Of a DNA stretch of 25,385 bases, positions 1 to 25,385 are shown piece by piece. Origin of the DNA: a virus (lineage: Duplodnaviria > Heunggongvirae > Uroviricota > Caudoviricetes). Within the stretch, counting starts at the first letter, position 1, and every line of letters starts with the position of its first letter. Location of the stretch: IMG/VR virus record IMGVR_UViG_2657245081_000005. The stretch is one strand, 5' to 3'. Below the pieces are notes generated by a model. It saw only the letters and a program-made list of their open reading frames with translations, had not been told where the DNA came from and did no database searches. The position numbers and the translations under genes are program-made.

Positions 1-264
1 ATGAAGAAGCGTTTTTCCGACGAACAGATCATCAGTATTCTCCGCGAAGCCGAAGCTGGGGTACCCGCCCGTGAACTCTGCCGCAAGCATGCCATTTCCG
101 ATGCCACGTTTTACACCTGGCGTAAGAAGTATGGCGGTATGGAGGTGCCTGAAGTTAAGCGCCTGAAGTCGCTTGAGGAAGAGAACGCCAGACTCAAGAA
201 GCTGCTTGCCGAAGCCATGCTGGATAAAGAGGCGCTTCAGGTGGCTCTTGGGCGAAAGTACTGA
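1..264 (+). CDS. IS3-family transposase OrfA (HTH DNA-binding subunit)
   Basis: 87-aa ORF MKKRFSDEQIISILREAEAGVPARELCRKHAISDATFYTWRKKYGG..., HTH plus leucine-zipper-like pattern of IS3/IS407-group OrfA; stop TGA at 262-264. Confidence 0.85.
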   Translation: MKKRFSDEQIISILREAEAGVPARELCRKHAISDATFYTWRKKYGGMEVPEVKRLKSLEEENARLKKLLAEAMLDKEALQVALGRKY

Positions 265-287
265 CGACAGACCAGAAGCGGGAAGCC

Positions 288-771
288 GTGATGTTGATGT
301 GTGATGCGACCGGTCTGTCGCAACGTCGTGCCTGCAGGCTTACAGGTTTATCCCTGTCGACCTGCCGCTATGAGGCTCACCGTCCGGCTGCTGATGCGCA
401 TTTATCAGGGCGCATCACTGAGCTGGCACTGGAGCGCAGGCGTTTTGGCTACCGTCGTATTTGGCAGTTGCTGCGCCGTGAAGGGCTTCATGTTAATCAT
501 AAGCGCGTGTACCGGCTTTATCACCTCAGTGGCCTGGGCGTAAAACGCAGAAGACGTCGTAAAGGGCTGGCAACAGAACGTCTGCCGCTGCTCCGTCCGG
601 CGGCGCCCAATCTGACCTGGTCGATGGATTTCATCATGGACGCACTTTCCACCGGTCGCAGGATCAAGTGTCTTACCTGCGTCGATGATTTCACAAAGAA
701 AGGGGTCCGCTTGGAAAACGGAATCTATGGTCACTCCCGTTTTTGCAACACCGATTTTGACGACAAGTTGG
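288..771 (+). CDS. IS3-family transposase OrfB, N-terminal part (partial)
   Basis: ORF opens with GTG at 288 in the -1 frame relative to orfA; ...RFGYRRIWQLLRREGLHVNHKRVYRLY...LTWSMDF... typical of OrfB N-terminus; ends at N-run. Confidence 0.75.
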
Positions 772-781
772 NNNNNNNNNN

Positions 782-1223
782 TGCAAACATCCGGCGGGTT
801 GCATCCATCCGGGACTGCAATGTTTCCCGGACATCATCCGGTAGATGGCTGTAGGGGTTGCCATCCACCTTATGGCTGCCGCTGTAAATCAGCGTGATTT
901 CCACGCCCTGTTTCTCCAGTGCAGCGCCGTAATTACTGTGAGCCATCATGACGCCGATGGAGCCTGTCCGGGCGGTCTGCGTGACCAGACGCCGGGAGGC
1001 GGCACTGGCAAGCAGCTGACCTGCGCTGCAGTTCATGTCATTGGCCAGCGCCCATACCGGCTTTATGTCACGCACACGGGCGATGATGTCAGCGCAGTCA
1101 AATGCTCCCGCCACCATTCCGCCCGGTGTGTCCATATCGAGCAGAATGCCGTCCACCATCGGGTCGCTGGCAGCCTGTTGCAGACGGGCGATAATGCCGT
1201 TGTAACCGGTCATCCCCGAGTAC
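782..1223 (-). CDS. C: Lambdoid prophage prohead protease / minor capsid protein C (S49 family), internal fragment
   Basis: Minus-strand translation ...GYNGIIARLQQAASDPMVDGILLDMDTPGGMVAGAFD...IYSGSHKVDGNPYSHLPDD... matches lambda gpC as remembered; both ends cut by N-runs. Confidence 0.75.
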
Positions 1224-1233
1224 NNNNNNNNNN

Positions 1234-1525
<292 letters not shown>

Positions 1526-1535
1526 NNNNNNNNNN

Positions 1536-1631
<96 letters not shown>

Positions 1632-1641
1632 NNNNNNNNNN

Positions 1642-1798
1642 TCTTTGAAGTGCTCACACAGATTGTCTGATGAAAAGTGAATAGCAAGGCGTTTACGCGT
1701 TGGGAGTGAGGCTGAAGAGAATAAGGCCGTTCGCTTTCTATTAATGAAAGCTCACCCTACACGAAAATATCACGCAACGCGTGATAAGCAATTTTCGT
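1642..1798 (+). other. rrn operon 16S-23S internal transcribed spacer (tRNA-Glu type), upstream part
   Basis: Non-coding sequence immediately preceding tRNA-Glu, as in E. coli rrn spacers (from memory). Confidence 0.6.
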
Positions 1799-1858
1799 GT
1801 CCCCTTCGTCTAGAGGCCCAGGACACCGCCCTTTCACGGCGGTAACAGGGGTTCGAAT
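1799..1858 (+). tRNA. tRNA-Glu (UUC), 3'-truncated by N-run (60 of about 76 nt)
   Basis: GTCCCCTTCGTCTAGAGGCCCAGGACACCGCCCTTTCACGGCGGTAACAGGGGTTCGAAT matches E. coli tRNA-Glu; anticodon loop CTTTCAC. Confidence 0.85.
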
Positions 1859-1869
1859 NNNNNNNNNNA

Positions 1870-2289
1870 GTTACGAATACAGATCCTCTGGGGTTAGAAG
1901 TTTTTCCTAGACCATTCCCCTTGCCAATTCCATGGCCCAAAAGCCCTGCACAGCAGCAAGCAGATGATAATGCTGCAAAAGCATTGACAAAATGGTGGAA
2001 CGATACAGCATCACAAAGAATATTTGACTCTCTAATATTGAATAATCCGGGACTAGCATTAGATATAACAATGATAGCTTCTCGTGGAAATGTTGCAGAC
2101 ACAGGGATAACTGATCGTGTCAATGACATAATAAATGACAGATTCTGGAGTGATGGGAAAAAACCCGACAGATGTGACGTACTTCAGGAACTAATTGATT
2201 GTGGTGATATTAGTGCTAAAGATGCAAAAAGCACACAGAAAGCCTGGAATTGTCGTCACTCCAGACAGTCAAACGATAAAAAAAGATAG
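1870..2289 (+). CDS. Rhs-family C-terminal toxin tip (domain downstream of the DPxGL junction), 5'-partial
   Basis: Frame is open from the block start; translation begins VTNTDPLGLEVFPRPF... (Rhs core/tip junction motif), then an AT-rich tip ...WWNDTASQRIFDSLILNNPGLALDITMIASRGNVADTGITDRVNDII...; stop at 2287-2289. Confidence 0.7.
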   Translation, partial: VTNTDPLGLEVFPRPFPLPIPWPKSPAQQQADDNAAKALTKWWNDTASQRIFDSLILNNPGLALDITMIASRGNVADTGITDRVNDIINDRFWSDGKKPDRCDVLQELIDCGDISAKDAKSTQKAWNCRHSRQSNDKKR

Positions 2290-2309
2290 CCCTTGTGGAG
2301 GTTCCTGCA

Positions 2310-2555
2310 ATGTCAAATACATACCAGAAAAGAAAGGCAAGTAAAGAGTATGGTTTATATAATAAATGTAAGAAACTAAATGATGATGAATTATTTCGCT
2401 TACTTGATGATCGCAATTCCTTGAAAAGGATTTCATCTGCCAGAGTATTACAGTTAAGAGGGGGGCAAGACGCTGTTAGATTGGCAATTGAATTCTGCAC
2501 TGACAAAAATTATATCCGTAGAGATATCGGAGCATTTATACTCGGGCAAATATAA
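2310..2555 (+). CDS. Putative Rhs immunity-like protein (possibly yibG-like), ending at an in-frame TAA
   Basis: ATG at 2310 preceded by GGAGG; MSNTYQKRKASKEYGLYNKCKKLNDDELFRLLDDRNSLKRISSARVLQLRGG...; the same frame stays open after the stop to the N-run. Confidence 0.5.
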   Translation: MSNTYQKRKASKEYGLYNKCKKLNDDELFRLLDDRNSLKRISSARVLQLRGGQDAVRLAIEFCTDKNYIRRDIGAFILGQI

Positions 2556-2623
2556 ATTTGCAAAAAATGCGAAGATAATGTTTTTAATATTTTGAACAAT
2601 ATGGCATTGAATGNNNNNNNNNN

Positions 2624-2953
2624 TTTTTTGATGGTCGCCCCGCTGTTTTTGATGAGGCGGATTTTCCGGCAGTTGCCGTTTATCTCACCGGCGCTGAATA
2701 CACGGGCGAAGAGCTGGACAGCGATACCTGGCAGGCGGAGCTGCATATCGAAGTTTTCCTGCCTGCTCAGGTGCCGGATTCAGAGCTGGATGCGTGGATG
2801 GAGTCCCGGATTTATCCGGTGATGAGCGATATCCCGGCACTGTCAGATTTGATCACCAGTATGGTGGCCAGTGGCTATGACTACCGGCGCGACGATGATG
2901 CGGGCCTGTGGAGTTCAGCCGATCTGACTTATGTCATTACCTATGAAATGTGA
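2624..2953 (+). CDS. U: Lambdoid tail terminator protein U, 3' part
   Basis: ...[108 protein letters not shown]. Confidence 0.85.
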
Positions 2954-2960
2954 GGACGCT

Positions 2961-3092
2961 ATGCCTGTACCAAATCCTACAATGCCGGTGAAAGGTGCCG
3001 GGACCACCCTGTGGGTTTATAAGGGGAGCGGTGACCCTTATGCGAACCCGCTTTCAGACGTTGACTGGTCGCGTCTGGCAAAAGTTAAAGAC
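2961..3092 (+). CDS. V: Lambdoid major tail protein V, 5' part
   Basis: [44 protein letters not shown]..., 8 bp after the U stop. Confidence 0.85.
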
Positions 3093-3147
3093 NNNNNNNN
3101 NNATCAATGCCCAGGTTACATATAATAATAAGAGCAATTAACTTAAT

Positions 3148-3474
3148 TTATTTTTTTATAATGCGCTTACTTAATACAAACCATTGAATATACCCTCCTG
3201 ACAGAAAATAAAGCCATATTATTATCGCCATAATATACTTACTATCAATCCTTACGCCAATAATGTCTGATACAGTCCCTATAAATATTAGAGCAATAAA
3301 GAATACTATGCCTGTTGGAAAACATATTACCATCATTCCATAAGACATGAGACTAATTAACTCGCTCACATCACGAGTGGAGTCTAATAGTGAAAGTCTA
3401 TGCATGGAAAAGAATAGTATTAAAAGCGATAAAGCCAGCCATATAGCTCTGAATAAAAAAATAATATATTTCAT
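3148..3474 (-). CDS. Small membrane protein, putative cognate immunity protein of the upstream Rhs toxin (possibly ybfB-like)
   Basis: 108-aa [26 protein letters not shown]...MMVICFPTGIVFFIALIFIGTV...AIIIWLYFLSGGYIQWFVL, about three hydrophobic helices; start codon overlaps the toxin stop; AT-rich. Confidence 0.6.
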   Translation of the reverse strand: MKYIIFLFRAIWLALSLLILFFSMHRLSLLDSTRDVSELISLMSYGMMVICFPTGIVFFIALIFIGTVSDIIGVRIDSKYIMAIIIWLYFLSGGYIQWFVLSKRIIKK

Positions 3475-4056
3475 TACATCACTCCGGTGAATACAAATCT
3501 AATAAAACGTCCAATGTTATTTCCGGAGCACTTCATCTTACATGTTTCTAAAGAATCATTAGACCAGTCTTGGCAGTTTTTAAATAGCCCTAAATTTATA
3601 GGTGTGAATATATCAGGCAATACAGAATAACGCGGCCTTACCTCTTTAAACTTCCCTTTTAAACAGTTCTCCACACAACTATTATCGGTTTCAACGAGGT
3701 CACAACGGCCAGCAGCTTCTTTTGTATCATTACTTGCTTTACCTGGCCCCCATAGACCATCTCCTTTTGATTCTCCCCGTTGGTCTTGGCCACCACAAGT
3801 ATAGTCCCCTTTACCATCTGGGACACAAAGATATTGATGATAGAACGGATTCCCCCATATATCTGGACCGCTTCTTTCACCAGTTCCGCCCATTGAATGC
3901 AGTGGCTTAATGCATTTTAGTGTTTCTAATCCTAATGGATCTATATTTGAGATCGGATTCAACGGATACTGATAAAAATTCCATCCCCCTTTCAGCCCAA
4001 TCGGATCCTGAGTGATATATCGCCCCTGCAGCGGGTCATAATAGCGGTGGCGGTTG
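3474..4056 (-). CDS. Rhs-family protein: 3' end of the core repeat plus C-terminal cysteine-rich toxin domain, 5'-partial
   Basis: Minus-strand frame open from the N-run: [43 protein letters not shown] (Rhs core end) followed by about 150 aa with 9 Cys; stop at 3474-3476; GC drops sharply after the DPLGL motif. Confidence 0.75.
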
Positions 4057-4066
4057 NNNNNNNNNN

Positions 4067-4138
4067 GCCGCTCCCGTTATAAACCCACAGGGTGGTTCCG
4101 GCACCTTTCACCGGTATTGCTGGATTTGGTACAGGCAT
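4067..4138 (-). CDS. V: Lambdoid major tail protein V, 5' fragment (second, diverged copy)
   Basis: Minus-strand [24 protein letters not shown]..., differs from the copy at 2961. Confidence 0.75.
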
Positions 4139-4145
4139 ATCGTCC

Positions 4146-4242
4146 TCACATTTCATAGGTAATGACATACGTCAGATCGGCAGAACTCCACAGGCCCGCA
4201 TCATCGTCGCGCCGGTAGTCATAGCCACTGGCCACCATACTG
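4146..4242 (-). CDS. U: Lambdoid tail terminator U, 3' fragment (second copy)
   Basis: Minus-strand ...[31 protein letters not shown]. Confidence 0.8.
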
Positions 4243-4252
4243 NNNNNNNNNN

Positions 4253-4437
4253 GCACTGTAAAGAGAAGTGGCTGCGTACCCTGTGTGAAGTTGATTTCAC
4301 GCCACCGGTAAATGGGGAAACGCTTGAAACTCATGCCCCGGCATTCTGGCGCTGGCTGGACAGGGCAGCCGGGCGCAAGCCAGCAAAACGCGACATTATT
4401 CTCGCAGCGCTGTTTATGGTGCTGGCGAACCGCTATG
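4253..4437 (+). CDS. Hypothetical protein fragment, possibly from a P4/CP4-like island
   Basis: Open frame across the whole block: ...KEKWLRTLCEVDFTPPVNGETLETHAPAFWRWLDRAAGRKPAKRDIILAALFMVLANRY; family not recognised. Confidence 0.3.
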
Positions 4438-4553
4438 NNNNNNNNNNGACTCGCTTCGCTCGCCCTTCGGGCCGTCGCCGCGAGCGGCTCCGTTGTTTCG
4501 CTGCGCTCAACTCAAACCTGCTGCAGGTTCGAATCTTTGAGTATCGCAGATAG

Positions 4554-4581
4554 CAAAAAAGCGCCTTTAGGGCGCTTTTTT
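4554..4581. terminator. Rho-independent terminator hairpin with flanking A-run and T-run (bidirectional), downstream of the minus-strand tRNA-Lys fragment
   Basis: AAAAAAA GCGCC TTTAG GGCGC TTTTTT. Confidence 0.6.
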
Positions 4582-4585
4582 ACAT

Positions 4586-4602
4586 TGGTGGGTCGTGCAG
4601 GA
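4586..4602 (-). tRNA. 3' end of tRNA-Lys (17 nt only; rest lost at N-run)
   Basis: Reverse complement TCCTGCACGACCCACCA equals the 3' terminus of E. coli tRNA-Lys(UUU); very short match. Confidence 0.4.
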
Positions 4603-4957
4603 NNNNNNNNNNTCTCCAATAAGTAGCGGTTATTGCCACCACCAGAGCTGCAAATCTCATGGGTGATGGCCCGGACGGGGTTTGCAGTACCGGCCTTATT
4701 GGAAACCGGCCAGCCCGAAGGCTGCCCCGCCCGGACCACCATTATCTGACAGGAGCCACGGTGTAAGCACCACAGCCCGAAAAATAGGTGTGCCTGAGCA
4801 ACGACATAAAAAAACACGCTCGACGCGTGCTGTGTCGCCAATAAGTTACACGGGCTGCAAATCCCGGCTGCCGATTTTGCGGCAGCAGAAAAACTATAAC
4901 TGGAAAGCTTGCCAGGACGCAAGCCACAAAAAAAGAGATGAGACTGCAAAGCCAGAT

Positions 4958-5135
4958 TCACGCATGGTCTCCTTGCTCGCGGGCTGCAATTCGCGCCGCC
5001 ATCCATGCATTGACCTCCGACTGTACCCAGGCAACATTTTTTCCACCCAGGGAGATCTGCTGCGGGAAGGCATCACGGCTGATAAGGTCGTAGATGGTTG
5101 AACGGGATAGCCCGCAAAGGTGCATCACTTCAGGT
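4958..5135 (-). CDS. AlpA-family prophage transcriptional regulator (MerR-like HTH), 5'-partial
   Basis: Minus-strand ...PEVMHLCGLSRSTIYDLISRDAFPQQISLGGKNVAWVQSEVNAWMAARIAAREQGDHA*. Confidence 0.6.
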
Positions 5136-5145
5136 NNNNNNNNNN

Positions 5146-5503
5146 GACGCCGGACTGTGTGATGTTGTTCGCCGCACTGCGGCCCATATCCACCTCAACC
5201 GGATCGAAGGCTTCACCGGTCATGGTGTATTTGCCCTTGAGCACGGCAGAAACTGCCTGCATCTCTTCGACCTGAGCAATGGCCAGCTCTTCGTCACGCA
5301 TGTTCTGCATGATGATGCGACGGCGGCGGTAAGCCGGGTCCGCCAGATTCTGCGGATCTTCATCCGGCAGGCGACGCAGGGTCATCTGCGGATTCACCTC
5401 ATGCTTGGGTTTGACATATCCCGGCGTAAATTCAGAGGTGGAGCCGCCACGGGAACGGATAACCTCACCGGAAACAATCGGCGAAACGTACAGCGCCATG
5501 TTT
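5146..5503 (-). CDS. E: Lambdoid major capsid protein E, internal fragment
   Basis: ...NMALYVSPIVSGEVIRSRGGSTSEFTPGYVKPKHEVNPQMTLRRLPDEDPQNLADPAYRRRRIIMQNMRDEELAIAQVEEMQAVSAVLKGKYTMTGEAFDPVEVDMGRS... Confidence 0.85.
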
Positions 5504-5596
5504 NNNNNNNNNNTTCCTACCCCCGTTCGGGTCACCACCCATGAGCGTAGGAACTCCGGTGGTGGCATTTACCGCTACTTATTGGAGGTTGCCCTT

Positions 5597-5788
5597 ATGG
5601 CTACGATCCTCGCCCCATCACATCCTCAATTTATATTTGTTTTTGCCGCCGTTCGTCGTGCAGAACGTAAACCACGTATCAGTATGCTGCGTATTGTCGC
5701 CAGCGATGAGTATCATGCACGTCTTTCACTGGTCCATGAGTATGTGCTTTGCCTTGCTGCTCGCCTGCCTGTCCGGGGGGTGATCTAA
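5597..5788 (+). CDS. Hypothetical small protein (63 aa), island-associated
   Basis: ATG preceded by [68 protein letters not shown]; stop overlaps next start (TAATG). Confidence 0.4.
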
Positions 5789-5963
5789 TGAATCACGCCG
5801 CAATCTCTTATGACGATATTGTCCGCCTGAAGCATCTTCGTAACGTGGGGGAGTTTGTCACCGGAATGGCTGTTCTTCAGGATTGCTACGAAAAACCTGC
5901 CGGTGCTCAATGTGAGCAACTGGTTTCCCTGATTTATCTGATGACAGAGCAGCTTGATGGCGT
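5788..5963 (+). CDS. Hypothetical protein, 5' part; its 3' end appears in the blocks at 10431-10496 and 21834-21899
   Basis: [58 protein letters not shown]...; last 17 nt of this block equal the reverse complement of the ends of those two blocks. Confidence 0.4.
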
Positions 5964-6042
5964 NNNNNNNNNNTGTCGATGCGGGAGGGCAATCCAGCAA
6001 TGGTAATGCACCTGTTTTGCTTTCTCTTGCTCNNNNNNNNNN

Positions 6043-6282
6043 GCTGCTGGAGACGCAGACCGTGGATTTCAGCGTGGGTGCCGAAGGGCTTCGCCATGTG
6101 CCGGGTGATGTTATTGAAATCTGCGATGATGACTATGCGGGGATCAGCATCGGCGGACGCGTGCTGGCGGTGAACAGCCAGACCCGGACGCTGACGCTCG
6201 ACCGTGAAATCACGCTGCCATCCTCCGGTACCACGCTGATAAGCCTGGTTGACGGAAGTGGCAATCCGGTCAGCGTGGAGGT
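6043..6282 (+). CDS. J: Lambdoid J protein, internal fragment
   Basis: ...LLETQTVDFSVGAEGLRHVPGDVIEICDDDYAGISIGGRVLAVNSQTRTLTLDREITLPSSGTTLISLVDGSGNPVSVEV. Confidence 0.8.
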
Positions 6283-6292
6283 NNNNNNNNNN

Positions 6293-6572
6293 ACGCTTCG
6301 GACTGACCATCCGGAACTGTGTCCGGAACAGTCGCGACGGGCTGGTATCCCAGGTGGCCTGAACGAACAGTTCACCGTTAAAGGCATGCATGGCCACACC
6401 TTCCCGAATCATCATGGTGAACGTGCGTTTTCGCTCAACGTCAATGCAGCAACAGTCGTCCTCGGCAAACTCTTTCCATGCCGCTTCAACCTCGCGGGAA
6501 AAGGCACGGGCTTCTTCCTCCCCGATGCCCAGATAGCGCCAGCTTGGGCGATGACTGAGCCGGAAAAAAGAC
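6293..6572 (-). CDS. B: Lambdoid portal protein B, internal fragment
   Basis: Minus-strand ...SFFRLSHRPSWRYLGIGEEEARAFSREVEAAWKEFAEDDCCCIDVERKRTFTMMIREGVAMHAFNGELFVQATWDTSPSRLFRTQFRMVSPKR. Confidence 0.85.
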
Positions 6573-6633
6573 NNNNNNNNNNCTAATTACGGTGGGTTCG
6601 GTGGAAGTAGTTTGTAGTATCCAGCGCAGTATC

Positions 6634-6709
6634 GGGTGATTAGCTCAGCTGGGAGAGCACCTCCCTTACAAGGAGGGGGTCGGCGGTTCGATCCCGTCAT
6701 CACCCACCA
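6634..6709 (+). tRNA. tRNA-Val (UAC), complete with CCA
   Basis: GGGTGATTAGCTCAGCTGGGAGAGCACCTCCCTTACAAGGAGGGGGTCGGCGGTTCGATCCCGTCATCACCCACCA; anticodon TAC. Confidence 0.9.
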
Positions 6710-6753
6710 CTCTCGCCAGCTAAATTTCTTGTAAAAATGTGAAGTACCGAAGT

Positions 6754-6808
6754 GGGTGATTAGCTCAGCTGGGAGAGCACCTCCCTTACAAGGAGGGGGT
6801 CGGCGGTT
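6754..6808 (+). tRNA. tRNA-Val (UAC), second tandem copy, 3'-truncated by N-run
   Basis: Identical 5' 55 nt to the copy at 6634; 44-bp spacer between copies. Confidence 0.85.
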
Positions 6809-6818
6809 NNNNNNNNNN

Positions 6819-7128
6819 ACCCGAAATGACGGTCAGATATTATATCAGCTCTGCTGATTTAACTGCAGAGAAGTTCGCCACAGCAATCCGAAACCACTGG
6901 CACGTGGAAAATAAGCTGCACTGGCGCCTGGACGTGGTAATGAATGAAGACGACTGCAGAATAAGAAGAGGAAATGCAGCGGAATTATTTTCAGGGATAC
7001 GGCACATTGCTATTAATATTTTGACGAATGATAAGGTATTCAAGGCAGGGTTAAGACGTAAGATGCGAAAAGCAGCCATGGACAGAAACTATCTGGCGTC
7101 AGTCCTTGCGGGGAGCGGGCTTTCGTAA
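6819..7128 (+). CDS. ISAs1-family (H-repeat-associated) transposase, C-terminal fragment
   Basis: ...[99 protein letters not shown]. Confidence 0.8.
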
Positions 7129-7173
7129 TCTTGCCTTGGATCAAATACTCCTTACATAATTAAGGAGAACAAA

Positions 7174-7601
7174 ATGGAACTTAAAAAATTGATGGAACAT
7201 ATTTCTGTTATCCCCGATTACAGACAAGCCTGGAATGTGGAACATAAATTATCGGATATTCTACTGTTGACTATTTGTGCCGTTATTTCTGGTGCAGAAG
7301 GTTGGGAAGATATAGAGGATTTTGGGGAAACACATCTCGATTTTTTGAAGCAATATGGTGATTTTGAAAATGGTATTCCTGTTCACGATACCATTGCCAG
7401 AGTTGTATCCTGTATCTGTCCTGCGAAATTTCATGAGAGCTTTATTAACTGGATGCTTGACTACCATTCTTCAGATGATAAAGACGTCATCGCAATTGAT
7501 GGAAAAATACACCGGCATTCTTATGACAAGAGTCGCCGTAAGGGAGCGATTCATGTCATTAGTGCGTTCTCAACAATGCACAGTCTGGTCATCGGACAGA
7601 T
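7174..7601 (+). CDS. ISAs1-family (H-repeat-associated) transposase, N-terminal fragment
   Basis: AAGGAG RBS then [62 protein letters not shown]...; starts 45 bp after the stop of the preceding tnp 3' fragment. Confidence 0.8.
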
Positions 7602-7611
7602 NNNNNNNNNN

Positions 7612-7714
7612 CACGCTGTACTCGGCAACGCCGTCAGGAACCCGGCTCACTTTCACCTTCACGCCGTCGGTGACGGACTGGACCTCCACGCTGACCGGAT
7701 TGCCACTTCCGTCA
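7612..7714 (-). CDS. J: Lambdoid J protein, short internal fragment
   Basis: Minus-strand DGSGNPVSVEVQSVTDGVKVKVSRVPDGVAEYSV. Confidence 0.75.
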
Positions 7715-7724
7715 NNNNNNNNNN

Positions 7725-8049
7725 CACGGTGAAGGTCACCAATGTGGGACGTCCGTCGATGGCAGAAGATCGCAGCACGGTGACGGCGACAACCGGCATG
7801 ACGGTGACACCCGCCAGTGCTTCCGTAGTGAAAGGGCAGAGCACCACACTGACCGTGGCATTCCAGCCGGAGGGCGCAACCGACAAGAGCTTCCGTGCGG
7901 TGTCTGCGGATAAAACAAAAGCCACCGTGTCGGTCAGTGGTATGACCATCACCGTGAAAGGTGTTGCTGCAGGCAAGGTCAACATTCCGGTCGTATCCGG
8001 TAATGGTGAACTTGCTGCGGTTGCAGAAATCAACGTCACCGCCAGTTAA
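7725..8049 (+). CDS. V: Lambdoid major tail protein V, C-terminal part
   Basis: ...[107 protein letters not shown]. Confidence 0.85.
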
Positions 8050-8064
8050 TCCGGAGAGTCAGCG

Positions 8065-8403
8065 ATGTTCCTGAAAACCGAATCATTTGAACATAACGGT
8101 GTGACCGTCACGCTTTCTGAACTGTCAGCCCTGCAGCGTATTGAGCATCTCGCCCTGATGAAACGGCAGGCAGAACAGGCGGAGTCAGACAGCAACCGGA
8201 AGTTTACTGTGGAAGACGCCATCAGAACCGGCGCGTTTCTGGTGGCGATGTCCCTGTGGCATAACCATCCGCAGAAGACGCAGATGCCGTCCATGAATGA
8301 AGCCGTTAAACAGATTGAGCAGGAAGTGCTTACCACCTGGCCCACAGAGGCAATTTCTCATGCTGAAAACGTGGTGTACCGGCTGTCCGGTATGTATGAG
8401 TTT
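8065..8403 (+). CDS. G: Lambdoid tail assembly chaperone G, 3'-partial
   Basis: MFLKTESFEHNGVTVTLSELSALQRIEHLALMKRQAEQAESDSNRKFTVEDAIRTGAFLVAMSLWHNHPQKTQMPSMNEAVKQIEQEVLTTWPTEAISHAENVVYRLSGMYEF... Confidence 0.85.
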
Positions 8404-8571
8404 NNNNNNNNNNACTGCCTGTCGATACTGGTTTACGTTTGTTGAGTCGCCATGTTGCACTCCGGATCAGAGCACTACCTGCGGCACCACCCGTCCGGTA
8501 GCCAGGACTTGAAATGGGTTCGATCCGGCGCAACTTCCCAACAGTCAGGATTATAAATCTCATTATCTTAA

Positions 8572-25385: not shown

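Follow-up and report, generated by a model that had tools for sequence, protein, structure and literature searches.

A RhsA toxin tip joined to a yrhC-type yibA fragment in a viral sequence record: a probable copy switch during assembly

Genes at the locus

The block at positions 1869-2613, which is flanked by two runs of 10 N, carries the 3' end of an rhsA gene and the beginning of the immunity gene that goes with it (Table 1). It is part of the window, by which we mean the whole stretch of 25,385 nucleotides that was analyzed (IMG/VR record IMGVR_UViG_2657245081_000005). In Rhs proteins a shell of YD repeats surrounds a C-terminal tip, cleavage takes place at the DPxGL region and the tip is delivered to neighboring cells; the immunity protein guards the producer and its kin. 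Read from position 1870, the block encodes VTNTDPLGLEVFPRPF... (VTNTDPLGLEV...), a frame of 139 codons that is closed by a TAG. A preliminary description, made from the letters alone, had taken this frame for an Rhs C-terminal toxin tip followed by an immunity gene, and both assignments held. The profile search that it had proposed for the tip returned a complete Ntox34 domain (Pfam PF15606; E = 4.9e-44; score 148.8 bits, cut-off 25; aligned over positions 1-80 of the 80-position model), and the block as a whole is 99.1% identical to the rhsA/yibA genes of E. coli K-12, with all seven differences located within yibA.

The PxxxxDPxGL boundary motif was found as VTNTDPLGL at 1870-1896, its proline codon being lost to the start of the block; K-12 reads PVTNTDPLGL at the matching position. 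The block does begin 13 nt before DPLGL, as had been described, and the tip that follows the motif is real, with 130 residues rather than the approximately 125 first given. The sequence of the tip is the same as that of the K-12 RhsA C-terminus, and in K-12 and other finished genomes it continues a RhsA of 1,377 aa; in the window, no core of the source genome adjoins the block. The earlier idea of an orphan tip had to be given up, since the sequence from 1869 to 2363 has no base differences from K-12 and is that of the main rhsA tip. Some match to the block is present in 3,141 of 5,426 complete E. coli genomes, and 1,742 of them contain at least 80% of it. The tip has kept the GNxxD (RGNVAD) and WxCxH (WNCRH) motifs, which are listed as Ntox34 motifs in a description of this all-alpha toxin (Zhang et al. 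2012, PMC3482391); the same work pairs Ntox34 with Imm-HEAT immunity proteins. According to the summary of Vlazny & Hill 1995 that is given in PMC3150448, the RhsA C-terminus stops recovery from stationary phase and yibA neutralizes this effect.

We identified the downstream ORF as yibA, which encodes the HEAT-repeat immunity protein to RhsA (280 aa, PDB 1OYZ); the block covers the first 101 codons of the gene. Directly 3' of the toxin it has a ribosome binding site of its own, with GGAGG and an ATG at 2310, 20 nt past the rhsA stop, as expected of a YibA-type immunity gene and as the preliminary description had it. The ORF begins MSNTYQKRKASKEYG..., and it is equally true that it meets a TAA after 81 codons and that no further stop follows in this frame over the 19 codons (ICKKCEDNVFNILNNMALN) up to the N-run. 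At position 2553 K-12 has A (AAA, Lys82) and the window has T (TAA). When homologues were consulted on whether they read through this site, the full-length ones were found to have Lys (AAA) there, which makes the TAA a premature stop when compared with the YibA of 280 aa. Because of the Ntox34 match, the identity with K-12 and the homologues reading Lys, we regard the tip and the ORF as real genes and not as chance reading frames.

An intact HEAT-repeat protein of approximately 280 aa is not encoded, the frame being stopped after 81 codons. The NCBIfam model NF007244 gave 108.9 bits against a cut-off of 275, with residues 1-81 aligned to a model of 285 positions. A Pfam search detected no HEAT repeats in the 81-aa ORF; all of the matches in full-length YibA lie at residues 99-243, past the stop, so that an 81-aa product would be without the repeat body. 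Judged by its sequence, with a stop at codon 82 and a score below the NCBIfam cut-off, the fragment would fail as a functional YibA.

Table 1. Features of the block at 1869-2613, its continuation elsewhere in the window, and paired blocks used to define the assembly nodes
Feature	Position	Strand	Basis or remark
rhsA 3' end: VTNT last core codons, DPLGL 1882-1896, toxin tip, TAG 2287-2289	1869..2289	+	no base differences from K-12 rhsA (L001:6000-6420)
Ntox34 toxin domain, residues 60-134 of the translated fragment	2047..2271	+	Pfam PF15606
Stretch of 68 nt, same in rhsA-linked yibA and rhsB-linked remnant, with the haplotype switch inside	2296..2363	.	SNP tables
Shine-Dalgarno GGAGG, 8 nt 5' of the yibA ATG	2297..2301	+	seen in the sequence
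yibA-type immunity ORF, 81 codons to premature TAA (Lys82 of full-length YibA)	2310..2555	+	alignment, NF007244
Segment with seven yrhC-type SNPs, the last making the TAA	2364..2553	+	same as K-12 L003:6842-7031
yibA frame past the stop, 19 codons = YibA residues 83-101; node end 2613 = 2553 + 60	2556..2613	+	
Remnant continuation as a separate node, towards ISEc1 (yhhI)	10111..10238	+	100% to K-12 L003:7099-7226
Block of 248 nt, paired with 21652-21899 (248 nt)	10249..10496		last mismatch at 188
Block of 280 nt, paired with 24706-25385	6293..6572		last mismatch at 220
Block of 103 nt, paired with the tail of 12764-13178	7612..7714		last mismatch at 43

Origin of the stop codon

A 61-nt query around the TAA matched K-12 at 100%, at a second locus. 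This locus contains a 403-nt yibA remnant (L003:6736-7137) between yhhH and the ISEc1 transposase gene yhhI, and its PGAP annotation reads "lyase; internal stop; incomplete; missing C-terminus". The K-12 gene order is rhsB-yhhH-yrhC-yhhI, with yrhC between yhhH and yhhI (PMC10652928), and from this position we identified the remnant as yrhC. ISEc1 cuts yrhC off after approximately 117 codons, that is, approximately 35 codons past the TAA, so that neither read-through of the TAA nor re-initiation after it would give a full product from the canonical remnant. An apparently IS-less locus (L012) was also considered as a means of placing the left boundary of ISEc1, and was set aside when it proved to hold most of the IS still.

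Seven sites distinguish the window from K-12 rhsA/yibA (2364, 2413, 2462, 2492, 2499, 2504 and 2553), and yrhC carries the Lys82 to TAA change together with the same six linked SNPs; the yrhC base is thus present at 7/7 sites, K82* included, and the sequence from 2364 to 2613 is identical to the K-12 remnant. Upstream the picture is reversed. At 2279, 2292 and 2295 the window has the A, C and G of the rhsA locus against the G, T and A of the remnant (0/3 sites of remnant type), the rhsA tip is found in place of yhhH, and the end of the remnant towards ISEc1 exists in the window only as a separate node at 10111-10238. Since the block is of rhsA type up to 2295 and of remnant type from 2364, the switch must lie within 2296-2363, a stretch of 68 nt that is common to both copies.

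The 61-mer bearing the TAA is present exactly in 1,778 of the 5,426 complete E. coli genomes, about a third, K-12 among them, and the exact 81-aa ORF was found in 9,961 blocks of a public assembly collection. Among the matches listed, 10/10 long contexts had the order rhsB (DUF4329 tip)-yhhH (Imm-NTF2-2)-ORF-ISEc1-yhhJ. To judge from this distribution, the TAA is evidently an old and widespread pseudogene allele of yrhC and not a new mutation. The preliminary description had left a choice between a nonsense mutation in an immunity gene and an orphan immunity remnant; the latter comes closer, as the TAA and the six linked SNPs make up the yrhC haplotype. It had also allowed for homologues that end at the same site, and an identical 81-codon ORF is indeed very common; it is, however, a fragment of a pseudogene and does not represent a natural family of 81-aa proteins.

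Occurrence of the mosaic in sequenced genomes

None of the 5,426 complete E. coli genomes searched matched the block above 99.3%, the mosaic junction (2270-2420) had no match at 100% in any complete genome, and an exact scan for the junction in genome contigs gave 0 matches. Full-length yibA genes were counted with a 180-nt query that extends across the TAA and past the end of the remnant. A full-length yibA was present in 2,952 complete genomes; only Z1323CEC0013 matched the query at 100%, and three others were one base off; two of these (STEC276 and J2) have an intact yibA and the third is 1919D62. The TAA occurs within full-length yibA only in Z1323CEC0013 and 1919D62 among the 2,952.

In Z1323CEC0013 (L002, NZ_CP148427.1, locus 6001-7284) the rhsA-linked yibA contains all 11 remnant SNPs, the stop included, and these are confined to the 403-nt homologous stretch, a sequence pattern that indicates gene conversion. 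In the rhsA gene of this strain a +1 frameshift at DPLGL detaches the toxin, and toxin and immunity gene are therefore both inactivated. In 1919D62 (L004, NZ_CP046009.1, locus 1-3180) a full-length yibA that contains the internal stop comes directly after rhsB-yhhH, to which it is fused, and the yibJ orphan and yibG lie behind it; there is one copy only of yibA-type sequence and the Ntox34 tip has been lost. This arrangement is consistent with a deletion of approximately 142 kb by recombination between yrhC and yibA. From these two genomes it is clear that yrhC and yibA do exchange sequence in nature, and mosaics at single sites were found in 29+2 finished genomes (e.g. 2013C-3277, STEC276 and J2). 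In both finished genomes with a stop in full-length yibA the cognate toxin is either frameshifted (Z1323CEC0013) or deleted (1919D62); this result (2/2) fits with the loss of immunity being tolerated only where the toxin is disabled or lost.

The exact 135-nt mosaic junction was found in nine metagenome contigs (L018-L026), several of which have a coverage of only 1.4-5.5x. Further to the right these contigs show many differing mosaics of the two copies (A/B), with some switches within 50 nt, and none of these mosaics occurs in finished genomes. In L024, for example, a copy with Lys82 runs into the remnant end, and in L020 a full-length yibA contains the TAA. The yibA/yrhC locus is a recurrent site of chimeric assembly, of real exchange, or of both.

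Assembly structure of the window

The window consists of approximately 50 short blocks separated by exactly 10 N each. The fragments are unrelated and of repeat type, and include IS elements, prophage paralogues, an rrn spacer and Rhs tips. Where two blocks are paralogous, the first base is a mismatch, and the block extends exactly 60 nt beyond the last one (three pairs are given in Table 1). At 1642-1858 the window has an rrn 16S-23S spacer whose tRNA-Glu breaks off after exactly 60 nt; this, too, is a node boundary and not a truncated gene. The block-end rule and the cut in tRNA-Glu together identify the blocks as nodes of a k=61 de Bruijn graph, with the first 60 bases lost after each gap. 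The blocks resemble Velvet-style scaffolds, and truncation at their edges is an assembly boundary and not biology. The preliminary description was thus right that the block is cut at both ends, but these ends are boundaries of the assembly graph. Suffix-prefix overlaps among the blocks were limited to a few of 17-33 nt, which is the chance level.

We also built a k=61 graph of canonical loci, namely an rhsA-yibA-yibJ locus and the K-12 rhsB-yhhH-yrhC locus. The written node boundaries in this graph fall at 1869, 2355, 2363, 2613 and 2620, with the next node starting from 2621, and the two ends of the block, 1869 and 2613, are among them. The paths of the two copies meet at k=61 only in the 68-nt stretch 2296-2363, which forms a shared node of 8 k-mers, and in a 67-nt stretch at 2554-2620. 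The block at 10111-10238 begins at the next A/B SNP (the equivalent of 2621, a T), and the 7 nt ATAAGAG that are absent between 2613 and that block are the rest of the 67-nt shared node.

Each end of the block also carries information on the other sequences that were present in the assembly. Position 1869 is the first base unlike the yibJ orphan core fragment of non-K-12 rhsA loci, and the left end of the block therefore implies that this fragment was present; in canonical genomes it lies directly 3' of full-length yibA. On the right, a node that ends at 2553+60 requires that the assembly contained another copy in which position 2553 is not T; this was presumably yibA with its AAA intact.

Other blocks of the window

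Several further blocks were characterized. On the minus strand, 3103-4056 contains another Rhs tip module, in which a core end with DPLGLE (ORF 3474-3962) is followed by a hydrophobic, immunity-like ORF of 108 aa (3148-3474, minus strand). The core part of this module is approximately 91% identical to the end of the rhsA core, and a Pfam search of the module (3148-3962, minus strand) assigned no family to either ORF. The block at 6819-7601 is ISEc1/H-repeat-like (96% to K-12 yhhI), and in it the 3' part (L003:8107-8428) of the element runs on into its 5' part (L003:7244-7706). This circular permutation suggests tandem copies or a cycle in the graph.

The blocks at 10249-10496 and 21652-21899 are two versions, 98% identical, of a DUF5375-family region; 231 complete genomes contain this region, nearly all of them as a single copy. 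Neither arm of this pair has an exact match in finished genomes, and the pair reflects either a source with two related integrative elements or a mixed sample. The largest block (13189-17945) spans the chromosomal nhaA-nhaR region and a fimbrial usher operon, and is matched at 99% or above in only 61 genomes. It is 100% identical to strains like ATCC 8739, which have canonical loci, and by its sequence this block hints at a phylogroup A source of the ATCC 8739 type.

Origin of the junction

The explanation that we prefer, with a probability of roughly 0.7, is that the rhsA tip was joined to yrhC-type yibA by a copy switch of the assembler, and that the combination of an intact tip with a stopped immunity gene is artefactual. 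The source cell would have had rhsA with an intact yibA, as well as rhsB-yhhH-yrhC, in the usual arrangement. The assembly path would have led from the rhsA-specific node into the shared 8-k-mer node, and from there into the remnant arm in place of the yibA arm. All boundaries of the block follow from a canonical genome, the sole departure being that the remnant arm was taken instead of the yibA arm, and from this we infer that the join is artefactual and that yibA is intact in the source genome. The identity of the largest block with ATCC 8739-like strains was counted as fitting this explanation. The varied A/B mosaics of the nine low-coverage metagenome contigs are likewise the pattern expected from path switching through bubbles in a graph.

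Some observations speak against a copy switch. Other blocks of the window cross identical stretches of more than 61 nt, which shows that the assembler can phase through a short node common to two copies, and the present join may likewise be founded on actual reads. The A-type arm that the copy switch predicts (2364-2613 with AAA) is absent from the blocks of the 25-kb window. Among the metagenome contigs, L020 (JAERMT010000038.1, 84.6 kb) has the haplotype of the window and then full-length yibA. Real exchange between yrhC and yibA, finally, is documented in finished genomes by Z1323CEC0013, 1919D62 and the single-site mosaics.

These last observations are also what would be offered for a real gene conversion, in which the full-length yibA next to rhsA was partly overwritten by yrhC, 142 kb away, over a tract of 2364-2553 or longer, so that the TAA was imported and the immunity gene inactivated beside a seemingly intact toxin tip. 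Z1323CEC0013, with its remnant SNPs confined to the homologous stretch, and the 29+2 genomes with single-site mosaics would be precedents, and L020, which has the haplotype of the window, C at 2621 and then the remainder of yibA, would be the product itself. L020 comes from a short-read assembly, however, and is open to the same artefact, and the mosaic was seen in 0 of the 2,952 finished genomes with full-length yibA. It would moreover be unusual for the toxin to be intact while its immunity gene is dead, given that the toxin is frameshifted or deleted in Z1323CEC0013 and 1919D62. The geometry of the block is a further difficulty. Copies that are alike over 2296-2620 predict a node end at 2355 or 2620 and not at 2613, and the observed end needs a copy with a different base at 2553; a short-tract conversion that left both copies the same over this stretch was rejected for that reason. 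We therefore regard gene conversion as unlikely. That the source strain really has an intact, in-frame RhsA Ntox34 tip beside a yibA knocked out by conversion from yrhC is a proposition that we doubt somewhat more strongly. If it were true, a decayed orphan immunity remnant would have acted as a donor that poisons an active immunity gene, leaving the toxin without its cognate immunity.

A real but different architecture would have the Ntox34 tip followed directly by a truncated remnant of yrhC type and ISEc1, with an intact yibA elsewhere. One possibility is a rhsB-type locus that kept its old tip instead of receiving the rhsB tip and yhhH; another is a tandem duplication of the 142-kb rhsB..rhsA interval, which would have created such a junction anew. 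Such an architecture would allow a copy with A at 2553 to coexist with the block, and block 10111-10238 would provide the remnant end. Among the metagenome contigs L018 has this order, with nikD..rhsB core, Ntox34 tip, A-type sequence on the left, the remnant segment with the TAA, T at 2621 and the remnant end, and in 1919D62 the reciprocal deletion product is actually found. L018 is, on the other hand, a low-coverage metagenome contig that extends over two repeat junctions, and the architecture was seen in no finished genome. If the tip were present twice, the end of the shared node would also be expected at 2363, and a join made by the assembler would still be required. We consider this reading quite improbable.

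A fresh AAA to TAA mutation in the yibA of the source strain, for which a single A-to-T change at 2553 would suffice, is ruled out for practical purposes by the six further substitutions within 190 nt, which with the TAA make up the remnant haplotype at all seven sites, and by the presence of the TAA 61-mer in so many complete genomes already.

Comparison with known systems

All of the parts found here are known, namely the RhsA (Ntox34)/YibA (Imm-HEAT) pair, the yrhC remnant and recombination with remnants at Rhs and CDI loci, and the finding is an ordinary one. It has little biological weight, since rhsA-yibA and yrhC have long been annotated in E. coli and the stop is a common pseudogene allele. 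The lesson is one of method: windows made of short-read nodes can simulate a broken gene beside an intact partner by a switch between paralogues of approximately 97% identity, and a node end at the last variant + k-1 betrays the second copy.

Compared with the rhsA-yibA locus of K-12, the window has the same Ntox34 tip, 20-nt spacer, GGAGG and start codon. It differs in the seven remnant-type substitutions, which give the N-terminus of YibA the changes Q19K, H35R, S64T and K82*, and in that the end of the node leaves only 101 codons of the gene. With yrhC it shares the sequence of 2364-2613 and, as block 10111-10238, the continuation of the remnant; it departs from yrhC in being of rhsA type at 2279, 2292 and 2295 and in having the Ntox34 tip upstream instead of yhhH.

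Displaced remnants, and recombination between main and orphan copies, have been described for Rhs and CDI loci (Poole 2011, PMC3150448; Koskiniemi 2014, PMC3967940). The resemblance to those orphan modules lies in a decayed and displaced immunity fragment 3' of a main rhs gene and in homologous exchange between main and orphan copies, as in Z1323CEC0013 and 1919D62. The orphans described there are toxin tips in the same array, whereas the remnant considered here is a fragment of an immunity gene at another rhs locus, 142 kb away, and the exchange within the window itself is probably not real. The window shares with the repeat chimeras of short-read de Bruijn assemblies the node ends at the last variant + k-1, the absence of the first k-1 bases after gaps, and a copy switch within a shared stretch of at least k bases.

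Follow-up and report, generated by a model that had tools for sequence, protein, structure and literature searches.

A very probable P4 satellite immunity region, present in two copies, in a fragmented viral record

The interval 4613-5963 of the window, which is the whole 25,385-nucleotide stretch analysed, very probably represents the long-characterised immunity region of P4 satellites. With a high degree of confidence, its contigs derive from at least two P4-like satellite prophages, of which they carry the region for immunity and early functions ("left operon"). The assignment rests on observed matches to RNA families, on base complementarity that covaries, on homologous proteins, on the order of the genes and on a conserved eta frame. 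The module is already known, and every RNA element in it is already in Rfam.

Composition of the window and intact reference loci

The window consists of 50 short contigs joined by N10, three of which make up the interval 4613-5963. The second of these (5146-5503), which we take to be a fragment of a lambda-type capsid gene, is seemingly unrelated to the immunity region. Because of this joining and of the apparently capsid-like middle contig, neighbouring positions within the window are meaningless. The P4-like genes visible in this fragmented assembly are limited to alpA, eta/kil, ORF2, ORF3 and a fragment of alpha.

4253-4437, plus strand: alpha primase-helicase gene fragment from the same P4-like element, 100% identical to L001 11571-11755, within the annotated primase-helicase CDS

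Since the window genome is fragmentary, the completeness of its satellites rests on near-identical reference loci. Two intact loci in complete E. coli genomes, 100% (L001) and 98.7% identical to window contigs, adjoin ssrA. Both contain int, cargo, delta, psu, sid, alpA, an 'Icd-like' gene, a hypothetical gene, a DUF5375 gene and a primase-helicase gene. The core genes of a P4-like satellite are thereby co-located and in conserved order in both loci, and the neighbourhood to which the initial annotation pointed in complete E. coli genomes is a full P4-like satellite. P4 itself aligns with 74% of the stretch from alpA to the primase start of L001, at 67.5% identity.

Two other origins were rejected. 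A PICI is excluded by the presence of sid, psu, delta and an alpha-type primase in the intact loci. The feature is also not an assembly artefact: adjacency in the window is artificial, yet complete genomes bear out the order of the genes.

Genes, leader and antisense RNA of copy A

Copy A occupies the first contig and lies entirely on the minus strand. It is sequentially composed of the following elements.

4958-5135, minus strand: alpA / P4 vis (ORF88) homologue, truncated by the contig end (Pfam Phage_AlpA, 58.6 bits; aligns with the P4 ORF88 region)
4613-4961, minus strand: eta-type long nested ORF, N-terminal 116 codons, running off the contig end (RefSeq CDS in L001, 100% identical)
4893-4922, minus strand: P_LE-type promoter candidate, TTGCGT and TATAGT with an 18-nt spacer, proposed purely by homology from its position and the P4 alignment
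4809-4886, minus strand: leader RNA of the isrK / P4 SeqA type (Rfam isrK, 72.9 bits)
4838-4862, minus strand: upstream targets a1 ATTTGCAG (4855-4862) and b1 CTTATTGG (4838-4845), equivalent to P4 seqA (Rfam c4-a1b1, 48.7 bits)
4659-4746, minus strand: C4 / P4 CI-type antisense (immunity) RNA of about 88 nt (Rfam C4, RF01695, clan CL00128; 86.1 bits, gathering score 45)
4636-4669, minus strand: hairpin with a2 ATTTGCAG (4648-4655) in the loop and GGTGGTGG (4636-4643) as 3' strand, from pairing conservation
4613-4623, minus strand: b2 CTTATTGG (4616-4623), a perfect complement of the b' loop, and the start of the Shine-Dalgarno sequence GGAGA

The AlpA-family gene had been correctly placed on the minus strand by the initial annotation. 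The GTG start of eta overlaps the TGA stop of alpA (GTGA, 4958-4961). The distance from this GTG to the kil-type ATG, which lies 8 nt beyond the contig end and was read from L001, is 357 nt and in frame. The eta frame matches Pfam Phage_ASH with 101 bits, and the RefSeq CDS is named 'Icd-like' and comprises 182 aa. Among related loci, this frame is free of stops over the 330 nt 5' of the kil ATG in 102 of 113 cases; the other two frames are stop-free in 4 and 2. As with eta/kil of P4, the start of the long frame overlaps the alpA/vis stop, and the frame remains open across the RNA region; kil is the short form nested in frame within eta.

The 345 nt following alpA, described initially as about 330 bp of non-coding sequence, carry three Rfam RNA elements (C4, isrK and c4-a1b1), all on the alpA strand and within the conserved long ORF. 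The Rfam C4 model also matches the RNA of P4 (74.9 bits), and the isrK family matches P4 at the corresponding place. The leader ends in a terminator-like hairpin (4813-4831) with a U run, as found by a terminator scan. A strict sigma-70 consensus scan called no promoter in the region, the P_LE candidate included. The RNA gene at the centre of the system is absent from the initial annotation.

The antisense RNA presents a b' loop, CCAATAAG (4695-4702), and an a' linker, CTGCAAA (4681-4687), to which a1 and b1 are complementary. Perfect complements of 7-8 nt are present at all four target sites of copy A. A covariance-model match above threshold is thus found together with complementarity on both sides of the RNA, on the same strand. 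Downstream, b2 overlaps the ribosome-binding site, the sequence reading CTTATTGGAGG, 8 nt, ATG, and the ATG is that of an Icd/Kil-family gene translationally coupled to downstream genes.

The 30-nt motif that had drawn attention to the interval is the downstream target region (seqC, a2/b2). It occurs at 4614-4643 (minus strand) and 5558-5587 (plus strand) with 2 of 30 bases different, at a chance expectation of 0. The longer 32-mer reported at first does match at 28 of 32 bases, but its second copy is at 5557-5588, off by one, and begins with C rather than T. Placed outside coding sequence by the initial annotation, the motif lies in the intact locus within the annotated CDS of eta (Phage_ASH; "Icd-like 182 aa").

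The 5' half of the motif closes the hairpin that presents a2, and the 3' half consists of b2 and the ribosome-binding site of kil/ORF1. RNA structure in the motif is supported for the 5' half: over 41 distinct sequences, 98.7% of cells in the a2 hairpin are paired and 6 pairs show compensatory changes, against 28-55% pairing in shifted controls. Another hairpin considered within the motif (GTGGTGG / CCGCTAC) was rejected, being paired in 74.6%, the same as a shifted control.

Copy B

The third contig begins within the antisense RNA of a second copy, on the plus strand.

5514-5542, plus strand: 3' end of the copy B C4/CI RNA, opening with the a' segment TTCCTAC (5514-5520); counterpart of 9001-9029 in reference locus L002
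5546-5588, plus strand: copy B targets a2 CGTAGGAA (5546-5553) and b2 CTTATTGG (5578-5585), and Shine-Dalgarno sequence GGAGG (5584-5588), by sequence inspection and complementarity

The RNA end falls inside a C4 match at L002 8942-9029. Copies A and B are paralogous regions with about 89% identity over 522 nt. The motif is therefore part of a longer likeness and not an isolated conserved island, as first thought; the similarity visible to the earlier reader was confined to about 75 nt because the contigs overlap only there. The a2 site of copy B is unlike that of copy A and is complementary to copy B's own a'. The a segment reads ATTTGCAG in copy A, CGTAGGAA in copy B and CGTGAGAA in P4, the b segment of P4 being TTCACAGG, and each is matched by the loops of its own RNA.

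Covariation across related loci

Related loci were collected from viral contigs by a conserved C4 core pattern; a search of genome contigs with ORF1 yielded 2 loci only. The 114 viral-contig loci contain 48 a/b combinations. In 95 of them, all four sites have perfect complements of 7 nt or longer, whereas control loops taken from other loci give a mean complement of only 3.5-4.9 nt. Across the 114 loci, changes in the two RNA loops are accompanied by matching changes in both target pairs. A kil-type ORF of 63-69 aa lies 3' of b2 and the Shine-Dalgarno sequence in about 105 of 113 loci. The a/b sites are highly diversified and recombined, which likely underlies heteroimmunity among satellites that share a host, as the two copies here do.

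Genes downstream of the RNA

Downstream of the copy B RNA, three small ORFs can be assembled from overlapping contigs.

5597-5788, plus strand: ORF1, kil / Icd-like gene, 63 aa (NCBIfam NF033153, 68 bits)
5788-5963, plus strand: ORF2, first 58 of 74 codons, the remainder being at 10431-10496 or 21834-21899, minus strand
10249-10496, minus strand: 3' end of ORF2 (10431-10496) and N-terminal 62 codons of ORF3 (10249-10434), with an ATGA overlap (overlap assembly)
21652-21899, minus strand: second variant of the block with the ORF2 end and ORF3 start (overlap assembly)

The outline drawn initially holds here: the 63-aa ORF starts at 5597, it is coupled to ORF2 by TAATG (5786-5790), and the end of ORF2 and the third ORF are found in both blocks, each on the minus strand. 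Between the blocks, 6 of 248 bases are different, and both share a 17-nt overlap with the end of 5514-5963. The three proteins had gone unrecognised; ORF1 is P4 kil (Icd-like) and ORF3 is P4 ORF106 (DUF5375), and ORF2 alone is without an assigned function.

ORF1 shares 74.6% identity with P4 Kil (E 5e-30), and NF033153 is matched by ORF1, P4 Kil and P1 Icd. Since BLASTP does not align P1 Icd with ORF1, this kinship is seen at the profile level only. A tblastn search of phages with ORF1 finds P4 and phiKO2 only.

ORF3 matches Pfam DUF5375 (PF17345) with 165 bits at a cutoff of 30, and shares 71% identity with P4 ORF106 over 98 aa. P4 ORF106, and with it ORF3, is presumably cnr, an assignment supported by matching frequencies, as a DUF5375/ORF3-type gene occurs in 96 of 106 elements here. 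The published frequency of cnr is about 90% of elements (PMC8628076).

ORF2 corresponds to phrog_10110, whose annotation holds no function, and to a RefSeq 'hypothetical protein'. It is found only in P4-like satellites, and a 75-aa family described earlier as frequent among them is probably the same. The predicted model of the 74-aa protein, of moderate confidence, is a two-helix hairpin. No match was found in Pfam, and a Foldseek search against viral structures gave nothing below E = 0.3; an exhaustive profile search returned only 23 small clusters, none of them informative. Against P4 epsilon (PF25738, Derepression), BLASTP finds no alignment and the hhalign probability is 3%, and the two belong to separate PHROGs.

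ORF2 takes the slot of P4 epsilon (and orf151). In a biased sample, 84 loci contain ORF2, 26 contain epsilon and none contains both. ORF2 is a possible, if doubtful, functional replacement of epsilon, as a new antirepressor or another helper-manipulating factor. If so, the majority of P4-like satellites would be without a true epsilon. The "epsilon" marker of satellite surveys (PF10554) matches the eta frame over the immunity RNA, not epsilon itself.

Proposed regulation and alternative readings

The order of transcription runs from alpA/vis to eta, inside which lie the candidate P_LE-type promoter, the a1/b1 leader, the terminator-like hairpin, the C4/CI RNA and a2/b2. These are followed by kil, ORF2 (through TAATG), ORF3 (through ATGA) and the alpha primase-helicase gene. 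In P4, CI pairs with seqA and seqC and causes premature termination (PMC4825925), and CI and C4 are substrates of RNase P (PMC5499578). By analogy, the P_LE-type promoter would be constitutive, and the antisense RNA would be excised by RNase P from the same transcript that contains its targets. The b' hairpin loop and the a' linker would then bind a1/b1 and a2/b2 while the transcript is being made, occluding the ribosome-binding site of kil and terminating transcription prematurely. Because pairing would block this site and end transcripts early, the replication and helper-manipulation genes may be kept silent in the lysogen and when a satellite with matching specificity superinfects. An upstream late promoter (P_LL) would give transcripts that escape this control, as eta would be translated through the region. 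Read-through from P_LL, as well as the toxicity of Kil and the function of Cnr, is suggested by work on P4 and P1.

The P4 model does not account for ORF2, since P4 has no counterpart of it. A switch of the P1 immI type, in which the RNA controls an Icd-coupled antirepressor and ORF2 acts as Ant to induce the helper prophage, would assign it a role. The region shares the c4-icd-ant1 layout of P1, translational coupling included, and ORF2 occupies the exact slot of the helper-derepression gene epsilon, with which it is mutually exclusive. This reading is nevertheless unlikely, as comparisons of sequence, profile and fold relate ORF2 neither to epsilon nor to any annotated protein.

The initial annotation had proposed a regulatory or addiction module. 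The regulatory outline is borne out, but addiction in the usual sense is not. An addiction module resembling type I toxin-antitoxin systems, with Kil as toxin, the C4-type RNA as antitoxin and cell death upon loss of the island, would fit a small antisense RNA that masks the ribosome-binding site of a short protein. P4 Kil is toxic when overexpressed. A function in cell killing has been reported for it (PMC10111431), and the annotation of its P1 relative reads cell-division inhibitor. The type I layout is not present, however: the RNA is co-directional with its target, lies upstream of it and belongs to one transcript, with no overlapping antisense gene. The cassette is located at the head of the satellite replication operon, and its target specificity is highly diversified, as heteroimmunity would predict. 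Addiction is accordingly regarded as quite improbable.

That the region encodes just the 182-aa Ash/Icd-like protein, the RNA matches and the motif being by-products of protein conservation, would agree with the open and conserved frame, the Phage_ASH match and the single RefSeq CDS, but is extremely improbable, because four separate short segments change together with base-pairing kept across 48 specificity combinations, stems show compensatory double changes, Rfam C4 matches with 86 bits, and the P4 immunity factor is published as an RNA (PMC4825925; PMC5499578). The data fit a region of dual use, RNA and protein, and the P4-type immunity region remains the preferred assignment.

Current annotation buries the RNA gene beneath an over-long "Icd-like" / Phage_ASH CDS. 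With the gene hidden in this way, readers and pipelines are likely to "rediscover" the region repeatedly. The common 74-aa ORF2 would make a sensible, limited subject for studies of how satellites interact with their helpers.

Comparison with known systems

The eta, kil, CI and seqA elements of P4 have been summarised (PMC10111431). The P4 immunity region (vis, eta/kil, P_LE, seqA, CI RNA, seqC, epsilon, orf151, ORF106 and alpha) shares gene order and strand with the region described here. The RNA families are at equivalent places, Kil and ORF106 are 75% and 71% identical, the eta start overlaps the vis/alpA stop with kil in frame, and the RNA has bipartite complementarity to both flanks. However, the two regions display several differences. 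First, the specificities diverge: copy A is unlike P4 in both a and b, whereas copy B differs from P4 by two bases in a and has a wholly different b. Second, an unrelated 74-aa ORF2 is present instead of epsilon and orf151. In addition, eta comprises 182 aa here and 199 aa in P4.

The RNA of the P1/P7 immI region (c4, icd, ant1/ant2) is in the same Rfam family as that described here. According to the P1 annotation, the order is likewise a1, b1, c4, a2, b2, icd, with b2 at the ribosome-binding site of icd and the next gene translationally coupled. The P1 region differs in containing Ant downstream, which is missing here, and, by its annotation, its cassette is not nested in an eta-like ORF coupled to alpA.

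The isrK-orf45-anrP region of Salmonella Gifsy-1 is related through the leader, which matches Rfam isrK here, and IsrK has been described as a structural homologue of the P4 SeqA RNA (PMC4825925). The isrK locus resides in a lambdoid prophage and controls the antirepressor AnrP. Its described logic, in which a short RNA activates translation of a long mRNA, is unlike that of P4 immunity.

Identity of the locus

In P4-like satellites this locus is the immunity and early region, which is already characterized; every RNA part of it is represented in Rfam. The initial annotation described an AlpA-linked module of unrecognized small ORFs with a leader motif, possibly a regulatory or addiction module. 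Its observation was largely real; its interpretation holds only broadly, as "regulatory."

The window (1–25385) is divided by 49 runs of exactly 10 N into 50 blocks of 59–4757 nt. Short contigs have been strung together, and what lies on either side of an N run says nothing about true neighborhood. The whole appears to be left over from a draft E. coli assembly, made up of its repeats and mobile elements. The interval 4613–5963 covers three blocks. Copy A (4613–5135, minus strand), from an alpA fragment to target b2, is 100% identical to a locus of E. coli S21 (L001). Copy B (5514–5963, plus strand), from the 3′ end of the C4 RNA into ORF2, is 98.7% identical to a locus of E. coli MB06172 (L002). 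The middle block (5146–5503) is unrelated to both flanking P4-like blocks; its minus-strand reading frame looks like a fragment of a lambda-type major capsid protein (gpE). In addition, 4253–4437 matches, at 100% identity, part of the primase gene of the same element as copy A (L001).

Rfam models also matched unrelated blocks (231–348, 8614–8687, 23584–23661, 6634–6706, and 12408–12587), identifying an IS1222 frameshift element, OrzO-P (a type I antitoxin RNA), naRNA4 (a REP-type element, matched on both strands), and three tRNAs. One tRNA sequence occurs twice within a single block at 6634–6808, about 120 nt apart, the second copy being cut by the contig end. This duplication has the look of tRNA genes arranged in tandem and not of an island junction.

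L001 and L002 share the gene order of a canonical P4-like satellite: integrase, variable cargo, a hypothetical gene, ogr/delta, psu, sid (annotated "septation initiation protein"), a gap of ~900 nt, an AlpA-type regulator, an "Icd-like protein" of 182 aa, a hypothetical protein of 74 aa, a DUF5375 protein of 107 aa, and a primase-helicase. The S21 locus is adjoined by ssrA, and the MB06172 stretch begins within the integrase gene. The cargo between integrase and psu comprises a SIR2-family protein and an ATP-binding protein/ATPase in one satellite and an AAA ATPase and DUF3226 in the other (L001 2151–5023; L002 3142–4850). The published P4 defence hotspot lies at this position.

Paralogous copies and the leader motif

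The 63-aa ORF1 at 5597 and its TAATG junction with ORF2 (5786–5790) are present as initially described, and the continuation of ORF2 and the start of ORF3 lie on the minus strand of blocks 10249–10496 and 21652–21899. Between them, 6 of 248 positions vary, and each overlaps the end of 5514–5963 by 17 nt, as expected for assembly-graph branches. The genome therefore contains at least two paralogous copies, in agreement with the initial annotation.

The near-identical leader motif has a 30-nt core at 4614–4643 (minus strand) and 5558–5587 (plus strand) with two differences, where no match is expected by chance. In the 32-nt form first reported, 28 of 32 positions agree, and the second copy begins at 5557, with C instead of T. 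The motif is real but not an isolated island of conservation: the copies are ~89% identical across 522 nt, of which the contig overlap visible initially was only ~75 nt.

RNA elements between alpA and kil

The spacer following alpA, first described as non-coding, contains three RNA elements on the alpA strand when Rfam is searched at curated thresholds. The features of copy A are as follows.

4659–4746, minus strand (alpA strand): C4 antisense RNA, Rfam 86.1 bits (threshold 45)
4809–4886, minus strand (alpA strand): isrK, Rfam 72.9 bits
4847–4899, minus strand (alpA strand): c4-a1b1 target element, Rfam 48.7 bits
After the alpA stop and before a1, alpA strand: promoter candidate TTGCGT-18 nt-TATAGT
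Downstream of the promoter candidate, alpA strand: a1 ATTTGCAG, then b1 CTTATTGG
Between b1 and the C4 RNA: hairpin resembling a terminator, with a U run (terminator scan)
Unpaired segments of the C4 RNA: loop b′ CCAATAAG and linker a′ CTGCAAA
Downstream of the C4 RNA: a2 ATTTGCAG and b2 CTTATTGG, then GGAGA

From the order of these elements along the transcript, the leader motif corresponds to the a2–b2 spacer, b2, and the Shine–Dalgarno sequence.

The 5′ half of the leader motif, GGTGGTGG (4636–4643), forms a stem with CCATCACC (4662–4669) that, together with an inner 3-bp stem, displays a2 in a hairpin loop (4636–4669, minus strand). Among the 41 different sequences compared, paired cells make up 98.7%, against 28–55% in shifted controls, and both-sided compensatory changes occur at six pairs. 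The 5′ strand of this stem also serves the C4 outer stem, as its 3′ side. The two structures therefore compete and are mutually exclusive, which could constitute a processing or pairing switch. Similar strand sharing was seen by eye in P1 (L126, ~3410–3445). An alternative hairpin inside the motif was unsupported by the same pairing test.

The eta frame over the RNA

The RefSeq "Icd-like" CDS of 182 aa starts at a GTG overlapping the alpA TGA and, in frame with kil, spans promoter, RNA, and targets. Pfam Phage_ASH matches the first 110 residues at its N terminus. The P4 counterpart has an ATGA overlap and 402 nt in frame, with 199 codons in total. In this frame, 102 of 113 loci have no stop codon over the 330 nt that precede the kil ATG; for the other two frames, the numbers are 4 and 2. 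The openness holds despite extensive variation of the loop and target sequences among these loci. The 182-aa frame is eta of P4. In one published account of P4, eta is a long form that is coupled translationally to the alpA homolog and made only when transcription comes from the late promoter upstream; Kil is a shortened version from within it, and CI and seqA lie inside its sequence (PMC10111431). Since the frame is conserved across the RNA-bearing stretch, the region has a dual use as RNA and protein. The leader motif thus lies within a coding sequence of the intact locus, an outcome named beforehand as speaking against the module.

RefSeq annotates the single 182-aa CDS without an RNA feature (L001 9175–9723; L002 8727–9275), the old P4 record has a 137-aa "cI" CDS over the RNA region (L003 1879–2295), and Phage_ASH models the translation of the RNA-bearing stretch. 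With one CDS annotated across promoter, C4 RNA, and targets, the RNA gene is invisible in standard annotation.

Covariation of the RNA and its targets

Comparison among related loci supports a functional RNA–target system. Viral contigs with a conserved C4 core were sampled, and 114 loci with enough flanking sequence were parsed, with about 45 loop combinations. For the a′ segment of a locus's own RNA, an exact complement of 7 nt or longer is present on the upstream side in 111 loci and on the downstream side in 112; for b′, the numbers are 100 and 107. With loops from loci of other specificity, the mean longest match is only 3.5–4.9 nt. All four sites are present in 95 of the 114 loci, at fixed offsets.

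These loci (from L006–L125) contain ~9 a-types and ~20 b-types in 48 combinations. Judged from sequence, the a and b specificities look reassorted and resemble heteroimmunity determinants. Copies A and B have b in common (CTTATTGG) and differ at a (ATTTGCAG versus CGTAGGAA; 4616–4862 and 5514–5588), so that satellites residing together might be partly cross-immune.

Proteins encoded by the three ORFs

Two of the three proteins initially left unrecognized are assignable to P4 genes. ORF1 is 74.6% identical (BLASTP, E 5e-30) to a 65-aa P4 ORF starting just past the downstream target sites. This P4 ORF is kil (PMC10111431). A length of 65 aa for kil is reported by Forti et al. (1999). The "Icd-like" model NCBIfam NF033153 scores 68 bits for ORF1, 76 for the P4 protein, and 53 for P1 Icd; pairwise BLASTP of ORF1 against P1 Icd gave no match.

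ORF3 shares 71% identity with P4 ORF106 and belongs to Pfam DUF5375. ORF106 is presumably the copy-number regulator gene cnr. DUF5375 relatives occur in 96 of 106 loci, in agreement with the 90% of elements in which Moura de Sousa & Rocha found the family of P4 cnr (PMC8628076), which supports the assignment.

What interest remains lies in ORF2. Neither Pfam nor NCBIfam gives a match; the protein belongs to phrog_10110 (unknown function) and is labeled "hypothetical" in RefSeq. Its family, with 23 representative clusters, is a small and narrow one. ORF2-type genes start 192 nt after the kil ATG and epsilon(+ORF151)-type genes 191 nt after it, in the same slot. In this biased, non-dereplicated sample, tblastn found 61 ORF2-type and 24 epsilon-type loci, never together, and a profile search of 126 whole loci found 84 ORF2-type, 26 epsilon+ORF151-type, and none with both. 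The other 16 (among L006–L125) lack both types, and in some of them different small ORFs fill the slot. Profile comparison of ORF2 with epsilon was negative (3% probability). The AlphaFold model of ORF2 is a two-helix hairpin (pLDDT 74), for which a structural-neighbor search returned none significant. ORF2 may plausibly act as an alternative helper-directed factor.

PF10554 serves as the "epsilon" profile in defining P4-like satellites (PMC8628076). This is the Phage_ASH model, which matches eta and not true epsilon (PF25738; L003 2288–2575); of the 126 loci, only 26 carry the latter.

Comparison with P4 and P1

In P4 and P1, the RNA is cut from the P_LE transcript by RNase P (PMC5499578). 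The P4 RNA pairs with seqA and seqC, causing premature termination and keeping the replication operon off (PMC10111431; PMC4825925), and late-promoter transcripts translating eta escape this control (PMC10111431). By analogy, a C4/CI-type RNA would be released here by RNase P from a P_LE-type transcript, its pairing at seqA/seqC-type targets would terminate transcription prematurely and keep the replication operon off, and late-promoter transcripts with eta translation would evade it. All points that sequence can address fit this model.

Between alpA and the primase start, P4 aligns with 74% of the L001 sequence at 67.5% identity. P4 has the order ORF88/vis, old "cI ORF," epsilon, ORF151, ORF106, and alpha, and is matched by the Rfam C4 and isrK models at corresponding positions. 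In target specificity, P4 and copy A are unlike at a as well as at b; relative to copy B, P4 has two different bases at a and an entirely different b. The curated P1 annotation has the same layout as found here (a1, b1, c4, a2, b2, icd, and a coupled gene), with b2 as the site where C4 represses icd/ant translation.

Follow-up and report, generated by a model that had tools for sequence, protein, structure and literature searches.

In a window of 25,385 bases (the whole stretch of DNA that was analysed), the block 6819–7601 carries the 3′ end of one ISAs1 transposase gene, followed 45 bp later by the 5′ start of another. A sequence-only reading took this tail-to-head order as a sign of either two abutting element copies (an IS dimer) or a circular excised IS. 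The question is what placed these two ends side by side. Comparison with finished genomes makes it very probable that the junction is a fixed relic beside yafV, in which a complete H-repeat (H-rpt, ISEc1) is joined to a resident copy that lacks its end, while the block itself is a leftover contig that switches to ybfD sequence.

The window and its tail-to-head junction

The window consists of 50 blocks of 59–4757 bp (median 288 bp), and consecutive blocks are always separated by exactly 10 N. Among them, at least 16 pairs share 92–100% identity, many of them 92–98%, and most of these alignments start at block base 2. Besides such near-identical repeated blocks, the window contains tRNA fragments and IS pieces. 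This make-up points to leftover contigs of a short-read draft assembly, derived from repeats or variants and cut at variable bases, that were strung together. The largest block (13189–17945), with nhaA, nhaR and a fimbrial usher, matches E. coli ATCC 8739 and its relatives at 100% identity, so the source is a draft genome of E. coli from broadly this lineage. Neighbouring blocks in the window carry no information on the genomic context of 6819–7601.

Several other blocks show similar repeat features. Block 6583–6808 holds a complete tRNA-Val(UAC) (6634–6709) and then the first 57 nt of an identical second copy (6753–6808), which the N run truncates; this contig represents a tandem tRNA repeat in collapsed form. 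Three block pairs (5146–5503/9612–9969, 6293–6572/24706–25385 and 10249–10496/21652–21899) are 96–98% identical, and the same protein fragments are encoded by some of them. Some may be prophage paralogues, and presumably the pairs are allelic copies of paralogous repeats that were assembled as separate contigs.

The junction block had been described as uninterrupted. Its 783 bp are indeed unbroken by N, with N10 runs only at its flanks (6809–6818 and 7602–7611), but it is a small repeat contig whose last ~185 nt come from another H-rpt copy. The first ORF (6826–7128, plus strand) encodes 100 aa, and its reading frame is open from the block start, with the 3′ end of the copy 1 transposase ORF covering 6819–7128 (102 codons and the stop TAA at 7126–7128). 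This piece matches positions 248–314 of the NCBIfam profile NF033564 (“ISAs1 family transposase”) with 99.8 bits (E = 1.6e-28), and the piece of copy 2, from the ATG at 7174 on, matches positions 1–114 with 141.1 bits. The cut-off of the profile is 70 bits, and a complete 378-aa H-rpt copy reaches 414 bits. Pfam places DDE_Tnp_1 (PF01609) on the C-terminal piece and DDE_Tnp_1_assoc (PF13808) on the N-terminal piece. The single DDE transposase matching the family model, by which ISAs1 elements are recognized, is thus found with both NF033564 and Pfam, and the proposed stop at 7128 and new start at 7174, separated by a 45-bp spacer (7129–7173), agree with the ORFs and with both profile sets.

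Identity to known loci is equally clear. The copy 1 piece (6819–7128) is 100% identical to copy 1 of the yafV locus in ATCC 8739 and VG1046-3E9, and the 5′ part of the copy 2 ORF (7174–7416, plus strand; the part that gives the NF033564 match at 1–114) is identical to the truncated H-rpt adjoining yafV. Chance resemblance of the transposase pieces is ruled out by the 100% identity to annotated E. coli loci. A Shine-Dalgarno sequence (AAGGAG, 7162–7167) is located 6 nt upstream of the second ATG, and a palindrome with a 7-bp stem (CTCCTTA...TAAGGAG, 7148–7167) lies over it. The corresponding RNA hairpin (−9.3 kcal/mol, z = −1.29) is not significant against shuffles.

The termini of the element were defined from the sequences flanking nine H-repeat (ISEc1) copies in finished genomes and from an inverted-repeat search of the RhsC copy. 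A complete H-rpt measures 1291 nt (1290–1291 bp across the reference copies): the leader has 144 nt, the ORF 1137 nt, and 10 nt follow the stop. The termini of complete reference copies are CAGGGAAAGATCACGTAA (left inverted repeat, IRL) and TTTCGTAATCTTTCCCTG (right inverted repeat, IRR), with the stop codon inside IRR, and the repeat search on the RhsC copy returned the pair GGAAAGATCACGTAA / TTTCGTAATCTTTCC. An element of ~1.2–1.5 kb with short terminal inverted repeats, as in the ISAs1 family, is therefore present in the complete reference copies. The same search on ATCC 8739 copy 1 did not return its terminal repeats, owing to the degenerate right end in that copy (CTTGCCTTG). By eye, no direct repeat that would mark a target-site duplication was evident at the inspected copy flanks, and at copy 1 the right flank is another H-rpt, where a duplication would not be recognizable.

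Similarity among the nine copies stops 10 nt past the stop codon, which puts the right terminus of copy 1 at 7138 (...ATCTTGCCTTG). Its right terminal inverted repeat, GGGCTTTCGTAATCTTGCCTTG (7117–7138, plus strand), contains the stop codon and is supported by the flank comparison, by the inverted-repeat search and by a second copy in the window. The sequence-only reading had placed the element end near 7130, on the ground that another copy of the same 3′ end continues differently after its stop. That estimate was close: the second copy is real (12245–12359, minus strand) and diverges exactly 10 nt after the stop, which gives 7138. The different sequence after its stop is explained by an RhsC-type tail-to-head junction in a small contig (12237–12360, minus strand), of the same form as the ybfL to ybfD junction in the RhsC array (L001). 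In this contig the right terminus ...TCTTTCCCTG extends to 12245, where position 25 of the adjoining copy takes over (CTTTTTGT, 12244–12237).

At the junction in block 6819–7601, base 7139 (GATCAAATAC...) corresponds to element position 110 of copy 2, and 7139–7173 (plus strand), when aligned with the RhsC tandem and with complete copies, proves to be the final 35 nt of the copy 2 leader (element positions 110–144). The 45-bp spacer is the sum of two parts, 10 nt of the copy 1 right end (to 7138) and 35 nt of copy 2 leader. It is not internal sequence of a single element, since complete copies have only the arrangement of 144-nt leader, 1137-nt ORF and 10 nt. The block has an inverted repeat of copy 1 only, its IRR; copy 2 is without the left inverted repeat (CAGGGAAAGATCAC...) and the rest of positions 1–109 (109 bp). 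Two copies do abut, as had been suggested, with the terminus at 7138 and copy 2 from 7139 on, but they do not form a dimer of complete elements, because 109 bp including IRL are missing and the right terminus meets position 110 instead of a left inverted repeat.

Two other H-rpt pieces were found in the window. One is an intact left end of another copy (10147–10238, plus strand; IRL CAGGGAAAGATCATC...), and the 36 nt before it (10111–10146, in block 10111–10238) have no match among the loci compared. The 3′ region of the ORF also occurs in another allelic form, the third, in a small contig at 12666–12753 (plus strand) that is 94% identical to 6868–6954.

The junction in finished genomes

A 171-bp query across the junction has a 100% match in a single piece in finished genomes, including ATCC 8739. 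The junction 53-mer (7113–7165), built so that junction-spanning sequence alone seeds a match, occurs in 115 of 5426 complete E. coli genomes (~2%), with one copy in each and on the chromosome every time. All eight carriers inspected (ATCC 8739, CUVM53, F9792, 100181, PI24, VG1046-3E9 and 214-4 among them) have the identical context, which is one locus beside yafV. The order there is an Rhs C-terminal tip with a small ORF, a full-length H-rpt, 45 bp, a 375-bp H-rpt pseudogene and yafV-ivy-fadE, and a 9-kb metagenome contig has the same arrangement. The site thus follows immediately after an Rhs C-terminal tip with its small ORF in the finished genomes that carry the junction, as in an Rhs-associated H-rpt array; this context is invisible in the window itself because block 6819–7601 is bounded by N runs. 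The RefSeq annotation of ATCC 8739 and others already includes both adjacent ISAs1 genes or pseudogenes. Judged by these genome comparisons, the junction is a fixed, vertically inherited chromosomal relic that is already known and annotated.

These results bear directly on three other explanations of the tail-to-head order. The first is a misjoin in which the assembler linked both ends of a single collapsed element; this would fit a window of leftover repeat contigs and a block whose distal part is mosaic. Such an artefact at the junction itself is highly improbable, as the 171 bp across it are found in one piece, with 100% identity, in finished genomes.

The second explanation, an excised circular intermediate with its right end joined to its left and caught by the assembler, would account for the order of the transposase 3′ and 5′ ends and for the short contig. 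Junctions of IS circles and (IS)2 dimers, as in IS911, IS30 and IS2 (copy-out-paste-in), hold both complete inverted repeats a few bp apart and are transient. The yafV junction shares with them the tail-to-head order of right and left IS parts and differs in both of these features, since its left repeat is missing and it is chromosomally fixed. A circle should bring together both complete termini, whereas IRL and 109 nt are absent here; the identical junction is chromosomal and single-copy in the 115 finished genomes, and at one fixed locus in all eight inspected; and where the window does contain an intact IRL, unrelated sequence flanks it and no right end adjoins it. The circular origin, one of the two possibilities first considered, can practically be dismissed.

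The third is an active (IS)2 dimer, that is, two complete tandem elements with reactive abutted ends. The two copies do abut, and a sigma-70-like site (TTGCCT, 18-nt spacer, CATAAT; 7131–7160) spans the junction. However, one such site was counted where shuffled sequences are expected to give 1.6, so that the junction promoter was rejected as evidence. Copy 2 has no IRL and is reduced to a 375-bp pseudogene in finished genomes, and transposition of H-rpt has not been observed (PMC3032704). We give an active dimer very little credence.

The fixed locus closely resembles what is known of the H-rpt/ISEc1 of E. coli Rhs elements (yafV, K-12 yafF “min 5”, RhsG-type), with 95–100% identity, the same locus and an association with Rhs; from the H-rpt/ISEc1 beside yafV there is no substantive difference. 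K-12 retains only a 3′ remnant of the resident H-rpt at yafV, in the form of yafF, while the lineage with the junction has a complete upstream copy and the 5′ part of the resident one. The ybfQ-ybfL-ybfD array at RhsC in K-12 is likewise tail-to-head, with an intact right terminus abutting a left-truncated next copy. There the next copy starts from position 25 and the distance from stop to ATG is 130 bp, whereas at yafV it starts from position 110 and the distance is 45 bp (85 bp less). The Hill laboratory reportedly described, in 1993 and 1995, the 1291-bp H-rpt, tandem defective copies at RhsC and an H-rpt near min 5. In our literature search on H-rpt, only a brief mention was found, in PMC3032704, and the paper on C-terminal displacement (PMC2935791) does not discuss H-rpt.

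The resident copy differs among strains. In the finished genomes with the junction, copy 2 is internally deleted, has 125 annotated codons and ends in a degenerate right end adjoining yafV. For example, in ATCC 8739 (L003, 7352–7500) ORF nucleotide ~375 meets the final ~20 nt of the element at a GAGCG microhomology, and the degenerate right end CGTAGTCTTCCCCG follows. UCPROB-001 (L017) shares this deletion and contains the internally deleted copy alone, with its IRL intact. EC96 has one complete H-rpt beside yafV, and 2014C-3338 (L018) has a complete copy between a 25-nt left-end fragment (~3370–3420) and a 30-nt right-end fragment (~4670–4720). These variants across strains indicate that copy 2 is an old resident element which decayed differently by lineage. 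Having no IRL and a truncated ORF, copy 2 is immobile.

The distal part of the block

The mosaic make-up of the block was analysed by ungapped comparison with the yafV locus and with ybfD copies. From 6819 to 7416 there are no mismatches to the yafV locus, including copy 2 of L003 and L010, and 69 mismatches appear from 7417 on, since the true yafV copy 2 differs from that point and then comes to an end. The opposite pattern was found with ybfD, which is the third H-rpt copy at RhsC and was taken from strains 184/2aE and VG1046-3E9: no mismatches in 7338–7601, and 4–5 discriminating mismatches to the left of 7338. With the last ybfD mismatch at 7337 and the first yafV copy 2 mismatch at 7417, the path switch is situated within a 79-nt stretch (7338–7416, plus strand) that is identical in both. 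The remaining ~185 nt (7417–7601, plus strand) are of ybfD type by this identity comparison, that is, of the third copy in the RhsC array; 7421–7601 is 100% identical to ybfD (L001, L009) and only 81% identical to yafV copy 2.

None of the 5426 finished genomes contains a full-length, collinear, single-piece match to block 6819–7601, and the best full-coverage hits are two-piece RhsC matches with 85 extra bp. The block starts at an inter-copy variant base (6819, A versus G) and stops a few nucleotides before the next inter-copy difference. Compared on this basis, its distal part is probably an assembly path switch within a collapsed repeat, made by graph simplification, and this is preferred to real gene conversion.

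The block could also be a real recombinant locus, in which copy 2 at yafV was converted by, or recombined with, ybfD in the source strain. The 79-nt identical stretch that holds the switch would be equally usable for homologous recombination, and mosaic H-rpt copies are common among strains. A strict unitig would break at 7337 and at 7417, so the assembler needed some ground, such as coverage or read threading, to join the block across these two discriminating sites. On the other side, the recombinant arrangement was found in none of the 5426 finished genomes, and a 783-bp orphan block edged by inter-copy variant sites is what a node of a repeat graph would look like. A similar splice of junction to ybfD is known from a metagenome contig, likewise without a counterpart in finished genomes. 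We regard the recombinant locus as the less likely account, although it deserves to be kept in mind.

That metagenome contig comes from a scan for the junction, which returned four contigs only. In three short-read metagenome contigs (L012, L013 and L014), the yafV-type junction is followed by canonical, non-deleted H-rpt sequence and not by the relic of yafV type. Two of them (L012 and L014) run on into the ybfD flank, and L013 into a full-length copy. L014 has the yafV-type junction spliced onto ybfD-ybgA-phrB, an arrangement absent from all 5426 finished genomes. The H-rpt repeat family readily yields chimeric contigs.

Origin of the junction and its meaning

In the relic, a complete 1291-bp H-repeat (ISEc1) lies upstream of yafV-ivy-fadE, with its right inverted repeat ending at window position 7138, and this right end directly adjoins position 110 of a resident H-repeat that is older. 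The resident copy has lost its left inverted repeat and, in the finished genomes, is internally deleted as well; the pair is passed on vertically. Two routes to the junction may be proposed. The first would depend on precise use of the copy 1 right end, whether copy 1 inserted into the leader of its neighbour, the upstream part being lost, or a deletion formed next to the IS. The second is an 85-bp deletion from an RhsC-like junction of right terminus and position 25, which would use a 2-nt microhomology (TG on both sides).

The yafV junction is not the only one of its kind. The right terminus of H-rpt is joined, to the nucleotide, to the interior of a sibling at three independent places, and the join points are position 110 at yafV, position 25 at RhsC and ~position 1262 in 2014C-3338. 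Separately, a breakpoint at 24/25 of the left end recurs, in the 25-nt fragment of 2014C-3338 and at the start of the third RhsC copy (L001, 4316/4317); it may stem from insertion next to or into sibling ends. The end-precise joins could be the footprint of an ISEc1 transposase that targets siblings or makes adjacent deletions, or H-rpt ends could help to deliver new Rhs toxin tips, but we consider either reading rather doubtful.

As a known and annotated H-repeat relic at an Rhs locus, the junction has small biological weight. It gives a caution for draft genomes, in that small repeat contigs in N-joined drafts can splice different IS copies across identical stretches, and IS contigs in tail-to-head order need comparison with finished genomes before they are read as dimers or circles. 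For the H-repeat family, the end-precise junctions at several loci offer a modest lead on whether ISEc1 was ever active.
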